Shown here: positions 1 through 64,000 of the stretch, piece after piece
Layout: every line of letters begins with the position of its first letter
Position numbering within the stretch: position 1 is the stretch's first letter
Assembly: GCF_006345805.1 (NCBI RefSeq)
Contig: NC_042997.1
Span: 83,390,001-83,454,000, forward strand
Source: Octopus sinensis
Lineage: Eukaryota
Length of the DNA: 64,000 nt
Direction of reading: 5' to 3'
The notes under the pieces: model-generated
What the model was told of the DNA's origin: nothing
The model's input: only the letters and a program-made list of their open reading frames with translations
Database searches by the model: none
Position numbers and translations under genes: made by a program

Positions 1-1289
1 CAACCACATGATCTTGAGCTCAATCCCACTGTATAGCACTTTGAGTAAGTGTTTTCTACAGCCTGAAATGTTGGTGGATGGGAAGTGTACAGAAGCCTGT
101 GTGTATATAGGCATTTGTGTGTATATACATACAATGTGTGTGAATGTATATATATATATATATATATAATATATATATATATATATAATATATGCATGTA
201 AGTGTGCATGCATGTATATGTATGTGTTTGTCTCCACATGCCTTCACATTGGTACCATTTGGACAGTTGCACCATTTACTTATAATTTGTTCAAAGAACA
301 TGTCCAGCAGCTCAAGCAATTCAACATGTTAAGACCAACAGAATAGAGTACCTTACTTGAAAATCAAGTAAACTTTGGCATCAAGGTCATTCAGCTACAA
401 AGGAATGTCACAACCCATGCCAACATGGAAAATGTGAACATAAAAACAATGATGATGTTGATGATAAAGTAAATTCATAACAAAGTAAATGTCAGCTTAA
501 ACAGCAATAAAATAAATGTTCTACTTTTTAAGGGTCAATTTCATGAATGGCAATATTTTTTTTGTTTTTTTTTATTAAAATCTAAAAATCAATATTTTGA
601 GAGAAGTGAAGATGCCTTCTTTGCTAGCTGGTAATAGGATCAATATTTTCACTGAATGAAACAAAACGTAAATAAATACATAAGCCTCACTCTAGTGATG
701 ATATACTCATTAACTTATATTGATTGTCAGGTAAGAACATTGTTATTGGCAAATAATGAATATATTTTCATAAATATCTTTGGGCAGCTGTCATTATTTA
801 ATGATTTTGTTTGCGATTTTGAAATTTTTTTAATTATTTCCATTTTTTCTCTCAGACATTGACATAAGTCCACATAGGCCTGGACTTGAATAAAAGAATA
901 TATCTTCTTAACAGAAGTTGTGTAGAATAATGTTATGAACATGATAATGGTAATATTAATGAGTTCAGGACTAAAGAATTGATTTCCAGAGCACATAAGA
1001 AGCAACTGCTTGGTAATCTACATTAATTTTCAAGTTATTTATAGCTTGTTTTTAATGTTTGCCCTGAATAATGGCATGACTAAATATCTTTTATTTTGTT
1101 TTGTTTTTAACTTCAAAATAGCTAATATAAATACCAGTAATGTGTTGAGAATTAGATCATCTGATAGCATTCCTTTATAGAGTATGACTGAGTCGTAATG
1201 TTAAAATGATCGTTATTATTGTCAATGTTGGAAGAATCAATAGAGCTGCCTAATAGTAATTAGCAGCATCCTTTTATCTATTTCTCCTT

Positions 1290-1512
1290 TAGTTTTTACT
1301 TCTTTCAGTCATTGGACTGTGGCCATGCTGGGGCACCACCATCAAGAGCATACTCAAACAAATTAACCCTATTATGTATTTTTTTTTAAAGTTAGGTGCA
1401 TATTCAACTGGTCTCTTTTGCCAAGCTGGTAACTCACAGGCATGTAAACAAACCATCAACAGTTTTCAAGTGGAGAGAGAAGGGAGCAAACAAGCACAAA
1501 GAGACACACACA
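1290..1512 (-). mobile_element. SINE family A, 3' half
   Basis: tttcagtcattggactgtggccatgctggggcacc similarity to 1651-2069. Confidence 0.8.
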
Positions 1513-1650
1513 CATAACAACATATATATATATAAAAAAACATAACAATATATATATATACTAGCAGAGATACCCGACATTACCCATGTTACATGCAATT
1601 GAAGAATTAGACTTTTCTGTTATATTTTCTGTAATGAACTGGAATACCTA

Positions 1651-1853
1651 TACTCTTTACTTTTACTCTTTTACTTCTTTCAGTCATTTTGACTGCGGCC
1701 ATGCTGGAGCACCGCCTTTAGTCGAGCAAATCGACCCCGGGACTTATTCTTTGTAAGCCCAGTACTTATTCTATCGGTCTCTTTTGCCGAACCGCTAAGT
1801 AACAGGGACGTAAACACACCAGCATCGGTTGTCAAGCAATGCTAGGGGGACAA

Positions 1854-1904
<51 letters not shown>

Positions 1905-2069
1905 TACGACAGGCTTCTTTCAGTTTCCGTCTACCAAATCCACTCACAAGGCATTGGTCGGCCCGGGGTTATAGCAGAAGACACTTGCCCAAGATGCCAC
2001 ACAGTGGGACTGAGCCCGGGATCATGTGGTTGGTTAGCAAGCTACTTACCACACAGCCACTCCTACGCC
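1651..2069 (-). mobile_element. SINE family A (tRNA head, CORE-like ttgggcaagt segment, internal microsatellite, (tcttttac)n-type tail), near full length and young
   Basis: Head gtggctgtgtggtaag...cagtcccactgtgtggcatcttgggcaagtgtcttc; tail ggcggtgctccagcatggccgcagtcaaaatgactgaaa. More than 20 related copies in the window. Confidence 0.9.
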
Positions 2070-3571
2070 TATGTTTTGAATTTCATCAAAATTGCAGATG
2101 AGGGTTATTGTAATCATGCTACATGTATCCCATACTACTGATTTTTATGCACATATTCTAAAATTCCAGTCTTATAGAACCTGTTAAAAGGATTTTACTC
2201 CTGAAAAATGGAGGACATGGAGCTCTAAAAATGTGAGAATTAAGGCACCTATTGGGAGTGGGTGTCTTAATGTCAACCAGAGAAGCTGAATTGTTGAGAA
2301 TCTTTTTAACTTGGGTCTTATATCTATTGTTCGAATTTCTTTGAAATAGGAAATATATGTTCACTGGGTTTGTAAAAGAGAGCAAAGCTACAGGAAACCA
2401 ATAAACGAATGATCACAATAAGCAGTCAGCTACCCTACCCTAGTAATTACCACTCCCAATGTAGGATTCTTCACCATCCAGGTGACAGGCACAGCTGTAA
2501 GATGCATTATGAATCTATAGCAATTGGAAGGGCGTGACCCAACTGAAATAAACATTAAAAACTGTGTGACGTGAAGGCTAAGGAGAAATGAAAGAGTTAC
2601 CTCTGGAGTTTGCTAATGACCACTATACTGATACGTAACTGGGCAGAATAAATTTACAACCTATAAATGTCTTTGAATAACCAGTCACTCATCTGGGAAG
2701 GCCTTGAAATCAATGTTACCATCTGGGGACTACGTGAGACCCAGTGATAATAAAAAGATTGAAAGGAGGTCTGCAACCAAATAACTTTACTCAACACTTT
2801 GCAACTGAATCAGTGGAGGCAAAGATGTCTCTCATTTATTTGACAATTTATGCACCACATTGCAGAAATCACAATCTAAGTACATGTCAAAGCAAACTCT
2901 TACACTGTTGTACCATTGAATTACAAATAATGCTCATCTTTTATGCTCGGGTGACCCTACAGCTTCCAAGAGTACAACTGTATTCATCTTTGCTTAGATA
3001 AAATGACTAAATTGTGGGTGTTAAGTCCCTATGAAGGGGTCTTTCTAACTTGTAAGAAGATGAAATTTTATAAATATTACTTCATTTGTGTCTAATATCT
3101 ATGGTTAAAATTTCATCAACAGCAAAAATATATGAATTGTCATGGGGGTTATGACATTCCAAATTTTGTAATGATCCATTCAGTACTTTTGACTTAGTTT
3201 TGGATCATAAAAGGTGAAATGGAAACTTTGAGAATACTTCTGATATGTGTCAATTACCTATGATTGAAATTTCACCAACATCGAAAATTTATGAATTTTC
3301 AAGGGGGTTCTGCCCCCTCTAAGCCATCTGAAATTCAAACCAAACATATTGCATTATACCTGCCCTTATGCATTGAATCTAAGTTTCAAATATCATAAGG
3401 ATCCATTCAGTAATTTTGGTTCATGAAATTGTATGAAACATACAGCATTACCCTTCTCCCTAGGCTTGGATTTAGTGTTCCAAATTTCATTATGATTGGT
3501 GCAGCAGTTTTTGAATGTATAAGACATTGACTTTAATATAACAGAAATGAATATGCACATATACATACATG

Positions 3572-3602
<31 letters not shown>

Positions 3603-3765
3603 ATTATATATACACACACACAAAGATAAATTGATAGATACAACTGAGTGGGCAAACAAAAATATGAGACACAGCCTAGTGATTTTTTTTATGTTGATAA
3701 GCCGGGTACTTATTCTATTAGTTTCCTCTTGTGAAACCAGTAAGTTATGGGGATGTAAATAAATG

Positions 3766-3819
<54 letters not shown>

Positions 3820-3820
<1 letters not shown>

Positions 3821-4295
3821 CATCATCATCATCATTTAACATCTGCTTTCCATGCTAGCATGGGTTGGACGATTTGACTGAGGTTTGACAAACCAGACTC
3901 CAATCTGATCTGGCAGAGCTTCTACAGCTGGATGCCCTTCCACTCCGAGAGTGCAAACCACTCCAAGAGTGTAGTGGGTACTTTTACGTGCTACCAGCAC
4001 GAGGGCCAGTTTGGTGGTACTGGCAACGGCCATGCCCAAATAGTGCTTTTTACGTGCCACCTGCACAGGAGCCAGTCCAGCGGCACTGGCGATGACCTCA
4101 CTCAAATGTATCACGTGTCACCAGCACAAGTGCTAGTAAGGTGACGCGGTAACGAGCACGCTCGAATGGTGTGCTTAAATGTGCCATCGGCATGAAGGCC
4201 AGCTTGTGGCTCTGGCAACGATCTCACTTTTATGGTACTCTTAGCGCTCCACTAGCAATGGATGCCAGTCATCGAGTTTGATTTCGACTTTGATT
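3820..4295 (-). mobile_element. Repeat family C ((GAT)n-tailed non-LTR-type repeat with internal cttttacgtgccacc-like units)
   Basis: (cat)n ttaacatctgctttccatgctagcatgggttggacg. Related copies at about 33830-34085, 42415-42555, 44640-44845, 50510-50700, 52358-52732 and 53860-53985. Confidence 0.75.
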
Positions 4296-4423
4296 TCAAA
4301 AAAAAGAAATCATTGTTCTAAAGCATAATGATACTAACCAATGGTTCAAGAACTGGTCTATCTTCAATGAAAGCTGCAGGGAGGTCATCTTCTGGTTGCT
4401 CTTTGCCTTCCAAAAGATTAGTC

Positions 4424-4470
<47 letters not shown>

Positions 4471-4551
4471 TGTGTGTATATATATATATATATATGTACA
4501 TGTGTGTATATATATATATATGTACATGTGTGTATATATATATATATGTAC

Positions 4552-4588
<37 letters not shown>
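4424..4588. repeat. Compound (TA)n / tgtacatgtgtg minisatellite
   Basis: Four tgtacatgtgtg units embedded in (TA)n. Confidence 0.95.
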
Positions 4589-4591
<3 letters not shown>

Positions 4592-4753
4592 TGGTTGTAT
4601 AAAGTCAACATAACGTGACAGTCCCGTAGAGGGAATTACACCAATGTTATATAGCCCTAGGAAGCATTGACGCTTCCTGTTGGCTTTGACACATTCCTGT
4701 GTCCGTATATTTGCAAGGGGGAGGCAAGCACCCCCACCAGCTAGAACTAGCAA

Positions 4754-4799
4754 CCTGGAGACATGCATGTTTCTGGGTCTTGTCCGTCGTCAGTCCAGG
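4754..4799 (-). ncRNA. Type I hammerhead ribozyme motif (stem II imperfect)
   Basis: cctgga CTGACGA cggacaagaccca GAA ACATGCATGT C tccagg: 6-bp stem I, palindromic stem III, GUC cleavage triplet. Confidence 0.7.
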
Positions 4800-5354
4800 G
4801 TAGCGTGTCCTCGCTAGCGGTGACACTTACCAAGCCCTCGCAAATATATCTATTTACAGTGAAATTTATTCACTGGTCACCGTAATTAGAAATATTGAAT
4901 TTCTAAATGTCTCAACGAGACATGAGCGGTGGTGGAGCGATAGAGTGGTTGTGTGAAGTCAGCATAACCGCGAAAACTAGCAGCCATGAAGGGGCGCCTC
5001 TCATCTCTTGGAGAAGGAATACTTAGTTGTAGGTATAAGAAACCTAATTGAGGGAGAGATATGTTGCAGATTTAGGGGAGATGCGTGAGCCAAATTTATC
5101 GTAGACATCAATAAGCAATAGGAACTATAGAATTATATATATATTTAACATGAGACGTGAGGCTGAAATAGACAGAGTCAAACAGAATAGAGATAAACTA
5201 AAAAGGTTAATCAATTGCGCAGAAATATTACTAGGTAGTTAACGGGTTGAATTTAAAGGAATGCTTATCAGTGGTTCAATATATATATGTACATGTATAT
5301 ATGTATAAACATATATGTGTGTGTGTAAATATTTATATATGTATATATATGCAT

Positions 5355-5459
<105 letters not shown>

Positions 5460-5509
5460 ATGTGTATATATCTATATGTGTGTGTGTGTATGTATGTATG
5501 TATGTATCT

Positions 5510-5670
5510 ATAGATGACAGACTTCCACTAGATTCCAGGATCCAAATTTACTCACAATGCATTGATTGAAACAAGGCTCTAGCAAAAAAAACACTTCCCA
5601 AGGCACCATGCATGGAGATTGAACCCAAAACTGAGTGCTTTCCAAGTATGCTTCTTAACCACACACCCAT
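5510..5670 (-). mobile_element. SINE family A, head half
   Basis: acacttcccaaggcaccatgcatggagattgaaccc...cttaaccacac. Confidence 0.75.
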
Positions 5671-6769
5671 GCATTTATATCCCAAGTACAAACCACACAC
5701 ATAGATAGACTGAAGCTTTCATCCTATTTAACTAACACCCAGCACCTGCCATCTCCACATGCAACAGAAAGGAAAAGTGGAACCCTGTGCCAGTGCTAGA
5801 AATAACTCAGTAAACTCATTTTGAACCTTTGTAACATGAATCAACAAATTTATTGCCAGTTCAAGCTTACAATGGAATTTTTTCTGATGTATGTTAAATA
5901 ACTCCAGTTTTCAACATGACAAGATAATGGTTTGAAATTTACACTTATTTATAACTACTTCATAACATAAAATACATACATAAATAAAATAGTTTTAACT
6001 ACGTAAATTTTAAAAGGTTACATTTGGCTAGAGAATATATCATAGCAAATAAATGGCATTCAATAATTATTAGAGCAACTAAATAGTAAAATGTTGGTAA
6101 ACTGATGCTATAACATGCCATGTACAATTTTCTTTTCACAATAACAGACCAGACTCTTCCAAGTCAGATACTCTAATTAGTAGGATATTGTCAAACTGAA
6201 AGACTCAGGCAGGAAAAATTCAATTGACTGATCACTTTTGACAGGCTGAGCATTTGGTGATGTAGCTTTATACACCAGACTACAAATGAAAATCAGTATA
6301 CAATGTAGTAATTGAACCCTTTATGACTGGAGTGAAACTGACTGAAACTAAAGACAGCCCCCAAATATAGATTGCTCACCCTATTTGAACATCTCTAACA
6401 GATGAAAACTAGACAAACCCTTTCATGCATTTTGTTAACTGTTATAGCATTCCACCACATCCTTTTATTAAAGTCTGCTGTCTCAAAAGCTCTAGAAATC
6501 CCAATACACACTTTGGTCTGAGCATTTGGTGATTTAGACCTTTACATCAGGTGGATGGGTGTCAGATTCAACAGAACTTTGAAAACAAAATATATTATGA
6601 TACAGAGAAAACAATGGTGCCTGTTGTGGCCCCTGACCATACCAGCTCTGGTCAAACCATCCAGCCAATATGAGCATGGAAAATGGATGTTAAATGATGA
6701 TGATAGCTTCAAATCTCTTATAAATTGCACTAATTTACAAGAAAGAACTTCAAATTCCTTTGGCTGCCA

Positions 6770-6993
6770 ACCCTTTTGGTACCAACCCACCTGAGACCAC
6801 CCTTGGTTCTGTGATACAAACTTCTCATCTTAAAATGATCTAAATGAAAATCTTCCATCAAAATTTCATAATTTATATTCCAAAACACAAGCTTAATAAG
6901 AACACAATTATTTTAATAAATTCTTTATTGGTTTCAAAATTAATTGAAACAAAGGCAGAGCATTTCAACAGAAATATGGTAACAAAAGTGTTA
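6770..6993. mobile_element. Second piggyBac-like MITE family (cccttttg...aacaaaagggttaa ends)
   Basis: Related copies at 19822-20376 (interrupted) and about 52027-52190 (reverse). Confidence 0.6.
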
Positions 6994-7367
6994 AGTAGAC
7001 AAGATAATGTGGGTATGATATTAGTTCATCACAGATAATACTCAAAGTAGGTTTGATAGCTCTTTCCTCAACAAGGTAAATTGGATTCAGTAAAGTTAAG
7101 TGCTATGTTTGAAAACAAATATAATCATAGTCCCACTACTTCCAAGTGTTGGCAGCATAATCTCCCTACTACCTAAGCCATTCTATTTCCAAACAAGCAG
7201 TCCAATTCATAGATGTGTGAGAAATGAATTTAATACTTAATATGGTATAATACTATTTGTGCCAGACAAGTGAAAGTAGATCACTCAACATGCTAGATCA
7301 AACAGTCAAATTACCTTTAAATACCACCCTACTATTTTAAAGATGAGATCTAAGACTGAACAACATA

Positions 7368-7588
7368 TTGGTTTTAAATTTCGGCACAATGCCAGCAATT
7401 TCAAGGACGGGGCTAAGTCATATTAAATCAACCCCAGTGCTCAACTGGTACTTATTTTATCAATTCTGAAAGGACGAAAAGCCAAGTTGACCCCAACGGC
7501 ATATGAAGCCAGAAAGTAAAGATAGACAAAATGGCACTAAGTATTTTGCCCAGCATGCTAATGATTCTGCCAGCTCACTGCCTTCATT
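7368..7588 (-). mobile_element. SINE family B (tRNA head plus Deu/Nin-like central domain)
   Basis: Minus strand resembles ggcgagctggcagaatcgttagca...gagttcaaatt..gccgaggtcgactttgcctttcatcc...gataaaataagtacc. Confidence 0.75.
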
Positions 7589-7889
7589 CAACAACAAAAT
7601 ATTAAAAATTACACAATGTCTGAAAATAAAAGAAAAGACGATCATATGTGAAAAGCTTTTGGTCATAAGTCTTCTCAACTAAGGTTAACTTGAGACTAAA
7701 CAAAAAACAACAACAATGAAATATGCTTGCAAAATATACCAAGTGAACATATTTGTGTGTGTGTTTTAAGTGACTTTCTATGCTTCAACACCATATGATT
7801 TCACTTGCCAAATAAAGCATAATTCTGGTACACATAAAAACAGTATACTGGTAATCCTGAAGAGAAAGAAAATATTCAAAACATCTTAC

Positions 7890-8011
7890 TTGTTTGCAAA
7901 TGTGGTGATGACCTTCTGCATACATTTCCGAATGCTAATAATGAACCCATCATGAAGGCTAAGAGGGCGATACCAACTCAATACATAATCTCGTATTAAA
8001 TAATCAAGCAC
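7890..8011 (-). CDS. SNX13: SNX13 coding exon 4 (VLDYLIRDYVLSWYRPLSLHDGFIISIRKCMQKVITTFAN+AA), PXA domain; gene continues left of window
   Basis: Acceptor tttgtttttcattcacag|, donor AA|gtaaga. 122 nt. RDYV..WY..LS....F...IR...Q.....FA PXA signature. Confidence 0.95.
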
Positions 8012-8802
8012 CTGTGAATGAAAAACAAATTATGAGTGTGTGCTGCATGTGCATCTGTATATGTTGATGTGTGCTTACATCAGTGCCTACATGCCTGTCA
8101 TATTGATTTCAAATTTTGGCACAGCAATTTGGGGATTGAGGTAAGTTGATTACTGTAAAAACCCATGTAAATTGTGCACCTATGTAATTTACACAGGTAA
8201 TTTTCATGATAAAATTTAAGAAAAGCTTCTACTCATGTAAAATTCACACCTAAAAGTTTTCAGAATTGCCAATATTGCCAGGGGAAAAAGGTTTTCAGTT
8301 TAGTTGTATTTAGCATAATTTCACTTATGATAAGATTTTATTAAATTTTCATTAAATACGAATAATTTCTGTTTAACAGGTATCACATTGAAAGCTATTA
8401 AATTACAAAGTATTTGTGTTGTTTATAATAAACTTTATTTTACATTTCTTTCCCACAAGAGATTATGTCCGATCTTTAGCATATTGATGTATGTCTTCTC
8501 AAATCACGATCACAGGAAAAGTTGTTGATAAGAATTACCAACAAAAACAAAGCTGATAAATATATGCACAGGTGTTGCAAATTAGTTACCAACAAACATC
8601 AGCTTGAATGACACTTTATTTGACTGACAGAAGGTGACCGATCAAACTGATTATGTAAACAGAACTCTTTTCCTCCTATTCTTATCAGAACCTTTGATAC
8701 AGAGTACTGAAATTTTAATCCCTTTCACATTTATAAAATGTCAAGCAAACTTTAAAATTTGTCATTACCATTATTGTCAGTATGAGCAGAACTTATGAAT
8801 CA

Positions 8803-9185
8803 TCTCTCTCTATATAAACGGCAGTTTGTCTGTGCGTGTTTCTGTGTGTCTGTTTCTTGTACCCTCACCCTGACCACGGCTTTCAACCGATTCTGATGAA
8901 ACTTGACACACACATAGCCCAATGTCATAATTCAAAACTAATGCAGCGAAAATTTTGAAAAGTTCCCCCAGTTCTGAAAAAAATCGATAAATTCGACATG
9001 GGGTCAAGAATCAGAAACACAAACCACAAACTGTCTAGGGGACGCAACTCCACCTTTTTTAACTCTCAAAAAAAATTTACCATCATTTTTTTCCATTTTT
9101 TTGCTATTTTTTGGCTATAACTCTCTAAAAATGCTTTATAGTTATTTCCCTTACAAACCTGAGCAACGCCGGGCGATACTGCTAG
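8803..9185 (+). mobile_element. Non-autonomous Helitron/Helentron-like element
   Basis: 5' tctctctatataaa, internal accgattctgatgaaacttg, 3' gcaacgccgggcgatactgCTAG followed by t. Confidence 0.7.
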
Positions 9186-9603
9186 TTTACTATAAAGGAG
9201 AAATTAAATATGTTGAAAATGCATTTGAATGTGGCAATAGAACCAATGTTCGAAACAGCAGAAAACATTTTTACATGCATACTTATGTATATATGAATGC
9301 TTACATAAATGCATAAAGTTCATGTGCTCAAGAGCTAACAAAGCAGAAGATATGCATAAACACACACAATAACTATTATTGTAATCATTTGTCATAACTC
9401 TTATGATTCTCTTTTAAGCACACAAACTTTTATACCATATTATTATTAGATATCCAGATTTGCATGCATTATTAATGAATTCTCATTAAAGTGTGCAATT
9501 TTTCCATTTACGTATTCTGCTGACAATCACAAAACTTTCACCAGTTGTATAATTTTGAATAATCGAATAAAACAAAAAGGAAAAAAGGGTTTGTACTACT
9601 TAC

Positions 9604-9693
9604 TTCTTGCAATGCTTCATCAATTACACTAGCTCCAGTCATTCTGCGATCAAAATTGCGATACCTGCCGGTATTTTGCATTATGTTTTTTAC
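9604..9693 (-). CDS. SNX13: SNX13 coding exon 3 (VKNIMQNTGRYRNFDRRMTGASVIDEALQE), PXA domain start
   Basis: Acceptor ttttctctgcattctag|, donor GAA|gtaagt. 90 nt, phase 0/0. FDRRMTGASVIDEALQE matches SNX13 IDRRLTGANIIDEPLQQ. Confidence 0.95.
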
Positions 9694-9844
9694 CTAGAAT
9701 GCAGAGAAAAGATAACCTCACAATATATAATCGATAGGATTATCAACAAATGATCTCAAAATGAAATTGCTAAAACATACTAAAAGGTCTAGTGAGACTT
9801 TTCCCTAAATAAACCCCAATACTTACATTTTTTTAAAGCTTGAT

Positions 9845-10082
9845 ACTGATTCTAACGGTCTCTTTTTGCCAAACTACTAAGTTATTTATGTGGGGCGGGG
9901 GACACAAAAGACACACAGAAATACACACACATAGGTGCTCCTTTCAATTTTCATCAACCAAATCCACTCTCAAAACTTTGGTTGGTCTGGAGCTATAGTA
10001 GAAGACACATCCCAAGGTGTCATGCAGTGGGACTGAACCCAGAATCATGTAGCTAGAAAGCAAACTTCTTACTACACAGCCT
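9845..10082 (-). mobile_element. SINE family A copy
   Basis: ggtctctttttgcc...aaatccactc...gggactgaacccagaatcatgt. Confidence 0.8.
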
Positions 10083-10109
10083 TAAATAAATAAAAAAAAT
10101 CAACATAGT

Positions 10110-10182
10110 AGTCCTCAGTAGGGATTGAACTCACAATCCCTGGTTTACAAGGCCAGTGCTCTAACCACTGAGCTAATGTAAG
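10110..10182 (-). pseudogene. tRNA-Thr(UGU)-like pseudogene/fragment
   Basis: Minus strand reads TAGCTCAGTGGTTAGAGCACTGGCCTTGTAAACCAGGGATTGTGAGTTCAATCCCTACTGAGGAC, with D arm and CT-TGT-AA anticodon loop. The 5' acceptor strand does not pair and the T and anticodon stems have mismatches. Confidence 0.8.
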
Positions 10183-10352
10183 ATTCAAGAATAAATTCAA
10201 AAGATTCTAAGAATTTTCCATTCTTCAACTTACATTTTAGAATTTTAGTATTTACTTAATTTTGCTTTAAAGTTGCAGACTTCCCTTAACCATCTGCTCT
10301 TGTTTCAAAGACACTATATTGTTGATATATCATTGGGGGGGGGGAAGAGAAG

Positions 10353-10393
<41 letters not shown>

Positions 10394-11511
10394 AAATATT
10401 TAAATTACTGGCCAATTGCTTCAGAGAATGTGAGTTCATTTGCTACTGTAAATGTTTTACTGTATTACTAGACAAGATATTTCAAATTACCTCGTTTACT
10501 GAAGCTGGGTCTTTATAATCACTTCGACTATTTTTCAAGCAATGAATCCCATTAAAACCCTCTAGACTGTACTATAACTACATACAGATTTTGTAGAGTA
10601 AAAACAGAGAATATGTAGAAGGTATGAATTAGAAGTGTTAAGCATTTCAGTCAAACTACAAGCATCCAGATTATGACAGAAGTTAAGGTTAATTACCAAA
10701 TGTAAGGAGTGTAAGATTTCTAGAAAGAATTTCTTTGAAATATAGTAGAAAGAAAATATTGAAAGAAAATTTCTCTAAGTTTTAGTGATCTGCTCATTCT
10801 TTGATTCAATAAAACATTAGTAATATTGGTGTAGGTGTGATTGTGTCTCTTGATTTCCCATAACTCAGCAGTTTGACAAATTGAAATTAATAAAATAAGT
10901 ACCAGACTGATATAAGTATTGGGATCAATATGATTGAAGACAGTTTCTAAACATGGCCAGAGTCAAAAGAATAAAAGAATACCAAAAATAGAAAGAGAGA
11001 AAAAAAAGAACCAGAACAGAAAGGAAAGTAAATTCTTATGGCTTCTAAAATCTTGCCAGTAACTGATTTCCAATGGATGCTGTAGAATTGTGTCAGTGAC
11101 CAGTTACAGAAATGCAATAAAATTGTTTGATACTTCATAATACACTGCACTGTTAAGAAATGAATGAAAAATGAAATGAACAATTTTTCTGTGTTCTTAA
11201 ATGCCTAAAATAGGCCTTGCTGAAGACAAATGCTTTAGTTCCAACAGTCTCGCAATTTGCCAAACAAGTACAAAAAAAAAACAAAACAAAAAAAACACAC
11301 ACACACACTAGTAGGATCAGTGCATTGAATAAAAATGCTTTGTAGTATTTTGTTCTGTAGCAATTATATCCTTTTATGTGCATTCAATTTTACCTCTCAT
11401 CCTTCTCGATAAACTGAGTACAAGATAAGAGTACCATATTATACAAATACAATGCAACCTCCAATATAATGCAACTCCACTGTCTGAAACATAAGAGTTA
11501 CAAATATATTT

Positions 11512-12046
11512 CATCTTTTACTTGTTTCAGTCATTTGCCTGTGGCCATGCTGGGGCTCCGCCTTGAAGGGTTTATTAGTTGAACAAATCAACTCCAGGAC
11601 TTATTTTTTATGCCTTGTACTTATTCTATCAGTCTCTTTTTGCCAAACCAGTAAGTTACAGGGATGTAAACACACTACTCAGCTGACAAAAATGAGTTAT
11701 ACCAGTATTTCAAAGGGTCAGCCTTGTCACAGCCCGTGTCACACTGAATCTCCCTGAGAACTACATTAAGGGTATGTGTATCTGTGGAGTGCTCAGCCAC
11801 TTTCACATTAATTTCATGAGCAGGCTGTTCTATTGACTGAATCAACTGGAACTCTCTTTGGCATAACCAATGGAGTTCCAACGTGTGTGAATGTGTGTGT
11901 ATATATGATGGGCTTCTTTCAGTTCCCATCTACCAGATCCACTCACAAGGCTTTGGTTAGCTCAAAGCTATAGTTGAAGACACTTGACCAAGATGTCACA
12001 CAGTCAGACTGAACCCAGAACTGTGTGATTGGGACACAAGCTTTTA
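11512..12046 (-). mobile_element. SINE family A copy with another repeat nested at about 11705-11878
   Basis: 3' half at 11512-11700 and head at 11900-12046 flank an unrelated segment also seen at about 43740-43850. Confidence 0.75.
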
Positions 12047-13077
12047 CACTAGTGTACAATGCTACCCTCACCACTAATTTTACCCCTGATATTTTTGTAT
12101 TAAATTTCTCACATTATATAATGCAAATAACCATATTTGGTCAAATATAATCAACAAACAACAAAATATCTTAGAACATAGTGTTCCAGTAAGGCTGTAG
12201 TATAGTGATTGAGATCAGTAAACAATGAGTGGACAAAGATTAGAGTTGAGCTATCAAAACATTGTCTAACTGCCCATTCTGTTGAGATGGAGTTTCTATC
12301 TCTACCCTTTTCACTAATGATATTTCATAATGACAGCTAAAAGTAGTACTTGATATTTAACTAACATTTCAAAGAATATCAGAAATCAATGTAGCTTGGT
12401 ATTTTTACAATTCCACCTTTAGGATGATTACTTTTCCTAGAAATCAATATTCTAAGAATTTCATTGAAAATCTTCATTTCAGTTTTTCTGCTCCACAGTT
12501 GGGATAATATCAGTAAATTTCTTAGATTTTTTTTTTTTTATATTAGAGGATTCCATAATTAGATGTCTGATTGAATTGCTTGACAGAGACCCGACAGTAC
12601 TAAAAAACATTTAACTCTTTAGCATTCAAATTTATTCACATTGCTTTTAATTAATCATGCATTATCTTGCTGTTTCAAGATTTCAATGATGTGATTGTTT
12701 ATTTTTAAGAATGATATTGTAGGGTCAGTATCAGAGGCCAGATCTACTCAGTTTGAACATAAAACAAGTAGAATATTTGGGCTGGATATGGCCAGTTCAA
12801 ATGTGACTGTGCTAAGGGTCACTGAATGATCTTTTAATCTACTGCTGTTGTTTACTTTTTTATTGTGATATCAATTGGTTCGTGGAATTTCATGAACTCA
12901 TGCATCCAAGCAATAACTTCATCATTGCTTTAACATCCATTTATGCTTGCAATACTAGGTGTAAGTCAGGTCCACAAGTACAACACAGTACAGCTTATTC
13001 ACTGCTCATTGCAATAGCTTGTCAACCTGTCAATATAGCCAAATATTTTGAAATGTCATAACACATACACACATACA

Positions 13078-13232
13078 ATGGGCTTCTTTCAGTTTCTGTC
13101 AACCAACTCCTCTCACAAGGCTTTGGTCAGTCCAAAGCTATAGTAGAGGACACTTGCCCAAAGTGCCATACAGTGGAACTGAACCCAGAAATATGTACTC
13201 GGGAAGCTTCTTACCACACAGACATGCCCATG
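13078..13232 (-). mobile_element. SINE family A, head half
   Basis: ggcttctttcagtttctgtc...cacttgcccaaagtgccatacagtggaactgaaccc. Confidence 0.8.
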
Positions 13233-14028
13233 TCTATTGTATGTAAATATTTAAATTGTAACCTGGAAAATATATATATATATAAAGTGGTAAGAAAAAA
13301 TGCAAATATATTTTCTGATTCACTTATGAATCATAGCTAGTTGGGATGAAGTGTTAGTTTCAGTTATTGACCTGAGATCATGCTAAGATATTAACACACA
13401 AAACAATTTTTTTTCCCTTGATTTGCCTGAAAATTTTTTGAACAGTATTTCAAATCTATTTTTTTATAGATATGATTAAGTTAATTTCAGTCACAGCTTC
13501 TAAATCAATATTTTTTAATACTCTTTCAATTATCATTAATGGCTATAAACTATTTTAAAATCTACCCCCATCACTTTTAGCAAGCAAAAATTAGCACAAG
13601 GGCATTATTAAAGCTTTATAAATTTAGCAATTCTTCACACAACAGTTTTTCAAACCATGCTCACAATATATTTAAATTATTATGATTTTTTATATATAGA
13701 TTCATATTCTCTCTAGAATGTCATGTAATTTTCTTGGTACTTCTTTCATGTTACTCTGCATTTCACTTCCTTTATCATTCCATGTTTGAAAATGAAACAT
13801 AAGGAAAGAAACAGCATAAATTCTTATAAATACATGTACAACATCTCAATTATTTCTTCCAATTTACTATTCTCAAAGAATGCATTCTTTCTGGTGGGAT
13901 ATTTCTTTACAACAATCTTTGCTATAGCATTGCCAACATCTACCAGCCCTGTGACTTGATTTATTCATTTCATACCTGCACATATTACATATGTAATGGG
14001 AAAACAATGATTTAATTTTCTTTATATA

Positions 14029-14061
<33 letters not shown>

Positions 14062-14077
14062 AAATATAAAAGGGTAA

Positions 14078-14361
14078 AGATCCTCTTCAGTCATGAATGA
14101 CCATGGGGTTGCACCTACAAACTTCCCCTTTGAGGCACAAGTCTGGGCAAGGTTGTTCATGGAAGACCAGCAGTTGCATACCAGCCTTTCTTCTCCATGC
14201 CACTGATGTTATCCAAGGGAAAAAGCAAAAGCCAATACAGCTCGGTACCAGTGATGTTGCAACTCATTTCTACAGTTGAGTGAACTAGAGCACAACACAC
14301 AGCCCGGTCAGGGAATTGAACTACCTCATGATTGTGAGCCCAATGCCCTAACCACTGAGCC

Positions 14362-14362
<1 letters not shown>
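14078..14362 (-). mobile_element. SINE family D (tRNA-like head gctcagtggttag...gttcaattccc)
   Basis: Matches 24868-25200 and 55300-55634 in reverse. Confidence 0.8.
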
Positions 14363-14411
<49 letters not shown>

Positions 14412-15647
14412 GTTCTCCACAAATAATGTTTTGAAACAACAGTCCACATTCAGTCATGTTAAAAAAGTCAATGAGAAAAATGATACAATACAAAATGATA
14501 ACAATGAAGCATCCTTTTCTTTGTACACTAATTACTATAATCATACCATCAAATCATATATTCTAGATATTCACTGATATATACACAGTCTGACTTAGAG
14601 AACATGTGTGGCTCTGATTAACTACAGCAAAACAAGGCCCATCTAAGTCAAACTCATCATCATTTGAATGTTAGACCTATTTTGTTTTCTATAGCAATGG
14701 TGTCCCAATAAGGTAAATAGTTTTCTATATTCTACATAAAATTAATTCATATTCTCTATGTTGCATTAAACACATTATAAATTGATGTGAAAATATACGT
14801 CTCTTTTCTATTCCAGCCTTCATTGAACCCTGTAGCATAAGTGGTAAGACTCCTAGAAGACCAGATTTGATTCTTGGCTGTAACAATCCCCTTTCCCCTT
14901 TCCCTTCTGAAAGTAGATACAAACATCACAACTCCGTTATACTGATCAGGTTGAATGTCCCTTGGTGGCATTCAACCGAATATAAAAGATTAATCCATTA
15001 ACTAAGCTATATCGGTTTCACTCTTACTGATCAAAGGTAACCCATCCAGGAACATCCTGTCTTTATGAATATCATAAATACATTATTCAATGTTCATTTA
15101 ATACAGCAGGATGAGATCTAGGAGATTAAGCTATGACTTCTAATAAGTAGAGATTCTCATATTAGCTCACAATCACCTCTGTTTATAGCATTAGAGTGTC
15201 AGATAAATATCTATTCATAAATATTTATTCATAAATATTTATTAACTCGTCTTTTTGTTTTATTTAAATACTATATATTAATGACTTTTACAAATACAAC
15301 ACTGATGAATCAATTGAATCCCATTAACTGGGATTGTGAATTAGTATATTGATTCATGTTTAAACCAGCTGAAAACACAACTGTCAGGTAAAGCACAAAG
15401 GAATAATAAGAGACAGGGTTTTTTTTTCTTTTTGTTTTTTTTTAACAAAGAAAACTTCTGATAGAATAATGAAGTACATTCTTTTATTTAGGTTACCAGT
15501 CGATATTACTTGTGAACTGTCCTAGAAGCTGTAAGAAGTTTAGAGAACTTTTAGAGTTGTTGATAAACTAAGAGTTGTACCTGAATGAGTCCATAGCAAT
15601 AATGGCCATATTGTCATTTTTGACAAAACTATTATTCAAGGCTTTAA

Positions 15648-16128
<481 letters not shown>

Positions 16129-17111
16129 CTAATTTTTTTAAATATGTACTTTTTTTCTTCTTTTCTCCACTATGACTTGAAGGAAATTTTGCTGCTATTT
16201 CTAGCCAGTTGGGTCAACCACAACAAGGCTACATCATTAGCTCATATTCTACTTCAACACTTTTAGAAGACAGCATTTCATTAATTGGTGAGAGATAAAC
16301 GAAAATGTTGTCTGCTGAATGTACTACATGTTTTTTGAGATAATAATCAATACACTGATTGCTATGTATAACAAAGAGCCTGTATGGAGTTAGTCACCTT
16401 GCTAAAACTTGCAGCCACATGTGCTACAAATAACGCTCTAATGTCTTCTTAAAAGGAGGACACATTAAATGGCATAGTTTTTAAAAAATAAAAGGAATAA
16501 CGGGTTTGTTAAATCAGGGACAACCCTGGACTGAGAAAATATTACTTATAATAAAGATTTAGAGATTAAATATTTTCGAAAATCAGTCACATGTTGAATG
16601 AGAACATATTGCAAAAGAAGGAAACTTACATTCCAATATAAAATTAAAAGTAATGAGCTTCTTTAAGAATTTATATTGTAACAATTATTTTTTTAAATTA
16701 TATTTGCGTTGTCTTTTTCTCTTTTATCTTTTACATGTTTCAGTCACTGGACTGCAACCATGCTGGGGCACTGCCTTGAAGGATTTTAGTTGAAAAACAT
16801 CACTAGAATAAAGGGACATAAACAAAACAACACCAGTTGTCAAGCAGGAGTAGGAGACAAACACACACACACACACACACATACACCACACATGTACATA
16901 TACATATATACATACACACATATGTATTAAGTACATGCGGATCATTAGCAATTTTTCTCCTCTGTCTTCCTTCTCACTTGGACTTTCCTGTCTCATTTCT
17001 GAAGAAGGGCTTTCTTTCCTTCCCTGAGCATCTGTCAGTACTTTGCATGTATCACATCCTCAGTGTGTTGTTTTTTTTTACTTGTGTTTTTCCTTCGTCT
17101 TTTTGGATTGA

Positions 17112-17177
<66 letters not shown>

Positions 17178-17319
17178 TCAAATATGAAACAGAAGCAGTG
17201 CCAAATCACAGCTGACCAGCAGATACATGAAGCATATACGTTCAGTATATATGCTTGATAATATACATATATTTTGATGGAAGTTTTAGTCATGTTGAAC
17301 CCCTACGCATTTTTTTCTC

Positions 17320-17660
17320 TCTCCATTTTTTTCCTTCTCAATTTTTTCTGTTGAAGAGTCTAAGCTCAAAACGTCAAAGCCTTTTCTATTCTTCCCAAGT
17401 GTTGAACTATTACACCTGCTTGTTATTCCCTCACCTGTCTTTGCCTTCTGTAAATTTGACCTATATATATATATATATATATATCATCATCATTTAACAT
17501 CTGCTAGAGTTCAAATTTATAGATAACAAAAGATGAAGAGATGAGAGAGAAAAACAAGCAAGTGTAATAGTTTAACGCTCAGGGAGAATAGAAAAGTCTT
17601 TGACGCCTGGAGCCAACACTCTTTGACAGAAAGGGATGAGAGGGAAAAAAAGAGAAAAAA
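17320..17660. mobile_element. Inverted pair of decayed hammerhead-bearing short repeats around a (TA)n tract
   Basis: Plus strand ctgttgaagagtctaagctcaaaacgtcaaag at 17348-17379. Minus strand tctgtcaaagagtgttggctccaggcgtcaaagact at about 17595-17630. A further fragment lies at about 16945-17108. Confidence 0.5.
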
Positions 17661-17722
17661 AAAATGTGTGTGTGTGTGTGTGTCTGTCTCTCTATCTATC
17701 TATCTATCTATCTCTCTCTCTA

Positions 17723-17758
<36 letters not shown>

Positions 17759-18423
17759 CCCCACCCATCCCAGCATGGAAGGTGGACATTAAACGAAGAT
17801 ATATGTATGTATGTATGTATACATACATACACAAAGTATGTATACATACATACACACAAACATATAACAAACTTCTTTCAGTTTCTGTCTACCAAATCTA
17901 CTCAAGGCTTTAGTCAGCCTGGTGATATTGACAGAAGATCCTTGCCCAGGGTATCATGCAAGGTGACTGAATCTAGGAACATGTGGTTGGGAAGCAAACT
18001 TCTTACTACACAGCCACACCTGCACCTATGTAAGAAAAGAATTTTTTTTCTATTTATGTATTTAAAACATTTAAGGGATGTGAAATAGCTAGTTTTAATA
18101 GCAGAACTCAAAGCAGATAACACTATAAATAACAGCATGAAGAATATTAGGTTGAAGAGTTCCTGGATAGAAAAAATGTCAAAGGTAGACTTCTACATGT
18201 TACTATTTATAACTTTATTTCAAGTTTCATTGATGTAACAAGTTAATTCATATCTTTTACTTTTTAAGAGAAGACAATTTTTAAGAAATGTTTAAAAATC
18301 AAATGGTTGCCTTACAATGGAAAAGCAACAACATTCATGAATTTTATTTACAACTGAAGGAAAAAAATTGACTAAATATTCAAGAATTACTTCTTGTTGG
18401 ATAAATATAAGGTATCAACTTAC

Positions 18424-18523
18424 TTTTGTTAGGCCTGGTTCCATGTATTGTAATCTAAAAGGATTCAGTACCAAAATACTCTTGGACATTTCACATCCAT
18501 AATTATAAGCAATAATAAGGAAG
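18424..18523 (-). CDS. SNX13: SNX13 coding exon 2 (FLIIAYNYGCEMSKSILVLNPFRLQYMEPGLTK)
   Basis: Acceptor tttttttctaattacag|, donor AAA|gtaagt. 100 nt, phase 2 to 0, so it joins the flanking exons in frame. Ends PGLTK versus vertebrate PGVPK. Confidence 0.88.
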
Positions 18524-19012
18524 CTGTAATTAGAAAAAAAGATGAGTGAGGAGTTATTTAAATGTCAACTAAATCATTTATCATTAATATTAATTTCTTT
18601 TACCATTTTTTTTTCCTAAAGAATCTGAGATAGATCTCTAATAGTAATTACAATAAAGAAAAAAAAAGTAAATGAATTAACCACTGCAATTTTAATGTAA
18701 TATGAAGTTTGACATTATAAGCATCAATTTGAGAAGAAAACAGCAACAGACTCACAAAAAGAATCTATGTCATATCTATCACTTTCTAGAATAATTATGT
18801 TATCAGCAGCTGTGAAATGTTACTGGTGAAGCACTTTTTTGTTTTCTATCTCAGATTGGTTCTTATAATATTGGATAAATGAATCTAGTTGGATATAAAT
18901 ATTTTCCATTTTTTATGAAAAAGATGTTGACTAAAGAAATTTGAGATTAATGGGCAATTATCAGATTAAGAACTAGAAACTGTCCATTGCTTTAACCCTT
19001 TAGCATTTAAAC

Positions 19013-19330
19013 CAGTGGTTCTCAACCATTTTTTACCTATAGACTCCTTTGATTACTATTTTACTCTGGTGGACCCCCAAAGCCATTCGATGTTTAAAAA
19101 CTAATTTTATACACACTTCTTTCAAAATTCCTATTTTGTTTTCACACATTCACTTGTGTAGGTAGAACTATGTAAAATGTTTGAGGAAGAAACCTAGCTG
19201 CTTCTTGCAATAAATACATCTAAAGCAACATTTTTTCATAGATCCATGAAACATTACTGTAGACCCAGTTTACTATTTTGTTTGTGAGGACCCCTCAAAA
19301 CCTTATATGGATCCCAATTTAGAACTACTG
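19013..19330. mobile_element. hAT-like MITE nested in a piggyBac-like MITE
   Basis: 5' TIR cagtggttctcaa, 3' ttagaactactg. atttaaac repeated on both sides (19005-19012 and 19332-19339). Confidence 0.7.
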
Positions 19331-19998
19331 AATTTAAACGAATCATATGTGGCCCAAATATTCAACCAGTTTTGTGTTCAAACCAACCAGGTTTGGCCAG
19401 TCAGACCTACCCTACAATATCATTCTAAAACACATAAGCATTACATTTAACAGAGTGATCCAAGTACTAAAGGATTAATTTTGTAATTTATGAACAACAC
19501 AATGAAATGTAATAAAGGAAAAATAAAAAGTCTTTGGAAATTTTCCTTTGTATTCAGAGAATAGTTTCAATTACTTTTAAATAAGTGTGTAGCATCTGAT
19601 ATTCTGAAATTCAATCCATGTTCACCATAGATTTATAGACAACTCCTTAGTAGCTGAGAATTTCCTTGTAAGAATATAATGAAGAGGATTCTGGCTAATA
19701 TGACTTTGATAGAGAATCAAAAGCTAAGCAACCATTCTTTAGATAAAGAGCTTCAGCTACTTGCAATGGTTAGTTGTATTTATACCATGGTCTTTATTTA
19801 TATCTAGGTAAACTAACCTAATTAACCCTTTTGATACCAACTCGCCTGAGACCACTCCTTGATTCTATGATATAAACTTCCTGCTTTAAAGAGCTCTAAA
19901 TTAAAACCTGTCATCAAAATTTATGCTAATATATTTTCCAAACACTAGCTCAATAATGATAATTCCAAAAAAAGGATGAAATGGTGCTACACATTGCT

Positions 19999-20151
19999 AC
20001 CAATGACTGGAAATATTAAGATCTTAATTACCAATGACTAGAAATTTTAAGATCTTAATAACCAATGACTGAAAATATTAAGATCTTAATAACCAATGAC
20101 TGAAAATATTAAGATCTTAATAACCAATGACTGGAAATTTTAAAATCTTAA
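19999..20151. repeat. 31-bp minisatellite x5 (accaatgactggaaatattaagatcttaata)
   Basis: Units start at 19999, 20030, 20061, 20092 and 20123, with no spacers. Confidence 0.95.
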
Positions 20152-21281
20152 AGTGAAGGTAAAAGAAATATTAAGTGTGAACATTCTGTGCACCTTCTTT
20201 ACTCTTTGATTTAAAATTCAAGCCTCCAATTTAATTTAATCAAGAAGCAATTGCCTCACCAATAGATGACCACCTGGTATATAGAACTGTATTTTACTAA
20301 AATTTTTCCTTATTTGAAGAATTAAGTGAAACAATGGCAGTGTACTTGAATAGAAATATGGTAACAGCAGGGTTATGCTGATATTAATATATTTAATATA
20401 GTTAGTATTGAAAAGATAATTATAAATGATTATGCCTTGAGAAAGCAGTGAATATGGGACACAATTCTGGAATGGTTTTAATCTTATTAGACCTTTTCAG
20501 CACAGCACAGAAGTCTATACTCCATTCTTTTACCCACTAAAATGTACATGGCTGATTACTTGTTGCTGTTAACAATTCATAAAATGTCAAAAGATTTACT
20601 TTATTTACTACACGGAGTGTATGGCAAATTAGTAAAGTTCGTCATGCTCCTTAGGACACTTAATGCCAGAGCCTTACCTGTTTTCAACGTATATAAGTGA
20701 CTGAAATCACACCACTCCCCACCTCCAGAAAGGAATGCCAAGTCATTGTCAGGTTCAACCTCCCAGTTACTGCTAGAACTCATTTACAGCTAAGCGGATT
20801 GGAACAGCAGAAAATGAAGAGTTTTGCTCAACAAAACAATGCACTGGCTGGTCCAGGAAGCAGTGATGAGAGAATCACTAACAATAAAGAGTAAATGGAT
20901 CTCCAATTTTCATGGTGTGTCTTCAACTGTTTGATTAACTGAATTACCTGCTCATAGAATTAGTATTCAAGTGGCTCAACATAATTCCTTGGCCAGAATC
21001 AGCCAGACAGAGTGACATGGTTAGACTTTTAAAATCTCAGGTACAATTCCATCAATCCAAATTCAATCACAAAGGCTTAGGCCAACCTGGTATGATGGCA
21101 AAAGATATTTGCCCTAAATGTTATGTAGTGGGATTGAACCTGGGACTGTGTTACTGCAGTGTTAACTTCTTGACCATCTGATCATATTAAGTCCAATATA
21201 TGACTAAATAAATATACAATAGTGTACATAAGTTGGTGTAAAAATTAGTGCATTTTAAATTTTGGAGATGTCATCCACATG

Positions 21282-21500
21282 CTTAACCTTTTAGCATTCA
21301 GATTATTTTGCCAAATGTAATGCTTATTTATTCATTGTTTTGACTTAATAATGCATTATCTTGTAACTTCAAGATGATGCAATTGTTTAGTTTCACAATG
21401 ACATTGTAGGGTAGGTGAGAGAGCCTGGATCTAGCCAGTTTGAACATAAAATAGGTAGAATATTTTGGCTGGATATGGCCAGTTTAAATGCTAAATGGTG
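21282..21500. mobile_element. piggyBac-like MITE (TTAA-flanked ccctttagcatt...aatgctaaaggg TIRs)
   Basis: Related copies at about 12610-12800, 26590-26822, 56277-56507, 52187-52787 (interrupted) and 18992-19478 (interrupted). Confidence 0.7.
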
Positions 21501-23879
21501 AAAGAAAAAAGAAAAGAAAAAAAACAATAATTAACCATCTTCATTGTGAATACTGTGCAGTTCTGGGATATGAACTGTCAGCTGGTAACCTTATATTATT
21601 ACCCTTATACCCTAATAAATAAACTGCTAGTTGCACAGCTTTAAATCATTCATATGTAATCAAGCAGCCTTGTAGTACAGAGGTACTTGACTGAATAACT
21701 AGACACAACCCACAAATTTATTGTTGTGCATACATTTTGACCTCTGTCTAGCTGAAAGCTAAACTGCAAACTCTGATATGCAATGATAAATTATATTAAG
21801 TGCACTATGGCAGTTTACATCTGTTATATTCTATTATATTCTTTCCATCACTGCCCACTGATTATTGTTGCTGTTGTTATTGCTTTTGTTCAGCCACAAG
21901 TCAGCCCTGATCGATTGGACCTGAAATTCAAAGATATTTCAGTTGTGACCATCTTGTCTTTTTTTTTTTTTATATATATATCCAGGACTACACTGTCCAA
22001 TGTAATAGTACTTCTTAAAAACAGAGTATTAACTGAAAGAAATTTTGCTGTTATTTCTAAAATGTCAAACAACTATGAAGAGGTTTTACACTGATACACA
22101 TGCCTGCATGTTCTTGTAGTAGCTACAGTAGACAGCTGCTACTCCTCTGCACTATTTGGCTCAAACATCTGGTCCTGAGATGAGCTGTCCAATTTCAGCA
22201 ACACATTAGGTTAAACTAACAGAACAAAGTTTGATCACATCTGTTATACTGAATTAAAGTACAGGGACAGAGATCAATCTAAACAATACTTTTGAAAAAG
22301 AGAGAGAGAAAAAAACTAAGCGTTCAAAACACTGAATGCATATCTTGTCAATTCTAATTTAGTTTTACATGGTTAAAATCTAGAACATCATGTAAGTGTG
22401 TTTAGATTATAAACAAATTACTATAAAGAAAATGATTTACTTTAGCTATGTTGTAAATCATAACAAACACTATCCAATAACAAGTTGATTTTCTATCAGT
22501 GAAATCTGTTACAGAGAAAAATATTAGCAACATTGAGATACGATAAAGAACAGCGAGTGCGTGATCAACAGCTGTTACACTAAATACATTTCAATTTAAA
22601 AACTCATTTAATTAGTAAGATACTGGGTTTGTCGGAGACTTGTACATCATAACATAAGACAATAAGAAACCTAATTCTTTTTTTTTTTTAATTTGATTTC
22701 TAATATGCACTTAAATGTGAAATTATGGAGAACATCACAGCATACATAGGTGATAAGTTACCAGATAATTCAATCTGCAGTCCAAGTTCTATTTAAAGTT
22801 GTAGCTATTTCATTTCTACTAACACCTGAAAGGATATAAGTATCACAACTTCAACTAACAAAAATCTATATGGCTGATTTAATAGATATCAATGAGTTAC
22901 AAAGTGTCCAAAGATTGACTTTATTTACATAACTGGATGCATGATCAGTTAGTAAGGTCAATCAGGATTCCTAGGATTCATAAGGTCAGACTCTTACCTG
23001 GTTTCCATAGCATATAAGTGACTAAGATCACAACCTCCACCACCCTACATACCCCTAAATGGAATCCGTGTCCATTGTAGGCTCAAATTCCCAGCTCATT
23101 CCTAGGGCCAAATTCCCTGGTCAAATTGCAGGGTCAAATTCCCAGCTGTAGTTGAATGGATTGGAGCAACATGAAATGAAGTTTTTCTGTCCAAGAACAC
23201 AATATACTGCCTGGTCTAGGAAATGAAACTGTGATCTTACAATTATGACACCCTAACCACTGGGCAATATGCCTTCACCTGAAGTAGGGATTAAATCAAT
23301 ATTTATTAATATATCCCTTCTTGAAAATCTCAAAAATGAAATGAAATAAATAAAATTTGTTTTTCTAAAAAGAAAACATCTACTATCCAACTACTACATT
23401 TGATTTCTAAAAATTAGATTCACAAAATGCTGTACATTATATAAGTAAAACTGGTAATTCAAGAGCCTGATTATCTTTAAAAAAAGATATCAAATTATCA
23501 AAATACTATAATTACAAGAACAATAGATAAGCTGAATGAAAAGTGCAGCCAAGATAAAATAATAATGATATTGATCTTTGAAAGTCAAGGGAATTACAAA
23601 ACAAAAAAGAAAATAAAAGCATGTTAAACACTTAGAGCCCTACATCAAAATATTTAACAAACATCTTAAAACTGAATTTGTCTATACTGTTTTCTAACAT
23701 AAGCACAAGGCCACAAATTTTGGGAGAGGATATAGTTGATTACATCAGTCCCAGCCTTTAATAATGAGTCCCCCACCCCATCAGTAACTATTTAATCTCA
23801 GACCAAGGTAGAAAATATGCTCTATTCTTAGAGAAGCAAAGACAGATGAAGTACTAACTAGGTGTAAACTATACTGAGC

Positions 23880-25380
23880 ACTCATAGACTTAGAGAGGAA
23901 CTCTGACAAGGTATCTCAGTCTATAATCTGGTGGTCACTAATGAAGCTGCAGGTAGATGAATGGCTTATTAGGACTGTTACAAGGTATGTACAGAAGTGT
24001 AGTCAGCAAAATGAGAGTAAGGAGTTTAGTGGTGAATTTGATTTGCAATTAAACATCCATCAGGGCTCAGTTCTCAGCCTCAAGCCATAACAGAAGTGCT
24101 TAAGACCAGCTGTCTGTGAGAATTTCTGTACTACGGTGACCTAGTTCATATCGCAGACTCTGCACAAATTTTAGAAAAGGAATTCCAAACATGGAAGCAA
24201 AACAGAATTAAAAGTAAACTTCATAAGGACTAAGGTTTTAGTAAATAAGAAAAGATGGTAGAACCCTGCTACCATCAGGGAAATGGCTGCATTCAATGCA
24301 CAGAAAAGGAGGAGGTAACAATTTGAAATGGTGTAACTAGTGTAAAACAATGGATGCAGAGAGGTGTAGAGGGACCACAGGCAAGCCAACAAAAATACAT
24401 TTGATCTGTAACAAGTGCACAGAAAAAATAAGCATAATGAACACCCTGAAAATAAATTCTAACAGCCAAGCAATTCCTAAGAAGTAGTTAATGGCTTCAT
24501 TTACCTACAAAAACTAATTAGCAATGGGGAGTGGATATTCTGAAAGAGCTAGAATAAAAATGGATAGTAAAAGCTCAGGGTGCTACTACCTCCACTGGAA
24601 ATAAAGGGCTTCTCCATCAGAGTGAAGAGCATGATGCTTATGTGAAATGGTTGATATGAAATAATAGTGAGATGTAGGTTTTAAATACAGAGGACTTTTG
24701 AAGAGTAGAAAGAAGTGAAGTGAGTTTGCTCAACTGGATGTGTAACATTAGTATGCATGAATGATAGAGGAAAATTGAATATGCGAGGAATCAAATGTAG
24801 TATGCAAGAGAGAAATTTGTGCTGATATGGGCACGTGACACATATGGAGGATAGCAGCTGTTATAGTATAAGGGTGGTTAGAGCGCTGGGCTCACCATCA
24901 TGAGGTAATGAGTTCAATTCCCGGATTGGGCTATGTGTTACATTCTTGAGCAAGACACTTTATTTCATATTGCTCCAGTTCACTCATCTGTAGAAGTGAG
25001 TTGCAATGTCACTGGTGCCAAGCTGTATTGGCCTTTGCCTTTCCCTTGTATAACATCAGTAGTGTGAAGAGAGGGTGCTGATATGCATGGGTGGCTGCTG
25101 GTCTTCCATAAACAACTTGCCTGGACTTGTGCCTAAGGGGGGAATTTTCTAAGTGCAATCCCATGGTCATTTATGACCGAAAGGGGTCTATACCCCTTTT
25201 AGTATAAGGATACTATATAAGAGCTCAAAATGAATGGAACCTGTGAAGACTTGGAACAAAGAGGTGAAGACTGATCTCAGCTTGTATTTAACAAAGGATA
25301 TGACTGAGGATCATAACAACTAGTACCATGCTATACTGGAAAAAACCCAACTACCCATGCGAGCAGGGCAAAACATACAA
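23880..25380 (+). mobile_element. Heavily degraded RTE-like LINE remnant, interrupted by a SINE at about 24868-25200
   Basis: catcagggctcagttctcagcc (HQGSVLS) and decayed LYADDLVLIA / KVN..KTK regions, many stops. Confidence 0.65.
24868..25200 (+). mobile_element. SINE family D inserted in the RTE remnant
   Basis: ggtggttagagcgctgggctc...ttcttgagcaagacactttatttc...gaccgaaaggggtc. Confidence 0.85.
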
Positions 25381-27420
25381 TAAAATAGGGGTAGTTATGG
25401 GGGGGGGGATACATAATATAAATCTATAACTGGGCCTTATGCTCATTTTGTGCCTAAAAAGTCTCTATCTGACGTGCAACTTGCCTATACAATACTTTCT
25501 CATCTCCCTATGACCCCTTTTCTTACTTTACTGAACCAAGCCACCTGTGTAATAAAAGAAAACATTAGATCTGTCCATATTCAACCCCTGCTACTACTCC
25601 AGTCTTCCCATCATGAGCAATAAAAGAGAGCAAGTCGCACGGACACACACACACACTTTAGGGCATGTAGTTCCCAATATATTTTAAGACAGATGGTCAT
25701 GAATAGAAGGCTTTCCTCATAAGTCTACTCAGTTGTGACTGACCTGGAGTTAAATAACATCACCCATAAATGTTTCCAACCAACAACAAATATTCCACAT
25801 CAATGATTGTCGACTTTTTCTCAGCTTGCTGTATTTTGCCATTCATCCTTTACTTCCACTAAAAACACACTAAGTAATTTCTATATATAAAAGCTCAAGT
25901 CACAGCCCAAACCCTATCTTTAGATTTTTATTGTATAAACTAGCATGTTAGCACTAACTTAAAAATTAATTTGAAACTGCAGTCAATAATAGATGACAGA
26001 TCACCACCATCATCATCATTATTATTATTATTGCTTTAACATCTGTTGCTGCTATAAGGATTTGGTTTAGATAGGTCTACTGTACAGTGTGTCACCACTT
26101 ATCTTGGTTTTGCATATAATCTCTTTCATCTATGACACCCAACATCTTCAGATCTGTCCGATTTTATCGCTTTTCCCACTAACTCCACATGTTTGTATAA
26201 GCCTTCTTTTGTTAAGCACCTTCTACTGATGTATACATCACTTCTTCATCACTTATAAAATGGTAATGTGTTTTTATAATGGCAATTAATTATCAAGAAA
26301 TTAATCTGATCCTGTCAAAATTTTAAAACAGTTGTGAATGCAGACTTCCAGAGACTGATAAGAAGCAGAGATAAAAATATGCTTAGAATGCTTGAAACTA
26401 AATCAATTCAGTGACAACCGCAATTAATTGAAACAAATCTAAATTTAAGAGAGGACAGTAAAACTGAGACTGCCTTTTCTGCTCCACAGTATACAATATT
26501 ATTAGAGATTGTTAAATAACAGTTATTAGATACTAACCCACCTGAAACCACTTCTGGTTCTATGAAGTAAAACTTGCATTAATGTGATTACTTTAAACAA
26601 TTTAGTATTCAAATTACTTTGTCAAATGTAATAGTTATTTATTCATATCATTTTGAATTAATCATGTATTATCTTGTAGCTTTGAAATTTTGATAATGTG
26701 ATTTTCATATTTTAATAGTGACATTGTAGGATAGGTATGAGAGGCCAAATCTGACCAATTTGAACATAAAACAGGTAAAATATTTGAGTTAGATAAGGCT
26801 GCTTTAAACATTAAAAGGTCAAATTAAAGCCTTCCATCTTTAATTTATATAAAGAATCTTCTTGCTATGTTTCAAACATGAATATCTTACTAAACTCTTA
26901 CAAATTATTATTATTATTCCAAATATTATTATTATTTTCCAAATCAATTAAAAACTGTAAGCAATGTATGTATTTAGAAATTTGATAATGAAAGGCTTAA
27001 GATAACTGTGGAAAGGTATGAAGTTAGAAGACTGCATGATCAACATATAATTAAAACAATAAGCAAGATATAATTATGACGCTTAGCAAGATATAATTAC
27101 AATAAACAACTTTCTCAACAAAAGAAGCTTCCATATAGTCTGCTGCAAATGTAGCAGTCATTCAAATGATTTTTCCTAGGTCTACACAAGCAGAATGAAC
27201 TGAGGTAGCTAGTAAAAACAATTACAAGTCTTATCACTTCTGATTTGTTGAGAGAGTTGATAACTTTTGTGAAACTGTTTCATAAAATTCCAGAGTACTC
27301 CAACTATTCCCATTAAAAAGCTAAAAATAATAACCCACTGCATTTAAAGGAAGACATGCTTATAAATATTATTGCCAAGAAATTTAGTGAAAACAAATCT
27401 AAGCACAAAGACTTTGGCAA

Positions 27421-27505
27421 GGTAGTAGTAGTAGTAGTAGTAGTAATAGAAGCAACAGCAGCAGCAGAGGTGCTGGTAGTAGTAGTTGTGGTGGTGGTGG
27501 TAGCA
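27421..27505. repeat. Compound trinucleotide microsatellite (GTA)n/(GCA)n/(GTG)n
   Basis: Directly visible. Confidence 0.9.
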
Positions 27506-27726
27506 GAAGAGCAATTTCCATTTTCTTAGCTTATGTGCCAGTAACAACATTGAGATATATAATGAGGTGCTTCAATGACTGTGCTGATGTTTATACAGCA
27601 TTTCCTTGGTTAATCTGAGTAGTGAAGGATGAGGGTTGTCATCTGACAACTGTGCACATTCTCTGACCAACTATTCTTTGTGTTATTAACAACAATAATA
27701 ACATATGGTTTCAAATATTCGCAAAG

Positions 27727-29033
27727 TGCTCAACTGCTCAACCACTCAAATGTGGAAGTCATATATCTCGACTTCGCAAAGGCCTTCGATAAAGTCGATC
27801 ATGGAATGATATGTCACAAACTGCGTGATCTTGGCATAGTTGGAAAACTAGGAGAATGGCTTCACGACTTTCTGAAAAATAGAAGTCAGGTGGTAGTAGC
27901 CAATGGGGCCACTTCCATTAGCACGCAAATAGTGAGCGGTGTTCCACAGGGCACTGTTTTGGGACCACTACTGTTCATAATGGCCCTCTCAGACATGCCC
28001 TCAGCCACGCGGAGAGCCACGATCACAAGTTATGCAGATGATACAAAAGTTTCACAGGTAATACAGAACCCTGAAGACACTAGGCACCTGCAATATGAGC
28101 TGGACGAAATTTACAAGTGGGCTGAAAAGAATAGCATGCAGTTCAATGCTGAAAAGTTTCAAGCTTTATACTATCAGCATGCAAAACTGAATGCAATACC
28201 CAAGGAATACACTGGACCCGGAGGGATTGCAATCCCAGAGGCACAATCAGTGCGTGACCTGGGTATTCACATGAGTGATGACGCGACCTTTCATGTACAT
28301 GTTGCTAAACTGACAGTGAAATGCAGACGCCTGGCTGGATGGATTCTTAGAACCTTTAGAACAAGAGAACAGGAAACCATGATGGTCCTCTGGAAGACAC
28401 TTGTCCTAAGTCACTTTGACTATTGCTCTCAGCTATGGTCACCATCCAGTGTCAAGTTGATCACAGAACTTGAGGCGATCCAACGAAGCTACACGAAGAA
28501 GATAGCCTCTATGCAGAATGTAAGCTACTGGGAAAGACTCAAGAGATTAAAATTATATTCCCTGGAGCGTAGGCGGGAAAGATATGCCATAATATACATC
28601 TGGAAGATCCTGGAGGGAAGCGTCCTGAACTTTGGCATCGAGAGTTACGCAAACGCCAGAACTGGGCGCCACTGCGTGGTGCCTAGGACTCCAAACTTGC
28701 CATCAAGATGTAGGACAAGATTCTGTGATAGCCTAGGCTTCCGAGGCCCACAGCTCTTCAATATCCTCCCGATGAACCTGAGAGACCTGCATGGGGTGGA
28801 TGCAGATGTCTTTAAAATGGAGCTGGATCTCTTCCTGTCAGGTGTCCCAGATGAACCAACTTCACGGCAGGAGGGGCAGATGAGGGCAGCTGCATCGAAC
28901 TCTCTCATGCACCAAATAGCAGTTGCTAGAAAGCCTCCATGAAGTGAAACCAAGTAGCAACACCAAATGGCGGTGCCCCAGCATGGCCACAGCTCATGAG
29001 CTGAAACTGGAATCAATCAATCAATCAATCAAT
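27727..29033 (+). mobile_element. 5'-truncated CR1-group LINE (RT C-terminal half, intact frame, 3' UTR and (AATC)n tail)
   Basis: ORF with LDFAKAFDKVDH, GVPQGTVLGPLLF and YADD motifs, uninterrupted to the stop at 28942. Tail (aatc)n. Candidate TSD caaag at 27722-27726 and 29034-29038. Confidence 0.93.
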
Positions 29034-29156
29034 CAAAGGGCCCAGCAGTGTTTGAAGGGACGGGGAAGTTGATTACATTGACTCCAGTATTTGGCTGGAA
29101 CTTATTTTATCGATCCTGAAAGTTAACCTTGGTAGAATTTCATCCAGCTTGCTGCC

Positions 29157-29192
<36 letters not shown>

Positions 29193-29645
29193 GTAATGGT
29201 TTCAGATTTTGGTACAAGGCTAGCAATTTCAGGGAAAAGGATAAGTCAATTACATCAACCCGAGTGCACAACTGGTACTTATTTTATCAACCCCAAAAGA
29301 GTGAAAGGCAAAGTCGACTTCAGCAGAATTTGAACTGAGAACAAGATGACAGATAAAATGCCAGAGCATTTTGCCCAGCATGCTAACAATTCTGCCAGCT
29401 CAACATCTTCTTGATGATAATAACAATAATAATAATTTCTACTAAAGGCACAAGGCCTGGAATTTGGGGGGAGGGGTTAAGTTGATTACATTTACCCCAG
29501 TACTCAACTGGTACTTAATTTATTGACCCCAAAAAGATGAAAGGCAAAGTTGACTCCCAACAGGATTTGAACTCAGAGCATAAGGATGGATGAAATGCTA
29601 AGCATTTTGCCTGGTGTGCTAATGATTCTGCCAGCTTGCTGTCTT
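29034..29645 (-). mobile_element. Three tandem SINE family B copies separated by (AAT)n; the first is split by the LINE (its left part is 27706-27726)
   Basis: Repeats start near 29034, 29196 and 29440. Confidence 0.8.
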
Positions 29646-29949
29646 AATAATAATAATGATGATGATGACAACAATGGTGATGATGGTCACTCCAATCGAT
29701 TTTGATCTATGAGTGTTTGAAGAAAAGGATTGAAAGCAAGAAAGAAAAAGAAGAATGAAAATAAAAGAAGCTTTTGGACAAATTTGTCTTCTTTAATATG
29801 ACACATTTTACCCTACACAGATTGGCCTAAGCAATAACTTTCCCAAGATGTCAAATTAAGCTGTACAGATTTTAATGATTGCTTCAACTTAGCCTTATAC
29901 CTAAGGATGGATCTTCTTTTACTGTAGTATCTCTTTGCTTGTTGGCCAT

Positions 29950-31010
29950 ACAAAAGAATTTTCAGAATGCGATCATCTTTCATTCAAACATATCCAACCC
30001 ATTTGCACTAAATTCCTAACAGGATACTTTTGATACTGGAGAGAGCACATTTTTCTAAAATGTTGACATTTGATATCTTGCCATTTTATGTTGCAGCTAT
30101 TGCACACACAGTACATGTGCAAAGTTTCATAAGGAATCCATGCTTCTACTCTGTATAAAAGTGTGCTCAAAATACAAGATTTGTATACACTTATTTTAAG
30201 TGATACCATATTCATCCCACAAATGGTGAGAAAGTTTTCCAAAAGCACTTGTAATGCTAGATATCTAACATATTTCGTCATCAAAAGTGCTCTTAAAGTT
30301 TACTGTACTTCCAAGATATTTAAATGATATTATGCATTTAAGCAGCTTATTGTCAATCGTCATATCTAAATCTTGAGAATGTTCTGTTCTAAGCTTTGGT
30401 TGGAATAAAACTACAGTTTTCTTGATGCTGATAGTCAGCCTAAATGTACAAGCTGCTGCAGCAAACTTGTCAATTGTGTCCTGAATTTCTTCAAATGTAT
30501 GAGAAATAAAAGGGCAATCATCAACCAACACAAAATCATGTAAAATCTCTTCCTTGGTCTTTTTCTTTGATTTGAAGCTTTGTCCATTTAGGTTTAGTGG
30601 ACGTCCTTCTGTGTGAAACTGGAATTTTACACCTTCGTGGTAATCCATAAAAGTATGTTGGGAGTATCATCAAAAAGAATATGGAAAAAAGTACAGAACT
30701 GAAACACAGTCCTGTTTAGCTGAGTGGCAACAGAAAATGCTTCTAAATATTGACAGTTAGATGCCACTGTTTCCATCATTCCTTCAGACAAAGATACCAT
30801 TAACCTTAACATTTTATCAGGAAGACCAGCTTTTGACAAAATTTTCCAGAGCACCTCACAATTCACTGTATCAAAGGCCTGGGTCAGCATTTTGCTCACA
30901 TACTTTTTCTTGAATTTGTCAAAGGGTAAAAATCATGCCAACTGTGACAGCAAAGGTAGAATCTACAGGAAAAAAGTATCAATCACATTTTGTGAGAGTG
31001 CAGTATGCTA
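29950..31010 (-). mobile_element. Degraded RTE-clade LINE reverse transcriptase remnant
   Basis: Frameshifted segments AFDTVNCEVLWKILSKAGLPDK, LVDDC (decayed YADD), LTISIKKTVVLFQP, FKYLGS. Confidence 0.85.
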
Positions 31011-31164
31011 GCACAAACAGAGTACAAGTGCAGGCATGAATGTGTAGGCGGAAGTGTGCATTGGAATGTTAGTCAAGTATGTGGTTTCAAAGCAACAGTA
31101 AAAAGGCACAAACATGAACCAGAGGCTGTGATAGAAAATGAGAATTACAAGAGCTTGTAAGACT

Positions 31165-31470
31165 TCACCATAAGGTCTGGGGTAAGAAGACCAGACATGA
31201 TTACAGTGGACAAAATAAACAGAGTAAGATCATAGATTTTGCAATTCCCTATGATAGCAGAGTCAATATCAGAGAAATTTTTTGTAAAATGATAAATACC
31301 AGGATCTAACCAGGGTGTGGAAGACTAAGAAAACAATTATTCCTGTAGTTAATTGGTGCATTTGACATGACACCCAAAATGCTACCAGGACTGAAAGAAA
31401 TTGGAATTGAAACTAGCACTGTTGGCCTGCAGAAAAGTACCATCTTATATTCTGCAAGAATATAGGATTA
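31165..31470 (+). mobile_element. R4/Dong/R2-type non-LTR remnant (restriction-like endonuclease end)
   Basis: Translated pieces RRPDMITVDK, IIDFAIPYDSRVNIRE, IPVV.GA, LQKSTILYSARI fit the PD..D RLE C-terminus. Confidence 0.7.
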
Positions 31471-33567
31471 CCACCTTAGATTCTGCAAGGATATAGTGAT
31501 TACACTGACCCCTGTTTTCTTGACCAGTACTATATTTTTTGACTCTGTAAAGATGAAAGGCAGAGTTGACTTCAGCAGGGTTTGAATTCAAAACATATGG
31601 AGCTAGAAAAATTTCACAAGTCAGTTTGTCTGATGCTCTGATGAACCAACCAATAGTTTCTAATTTAAGCACAATGTCAAAAATTTTGAGGAGAGTGATT
31701 TAGTCGATTATATTGATTCTCCCACACCAGGCTTAGCAAGTATGGATAGTCCTGATTATTAAATATGAAAGAAATCCAAAAGGTCCAAATCAGATTTAAA
31801 ATGTAAACATACACTCACTCCAATGATATTAACCCCAGAGGGATGAAAAGCAAAGTTGATCTTAATGGGATTTCAGCAGAGAACATAAAAATTGGGAACA
31901 ACTACCACAGGGCATTTTCTCTGATGATCTAATGATTCTGCTAATCTCAATCTACTATTTTTAGTCATCATCATCATCATTTTAATGTTCACTTTTCCAT
32001 GCTTGATTGGGTTGGGCAGAATTTAGTGAGGCACATTTTCTACAGCTGAATGCCCTTTTTGTTGCCAACCCTTATCTGTTTACAAGCAAGATAATATATC
32101 CCCATGACTAGACATGTTCTTACAGAATTTTGGAAATTAATGACACTGCTTGTATGACAGTGAAAATCAATAACAACTACTACATATCAAGACAAGGAAA
32201 CACAATCACCCATATGCATATATATGAGTATTTATATGTGTGTGTATGCATATACACACACATACACATCTCATATACAGAATAACTTGCCCCAAATGCA
32301 AAGAAAATTATATTGGCAAAACCAACAATTCCCTTTTCCAATGTGCAAGAATCTCAAAGCAATGATTAAAATGAAATTGATGTCATGGATTGTCATTAAC
32401 TTCAAGAAGCTATATGAATACAATACAATTTAATAGAAGCCCCTTTCTCTTTCATTCTTGTCCTTCCTGTTGTTCTTCCTCCATTTTTTTTCCTTTCTAC
32501 TCCTCTTCTTGTTATTCTTTCCTCTGACCAAGCCTGACAACTTGAAATGACATTACCTTCAAACACCTGTGAGACTACTGATCATTAAAAATACAATAAA
32601 AGCCATCTCAGATAAAAAAAACAAAACTTGTCTCTCTTTCTTTTCACTTTTCTCACACACACACACACATTCACATACCTCCCTTTTACATACACACACA
32701 AACTTACACAGATTTGAAACACTGTTTGATTTATCTTTTTCACCAAACAGTTTCCATCATCCCACTACAAAATTTGCCATCACTCCTTACTTTCTCCTAC
32801 ATATGTTGTGACAGAGAAAACCAATAGTATTATTATAGTAGATAAGGTACAAAACCAAGTTTTTAGTTCAATAATTCTTTTACTACCAAACTTGTGAAAA
32901 ATCTATCGGCAACTAACATCCTTTGATAGCTTGTTTCCTTCAAAAGAATTTTAAAGTTTTCCTTCCTTCTTGTCAGACAAAGCCACATAAAGCTGGCTGT
33001 GACTAAATACAAGAGCTGGTAAGTAAATACCACATACACAGAGTTGAAACGCTGTTTGATTTTTCTTTTCAGTGTTGAATGTTAACCATCCCACTTCCAT
33101 TGCATGCACACACACCCTTTTACATACACACACACATATTCACACAGAGTTGAAACGCTGTTTGATTTATTTTTTCAGCGTACAATTTTCATCATCCTAT
33201 TACCAAGTATGACATCACCCCTTCCTTCCTTATAACCCCTTCCTTTCTCATTCATAAACACAAGAGTATTATTATAGTACATTATCTCGGTAACCATGAG
33301 AACTATAGAAAAAAAAATACAAAGCCCAGCAACACCACTGGATCATTCTACACATTTGTGTAATTTTTCGCACAATTCCACCCAGCCGTTTGTCCATGAA
33401 TCCCAAGACAAGAAAATATACAAGAAAGAATCTCCCATGTCAAATTTATATGCATAGAAAATACATACATATATATTTATTTATCATCATCATCATCATC
33501 ATCATTTAACGTCCGCTTTCCATGCTAGCATGATACTTACATATAAGAGAACAAAGTGTACATACAC

Positions 33568-33605
<38 letters not shown>

Positions 33606-34097
33606 GCAAAACATCCAGACAACTAGGTGATACAAAAAGGGACAACAAAACATCCAGATAGTTGATACAAAAAAACAAAGACGGGTCATTCCTAGCTTTC
33701 TATCCTCAGTCGAGAACCAGATCATCCTCGCAATTTCAGCTGATTAATCTTGAGATTGCTCCAATCTGGCCAGACACCAATACGGTGCCATTATATATAT
33801 ATATATATATATATATATAATGGCACCGTATTGGTGTCATGTAAAAGCATCCAGTCCACACTGTGAAGAGGTGGCATTAGGAAGAGTATTCAGCCATTAA
33901 AACTATGGTGCCATGCAAAAGCACTCAGTCTACACTATAAAGTGGTGGCGTTAGGAAGGGTATTCAGCCACAAAAACCATGCCAAACCAGACAGGTGCTG
34001 GATGTAGGCCTGGTTTGTTGACCCCTGTCAAACCGTCCAACCATGCCAGCATGAAAAACGGACGTTAAATGATGATGATGACGATGATACATATCAT

Positions 34098-34256
34098 CAG
34101 GTGAAGGCATGGCTGTGTAGTAAGAAGTTTGCTTCCCAACCACATGGTTCCTGATTCAGTCCCACAGTGTAACACTTTGGGAAAGTGTCTTCTAAAGCCT
34201 TTGGCTGACCAAAGCCTTGTGAGTGGATTTGGTAAATGGAAACTGAAAGAAGCTGG
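34098..34256 (+). mobile_element. SINE family A, head half
   Basis: ggcatggctgtgtagtaagaagtttgcttcccaaccacatgg...gaaactgaaagaagc. Confidence 0.8.
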
Positions 34257-36230
34257 TCAAACATTATATATATGTGTGTATGTATGTCTTTGTGTCCATT
34301 TGTCCTCAATAGCTTTTAAAGTTTGCAAATTTTGGGTAATTTTAGCCAATCCAAAGCCACAGACATATAGGTACCTGTTTCCACAGTAAAAAGCCAAGCT
34401 ATTACAGAGCTGCTTACCCACATGATCATTTTTCATTTATTAAATGCTTAAAATATATGAGGTATGAGGTGGTCTTGAGATGTGCAGAAAATAACAGTTA
34501 ATAGGCTTTAAATCATAGACTAAAATTTTCTTTATGATCGCATGAATTCCTGTGTCTAGAATACAAATTCACAAAAATTTTCTGAAATTTCCAAAAAATT
34601 AAAAAGTTATGAGGGGTTATATGGCATGCGTAAAGTAGAATTCCACAAATATTGCATTTGTATATAACTGGCAACACATGCAGTCATGCACAAAGCAACA
34701 GCTTCCAAATCTTGTTTTCTGACAGGGTAAAAACGATCAAACTTTGAACCTCTGTAACTTCTTTTTAAAATTTTTCTGGAAAAAGTGAATTAGCCCATGA
34801 GATTCAGCGTGAAAAATTACATCAATACATAAAATTTTAAAATTTTCACTAAACTCTGAAATTTCTACAGGTGCAGCCATACAGGTGCATTTCCCAATGC
34901 ACCTTTGACCACCAACCCAGAGTTACAATGAACAAAGCAAAAACACTTACCAAAACATCTAAAAAGTCCAGTGAAACCTTAGTTTCAGAATTCAGCAACC
35001 AACATAATACATACTCTCAAGAAATAATTGAATCATTAAAAAAATCCTACACAGTAACAAGAACAACCCCAGTTATACATAAGAAAATAGCCAAGGGACA
35101 ACTTTAAACACTGCCCATAACAGAAATAAAACTTAGCTTCAAGTAACTATACCCAGATATAGCAAATAAAATACACAATAGTAAAAAAAAAAATAGAAAG
35201 CTGTCAATCATTTCTGTCCAATAAAAACTACAAAAACAAACAGCAAAACACAAGATGGAGTAATTAGTAGCAGCCACTCCATAATACCAGCCTCAAATAA
35301 CAAACCAACAACTCTAACACTCAAAAAAATTACATAAAGAAGACTGGAACACCAAATAAAAAGTGCACACTTACTACCAGTATCATGATTTTATCCCATT
35401 CCTTCCATCAGATGCACAACATTATAAATGATATCTAAAATATCAAAATCCCTTGGGTTTGGCAAAAATACATATACCAAAAGAGAAAGATTGGGTGTGA
35501 AGGAATCAATACAACTAATCATACCAACAATATAAAATTCCAGAATCTGAAACTAGGCAGAAGTCTAACAATACCTTGAGTGAAGTAGAATCACCCTCCT
35601 ATACATCCCCGGCAAAAACTCAAGAAAACTCTTTGACATTGCTGAAACACATCCTTTCTCTAAATCACAATACTGATTCAAACTACTCCTCATACATAAA
35701 CCAAAGATACATAGAAGCTTCACCAAGCAAAAAGTCCCAACACACACCATTTTAATTATAAGTGGCATCAGCAGAGCTTTTGACTTGATCGCCTGCTATC
35801 CACTTGTACAGAAAAATACTTAACACCTCCTTAAGAAACAACATAAAACACTGGCTAGCTAAACTACCTGTCAAACTGCCAGGAGTGCTTAATGTATAAA
35901 AACAACACTTTCAGAACTTGCAAATTTCCACCCTCTCCTGTATAGAGTATTACAAAAATTCATCCCCTCATCTAATTTTTTAAACCTATGCCTACACAAC
36001 CTTAAATATATACACACAACCTTAAACAGATGACAATACACTCACATCCCGCAACCCCACTATTCTCCAAGCACAACTACCCCTTTACTCCAATCCTAGA
36101 CCAATCACCTAAGAGCTTGGCTCCATTACAAAAGACTTACAGTAGCAGCTACTAAATCAAATTTCTTTTTAATAAAATCTAAAAACATCAAATAATAGAA
36201 CTGACCATTCACACTCAGCCACATACACAT

Positions 36231-36310
<80 letters not shown>

Positions 36311-39300
36311 AGTACAGAAAGCAAAATGATGCACTAACATACAGTGTATGATATTTAGTCAACTGAAAGAAATTAAACTGTATATTTAACCAACATAAAA
36401 GAACAACAGTGGTTTACAGATAAAGGTCTATTTTTCCCATGGAGGATGCCAGTCCTGCTTGAGACCCAATCTCATCACAAAGAAAAACACAATAATTTGC
36501 AAAGTACATAAAAATAGCATACTACACATCAACACAGACCACACCTTACTCCACATATAAAACAAAACATACTAAAAATGAAAAGCCAACTGGATATGCA
36601 AGGATTAGTGTGTCCATCCCACCTCACCAAACTTCAACACTCACAGACATTGCTACTACATTACAAAAAAAAAAAGAAAAGTCACTGAAAACACCCATAC
36701 AAACAACACCTCTGAACACTACTAGAAGAGTATAGTAAAAATACTATCTCTAACAGTCAACCCAAACAAACATAAAAAACACAAACATTGATGCACCAAT
36801 AGCCTCATTAGCCACAGTTATTCAGGGATGCAAATCTCTATTACTATCACTACTTCCCAAACCTAATTCAAATGCAACACACAAATCTCTCTTCCTTGAA
36901 ATAAAACTTGAACTCAAAATGTTGACCCTTTTCTATTCATCACAATAACTACATTTATTTAAATCCACACACTTCCATTTAAAGCTGACTATTGCAGAGT
37001 CTCGTTAGTTTTTTTTCAGTTTATGGGTTTTACAATTAAAAGTATTGCATATCAGTAACTCAAACACTCAGGCAAAATTTACTATACTTTGCTGTGGCCA
37101 CCACCAAAATCTGTTAGGATACAGAAACAGACTTGGGACAGTGGAGAGAATGCATGTCTCTAGTGTAGCAGTGCACCTCATATGATTCATTACTGCATGT
37201 CAGAGCATGCAGTATAGTCATCAGCTAGGTGAAAGCCTCATATACATCATATAACTGAACAACAAATCTCTAAGTCATATTTTACCATTCAGCTGTCAAC
37301 CTGCGTGCCACAGACTGCTTGATCAAACTGACTTGGGGCTACTCAAAAACAATCAATAAAACCAGACAGGAATTCTATTATATAGAATAATTCTATTCTC
37401 TCTCTCTCTCTCTCTATCTGTGTGTGTGTGTGTGTGTGTGTGAGTGTGTGTGTATGGGGGGGATGCATGGTTGAATATTTGTTTGGTTTTATGTTCAGTT
37501 ATGATAAAAACAATTTTACATTAATCAGAAGGGTTATTCTATATTTTTGTACTTTTGCATAATCAGTTTTCTGTTTTTTTTCACATTTTCCACTTATTTA
37601 GACCTTCATTATCTACCATAATTAAAATCTAAACATTTTTTTTTATCCCTACAAATGATTTTTGAACATGAAACAAAAATGTCCCAATAGTATTCTAATG
37701 AACAAATACTTGGGACAACCCTATCCCAACAGTATTTCACATGCACATTGAGCAAGTTTGGAAAATTACGGAAATAAAAATGAAATAAATCTTACACTTT
37801 ATTTCAAATGCAAAGTGAAGCTATAATTGTTTTCTCATATATTTATAATGAATTACAATTATTTTTTGAAATAACACTTATAAAATAATATATATATAAT
37901 GACCCCTTCCAAATACTTACGAAATAATAAACTTCTTTCCTTATTATTAAGTAATTATATAGTTTTTTTCTCTTATATCATATTAACTAACTTTTCTCAA
38001 ATAATATTTACAAGAACAAGCATGATTTATAAATACATGCTATGTGTGATATACTGTAAAACATTCATCAATGCATAAGGAATGTTGCATTTCCACACAT
38101 ATATATATCCAACTTAACATAGATGCCTCGTTAGAAAACCCAAATACTGCGTTATTACCCTTGAGAGGCTTTCTCATTTAGGCACTTGGTGTGTAAATAC
38201 ATGCACATATTGTAGATAATGAAATTCACCTGCTGCAATCTATGTGTGTGCTTTTATGCACCAAGCACATAAATGAGAGGATCTCTCAAGGCCAACAACA
38301 CAGTATTCAGTGTTCTAACAAGACATCCTTATTAAGTTGGATATAAAGATTACTTTTTGGTATTTATACTTCTTCTGTCACTAATGATCAATTTTTATTA
38401 AGCCTGCAAGTGATTTGCATCATCAGTGTCTGAAAAATTGCTGAAATTTTATATATCATAGCAGCAAGAGGTGACTGGTGCTTCCTACTGAGGAAGTCCA
38501 ACAGACAGGAATCTCATGATAACAGGAATTCCAGTGCTGATGACAGATGAATTCCTTCTGCTATGATCTATGTGTGTGCTTTTATGCACCAAGCGCCTAA
38601 ATGAAAGAATCTCTCAAGATTCATAATGCAGTATGTGGTGTTCTAACAAGGCAGCCATATTAAGTTGGATATAAAGATTACCATTTGGTGTTAATACTGC
38701 TTCTGTCATTAATACTGTGAGTGTGTGTGTGTGCGTATATATATATATAGAGAGAGAGAGAAAGAGAGAGATGTCATCATGATCACTTTAACATTCACTT
38801 TTCCTTGCTTGCATTGGTCAGATGGACTTTATTGAGAGTAGTGACTCCTGAATCCCAATAGTTGTACAAAGTATGTACTCTAGTGTTGTTGCTTATCCCC
38901 ACTTTCTTTCTAAAAAAGTAGATGTATAAAAAAAGGCACTGAAACTGGGGCTGTCTTGCCTTTATTTTAGATAGTGTGCAACTTAGACATTATACAATGT
39001 CCCTTTTAAGACAGTATGTTGTGTGTCAAAGTAGACTGCTATTTCTATCAGGTCAATCAGACCACGTAGAAGCTCAGTCATTGACTGTTATAATGTTCAT
39101 GCTGTTAAACCTCAGAAAAGCAAGTCTGCAGAAGATGAAGTTCCTCTAAAACTATCTTTTCTTTGAATTCACAACATGAACATAGAATCATTAAGGGTTA
39201 TAGAAAGTTTTCAAACATGCCAAAAGAGAAGATTTCATAACAGTTTCATTTTCTTGTCATGCACATTAAGTAATTGCAATGAAATAGAGTCAAATTTGTA

Positions 39301-39479
39301 TGAAGTAGCTCTGAATGTAATGAAGATATCCCCAAAAAAACTAAACCTTGCAACTCTGTCTTAACCATACCTACAATCCTGACATAAATTTGAAGTAAGT
39401 TGTAACTTGTCTTTTGATTGTAATTAGAAGAATTGTATGAAAAAATTCTGATAAAGATGTAAAACAAAAATATACTTAC

Positions 39480-39607
39480 CCAAACAAAAATATTGCTACA
39501 ATGAATATTATGTAAAATCCCCTAAGAATTCCGAGAGTACCGAATGTACCTAGGAACAAGGACAAAGCAAGGATCATCCACGAATAGGATCCATCCACCC
39601 AGGGCAT
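39480..39607 (-). CDS. SNX13: Sorting nexin 13, first coding exon (MPWVDGSYSWMILALSLFLGTFGTLGILRGFYIIFIVAIFLFG), TM region
   Basis: Acceptor ttttttcttctcatgttttcag|ATG; donor GG|gtaagt. 128 nt, open frame, ends phase 2. Resembles the vertebrate SNX13 N-terminus (W..L...LFL.TFG). Confidence 0.9.
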
Positions 39608-39702
39608 CTGAAAACATGAGAAGAAAAAACAAATACAGAATTAAAATTCAGACTTTAAATGTAAAATATAAAAATCACAATTTTAAGCCATTAACATCAA
39701 TA

Positions 39703-39912
39703 TTGGTTTCAAATTTTGGCACAAGTCCAGCAATTTTCGGAAAAGGCTTAAGTTGATTATGTCATCCCCAGTGTTCAACTGGTATTTATTTTATCAATTC
39801 TGAAAGGATGAAAGACAAAGCTGACCTTGACAGGATTTGAGCTCAGAACATAAAGACGGATGAAATGCTGCTAAGCATTTTGTCTAGAGTTTTAATGATT
39901 CTGCCAGCTCAC
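39703..39912 (-). mobile_element. SINE family B, about 95 nt upstream of the first SNX13 coding exon
   Basis: tggtttcaaattttggcacaag...gattctgccagctc. Confidence 0.8.
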
Positions 39913-40907
39913 CATTCTACATTAATATCATATTACTAATGGTATTAGATTTATTGATGAATTTAACATAAAGATTAAGTATTGTTTTATTTAATCCCAG
40001 ATTAAGCAGACCTTTGATCAAGTGCAGTCTTACCATAAACATCTTTGATCATAGATCCTACATCTCTTTTGTCTTATCTTTAATTTTTCGGACATATCTA
40101 CAACTACATCATCTAATGTTTCCACTACTTTGCCAAGGTTGTAGGGTGTTATTTCTAGCAGCAGGAACAATCAGGAAGATTGACACTGCTAGCTTACAAT
40201 TTTCTTTACATAATAGAAAAAAAATTATCAAAACACTTTGTTTGTACCATAGTTACTCCAAAGTAAGAAAGCTTTGGCAGGCAGGAACAGGTTTTAGTTG
40301 CCAGATGTAACACAATGTAAATCATTAGTGTTACAATGATGATAATAATTTATATAAAATGACACTAAAAAATGCTTAGAGGGAAATGTTTCTGCTATTA
40401 AAGTGTGTTAACAAGGTTAGGTATGGTTAAGTAAGCAACAACATAGTGAAAGCAGAGAGAAAGAGGGAGTCTACATGCACGCACGCATGCATGCATGTAA
40501 ACGTGCACAGACACACGTATAAACAAATCTAGATCTGCATAAAGAAAATCTGTCAATGCTGCATACAACACTTGGTGAAGTATGTATATGTGAAGAAATA
40601 AATTTCTGCTTCCATGAAAAAAAAAAAAAGACATCTTTCACATGTACATGTGCACACCACTGCTGACTGGAGAAATAAAGAGAAAGAGAAATAACATAAC
40701 CTGGAAAACTTGTCAAAACTACAATGGGTACAAAGTTCTCAACTACATTGTCATGAAACACTAGAAAGCTATACTTTGTGTAGTATATTGGTTGATAAAA
40801 AGCAATGATCTTTAGTTTCTAGATTTTACAAGGATTTTATTATTTTGATTTATTTATTTTTAATGGAATGGTTCTGAAAGTATTTGTTACAGCAATGGAT
40901 AGAATAG

Positions 40908-41308
40908 ATGAGGCATGGTTGTGTGGAAAGAAGCTTGCTTCCCAACCACATGATTCCGGGTTCAGTCCCACTGTGTGGCACCTGAGGAAAGTGTCTTTTA
41001 CTATAACCTCAGCCAGACCAAAGCTTTGTGAGTGGATTTGGTAGATGGAAACTGAAAGAAGCCCATGATGTGTGTGTGTTTGTTCCCCCACTACTGCTTG
41101 ACAACTGGTGTTGCCTTCACCACTGCTTGACAACTGGTATTTCATTCATGCAACTTAGCAATTAGACAAAAGAGACCAATAGAATAAATACCAGACTTAA
41201 AAAAGGAAAAAAAAAAACTGGGGTCAATTCATTTGACGAAAAATTCTTCAATATGGTGCCCCAGCATGACTGCGGTCTAATGACTGAGACAAGTAAAAGA
41301 ATAAAAGA
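40908..41308 (+). mobile_element. SINE family A, full length
   Basis: Head, internal (TG)n, and tail ggtgccccagcatgactgcggtctaatgactgagacaagtaaaag. Confidence 0.85.
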
Positions 41309-42955
41309 TGCACAAGATGGTCCAACAATGGTACTCACTAAAATTTCATTGACTCATGATGAGTTTCTTAAGGCTATGAATATTAATTATTTTTTTGTTA
41401 GGCAGGAGTGATAGATGACAGCTGCCTCGTTAAAATAGCTTGTGACCCACAATGAACAATTGGACAAAACTATGATGGCTATTCATCAAAACTGTATGGC
41501 TATTCATCAATGGGGTTGTATGATGCAAATGATTTAACCATTTGCATTACTATCTTCAGAAACAGGCAAGCCATTTAATCACCACTCAGGTAAACAAACA
41601 AGCCTGATATACTTCATAATGACCAGAAAACAGGGAAGACCAATAGTTGTAAATACTAATCTTTCACCAGAGAAGTGTACTATTCAAAGGACTTGTGATT
41701 AGTGACATTAGAATAAGAGCTAAGACAGATCCAGACATAAAACAATCTGAAGAAAGAAGGCATATAAGCTAAAAACTCCTTTGGTCGGATGTCGGCTCAA
41801 AGAAGTACTTGCAAATGCAAACATAAAGAAGAAGGAAACAATAGAGAAATATATAGCATAATAATGAAGTAGAGGGAACTCTTTGATACAGTTTGCTTAG
41901 GGGGAAAACGTTTCTTATGGCAGTGGCATGATAAAATGTCCCCAGTGTATACTTTAAGATAAATACAACAAAGTTGTTTAGTTTTTTTTTTTGTCACGGT
42001 GTACAAATTGATGTAGACCACTATAGAAAAAAATAATCAAGATAAGATATAACACACATATTTATAAATACAAACATAAACATAAATATGCATATATAAA
42101 TATACACACGTACACACAAACTATGATGCCTTACTACCCAACCATCCATTCATCAATCTATCTACGTATACACAAACACACAAGGTAACACATGTTGGGG
42201 CCTAGCACAATTTTTGTCAACTAAATTTTACTCATTAGGCATTGATCAACCTAATGTAAAGACAGAAAACTCTTACTCAAGAGATAATGTGGTTGCAAAG
42301 CATAATTCTTAACCTCATACCTATGCATATACGTGTTTATGTGAGTATTATACATATATCATGTATGTATGTGTGTGTGTATGTATATATATATATATAT
42401 ATAATGTATGTGTATATAAGGGCATCCAGCTGTAGAAACACTGCCAGATCTGACTGGCCTGGTGCAGCCTTCGGGCTCCCCAGACCCCAGTTGAACCGTC
42501 CAACCCATGCTAGCATGGAAAGCGGACGTTAAACGATGATGATGATGATGATGATATGCTGAAAAAAGTAAACATGCCCAGACTACAAAACTATACCACA
42601 TACAATTAACCATGTATAGTGCAGTCTTCATTGAGCTGGGGGTATGCTAAATCCAGTGGATATGTGGATTGCCCCAAGCCATTTAATTATTTATCTGTAT
42701 ATCATAGGTATAGTGGATCAAGGTAGAATGAAAGCTACAGAGTAACACCACACCTGTGATGTATAAGACAACAGTACAAAATAATATCTGTAATATAAAT
42801 ATCACTTTATCCTTTTGAAATTGAAATTCAATAAACTTCAGAATTCCGGGATCAAATCAAATAATGCATTATTAAACTCTTTGCCTGTCTTGTGTAACAC
42901 ACGATACATGAAACATATTTCTCTGGCATCCATGCATCATGTAAGATAAACATAC

Positions 42956-43051
42956 CTAATTTTTTTGTCAACCACTAGAGTAACTTGGGTGCTTATGAAA
43001 GGAAAACTTTATATTACTCAAAATGTATGAAACAAGGGCAAACTAAAAGTC
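42956..43051 (-). other. Candidate non-coding 5' UTR exon of SNX13
   Basis: Acceptor tgtttgttttcag|, donor TAG|gtatgt. 96 nt, 109-nt intron to the exon above. No ATG; places an in-frame TAG directly before the SNX13 ATG. Confidence 0.5.
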
Positions 43052-43160
43052 TGAAAACAAACATAGACATTTAGGTCAGGTAAAAAATTAAATCATCAAA
43101 GAACCAAAATATGTTAATGAATTACTATTGATGGCTGTGGATGTATATATGAATACATAC

Positions 43161-43310
43161 CTTTAGGATTCGGTATGAAATTTTTTTGCTGGGAAATGTT
43201 TTAATCTAGCCACACTTGACACACCGGCTTCCAACAGATACATGGTAAACTAGAACTGGATGGAGGTCTATCAAAACTCCGTAAGGTTCAGCATGGCACA
43301 ATTTACAGAT
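43161..43310 (-). other. Candidate non-coding 5' UTR exon of SNX13 containing two uORFs
   Basis: Acceptor ccattattttcag|, donor AAG|gtatgt. 150 nt with stops in all three frames. Confidence 0.5.
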
Positions 43311-44843
43311 CTGAAAATAATGGATTCACAAAGACATTAGTTAATTTATTACAACTGAATATTCAATTTCAAAATTAAGTAAAAGCTGAATACTTTATAT
43401 GATAAATATTTAAGAGCATACATGTATAATATATCCCATGTATTAGAATGAGAGACACAACTGAGAAGCTTTTTTTTTTTTTTTTTTTTTAGATCAGAGG
43501 TACTTATTCTTTAGTGGATAAAAGAATGGGAGCTGTGATATTCAGGACTTTACCAAAGATATTAAGCAGCATAAATGATACAGCTGTGATAAAACTGAAC
43601 ATGGTTTACGATTGCTTACAATCTACATTACTGGCAATATCACATTAGATATGTACAGTTAATACATAGATGTATAGGAGCAATCCGTTGGTTATGACGA
43701 GGAGAGTCCCAGCTGATACGATCAACAGAACAGCTTGCTTGTAAAATTAACATGCAAGTGGGTAAGCACTTCACAGACACGCGTACCCTTAACATTGTTC
43801 TCAGGGAGATTCAGCGTGATACAAAGTGTGACAAGACTGGCCTTTTGAAATAAAGGTACTACTCATTTTTGCCAGCTGAGTAGACTGGAGCAACATGAAA
43901 TAAAGTGTCTTGCTCAAGGACACAATGAATTGCTGAGAATTGAAACCATGACCTTACAATCATGAGCTGAATGCCCTAACCACTAAGCCATATAGATGTA
44001 TAATCTTCTAAGTAACATATGAACAATTTCTAATGACATAATCAACATTATCATCATACCATATTTACTTTTGAAGAACTGAAACGAAGAATTACAAATC
44101 TAAAGTTGGAAATTATTGCAATAAATATTTTAATTTGTTGAACTTTATGAATTAATCATTCACTGTTTTGTGTGTGTGTCTGTATACAAAGAGACGTTTT
44201 GTTACTTCTTGCAGTTTATGTGATATTGCTTTATGTGATTGTCAGCTTCAATGGCTGGATATCATTCCTATTTTGAATTCTGGTTTAAAAATGATGATCT
44301 ATCAAGAAGAAAGCCAGAGTAAATAGCAAAAATCATATTAAAAGGAATTGTTTATTTAACTTTCTGTTGTTGACTACTTGTTCCCTTGGCATTTATATAA
44401 TCTCTAATTACCACTCTGTACTCAACTGATGTTTTTCATTATTACGTTCTAACACCAGATCATTAGTATTGCTATGCCTAAGCGAATACTGAAGGACGAT
44501 CTCAGGACACTGAACCTTACAGAGTTGACAAAGGGCTGAGACATCTGGTGCCTTGCTATAACACAAGAAGACCCGTCCTCCACAGCACAAGTGTTAATGC
44601 CACTCACCTTAATGAAGAGGATTGACCTGCAAGAACCCTGTGTCAGCACCACATAAAAGCACTCATGCCAGTGCCATCTTAAAAGCACCCACCACACACT
44701 GTAAAGTGGTTGGTGTTAGGAAGGGCATCTAGCTACAGAAACCCAATCAAATCAGATTGAACCTCATGCAGCTTTCTGGCTTGCAAGCTCTGGTCAAACC
44801 ATCTAACTCATACCATGAGAACGGATGTTAAAGGATGATGATG

Positions 44844-44880
<37 letters not shown>

Positions 44881-46091
44881 TACATTTCGGAACAATGCAA
44901 GGAAACAGATAATTGTATTTATGCAAGTATAGAACACATTAAGAAAATTGGATATTTGGCCAAATTAAACAATGTTAAACATAAAAGCAAAGATAAAGTT
45001 AATAGTTTTAATAATTTAAAACAATGTTAGATAAAGAGCATCATACCAAATACTTTAATATATATTATTTGTTATATTTGCAAAATAAATTGTGTGTGTG
45101 TGCACACGCACATATTACACACAAACACAGTTGATTAGTACTGAACTATATAGATAGTGTTTATAGTACAGGTTCCATCAACAGTTGTCAGGAGGTTAAT
45201 AAAAATTTTGCTACCTGATGACAATGTCACAGCATAATACTCAGATAGTGCTATTGCTCAAAATATATAGGTAGTGAAAAATGAGAACACTTCACTAAAT
45301 CAAATGTTACGGTCATCTCTACAGATTTTCTATAGAAATTATAGCCAGCACTAATTCTAATACATTTTATACGTGATTTAAGTGCACTGCTAACACAGAA
45401 GTACACAGTATTGACTTATAAAAACATTTGATATACTTTGTAGCATATTATGGTTGCATAACGAAATACTGTGTGTCTACAAGTCATTAATCTTTATGTA
45501 CCTGCTTTCAGGAATGTGTTTAATATGTAAATTAGTATATCTAATAACATTACACTGCTACATGTAGTGGCTATTTAAGCAATGAGTTTGTGGATGATTA
45601 ATGGGTTAGATGGGTGCTGATGAAGGAGCAAAAACTCTCGAAATATGGCATATACACCCATTACCCATTTGTCCACCTTCAATCTCATTGTTTGTTTACA
45701 TCTGACATCTTGGATATGAAATGTAATGAAATCAGTGCTGGTTATAATTTTGATAGTAAATCTGTAAAGATGACCTTAACACGTGATTTAAGTGCATTGC
45801 TATCACAGCAGTACACAGTATTGACTTATAAAAATGTTTAATAAACTTTGTAGCATATTATGGTTGCATAACGAAATATTGTGTGCCTACAAATCATTAA
45901 TCTCTACTTAATATCTACTAGAAGCAATAAATTTTTTCTGGTGGAGAGAAGCAAAAACAAAAAAATTCATCAGTCATCATGGCTGCACCAGAGATGATAA
46001 ACTACATAAGAAAATTATGAGATGTCTCTAAATAAATAAATAAAACTGTCAACAATAGTATGCATATGCTAATGTTGCAAAATTTTGGTTG

Positions 46092-46476
46092 GCACAGGAG
46101 TGGCTGTGTGGTAAGAAGCTTGCTTCTCAACCACATGATTCCCAGTTCAGTCCTACTGCATGGTACCCTGGGTAAGTGTCTTCTCATATAGCTTCAGGCC
46201 AACCAAAGCCTTGTGAGTGAATTTCATAGATGGGTACTGAAAGAAGCATGTTGTATATAAGTATGTATCTTTGTGAGTCTTTGTGTCTGTCCTCACACCA
46301 CTACTTGACAACCGATGTTGGTGTGTTTACATCCCTGTTACTTAGCAGTTTGACAAAAGAAGCCAGTAGAATAAGTACTAGGCTTAAAACAATAAACCTT
46401 GAGGTTAATTTGTTCCACTAACATCCCTCAAGACAGTGTCCAGCATGGTTGCAGTCTAATGACTGAAACAAGTAAA
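46092..46476 (+). mobile_element. SINE family A, full length
   Basis: ggcacaggagtggctgtgtggtaagaagc ... cagcatggttgcagtctaatgactgaaacaagtaaa. Confidence 0.85.
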
Positions 46477-46763
46477 TATACATACATACACACACACATA
46501 TATACACATACATGATATACATCTATATATATATTTAATAAAATGTGCATTTCTGGATTAGCCCAAGGGCTAATGATATACTCAGTTGGGTTTAATTAAT
46601 TGCATACATAATCTGAATATCCTTCTGCCAATACTTCTATAACTATGTTGGTATTCATCTATAATTGTAGTGTATGCATTTTAATTCTGACCTAAACCCA
46701 GTAACTTGCCTTTAAGTGCCTTATTCACCTGAATCTTTATATATGTATATATATATATGTATG

Positions 46764-46807
<44 letters not shown>

Positions 46808-46884
46808 TATATATATATATATATATAGACACAGACAGACATAGATAGATACACACACATTTATCAACACAAATGACCGCGTGT

Positions 46885-47060
46885 GTATCGTTGGCGATTT
46901 TTTTTCCTCTGTCTTCCCTTCTCTGGATCTTTCCTTCTCCTGTTTCCGACAAAGAGCTCCGCTCAAAACATTAAACCCTCCTTCTTTCCTGAGTGTCCAA
47001 TAATACTATATTTGTTCCACGTCCTCGCGTAGTTGTGCTTTTTTGTTTGGATTAACTTTA
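46885..47060 (+). mobile_element. Short microsatellite-flanked repeat carrying a CpG-decayed hammerhead motif (PLE-derived/retrozyme-like)
   Basis: gttt CCGACAA A GAGC tcc GCTC AAAA CA TT aaac at 46942-46976. Confidence 0.55.
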
Positions 47061-47297
47061 TATATATATATGTATAAATGATATATACACATATATACGC
47101 ATATAAGTAAATCAAAAATAATAAAAACAAGAAAATGAAAGTCTAAAGGACATATGAGAAAGTTTAAGATGGGAAAAAGAGGGGGTGTAACATTTCAAGC
47201 ATGAATGAATTTGAATCAGCCACTAGAATTGAATCCATAATAAATATCATATTTATAACAACCCTAACACACACCTCTCTCTTTCTCCATATTATAT

Positions 47298-47331
<34 letters not shown>

Positions 47332-47605
47332 GTATATATGCGTGAGTGCACACCTTCATATAATACATTCATTCATAAATACATACACATAAATACACAT
47401 ACGCATATAAGATCATTTTAGCCAATTATATATATGTTCATGCAAATTCATGCCTCTAAAATTTACTGCAATGTAATAACTTGTTGCAGTTTAACGATCT
47501 GTTACTAATTGCATTCTTAACTATAGTAGATTTATGTTCTTTGATGTCTACACATCAATTTATATACATGTGCATGTCAGTGTATGCATGTGTGTGCATA
47601 CCTAC

Positions 47606-47970
47606 ATTATTACCTCTGCCTTAGCGAAGGTAGAGATATTGTTTTCAGTCATGTTTGTTTGTTGGTCCGTGGACAAGATATCTCAAGAACCGCTGGATGG
47701 ATTTGGATGAAACTCTCAGGGATGTTTGGCCTTATGACTGACACAAACTGATTAGATTTTGGGATCTATTCAGTACCAGACAAGAATTCTGGATTATTTT
47801 ACCTATTTTTTTACTTAATTTTTGAGAGCAATCGCCTTCATTTTTAGTATCCTCGTTTGTGAGAGCAGTTGAATTTATTTCAGATATTCTCATTTAAAAA
47901 TCATCTCGAGCTAATCATTGAGAGGACGGTGTTGCCTTGGTGGAGGTTTGTGCTCTCCGAGTGCTCTTAT
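47606..47970 (+). mobile_element. Helentron/DINE-1-like non-autonomous element
   Basis: ttattacctctgcc..cgaaggtagag...gaaccgctggatggatttggatgaaact...tggaggtttgtgctctccgagtgctc. Confidence 0.6.
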
Positions 47971-48271
47971 TACTATTATTATTATTCACTGTTTTACATC
48001 ATCTACTTCAATATTTTGTCTCTATTACAGAAAAAAGAGAGCTCGACACAACATAAATACATATGAAGCATAAAATAGATTTTGTTAAATAACTAAGACG
48101 CATTAAAATAAAAATTTTTCAAATTTGATATTTTTTTTTCTAGTGCACTTCTCAGTTGTGAATATCAGATGGACTTGGCTTGTATGAAATCCATGTCATC
48201 AAAAATAATGAGTTTTACTCATTATAGAGAATAATAACATATCTATTCTAATTCCATTTTTCTTATATTTG

Positions 48272-48486
48272 ACAGCAGCCACGCCAGAGCACCGCCTTGA
48301 CAGGTTTTAGTCAAACAAATCAGGCCCCAGGACTTTTTTTTTAAGCCTTGTATTTATTCTATGAGTCTCTTTTGCTGGACCATTAAGTTATGGCGATGTA
48401 AACACATCAACATCAGTTGTCAAGCAGTGATTTGGGGGAGGGAACAAACACAGACACAAAAACACACACATAGATACATACATATA

Positions 48487-48542
<56 letters not shown>

Positions 48543-49138
48543 AATTGAGATAGGGGTTGTAAATGCAACCCTCTATGGGATAACGTATATCCAATATACT
48601 GCTAGTGAAGTACCCAACAAAGTTAATACATAAATGTTAATGATTGCGATGCAATCAATTCATTTACTGTATTATATGGGCGAAGGTAAAATGATTTACC
48701 ACAAATTACTAATACAAGATAAGAAAATGGAGAAATACATCAAAATCAAATATCAATTACCAGATAATACTCAATCACATACTATATTAAACCACCACAT
48801 AAGAGACTGTAGGGTTAAATATAAAAAGCAGAACAAATCAGTGTACATAAAGGAATGTACATAAAAAAGTGTACATAAAAGAGTAATATTGTGTAATAAT
48901 TAGAATATATATAAAAAAAGAACATAAATACAAGTAAGTATAAATATAAGTATAAATTATATATACATATACATATATGATGGGCTTCTTTCAGTTTCAG
49001 TCTACCAAATCCACTCACAAGTCTTTGGTGAGCCCAAGGCTATAGTAGAAGACACTTGCCCAAGGTGCCATGCAGTGGGACTGAACCCAGAACCTTGTAA
49101 GTTGGGAAGCAAGCTTCTTAACACACAGCTACACCTGC
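48272..49138 (-). mobile_element. SINE family A with about 400 nt of extra sequence in its microsatellite spacer
   Basis: 3' half at 48272-48480, head at 48978-49138. Confidence 0.75.
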
Positions 49139-49189
49139 AAAATATCAGATTGTTTTTGTGCTCTCAAAAATGTTCTATTCATAGGCACA

Positions 49190-49545
49190 CATATGACAGT
49201 ATGGTAAGGAGTTTGTTTCCCAACCACATGGTTACAGCTTCAGTTCCACCATGTGGCACATTAGGCAAATGTCTCCTTCTGTACCCTAGCCAACCAAAGT
49301 CTTGTGAGTGGATTTGATAGACAAAAATCTGTCATGTGTGTGTGTGTGTGTGTGAGAGAGAGTCCACAAACACTTGACCACTGGTTTTGGTTTGTTTATG
49401 TCCCTATAATTAATAGTTTGATAGATGAGATTAATAGAATAAGTACTGGGGTTGATTTACTTCAAGGCATTGTTTCAGCATGGTTACTTCAAGGCATTGT
49501 TTCAGCATGGCTAAAGTCCAATGACTCAAACAAGTAAAAGAGTCA
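49190..49545 (+). mobile_element. SINE family A, full length, with a 27-nt tandem duplication in the tail
   Basis: ttacttcaaggcattgtttcagcatgg x2 at 49457-49510. Confidence 0.8.
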
Positions 49546-52500
49546 TAATATACTCTAATATTATCTTCTATATAATATTGAAAATATTATTGTAAATTCA
49601 TGCATCATCATTGTTTTAACACCACCCATTCTTCTATCTTTGCATGAACCAGAATTAATTGAGGCAGGTTTTCTGTGGCGACGTGCACTTCCTGTTGCTA
49701 ACCCTCACCTATTTCAAAGCCAAGTAATATTCAAATAATATTTTCCAGAGATCAGACACATTTTCACAAAAGTTTGCAAATGGTGATGTTTATCTACAAC
49801 TGTTGCATGCTGTTAAGACAAAGACACACACACACATGCATACACAATGGGCTTCTATACAGTTTCCATCCACCAAATTTATTCACAAAATATTGTGGTC
49901 AGCTTGGAGCTATAATGGAAAATACCTGCCCAAAGGTACTGCAGTGAAACTGAATCTCAACTCACATGGTTGCAAAGCTTGTTTCTTATCTACACAGCCA
50001 TGCCAGCAGCTATAATGGCACTGTTTTTTCCCAGGTGCATTGTTTTATAACATTAAGTCTTGCTATTTCAGAGAGAACACACATATAAAAGATCAAAGGT
50101 TGAAAAGAGAGTACAAAACAAGTTTTTTTTAATTGGTATGTGTTATCACTAGTTTACTCTTAATTTTTAGGTTGCTGGAAAGGAAGAGGTCATATGAAAA
50201 CAAACCAGTTTGTTTTCTTTTACCACTTTGGTAAATTATTGAAAACAATTCCTACATCTTGTCAACTGGTTTAACAACAAATTCAAAATGCCTTCTCATT
50301 TAACATTACACAGGATTTGCAATCATTAATCACCCTTACATCCTTCATTTCTGCTTAAGCAGATCCTTTGGCACCAGTAACTAACTAAAAAAGAAAACTT
50401 GGAGACAATGTGGAAACTTCCATTTAATCACTAGACCAGCTAAATGGAAGAGTTGGATCTTCTTAAATAAATTCATCACTATCTTAAGAATGATGACCAA
50501 GTGCCTCATCATCATTATCACCATTTACCACCCATGTTCCATACTGGCATGGGTTAGACTGTTTGACTGGAATTGGTAAGCTAGAGAGCTACACCAGGCT
50601 CCAGTTTGTTCTGGCTTGGTTTCTACAGCTGGATGACCTTAATGCCAACCACTCCACAGAGTATACAGGGTGCCTTTTTAACATGTCACTGGCATGGGTG
50701 CATTTCATATATTAAAATTCTAAGAGGAGCCAACAAAGGAACCCTCAATGCAGTCACCTAACTACCTAGAAATAGTAGCCATATCTCCCTGGAATCACAC
50801 ACTAAATTCTTAAGAAAGGTCAGGTATAGTGAACAATGTAGTCAGAGATGTACGAGAAAAATTATAAAACAGGATGGTCTGCTGGAATGTCTGCTCAGTC
50901 AGAGCAGATATGAAGTTCTACATTGCGTTGTTGACACTTCATCCTCATCTGACTCAGTTTACTTAGCTGTATATAAGTACTTGCTGTTCTAACTAGTAAT
51001 AGTACTTGAAATGAGTTTGTTTTTCCTTCATTTGCAATGCTCAATACAACTTTTGAAGGGTTGGCCAAGAGGAAGATGAATTCCATCACAGTGACAGGTC
51101 CAAGGTACACTTTATAAAGGCAAGGCCTTCGAAAAAAAGCTTCTCTGATTCAATCAGATGTGGAATACATCACCACAAGTATGAGTGATTAGACATGGGC
51201 AACAGACATTTGAAGAGAAAATAAAACTCAAAGTCAAAATGTTCACAATGCAATAAATCTCCCAAGTCTTTGTGATCTGACAGCAACTTCTTTGATGACA
51301 TTGGCCTTACTTTTCCTTTAACAGTGCTGGCATGAATAAGCTAAAGTTGCTACTGCTTAACTGTTGGTTTTCCATAAAAACACCTTGCTTAGGCACAAAT
51401 AATGGAGAGGAACTTTCTAGATGAGGATCTATAGTTTCATAAGACACAATGAGGCCATAAATGAACCAAGATCATTTATGATTGCACAACCTGTTAGAAA
51501 CAGCAGTGAAATATTCCTTTTGTATTACACCCTACTAACTTAAAGGCTGTGAGAAAAACCACAGTAGACTAGGTAATATAATCCTTCATATTCTCAAAAA
51601 GACAATAATTATAGCTGGACTGCATTTGATTATAAGGTCTGACAGATTAGTATTGACCTACTGATAAACAATAATAACAAAATTAAATGACTAATAGCCA
51701 TGATTTATATGAGTTAATGACCTCATGAGCATCAATGATTTCCAGCTTATTCACTTTACTGTTCCTCTACTTCCTCCACACACACAATCAATAGAGAGTC
51801 AAAACAAAAGAATCATTGTAGATTCAACAATCTGGAATGTGTTAATGTGAGAGGAGGTTATGTGTGTGCAGCACTGTTCTTTGTTTATGTTATTTATTTT
51901 GAAATTTCAAAATATAGGCATTTGTATTAAAATTACATTAAATCGTCTTTTCTAGTTCTATTCCATCAATGAATATAAATTTTTATGCAAGAATAGCTTG
52001 AGGGATGATATATTTGTTGCTTAAGTATTAGTATAGTTTTCATCAATTAACCCTTTTATTACTATAATTCTGATGAAACACATTGCTTTTGTTTCAATTT
52101 ATTTTGAAATTAATGAAAAATTTAGTAAAATATCTGTCATTATTCAGTTGGTAATTGAAATGTAAATTAATATGAATTTAGATCACTTTAACACTTTAGT
52201 ATTTAAACCAGCTATATCCATCCCAAATATTCTACCTGTTTTGTTTGAACTAGCCAGATTCAGCCTCTCACACCTATCCTACAATGGTGTTCTGAAAAAG
52301 AAAAGATCTCATCACTGAAATCTAAAAGTCACAAGAAAATGTATGATTAGCTGCATGGGTACTTTAACGTGGTACTGCATAGGTGTTTCTACATGACATC
52401 ACATGGGCCCTTTTACGTGACACCGCACAGGGCCTCTTATGTGATACTGCACAGGTTATGTAAAAGCGCTTGTGCAGCATCAAGTAAAAGAGCCCATGTG

Positions 52501-53690
52501 GTTCCACATAAAAGTGCCTGTGTGATGCCATGTAAAAGTGTCTGTGTGGTGTCATGCAAAAGCACCCAGCGCACTCTTTAAAGTAGTTGGCATTAGGAAG
52601 AGCATCAAGTCATAGAAAACATGCCAAATCAAATTGGAGTCTGGTGTAGACCCACTCAGCTTGCCAGCCCAGGTCACACTGTCTTACCCATGCCAGCATG
52701 GGCAACAGACATTTGATGATGATGATGATAATGTCAATAAATAAGCATTACATTTGATAGAGTAAGTCTGAATGCTAAAGGAGTAAACCACTCATAGAAC
52801 AAGGGGCAGGCATTGATTGGTTAGTATCAAAGAGCTAAGTGAAATATGTGAAAATGTTTAGAATAATGAAAACATTTGTACATATCAAATGTAAAATGAG
52901 AAATGATTTCAGAATTCTTTAAGAAAGATTAATTATATAGCTGCAGAAACCTATCAATAATAAATCAATAAAATAAAAATGTACGTGATATATTAACCCA
53001 AAGCATTTTTATATTTCCTATATAGAAATAAATCTTTATACACACACACATTTTTTAATCAAGTAGTTAAAATAGAGGGGCAATGTTCCTGGCCTTTTAC
53101 AGGGCCTCCAAGATGGGGAGAAGAGAGGAAGGAAGGCATCCTCAAAATAGAAGCCTAGCCCAAATATTTACAAAAGAGTTATCTCCACTAAAGACACACA
53201 AGGGTGCTGGTGTTTCACTAAACAGCAGATTAAGTTAAACAGTCAAGTAGGCCACAGCTGGATTTGAACTCAGAACACTTATTGCAAGTAACTAGCCTGA
53301 TACTTTAATGATTCTGTCAGTCTACTGCCCTAGAGTATTAATGTTTTTAAACCTTGAAAAGGTGAAAAACAAAGTTGACCACAATGAGATTTCAACTCAG
53401 AAATCAAGAAGCCAGAATAGATGCTGCAAAATATGCATACACATAACTATGAAAATTTAAATTTTTAGACAGACGTACCACGTAGAAACACTAACAGCAA
53501 TAAGTGAGCTGATAGGAAATTTTTAATAAAAAATATGTAGGCATAGGCATAGATGTACAGTAAGTTTGGTTCTTAACCACAAAATTTGGGGTTTAATACA
53601 ACCGTGTGACACATTGGGCAAGTGTTTTCTACTATAGCCCCAGGCCAACCAAAGCCTCGAGTGAATTTGGTAGAAGAAAACTGAAAAAAG

Positions 53691-53742
<52 letters not shown>

Positions 53743-54579
53743 ACGCACGCATGTGTGTGTTACTATATCTGCATGATTGCTGTAAACAATGAAGGTCACC
53801 ATCATGCAAGTGATGTCCGTCGTTCCCAACATGTCTGATTATGGGAAAATATTACCTTACTTCGGAAAAAGTAAGGGTTGGCAACAGGAATGGCATCTGA
53901 CCATAGACAATCTGCCTCAACAAAATTCCATCTGACCCACAGAAAGCATGAAAAAGTGGGTGTACGACTGATGAGGATGATGATGTACAAGTTACACAGC
54001 AAAGAAAGCTAGTAACCATGACCTTTTCTCTGTATGTATGTCGCCCGCCCATCAGACTAGTGAAACTGATGCTATTAAATGTTCATTTGGAACATTAATT
54101 TGTAGGGCAATGTTTGCAAGAAAAAAGAACAGTAAAAAATGTGAGAAGGATGCAATCCTGGACAAAATGTTTAATGTCAAGTATGAGCGCAAGACTTGTC
54201 TCTAATGATGTTCAACTATGGTTAAGTTTCTATGAAAATTCCACACCATAATACATACAAAATTAAAAACAATCACAAGGACATTGAAAAAAGCCCAATA
54301 CTATACAAACTATAAAACTAACACAAAAAGATTACAATAGATTCACCAAAAAGTATTCTAATTCAGCCGGATTATTAAAATTCCTGACATACCATGGCAC
54401 AAGTTCCAAGTCACCAAAATTGGGGCCTACTATATATAGTAACCAACATTCACTTCATCACAAAACAGCCAATGAGAGAGCCTCCACATAGTCACTGGAT
54501 TTATTAGAAATAGCAGCCAAGTATCCCTGAAATTATATCCTACTGCAATGGATTGCAAACAGTGTACTGCAGGATGTTG

Positions 54580-54960
54580 GTATGGCTGTGTGGCTAAGAA
54601 GCTTACTTTGCAACTATATGGCTTCAAGTTCAGTCCCACTGTGCAGCACCTTGAGCAAGTGTCTTCTACAATAACCCTGGGCTGACCAACATGTTGTGAG
54701 TGAATTTGGTAGATGGAAACTGTGTAGAAACTTCTTGTGTGTGTGTGTGTGTGTGTGTATACACTTATGTGTATGTGCATTGTGTTTGTCTCTCACCACA
54801 TGACAATTAGTATTGGTTTGTTTACATCCCCATAACTTAGCTTCGCAAAAGAGACCAATAGAATAAATACCAGACTTGAAGATAAGTACTGGGGTCAATT
54901 TGTTCAACTACATCCCAGCATGACTGCAGTTCAGTGATTGAAACAAATAAAAGATAAAAG
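54580..54960 (+). mobile_element. SINE family A, full length
   Basis: Head tggctgtgtggctaagaagc; tail ccccagcatgactgcagttcagtgattgaaacaaataaaag. Confidence 0.85.
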
Positions 54961-55299
54961 GCAGGTATGTGATTAATTAAACAAGGTAAACAATAGTTAA
55001 CAATATAGTTTCCCTAATTTTTAACTTTGAAACAGAGTTTGTGGTAAACGTTCCAGGAAAAGCGTACCAGTAATTTTTTGTTTAATCTTCACAATGCCAT
55101 AAAATTAAAGAGACTGAGACTCACCACCCTATTCTCTTAAATAAGACAAGAACACATTAGATAATGTAGTCTTAGAAACCTCTATAAAGACAAGCTAATG
55201 ACACCTTGAATACCTTTGATCAGAGGTTTGTCCAGTCAGGGATGGCTCGGAACTAAGAAACAATAAGAAATTATACATAAAGTGCAAGTGAATCTGTGA

Positions 55300-55634
55300 A
55301 GGCACATGGCTCAGTAGTTAGAGTATTGGGCTGATAATCATGAGGTCATGAGTTTGATTCCTGGACCAGGCTGTGTGTTGTGTTCTTGAGCAAGATACTT
55401 TATTTCATGTTGCTCCATTTCACTGAACTGTAGAAATGAGTTGCGACATCACTGGTGTCAAGCTGTATTGGCCCTTGTCTTTCCCTTGGATAACATTGGT
55501 GGCATGGAGAGGGAAGGTTGGTATGCATGGGCGACTGCTCGTCTTCCATAAACAACCTTGCCAATACTTGTGCCTCAGAGAGTAACTTTCTAGATGCAAT
55601 CCCATGGTCGTTCATGACCAAAGGGGGTCTTTAC
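55300..55634 (+). mobile_element. SINE family D
   Basis: ggcacatggctcagtagttagag...catggtcgttcatgaccaaagggggtc. Confidence 0.85.
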
Positions 55635-56276
55635 AAGTGAGAGCACTGGAGGAGCAGAAACAGTTGAGTATTGAACTGAACATAATGTAATGTTTGATTT
55701 TACCCTTCTACATTTTTTGTTCAAATACAGTCAAGGTCAGCTTTGTGTCTCAACCCACCACAACTGATCAAAGATCCTTAAGGTCATATAAAAATTTAGG
55801 TCAACTGATTGTGTTTCTATACACACAGCTTGTCCAACACTCAACTATGTATAACAAGAATATTCAAGTTAAAAGTGTTTAAGCTTGATTTAATAAAATG
55901 CCAAATACAAAAAACAAAACACTCGCACAAATGTTCCCTTTCTAAGTTAAGAAACAGACTAAATATAAATAGAAACCATGTGATAAGTGATGTAAAACAG
56001 TCCACCATACAAAAAAAACTCATCAAAACTATTCCAGCTATCTTGGTGTTAAGCATCTGGAAGATATTTCTTCTCTTTGTTTTGTTTGCAAATGAATTTG
56101 AGCTCAGCAATGTAAGCCAACAAAGCATTCAATTATAAAGTGAGCTTAGAGTAATGGAGGTGGCTTAATGTGTCAGATGTGCAGATCAAATGCATTTAAG
56201 TAATTAGTTTTGTTCTTTTAAATTCTGAGTTCAACTAACATTAGACCTAACATTTCCTTCTTACTGGAATGTATAA

Positions 56277-56507
56277 TTTAAACTCTTTAGCATTCAGATT
56301 ATTTTGTCAAATGTAATGCTTATTTATTCATACTATTTTGATTTAATCATACATTATCTCATAGATTCAAGATTTTGATGATGTGATGGTTTATTTTTAG
56401 AAGGACATTGTAGGGTAGGTGTGAGTGGCCATATCTGGCCAGTTTAAACACAAAACAGGCAGAATATTTGGGTCACATATGGCTAGTTTAAATGCTAAAT
56501 GGTTAAG
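56277..56507. mobile_element. piggyBac-like MITE copy
   Basis: ttaaactctttagcattcag ... tttaaatgctaaatggttaa. Confidence 0.75.
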
Positions 56508-57482
56508 AATAAGTTAGGGGAGATTTTATTTGCACACAAGTCCAGGCTCACTCAAGTCAAGTTAAGTCCAGCCACACTATACCAGACCACCATCAAATTA
56601 TGTATTGTTTCCAAGCAATTAAGGTGTTTCCTGTCTGCCAAGTTAATATGTTAAAGCAAATCTTTTTATTGTATTCCAAAAGAGATAACTGAAGTCAGAA
56701 CATACTAAATTGACAGAGTATCACTTCAGTAGAATAATAGTCAATGAAGTGAATAATGTGTAACGACTGTGTTGATGGCCAAGTTTCACTGGTTCAGTTA
56801 ACGTTATAAATAGGTACCATGAAATAGATACAGATCACTATTGTAAAAAGCAGTATACTGTCTAACAGATCTTTAGCTATTTGCAGTGCAGAGTTGATTC
56901 GTGTCTGAAGAACTCCCATTGCAACTTGTCCTTTATTCAATAAGCAATAGAGAAAGGAGATTCAACAGAAATTAATCACATAATCAAACAGGTATGCACT
57001 TGTTTGTAAATGCAGAAAGTTTGTAGAAGAGTTGATACAGTATTAGACTACCTTTTCACAGGCATAAGATAAATCTAGTTGAGTCATGCCTTTGTGTGTT
57101 AAGCCAGTGCATACAATAAATACAAACATTAACAGTTTCAGCTGATAAGAATCAATGCAAAGGGAATATTTAACATCCAATCCCACAACTGCTCCCTAAA
57201 TGCATATATAAACCATAGTTAAACATCAACACTTAAGAGCAGTACTGAATCAGTTTAGATATCTAATTAGCCTGGCTATACAAGTACTGATGAGCAGTGA
57301 GCACTATAGTATTAGCAGTACATTCCTATCAAATATGGTTTGTAACCTTTGATCAATTCTAAATTGCAGTTAACTATACCTACTCTGATAATGATCTTTA
57401 GGAAGATATGAACCTCATAACTTATCCCCACCACACACACAATTCCAGATATCAATACAGCTAAACCCTAGTTGACACTTAC

Positions 57483-57641
57483 TTTTAATTAAGTTCAAGC
57501 AAGTGAGTCTCTTGAACAAGTGCACTAGTAGAAACATCTCCCAGTAGACATATAGTGTCTTCTTTGACGTACTACGGGCTGGACTAAATGTAGTGCAATG
57601 AATCGAGTTTTTTAGCTAGCTTCAGGCAGTTACATAATATG
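57483..57641 (-). other. Candidate distal non-coding exon (SNX13 5' UTR or lncRNA)
   Basis: Acceptor gctctactttcag|, donor AAA|gtaagt. 159 nt non-repetitive, closed in all frames. Confidence 0.3.
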
Positions 57642-58014
57642 CTGAAAGTAGAGCTAACAGTAAAACACTGTAACAGGTGTGAATCTGACAGAAACAGATA
57701 TAGGACATGAAATATATCATGGAGCAAGGTAATCTGGTTCTACAACATATATATTGAGACAATGAATTCACTTAACTTTTCCCAAATCAAAACTAAAAAT
57801 GCTTTAAACATTGATATTATTATTACCATTTTTACATTTGATTTTTTTTTTAAGGCATGAATTGATTAAGACTTTTTGATACAGTATTCAATGGCTAAAT
57901 GTTCTAACACTTACACTTTGTTGTTTTCAATAAGGTGATTTATCCCATGTTTCAAACCATTGAGCTATTGGACGTTTTATTTATGTAAATATGTAAGACA
58001 TAAACAATAGCAGT

Positions 58015-58218
58015 TTCAGATTCTGGCACAAGACCAGCAATTTCAGGGATGGGCTAAGCTGATTACATTAAACTCAATACTCAACTGGTACTTATGCTAT
58101 CAACCCTGAAAGGATGAAAGGCAAAGTCGACCTCAACAGAATCTGAACTCAGAAGATAAAGACAAATGAAATGCCACTAAGCATTTTTCCCAGTAAGGAC
58201 TCTGCCAGCTTCCCACCT
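58015..58218 (-). mobile_element. SINE family B
   Basis: gaaaggatgaaaggcaaagtcgacctcaacagaatctgaactcag. Confidence 0.8.
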
Positions 58219-58370
58219 TTAAGACATAAACAATGTCACTACTGCCTAAGTGGTTTCAATAAAAAGACCATCCACACACACACACATGTATATGTGAGTA
58301 TAGAGAGAGAGCAAGTTGGATAGATGGATGGATATGTGTGTGTGTGTGTGTGTGTGTGCATGTGTGTGTG

Positions 58371-58402
<32 letters not shown>

Positions 58403-59477
58403 TGTATATACACACATACATAAGCTTCCATTTGGTTTCTATTCATCAAATTTTACACACAAGGTATAAGTCAACCCAAGGTTATAGTAGAAGATACTTG
58501 CCCAAAGTGCCATACAGTGGAATCAAACCCAAAACTATGTGCCTATGAAGTGAACTTCTTAACTACATAGCTATGCCTGCAGCTATTACATGTTTAAAAC
58601 AAATTTTATTTTAAATATATAAATATATTATATACCAAACTAATATAATTAACTGCATTTGTATTCTAGCCTTTAAAAATAACACCTTCTTGCAGTTATC
58701 TTTAAAGAAGAAAGAGAATCTGTATGGTACTGCAAGAAATAACAGCTAGATCTCCCTCAAATATTGTAATGTTATATATACAACATTGAAACACCTTGAT
58801 ATTCAACCAGTGATTCCAATCAGATCTTAAAGAAGGTTCTCTTTGTGGAAATTAGACAACTAGATAGAAATGACATATTGAACTGTAACAAATCTTCTAT
58901 GGTTTAATTTTTTCCACACCATATCACTATATATCCCTATATAAATGTGTGCATGAATGCAATCAAACAAACAAGAAGATAAACATTTGGAATATTTTCA
59001 TAAACTTTTGGTTTCAAAATTTGGCACAAGGCTAGCATATTTGGGGAAGGGACTAAGTCAATTACAACAAAACAAGTACTCAACAGGTACTTATTTTATC
59101 AACCCTGAAAGGTAAAGTCAATATAAGCAGACAGATGAAATACAGTTAAGCATTTTGTCTGGCATGTTAATGATTCTGTCAGCTCTCTACCTTGTTCAAT
59201 TAATATATTAAATTTGTTTTGCCTGAAGTCAACCATGCTAGAACAGGCCTATGACCAAAAGGCAATCTGGTCATGAACATTCCATCTTCGTTTCTGGCAA
59301 GACATAATTCAGGTACAGTGTATGCTACATCATCGAATATGTCCAACCTTTTCTGAGATGTTGGTTTAATTTCAGGGAGATTTAAAAAGTATTTCTAATC
59401 AGTTTGTTGTTAGACTTGTAATATGAAATGTATTTAAATCCAATAACAATTAGGATTTTAATCAATAGCCTCAAGCC

Positions 59478-59748
59478 GATCAAAGCCTTGTGAGTGGATG
59501 TGATAGTTGGAAACAGAAGCCCATCGTATAATATATATGTGCGTGTGTGTGTGTATGTGCTTGTGTGTTTGTACCCCCAACATCGCTTGACAACCATGGG
59601 TTTACGTCCCCGTAACTTAGCAGTTCAGCGAAAGAGACCGATAGAATAAGTACTAGGCTTACAAAGAATAAGTTCTGGCATCAATTTTCTCAACTAAAGG
59701 TGGTGCTCCAATATGGCCACAGTCAAAAGACTGAAATAAGTAAAAGAA
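59478..59748 (+). mobile_element. SINE family A, 5'-truncated, abutting the Penelope element
   Basis: caaagccttgtgagtggat ... ggtggtgctccaatatggccacagtcaaaagactgaaataagtaaaag. Confidence 0.8.
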
Positions 59749-59778
59749 TATATGGACATATTCTTTCTTTTATCTAAT

Positions 59779-62394
59779 ACGCTCATCAGAGTCAGCCGAT
59801 ATGGAAGGGAATATGGCAACTGCTTTCTATTGATGGGTTGATTAACACAACCGGTCAGCAGTTACTGTGAAAACGTTGGACCAGGGGATTAGTTTAGGCA
59901 TTATGTCACTTAATCGGGTATGCTGTGAAACCAGCAAGAATTATCTTAAAGTTGGAAAAGTGTTTATTATTAATGTGGTGCTCTTGTGAGGATGGAGTGT
60001 GTGGTATGTGTAGCATGTCGTATGTATAATTTTTTCCAGTGTTGTAGGTATGTATAGCTGTGTTCATTGGTTTGTTTTCTTTCTGTAAAGGATAAAGTCA
60101 TGGGAGGGGTATGTTAGCATGCCATGTGTAATGTGTGTGTGTGTGGGGGGTCTACAACCCTAGCCAAGCATGTCTGGACTTTGAAAGAAAATGCCACGGA
60201 GTACAGCATAAAGTAGAAGATCCTAGAAAGATGCAAAGCATACTTCAATTATAGCAGGAAGTGCAGATTATGCCTGGCTGAGAAGAGAGTAATTTTAAAA
60301 GGTACCCAATGCCTGGATGTTTACCTGAATAGCAAGAATGAGGTGTTTAATCTTTGCCCACATGAAAGGAAGTACATTCTATCATACCTGCATGCCCTAC
60401 CATGACTACAACCACAGGTCCCCTGCTTCGACCTTCCATCAATGTCCTAGAGCCCAGCAACAAGAGTTTGACCAAAGCTAGTACCCTTCAACTAGCTTTG
60501 GCCTCTACAGGGAGGACACACTGGTAATATCAAGAGAATGACCACCTGCTAGATAAGCTCAGAAAGGACTTCACAGACACCATGAACTCCCTTGGACTGA
60601 AGGTCACTATAGAGACCAACCTAAAAATAGTGGATTTCTTTAATGTGACCCTAAACTTGGAATCAGGTACCTATAAGCCCATTAGGAAACCAAATGAGAA
60701 GTTGTCTTACATTAACATAGGTTCCTGCCATAGTGTTCCGGAACCTGGTTAAGGGTGTCAACAGGAGAATCTCCAGTTTGTCTTCAAGCAAAGAGATCTT
60801 TGATGCTGCTGCTGCATACTACAACCAGGCCCTGGCTGCTAGTGGTTTCAAGGATAATATTAGTTACATGCCAAACCCTAGCCCCCTGCAAGAGAAAATG
60901 CCACTGGAAAGTACTGTGGTTCACACCGCCTTTCTCTTTAAATGTTAGGACCAGAGCAGGTAAGATCTTAAGTTTAAGTAGTATGGGGAATCTGTACACA
61001 CCTGTACTTGGCTAAGTGAACTATACTAGTTAGTATAAATGAGCATGTGCAAAATAGTCTGGGAAGAGTGTTATATGCGAAGTCTCAAATTATATAGGTT
61101 GTAGGAATTATTGAATAATATCTTGGAGTGCTTGTTGAAGATACACAGTTGGAGAGTAATAAGAGAACATCGGAAACATTTGATATCATAACAGTTCAGA
61201 TATAACAGTGACGACAAGAAGTCATACAACATATCAGTTCAGTTGACAGACACTTCTCTCATACCAACAGCTTCAACAAAATATTTACTAGACATACCCT
61301 GAAATTATCCTTTAACTGTTCACCTACTGTAAAAAAGATAATAGTAGGTAGACCTGAGGCAGGATACTCATGCAGGGTAACACAACTTGTCCACTAAACT
61401 GCCACTGCAATATGGAAACAGTTGTTTATGAGGTAGAAGAAACAGCAACTGGACCCAATGGACAACTGAGCGTGCAGAAGTATGTCGGGGCAATAGAAGG
61501 TCCCTTCAGAACCTGCTTTAATAACCACAAGTCCTCATTCAACATCCCAGAGAAACATAACACCACAACCCTAGCCAAGCACATCTGGACTTTGAAAGAA
61601 AATGCCACGGAGTACAGCATAAAGTAGAAGAACCTAGAAAGGTACAAACCATATTTCAATAGCAGCAGGAAGTGCAGATTATGCCTGGCTGAGAAGAGAG
61701 CAATTTTAAAAGGTACCCAACACCCGGATGTTTACTTGAATAGCAGGAGTGAGGTGTTTAATCCTTGCCCACATGAAAAGAAATACATTCTATTGTACCT
61801 GCATGCCCCACCATGACTGCAACCATGGGTCCCCTGCCTTGACCTTTCAACAATGCTCTTGAGCCCAGCAAAAAGAGTTTGACCAAAGCACACACCAAGG
61901 CACCTATGTACACACATGCACACACTCCTATAAAGCAGACATCCCACAAAATAAACTGTCTCCCCACCACCAACACATAGCCCTTCACACAAATTGTAAC
62001 CCCCACACACACATTACATGCTAAAAGAACCACCACCCTCTGACTTTATCCTTTACAGAAAGAAAACAGACCAACGAACACAGCTATATATACCTACAAC
62101 CCCAGAAAAATTATACATATGACACTGCTGCACATACCACACACTTCATCCACACAAGAGCACCACAATAATATACACTATCCCTACTTCACGAGAACTC
62201 TTGCTGGTTTCACAGCATACCCTACCAAGGGACATAACTCCTAAACTAATCCCCTGGCCCCTTTTTCATTCTATCACCTTGTTCACAGCAACTGTTGATC
62301 GGTTGTGCTAATCCACCTCCGACAATAAAATGCAGTCGCCATACTTCCTTCCATATCAGTTAACTCTGATGAGCGTGAAATTATATAATCAGTT
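59779..62394 (+). mobile_element. Rearranged Penelope-like element: inverted terminal repeat, partial direct repeat, RT C-terminus, GIY-YIG endonuclease, terminal repeat with hammerhead motif
   Basis: FGLYRED, (D)VTLNLESGTYKPIRKPNE and YVGAIEGPFRTCFNNHKSSF motifs. 59779-60155 is the reverse complement of about 62000-62376; 60153-60478 is a direct copy of about 61564-61889. Confidence 0.9.
62362..62394 (+). ncRNA. Minimal type I hammerhead ribozyme motif in the Penelope terminal repeat
   Basis: aact CTGATGA gcgt GAA ATTATATAAT C agtt: 4-bp stem I, palindromic stem III, AUC triplet. Confidence 0.65.
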
Positions 62395-62769
62395 TGTTAC
62401 CTAACACTCCATTGTATTCTTTACGCAAAACCAATTGGTAAGACTAGCTGTGGTGGATATTTAATACTATACATTTCGGATAATATACCCACCCTACTTA
62501 CAGACATACGAGTGTATCTCTTCCTTGACTTACGGTTTCTTAGACGACTCATGCACACACACACACATATATATATAATATATATATATATATATGGGGA
62601 GTAGATAAACATCTAACAACTGAAGGGTCATTCTTTGTATTACTTGTTCTGTTTTCTATTTTTTTACCTCATTTAGGTATTTAACTCATTTGTTTTTGTA
62701 TTTCATGTTGTTTACTGTAGGTGATGTCCTGTACCCATATATGCATATATATATATATATACTTTTCTA

Positions 62770-62978
62770 CACTAGGTACAAGGCCTGAAATTTTTGGAGA
62801 GGTGGGGGGGCAGTTGATTAGGCTGACTCCAGTACACAACTGGTACTTAATTTATCAACACCAAAAGGATGAAAAACAAAGTCAAGCTTGGCGGAATTTG
62901 AACTCAGAACATAAAGACAGAAGAAATAGCGCTAAGTATTTTGCCCAGCATGCTAACATTTCTGTTAGCTCACTTACC
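62770..62978 (-). mobile_element. SINE family B
   Basis: ggtacaaggcctgaaattt...aactggtacttaatttatc...gctaacatttctgttagctc. Confidence 0.8.
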
Positions 62979-62992
62979 TCTCTCTCTCTCTG

Positions 62993-63136
<144 letters not shown>

Positions 63137-63517
63137 CAAGGGGCTATAGTAAAAGACATCTGCCTAAAGTGTGTTCAGTCCCACAGCAGAGCAGCTTGAC
63201 CAAATGTCTACTATAGCCTTGAGCTAATCAAAGCCTTGTGAGTAGCTTTGATAGATAAAAACTGAAGGAATTCAAAAATGTGTGTGTGTGTGTTTGTATT
63301 TAACAATTTGGTTTGGTTCCATGCACATTAAACATCAATCTAAGTGACGAGCCTAAGGTGTATGGAACCAAATCAAACTATTATTAAATAGTAATGTTGC
63401 AGCCATCTGGTTCGCCAGTCCTCAGTCAAATCATCTGGTTCGCCAGTCCTCAGTCAAATCATCAAACCCATGCTAGCATGGAAAGCAGACGTTAAACGAT
63501 GATGATGATGTATTCCT

Positions 63518-63725
63518 AAGGTGGCGAGCTAGCAGAATCCTTAGCATGCCAAGCAAAATGCTTATCAGCACTTCATCCATCTTTACATTCTGAGATCAAA
63601 TTTCACTAGGGTTGACTATAACTTTCATCATTCCAGGGTTGATAAAATTAGTATTAGTTGAATCAGTGTCATTGACTTATCCTTCCCCCAAAATAGCTGG
63701 CCTTGTGCCAAAATTTGAAACCAAT
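63518..63725 (+). mobile_element. SINE family B (inverted relative to 62770-62978)
   Basis: aaggtggcgagctagcagaatccttagc...ggccttgtgccaaaatttgaaacc. Confidence 0.8.
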
Positions 63726-63779
63726 ATATGTACTCGTACCAAATGTGTTGAGTGCATCTTTCATTTGTCCACTCATTTG

Positions 63780-64000
63780 CAGGAGTGGCTCTGTGGTTAG
63801 AAGTTTGCTTCCCTACCACATGGTTCTGTGTTCAGTCCCACTGCATGACACCTTGATAAGTATCTTCTACTATAGCCTTGGGCTGACCAAAGCCTGGAGA
63901 GTGGATTTGGTAGATGGAAACTGAAAGAAGATATATAGATAGATAGATATGTGTGTCTTTGTGTCTGTGTTTGTCCCCTACCACTGCTTGACAGCTGGTA
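63780..64000 (+). mobile_element. SINE family A, runs off the window end
   Basis: gcaggagtggctctgtggttagaagtttgcttccc...gaaactgaaagaag. Confidence 0.85.

What the first reader, a model, noticed from the sequence alone, without database searches (positions are those of the whole stretch)
4754..4799. Hammerhead ribozyme motif on the SNX13 sense strand inside an intron
Seen: the minus strand reads cctgga-CTGACGA-cggacaagaccca-GAA-ACATGCATGT-C-tccagg. It has a perfect 6-bp stem I, an intact catalytic core, a GUC site and a 10-nt palindromic stem III. Known: minimal hammerheads with palindromic stem III that act as dimers are typical of Penelope-like retroelements. Inference: because it is co-oriented with SNX13 pre-mRNA, any residual activity would cut the intron co-transcriptionally. 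Stem II has only about 2 canonical pairs here, so this copy may be dead.
Basis: partly seen in the sequence, partly recalled or inferred. Interest (0 to 1): 0.75.

Follow-up and report, generated by a model that had tools for sequence, protein, structure and literature searches.

The report
Decayed hammerhead ribozyme relic, octopus intron
An intron of the octopus SNX13 gene carries a single, probably dead copy of a hammerhead self-cleaving RNA motif of the kind that small animal retroelements carry, so it is most likely an ordinary molecular fossil and not a new regulator.

Summary
All conserved hammerhead core bases are present, helix I is a perfect 6 bp, and helix III is a 10-nt palindrome. 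The host gene is SNX13 of Octopus sinensis, on the minus strand. The motif lies in the sense orientation in the intron after the exon at 8014-7889.

A chance origin is unlikely. I estimate about 1e-4 or fewer such motifs per 64-kb window. The motif also has the layout of the canonical animal type-I hammerhead: UAC just 5' of a 6-bp helix I, a four-position helix II, and a CAAGA loop 2.

It fails one defining feature. Helix II has only two Watson-Crick pairs, flanked by C.A and A.C mismatches, and the G10.1-C11.1 pair is missing. Rfam hammerhead models do not match it.

The motif caps a roughly 45-bp hairpin inside a GC-richer 330-bp segment. That segment is bounded by 24-nt direct repeats 354 bp apart and sits next to (TA)n microsatellites. 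There is no second copy in the window, and no relatives could be retrieved.

Best reading: a solo, decayed copy of a retrozyme-like or Penelope-related element, most likely inactive. Low interest.

The parts
4754..4799 (-). Hammerhead-like motif. Helix I 5' strand 4799-4794; core CUGACGA 4793-4787; helix II region CGGACAAGACCCA 4786-4774; G12 A13 A14 4773-4771; helix III palindrome ACAUGCAUGU 4770-4761; C17 4760; helix I 3' strand 4759-4754. The predicted scissile bond lies between 4760 and 4759.
   Evidence: Sequence read. It is the only descriptor hit in the window. Chance estimate.
4800..4802 (-). UAC immediately 5' of the 6-bp helix I, at the position of the 5' half of loop 1 in canonical type-I hammerheads. 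The 3' half is UU at 4753-4752.
   Evidence: Compared by eye with the N79 (Schistosoma-derived) hammerhead printed in PMC12550524.
4706..4848 (-). Imperfect hairpin of about 45 bp, with the hammerhead-like motif at its tip. Helix I continues into closing helices after the small internal loop.
   Evidence: RNA fold MFE -67.9 kcal/mol, z = -4.4, 0 of 200 shuffles as stable. Self reverse-complement BLAST match 4706-4848.
4945..4968 (-). Upstream copy of the 24-nt direct repeat, GTTATGCTGACTTCACACAACCAC.
   Evidence: There are only two copies in the window, 21/24 identical, and all differences are C/T transitions.
4591..4614 (-). Downstream copy of the 24-nt direct repeat, GTTATGTTGACTTTATACAACCAC, start-to-start 354 bp from the other. 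It is either a target-site duplication or the terminal redundancy of a more-than-unit-length copy.
4615..4944 (-). 330-bp body between the direct repeats. It is hairpin-rich, non-coding and 47% G+C, against 35% for the window. This is the presumed inserted element carrying the motif.
   Evidence: GC content. Circular fold of the 354-nt unit gives -121.9 kcal/mol, z = -5.7. No long ORF and no Pfam hit.
4425..4589 (.). (TA)n microsatellite abutting the downstream direct repeat.
   Evidence: Tandem Repeats Finder.
5279..5511 (.). (TA)n/(TG)n/(TATG)n microsatellite block about 310 bp upstream of the element on the minus strand.
   Evidence: Tandem Repeats Finder.
7889..8014 (-). SNX13 exon (residues 110-151 of O. 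sinensis isoform X1) directly upstream of the intron that holds the motif. Other exons lie at 9601-9693, 18421-18522 and 39479-39607, all on the minus strand.
   Evidence: tblastn of P0001-P0006 against the window. The proteins are named sorting nexin-13 and carry PXA/RGS/PX/Nexin_C domains.

Best explanation
The motif is a genuine but decayed canonical type-I hammerhead ribozyme. It sits in a single ('solo') copy of a short non-coding retroelement. The unit is about 330-354 bp, of the non-LTR retrozyme / Penelope-pLTR-derived kind, and it inserted next to a (TA)n microsatellite in the SNX13 intron that follows the exon at 8014-7889.

The element is transcribed passively as part of the SNX13 pre-mRNA. 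In that RNA the motif would sit at the tip of a roughly 45-bp hairpin.

Helix II has only two G-C pairs, flanked by C.A and A.C mismatches. The G10.1-C11.1 pair next to the catalytic core is missing. No second copy is nearby to extend helix III by dimerisation. The ribozyme is therefore most likely inactive or nearly so, and has no role in SNX13 expression.

Shown: the sequence anatomy, the strand and intron location, the hairpin, the direct repeats, the compositional island, and the absence of further copies in the window.

Inferred: the retroelement origin, the loss of helix II by transitions, and the inactivity.
For: - The complete core, a perfect 6-bp helix I and a palindromic helix III are present. 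It is the only such site in the window. The chance expectation is about 1e-4 per window or less.
These are UAC directly 5' of a 6-bp helix I, a 4-position helix II, a CAAGA loop 2 (against CAAAUA), and closing helices after loop 1.
- Cervera & De la Pena describe this plan (helix I 6 bp, helix II 4 bp, short helix III with a palindromic loop) as typical of metazoan HHRs (PMC4209133).
- All three non-paired positions in the 5-step nesting of helix II are C.A or A.C, each one transition away from a Watson-Crick pair. The chance that three mismatches are all of this type is about 0.006. The chance that five nested positions are all paired or A.C is about 0.03. The three differences between the flanking direct repeats are also all transitions.
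- The motif lies in a 330-bp, 47% G+C, strongly self-paired segment (z = -5.7). The segment is bounded by 24-nt direct repeats 354 bp apart.
- Metazoan retrozyme units are 150-450 bp, have G+C below 50% and are highly self-paired. They measure about 350-390 bp in a mussel, and they also occur as dispersed monomers (PMC7229834; bioRxiv 10.64898/2026.07.22.740005).
- PLEs are an established TE order in Octopus vulgaris (PMC13282606).
- A cofold of two copies gives the double-hammerhead with a 10-bp helix III as its MFE. The monomer hammerhead fold is only -6.1 kcal/mol, against an MFE of -8.9.
Against: - No relative of the element could be found, so membership of a repeat family and covariation in the helices are unproven. 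The searches were: a self-search of the window; a six-frame ORF search of 5.8 billion proteins; phmmer against 1.84 billion representatives; two metagenome pattern scans; a viral contig scan; and exact-ORF look-ups.
- Rfam hammerhead models give no match, even on a 59-nt query where 10 bits would be listed.
- No RT or GIY-YIG remnant is adjacent.
- The comparison with the canonical loops rests on one printed reference sequence and was made after the fact.
- With the core and helices I and III all intact, it is somewhat odd that every change fell in helix II. Ascertainment may explain this, since only copies with an intact core get noticed.
Confidence: 0.6

Rival explanations
1. Chance resemblance. 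An unrelated hairpin-forming insertion, such as a foldback or MITE-like element, happens to carry CUGANGA...GAAA...palindrome...UC in its 34-nt apical loop. There is no ribozyme ancestry.
For: - The core motif alone occurs at the chance rate in this window.
- Helix I comes for free once a long inverted repeat exists.
- CATG-rich palindromes are common in this microsatellite-rich DNA: ATGCAT occurs 46 times and CATGCATG 5 times.
- Helix II, a defining helix, is not there.
- Rfam gives no match.
- No family members were found.
- With relaxed criteria a 2.7-Gb genome would still hold several to hundreds of chance sites.
Against: - The joint expectation for core, palindrome and six Watson-Crick helix I pairs is 1e-4 per window or lower, and about 1e-5 with the 10-nt palindrome.
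- The extra agreement with the canonical type-I plan is not expected by chance: UAC before a helix I of exactly 6 bp, a 13-nt helix II region with a CAAGA loop, and mismatches that are all A.C.
- Real HHR-bearing elements are numerous in mollusc genomes (PMC7229834), so true copies should far outnumber chance sites.
Confidence: 0.15
2. The motif is still a working, if slow, ribozyme. Helix II forms with protonated A+.C wobble pairs, or the RNA pairs in trans with another copy. It then cuts the SNX13 intron between 4760 and 4759.
For: - All catalytic-core positions, C17, helix I and helix III are intact.
- The orientation is sense to SNX13.
- Helix III has 3 bp plus a tetraloop. The literature describes a helix III of two pairs plus a tetraloop as the more stable, invertebrate-like form, and a cloned mussel retrozyme repeat self-cleaves co-transcriptionally (PMC7229834).
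- The two-copy cofold adopts the double-hammerhead as its MFE.
Against: - Helix II has only 2 Watson-Crick pairs, and G10.1-C11.1 is replaced by C.A. The PLE-HHR paper describes that pair as highly conserved.
- The monomer hammerhead fold is less stable than the competing fold.
- There is no partner copy within 64 kb.
- Even intact PLE-type motifs cleave poorly in vitro (PMC4209133).
- No RNA ends were seen at the site of a PLE hammerhead in Anolis (PMC11167929).
- Retrozymes are reported as depleted from introns, which fits tolerance of dead copies only.
Confidence: 0.1
3. The element family never had a canonical helix II. It would carry a 'hammerhead core only' motif, like those reported near the 3' ends of some Naiad-type Penelope-like elements. 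Those elements also prefer (TA)n targets and survive only as old remnants in cephalopods. The motif would then have a non-catalytic role or none.
For: - Craig et al. report PLEs whose 3' regions hold cuganga and gaaa 7-17 nt apart without fitting the stem descriptors, (TA)n insertion bias for Naiads, and only remnants of Naiads in cephalopods (PMC8557442).
- Here the spacer is 13 nt and the element abuts a (TA)n array.
- A separate PLE-like composite element at 59.8-62.4 kb ends on both sides in CTGATGAGCGT, which is half a hammerhead core.
Against: - Perfect helices I and III, the UAC/CAAGA loops and the A.C-only mismatches point to a once-canonical hammerhead.
- There is no sequence similarity between this element and the PLE-like element in the same window.
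- No PLE coding remnant is adjacent.
Confidence: 0.1

Closest known systems
Canonical metazoan type-I hammerhead ribozymes of non-LTR retrozymes and satellite-like repeats (Schistosoma Sm-alpha, newt satellite 2, mussel, coral and axolotl retrozymes)
   Same: - Type-I topology with the open end at helix I.
- A 6-bp helix I preceded by UAC and followed by closing helices.
- The CUGANGA / GAAA / UC core.
- A 4-position helix II with a CAA(R)A-type loop.
- A short helix III with a palindromic tetraloop that can extend to 10 bp in a dimer.
- A host unit of about 330-354 bp, below 50% G+C and highly self-paired.
   Different: - Helix II has only 2 of 4-5 pairs, and G10.1-C11.1 is C.A.
- It is a single copy and not a tandem array.
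- There is no Rfam hit.
- No family members were found, and no circular-RNA evidence is available.
Minimal hammerheads (min-HHRs) of Penelope-like elements (Cervera & De la Pena 2014)
   Same: - The palindromic 15.2-16.2 pair and loop 3.
- Potential to act as a dimer.
- Dispersed single motifs from truncated elements are common.
- PLEs exist in Octopus and favour microsatellite targets.
   Different: - PLE min-HHRs have a long helix II (6-8 bp), a conserved G10.1-C11.1 pair, an extra nucleotide after A9, a short helix I (4-5 bp) and usually no real helix III.
- Here helix I is 6 bp and extended, helix III has 3 bp plus a loop, and helix II is broken.
- No pLTR, RT or GIY-YIG context is present.
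Intronic sense-strand hammerheads of amniotes (Rfam HH9 and HH10; recalled from de la Pena & Garcia-Robles 2010, not re-read here)
   Same: A type-I hammerhead lying in the sense orientation within an intron of a protein-coding gene.
   Different: Those are complete ribozymes conserved across species, and Rfam models exist for them. This motif does not match any Rfam hammerhead model, and its conservation in other octopuses could not be examined.

Membership tests
Hammerhead ribozyme (any type) | Conserved core: C3 U4 G5 A6 N7 G8 A9, G12 A13 A14, an A15.1-U16.1 pair, and H17 at the cleavage site | tested here: met
   CUGACGA ... GAA-A ... U-C, read directly from the sequence.
Hammerhead ribozyme (any type) | Three helices around the core: helix I | tested here: met
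   CCUGGA/UCCAGG gives 6 Watson-Crick pairs, extended by closing helices to about 45 bp.
Hammerhead ribozyme (any type) | Helix II of at least 3-4 pairs, starting with G10.1-C11.1 | tested here: not met
   CGGAC-AAG-ACCCA gives C.A, G-C, G-C, A.C, C.A. That is 2 canonical pairs, and 10.1-11.1 is C.A.
Hammerhead ribozyme (any type) | Helix III closing the core | tested here: met
   A-U, C-G and A-U plus a UGCA loop as a monomer, or a 10-bp duplex in the two-copy cofold.
Hammerhead ribozyme (any type) | Score at or above the gathering threshold of an Rfam hammerhead covariance model | tested here: not met
   No hammerhead family was listed at the gathering threshold, nor at E<=10 on 251 nt or 59 nt. 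Caveat: min-HHR-like motifs in metagenome loci were not detected either.
Hammerhead ribozyme (any type) | Site-specific self-cleavage 3' of position 17 | not testable with these tools
   Needs in vitro transcription and cleavage, or RNA end mapping.
Canonical metazoan type-I HHR / non-LTR retrozyme | A 6-bp helix I with an internal loop 1, a 4-bp helix II with loop 2, and conserved loop nucleotides | tested here: inconclusive
   Present: a 6-bp helix I, UAC 5' of it, UU 3' of it, and a CAAGA loop 2. The printed N79 sequence has UAC and CAAAUA. Helix II is broken. The comparison is with one reference sequence only.
Canonical metazoan type-I HHR / non-LTR retrozyme | Non-coding unit of about 150-450 bp, G+C below 50%, with highly self-paired RNA | tested here: met
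   The body is 330 bp, or 354 bp repeat to repeat. G+C is 47%. The circular fold has z = -5.7. No ORF or Pfam hit.
Canonical metazoan type-I HHR / non-LTR retrozyme | Tandem (dimer to multimer) arrangement | tested here: not met
   A single copy with only a 24-nt terminal direct repeat. Solo monomers are described for vertebrate families.
Canonical metazoan type-I HHR / non-LTR retrozyme | Multi-copy family in the genome and expression as circular RNA | not testable with these tools
   No octopus genome or transcriptome could be searched at the DNA level. Indirect protein-level searches found nothing.
Penelope-like-element min-HHR | Location in a pLTR flanking an RT + GIY-YIG ORF, or in a recognisable truncated PLE | tested here: not met
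   No ORF, RT or GIY-YIG signal in 4590-5290 on either strand. No similarity to the PLE-like element at 59.8-62.4 kb.
Penelope-like-element min-HHR | [quoted passage not shown] | tested here: not met
   Helix II has 2 pairs. Reading C4786 as the extra nucleotide leaves an unpaired A4774 before G12. The criteria come from PMC4209133.
Penelope-like-element min-HHR | Palindromic 15.2-16.2 pair and loop 3, allowing a dimeric active form | tested here: met
   ACAUGCAUGU is palindromic. The dimer cofold MFE is the double hammerhead.
Penelope-like-element min-HHR | A second motif in tandem or within about 50 kb | tested here: not met
   No second motif in the 64-kb window, with up to 3 mismatches or with the descriptor.

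The most novel reading that the evidence does not exclude
The hammerhead is conditionally rescued. All three helix II mismatches are A.C, and the motif caps a roughly 45-bp double-stranded hairpin in an animal known (established knowledge, not tested here) for very extensive A-to-I RNA editing. Editing to I.C pairs, or protonated A+.C wobbles, could rebuild a 5-bp helix II. That would make an editing-gated self-cleaving switch inside the SNX13 pre-mRNA.

Against this:
- Two of the three adenosines follow a G, the least favoured editing context.
- The 10.1-11.1 pair would be C-I, not G-C.
- Nothing shows that the locus is conserved.
Probability: 0.02. Interest if true: 0.85.

Novelty: new member of a known kind. 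Interest (0 to 1): 0.25.

Why it matters
If the reading is right, this is one more fossil of the hammerhead-bearing short retroelements that populate many invertebrate genomes. It sits in a cephalopod gene intron, and I found no description of such motifs in cephalopods in the searchable literature.

It is a modest data point for two questions. One is how far retrozyme/PLE-type ribozymes spread in molluscs. The other is the idea that only disabled copies are tolerated in the sense orientation inside genes.

It would matter much more only if the copy cleaved, or were conserved across octopus species. Nothing here suggests either.

Tried and rejected
1. Rfam at gathering and at permissive E-values gave no hammerhead hit. 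I did not treat this as decisive. The same library also missed min-HHR-like motifs in metagenome loci, and the PLE paper's variants lie outside standard descriptors.

2. I looked for further copies in the window by 3-mismatch pattern, word-7 BLAST and a structural descriptor. There were none.

3. I looked for relatives outside the window, and none gave a relative:
- a chimeric six-frame ORF query of 4596-5282 against 5.8 billion proteins;
- phmmer of the ORF at 4598-4789 against 1.84 billion representatives;
- exact look-ups of two ORFs;
- a family-specific DNA pattern in metagenome contigs (0 hits);
- a generic CTGANGA-N8-24-GAAACATGCATGTC pattern in metagenomes and in viral contigs (0 hits).
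The generic metagenome scan gave 22 heterogeneous hits, mostly without helices. L001/L009/L021 and L016 look hammerhead-like but have no special structure or PLE ORFs.

4. I tried to fetch the orthologous SNX13 intron from other octopus assemblies. The gene spans 121.5 kb, too long for the tool, and the other isoforms are not on record.

5. I looked for PLE coding remnants next to the motif. Translations and Pfam show none.

6. I tried to classify the PLE-like ORFs at 60-62 kb. Pfam gave nothing, there is one unnamed Logan homologue, and the PDB sequence search gave nothing. The PLE label for that element rests on my recollection of the protein motifs only.

7. Supplementary sequence files of the PLE papers are not held.

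8. I considered a tRNA-derived SINE origin for the element. ARAGORN finds no tRNA in the window, and Rfam finds nothing in the unit.

Full report
**Observation.** On the minus strand, 4799-4754 reads CCUGGA CUGACGA CGGACAAGACCCA GAA ACAUGCAUGU C UCCAGG. Every coordinate and feature in the finding is correct.
- Helix I (4799-4794 with 4759-4754) is six Watson-Crick pairs.
- The conserved positions are all present: C3-A9, G12-A14, the A15.1/U16.1 pair and C17.
- ACAUGCAUGU is a perfect palindrome and occurs once in the window.
- The predicted scissile bond lies between 4760 and 4759.
- The helix II region offers only two canonical pairs.

**Is it more than chance?** The core alone is not. CUGANGA-N(4-30)-GAAA-N-UH occurs at about ten sites in the window, as expected from shuffles. 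With structure added, it is. I wrote a descriptor requiring the core, a palindromic block starting at A15.1, H17 and a helix I of at least 4 bp. It finds only this site.

Order-1 and order-4 Markov surrogates of the window give 0.3-0.7 core-plus-palindrome sites per window, and 0.008-0.03 if the palindrome must be at least 10 nt. Six Watson-Crick helix I pairs cost a further factor of 4.2e-4. The expectation is therefore about 1-3e-4 per window, or 3e-6 to 1.4e-5 for the strict form. Over a genome of about 2.7 Gb that is a few sites, or fewer than one. I conclude the motif is not a random hit for this window, but a genome-wide scan could turn up a handful of relaxed look-alikes.

**Host gene and strand.** A query made of exon-like ORFs returned sorting nexin-13 of Octopus sinensis, O. 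vulgaris and O. bimaculoides, with PXA, RGS, PX and Nexin_C domains. tblastn places four exons on the minus strand:
- residues 1-43 at 39607-39479;
- residues 48-81 at 18522-18421;
- residues 81-111 at 9693-9601;
- residues 110-151 at 8014-7889.

The O. sinensis proteins match at 100% in three of these four exons and 97.6% in the fourth, so the window is from that species or a very close relative. The next coding segment is not found in 1-7888. The motif therefore lies in the intron after the exon at 8014-7889, in the sense orientation.

**Surroundings.** Helix I is only the top of a much longer imperfect hairpin, 4848-4706. It has about 45 bp, an MFE of -67.9 kcal/mol and z = -4.4. After the six pairs comes a small internal loop (UAC at 4802-4800 opposite UU at 4753-4752), followed by closing helices.

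The hairpin sits in a 330-bp segment (4944-4615) made of several short perfect hairpins. This segment has 47% G+C, against 35% for the window and 37% for the sequence just upstream. It is bounded by a 24-nt direct repeat, GTTATGYTGACTTYAYACAACCAC, at 4968-4945 and 4614-4591. The two copies are 21/24 identical, all three differences are C/T transitions, and the repeat occurs nowhere else in the window. The copies are 354 bp apart start to start. Folded as a circle, the 354-nt unit has z = -5.7.

A (TA)n array (4425-4589) abuts the downstream repeat. A TA/TG array (5279-5511) lies 310 bp upstream. I found no ORF, Pfam domain or RT/GIY-YIG remnant on either strand.

This anatomy is that of a short, non-coding, highly structured insertion. 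The 24-nt repeat is either a long target-site duplication or a small terminal redundancy, as expected from a more-than-unit-length cDNA. That last point is inference.

Cervera & De la Pena give these traits for that kind (PMC4209133):
- a long helix II (6-8 bp);
- a conserved G10.1-C11.1 pair;
- an extra nucleotide after A9;
- a short helix I;
- a palindromic 15.2-16.2 pair and loop 3;
- genomic families full of covariation.

Only the palindrome is met here.

The same paper describes the canonical metazoan type-I hammerhead. It has a helix I of 6 bp and a helix II of 4 bp, joined by loop-loop contacts, and a short helix III with a small palindromic loop. I compared the motif with the Schistosoma-derived N79 ribozyme printed in PMC12550524:
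- N79: GG-UAC-AUCCAG-CUGAUGA-GUCC-CAAAUA-GGAC-GAAA-...-UC-CUGGAU-UCC
- Octopus: GC-UAC-CCUGGA-CUGACGA-CGGA-CAAGA-CCCA-GAAA-CAUGCAUG-UC-UCCAGG-UU-GC

The two share the UAC directly 5' of a helix I of exactly 6 bp, the four-position helix II, a CAA(R)A loop 2 and closing helices beyond loop 1. The comparison was made after the fact and against a single reference sequence.

Helix III (A-U, C-G, A-U plus UGCA) resembles the invertebrate type described for retrozymes (PMC7229834). I therefore file the motif nearer to the canonical type-I hammerheads of non-LTR retrozymes. Those units are 150-450 bp, have G+C below 50% and are highly self-paired. They measure about 350-390 bp in a mussel. Dispersed monomers are reported for vertebrate families, and the elements are themselves thought to derive from PLE pLTRs.

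**The defect.** Nested from the core, helix II reads C.A, G-C, G-C, A.C, C.A, with an AAG loop. In the four-position reading it is C.A, G-C, G-C, A.C with a CAAGA loop. The G10.1-C11.1 pair, described as highly conserved even in PLE variants, is absent.

All the mismatches are of the A.C type, each one transition away from a Watson-Crick pair. The chance that three mismatches are all of this type is about 0.006. The chance that five nested positions are all paired or A.C is about 0.03. The flanking repeats also differ only by transitions. This fits decay of a once-paired helix II in an insertion old enough to have gathered several percent divergence.

Energetically, the monomer hammerhead fold (-6.1 kcal/mol) loses to an alternative fold (-8.9). 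Pairing helix II in silico would give -9 to -14 kcal/mol. Two copies cofold into the double hammerhead with a 10-bp helix III, but no second copy exists within the window.

Rfam lists no hammerhead family at the gathering threshold. It also lists none on a 59-nt query where 10 bits would suffice. I give this limited weight, because min-HHR-like motifs in metagenome loci were missed too.

**Relatives.** None could be obtained. Protein-level proxies found nothing: six-frame ORFs against 5.8 billion proteins, phmmer against 1.84 billion representatives, and exact look-ups. A family-specific DNA pattern had no hit in metagenome contigs.

A generic pattern with the same helix III gave 22 heterogeneous hits, most without helices. 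A few (L001/L009/L021, L016) are hammerhead-like, but they have no PLE ORFs and no unusual structure. I draw nothing from them.

The orthologous intron in other octopuses could not be fetched, because the gene spans 121.5 kb. Covariation and copy number are the tests that would settle the matter, and they remain undone.

**Mechanism, committed.** My confidence is about 0.6 that this is a solo, decayed copy of a retrozyme-like or PLE-derived element. It would be transcribed only as a passenger of the SNX13 intron and fold into a long hairpin. It would be catalytically dead or nearly so, because helix II cannot form and there is no partner for helix III.

The rivals, with rough weights:
- a chance motif on an unrelated hairpin element, about 0.15;
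- a still-active slow ribozyme cutting the intron, about 0.1;
- a family that only ever had a 'core-only' motif, like some Naiad PLEs, which also favour (TA)n targets and are old remnants in cephalopods (PMC8557442), about 0.1.

Context from the literature supports the main reading. PLEs are an established TE order in O. vulgaris, with an old expansion (PMC13282606). Retrozymes are reported as depleted from introns, which fits tolerance of a disabled copy. Even intact PLE hammerheads cleave poorly in vitro and leave no detectable RNA ends in Anolis.

**Novelty and interest.** This is a new member of a known kind. I found no paper describing hammerheads specifically in cephalopods, but type-I hammerheads in molluscs and other invertebrates are well documented. 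Interest is low (0.25).

The most novel reading not excluded is an editing- or protonation-rescued helix II in an animal with massive A-to-I editing. I put that at about 2%.

Noticed in passing
window 59779-62376: A composite repeat with three features. Inverted arms of about 320 bp (59779-60100 against 62041-62376, 84-92% complementary) both end outward in CTCTGATGAGCGT, the first half of a hammerhead core. A 300-bp direct repeat lies at 60154-60453 and 61565-61864, 1411 bp apart. Plus-strand ORF fragments at 60528-60945 and 61358-61813 look to me, from memory, like the C-terminal part of a Penelope-like element ORF (a GIY-YIG-like 'VVYEVE...YVGAIEG...NHKSSF' and CRLCLAEK). Pfam and PDB sequence searches gave nothing, and only one unnamed Logan homologue (P0007, 69% identity) exists. 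There is no sequence similarity to the element at 4.6-5.0 kb.
   Followed up: partly
window 27647-28939 (+): A 431-aa open frame of a non-LTR (LINE-type) reverse transcriptase: Pfam RVT_1, E = 1.7e-19. A second RT-like fragment on the minus strand at 30268-30932 gave no Pfam hit.
   Followed up: partly
window 10118-10175 (-): A partial tRNA-like sequence (Rfam tRNA 37.4 bits, model positions 8-63) that ARAGORN does not call as a tRNA gene. It is probably the head of a tRNA-derived SINE. It lies next to sequence repeated at 1988-2058 and 10011-10081.
   Followed up: partly
window 4339-4406 (-): An exon-like stretch, [22 protein letters not shown], with an AG just upstream and GTTAGT just downstream. 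It lies about 190 bp downstream of the element on the SNX13 strand. It is absent from all six annotated Octopus SNX13 isoforms retrieved, so it may be chance or an unannotated alternative exon.
   Followed up: partly
window 1294-1346, 1670-1722, 11516-11568 and many others: Many copies of a short interspersed repeat (core TTTCAGTCATTTGACTGTGGCCATGCTGG), usually followed by ACAT/TA microsatellite tails. Microsatellites of the TA, TG and GA types are very frequent across the whole window.
   Followed up: no
L001 443-479, L009 572-608, L021 3212-3248 (-), L016 5117-5150 (metagenome contigs): Motifs sharing the helix III GAAACAUGCAUGUC. Three identical copies have an extra nucleotide plus a 6-bp helix II but only a 2-bp helix I. 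In L016 there is a 6-bp helix I, a G10.1-C11.1 pair and a 13-nt helix II region with one A.C mismatch. All lie in AT-rich, apparently eukaryotic, non-coding contigs. Rfam does not call them, and the local folds are unremarkable.
   Followed up: partly
window 39419-39607 (-): The first SNX13 coding exon matches the O. sinensis proteins at 100% over residues 1-43. The O. vulgaris and O. bimaculoides models align at only about 70-73% over 63 residues that run past the exon end. This points to different exon-1 boundaries or annotation in those species.
   Followed up: no
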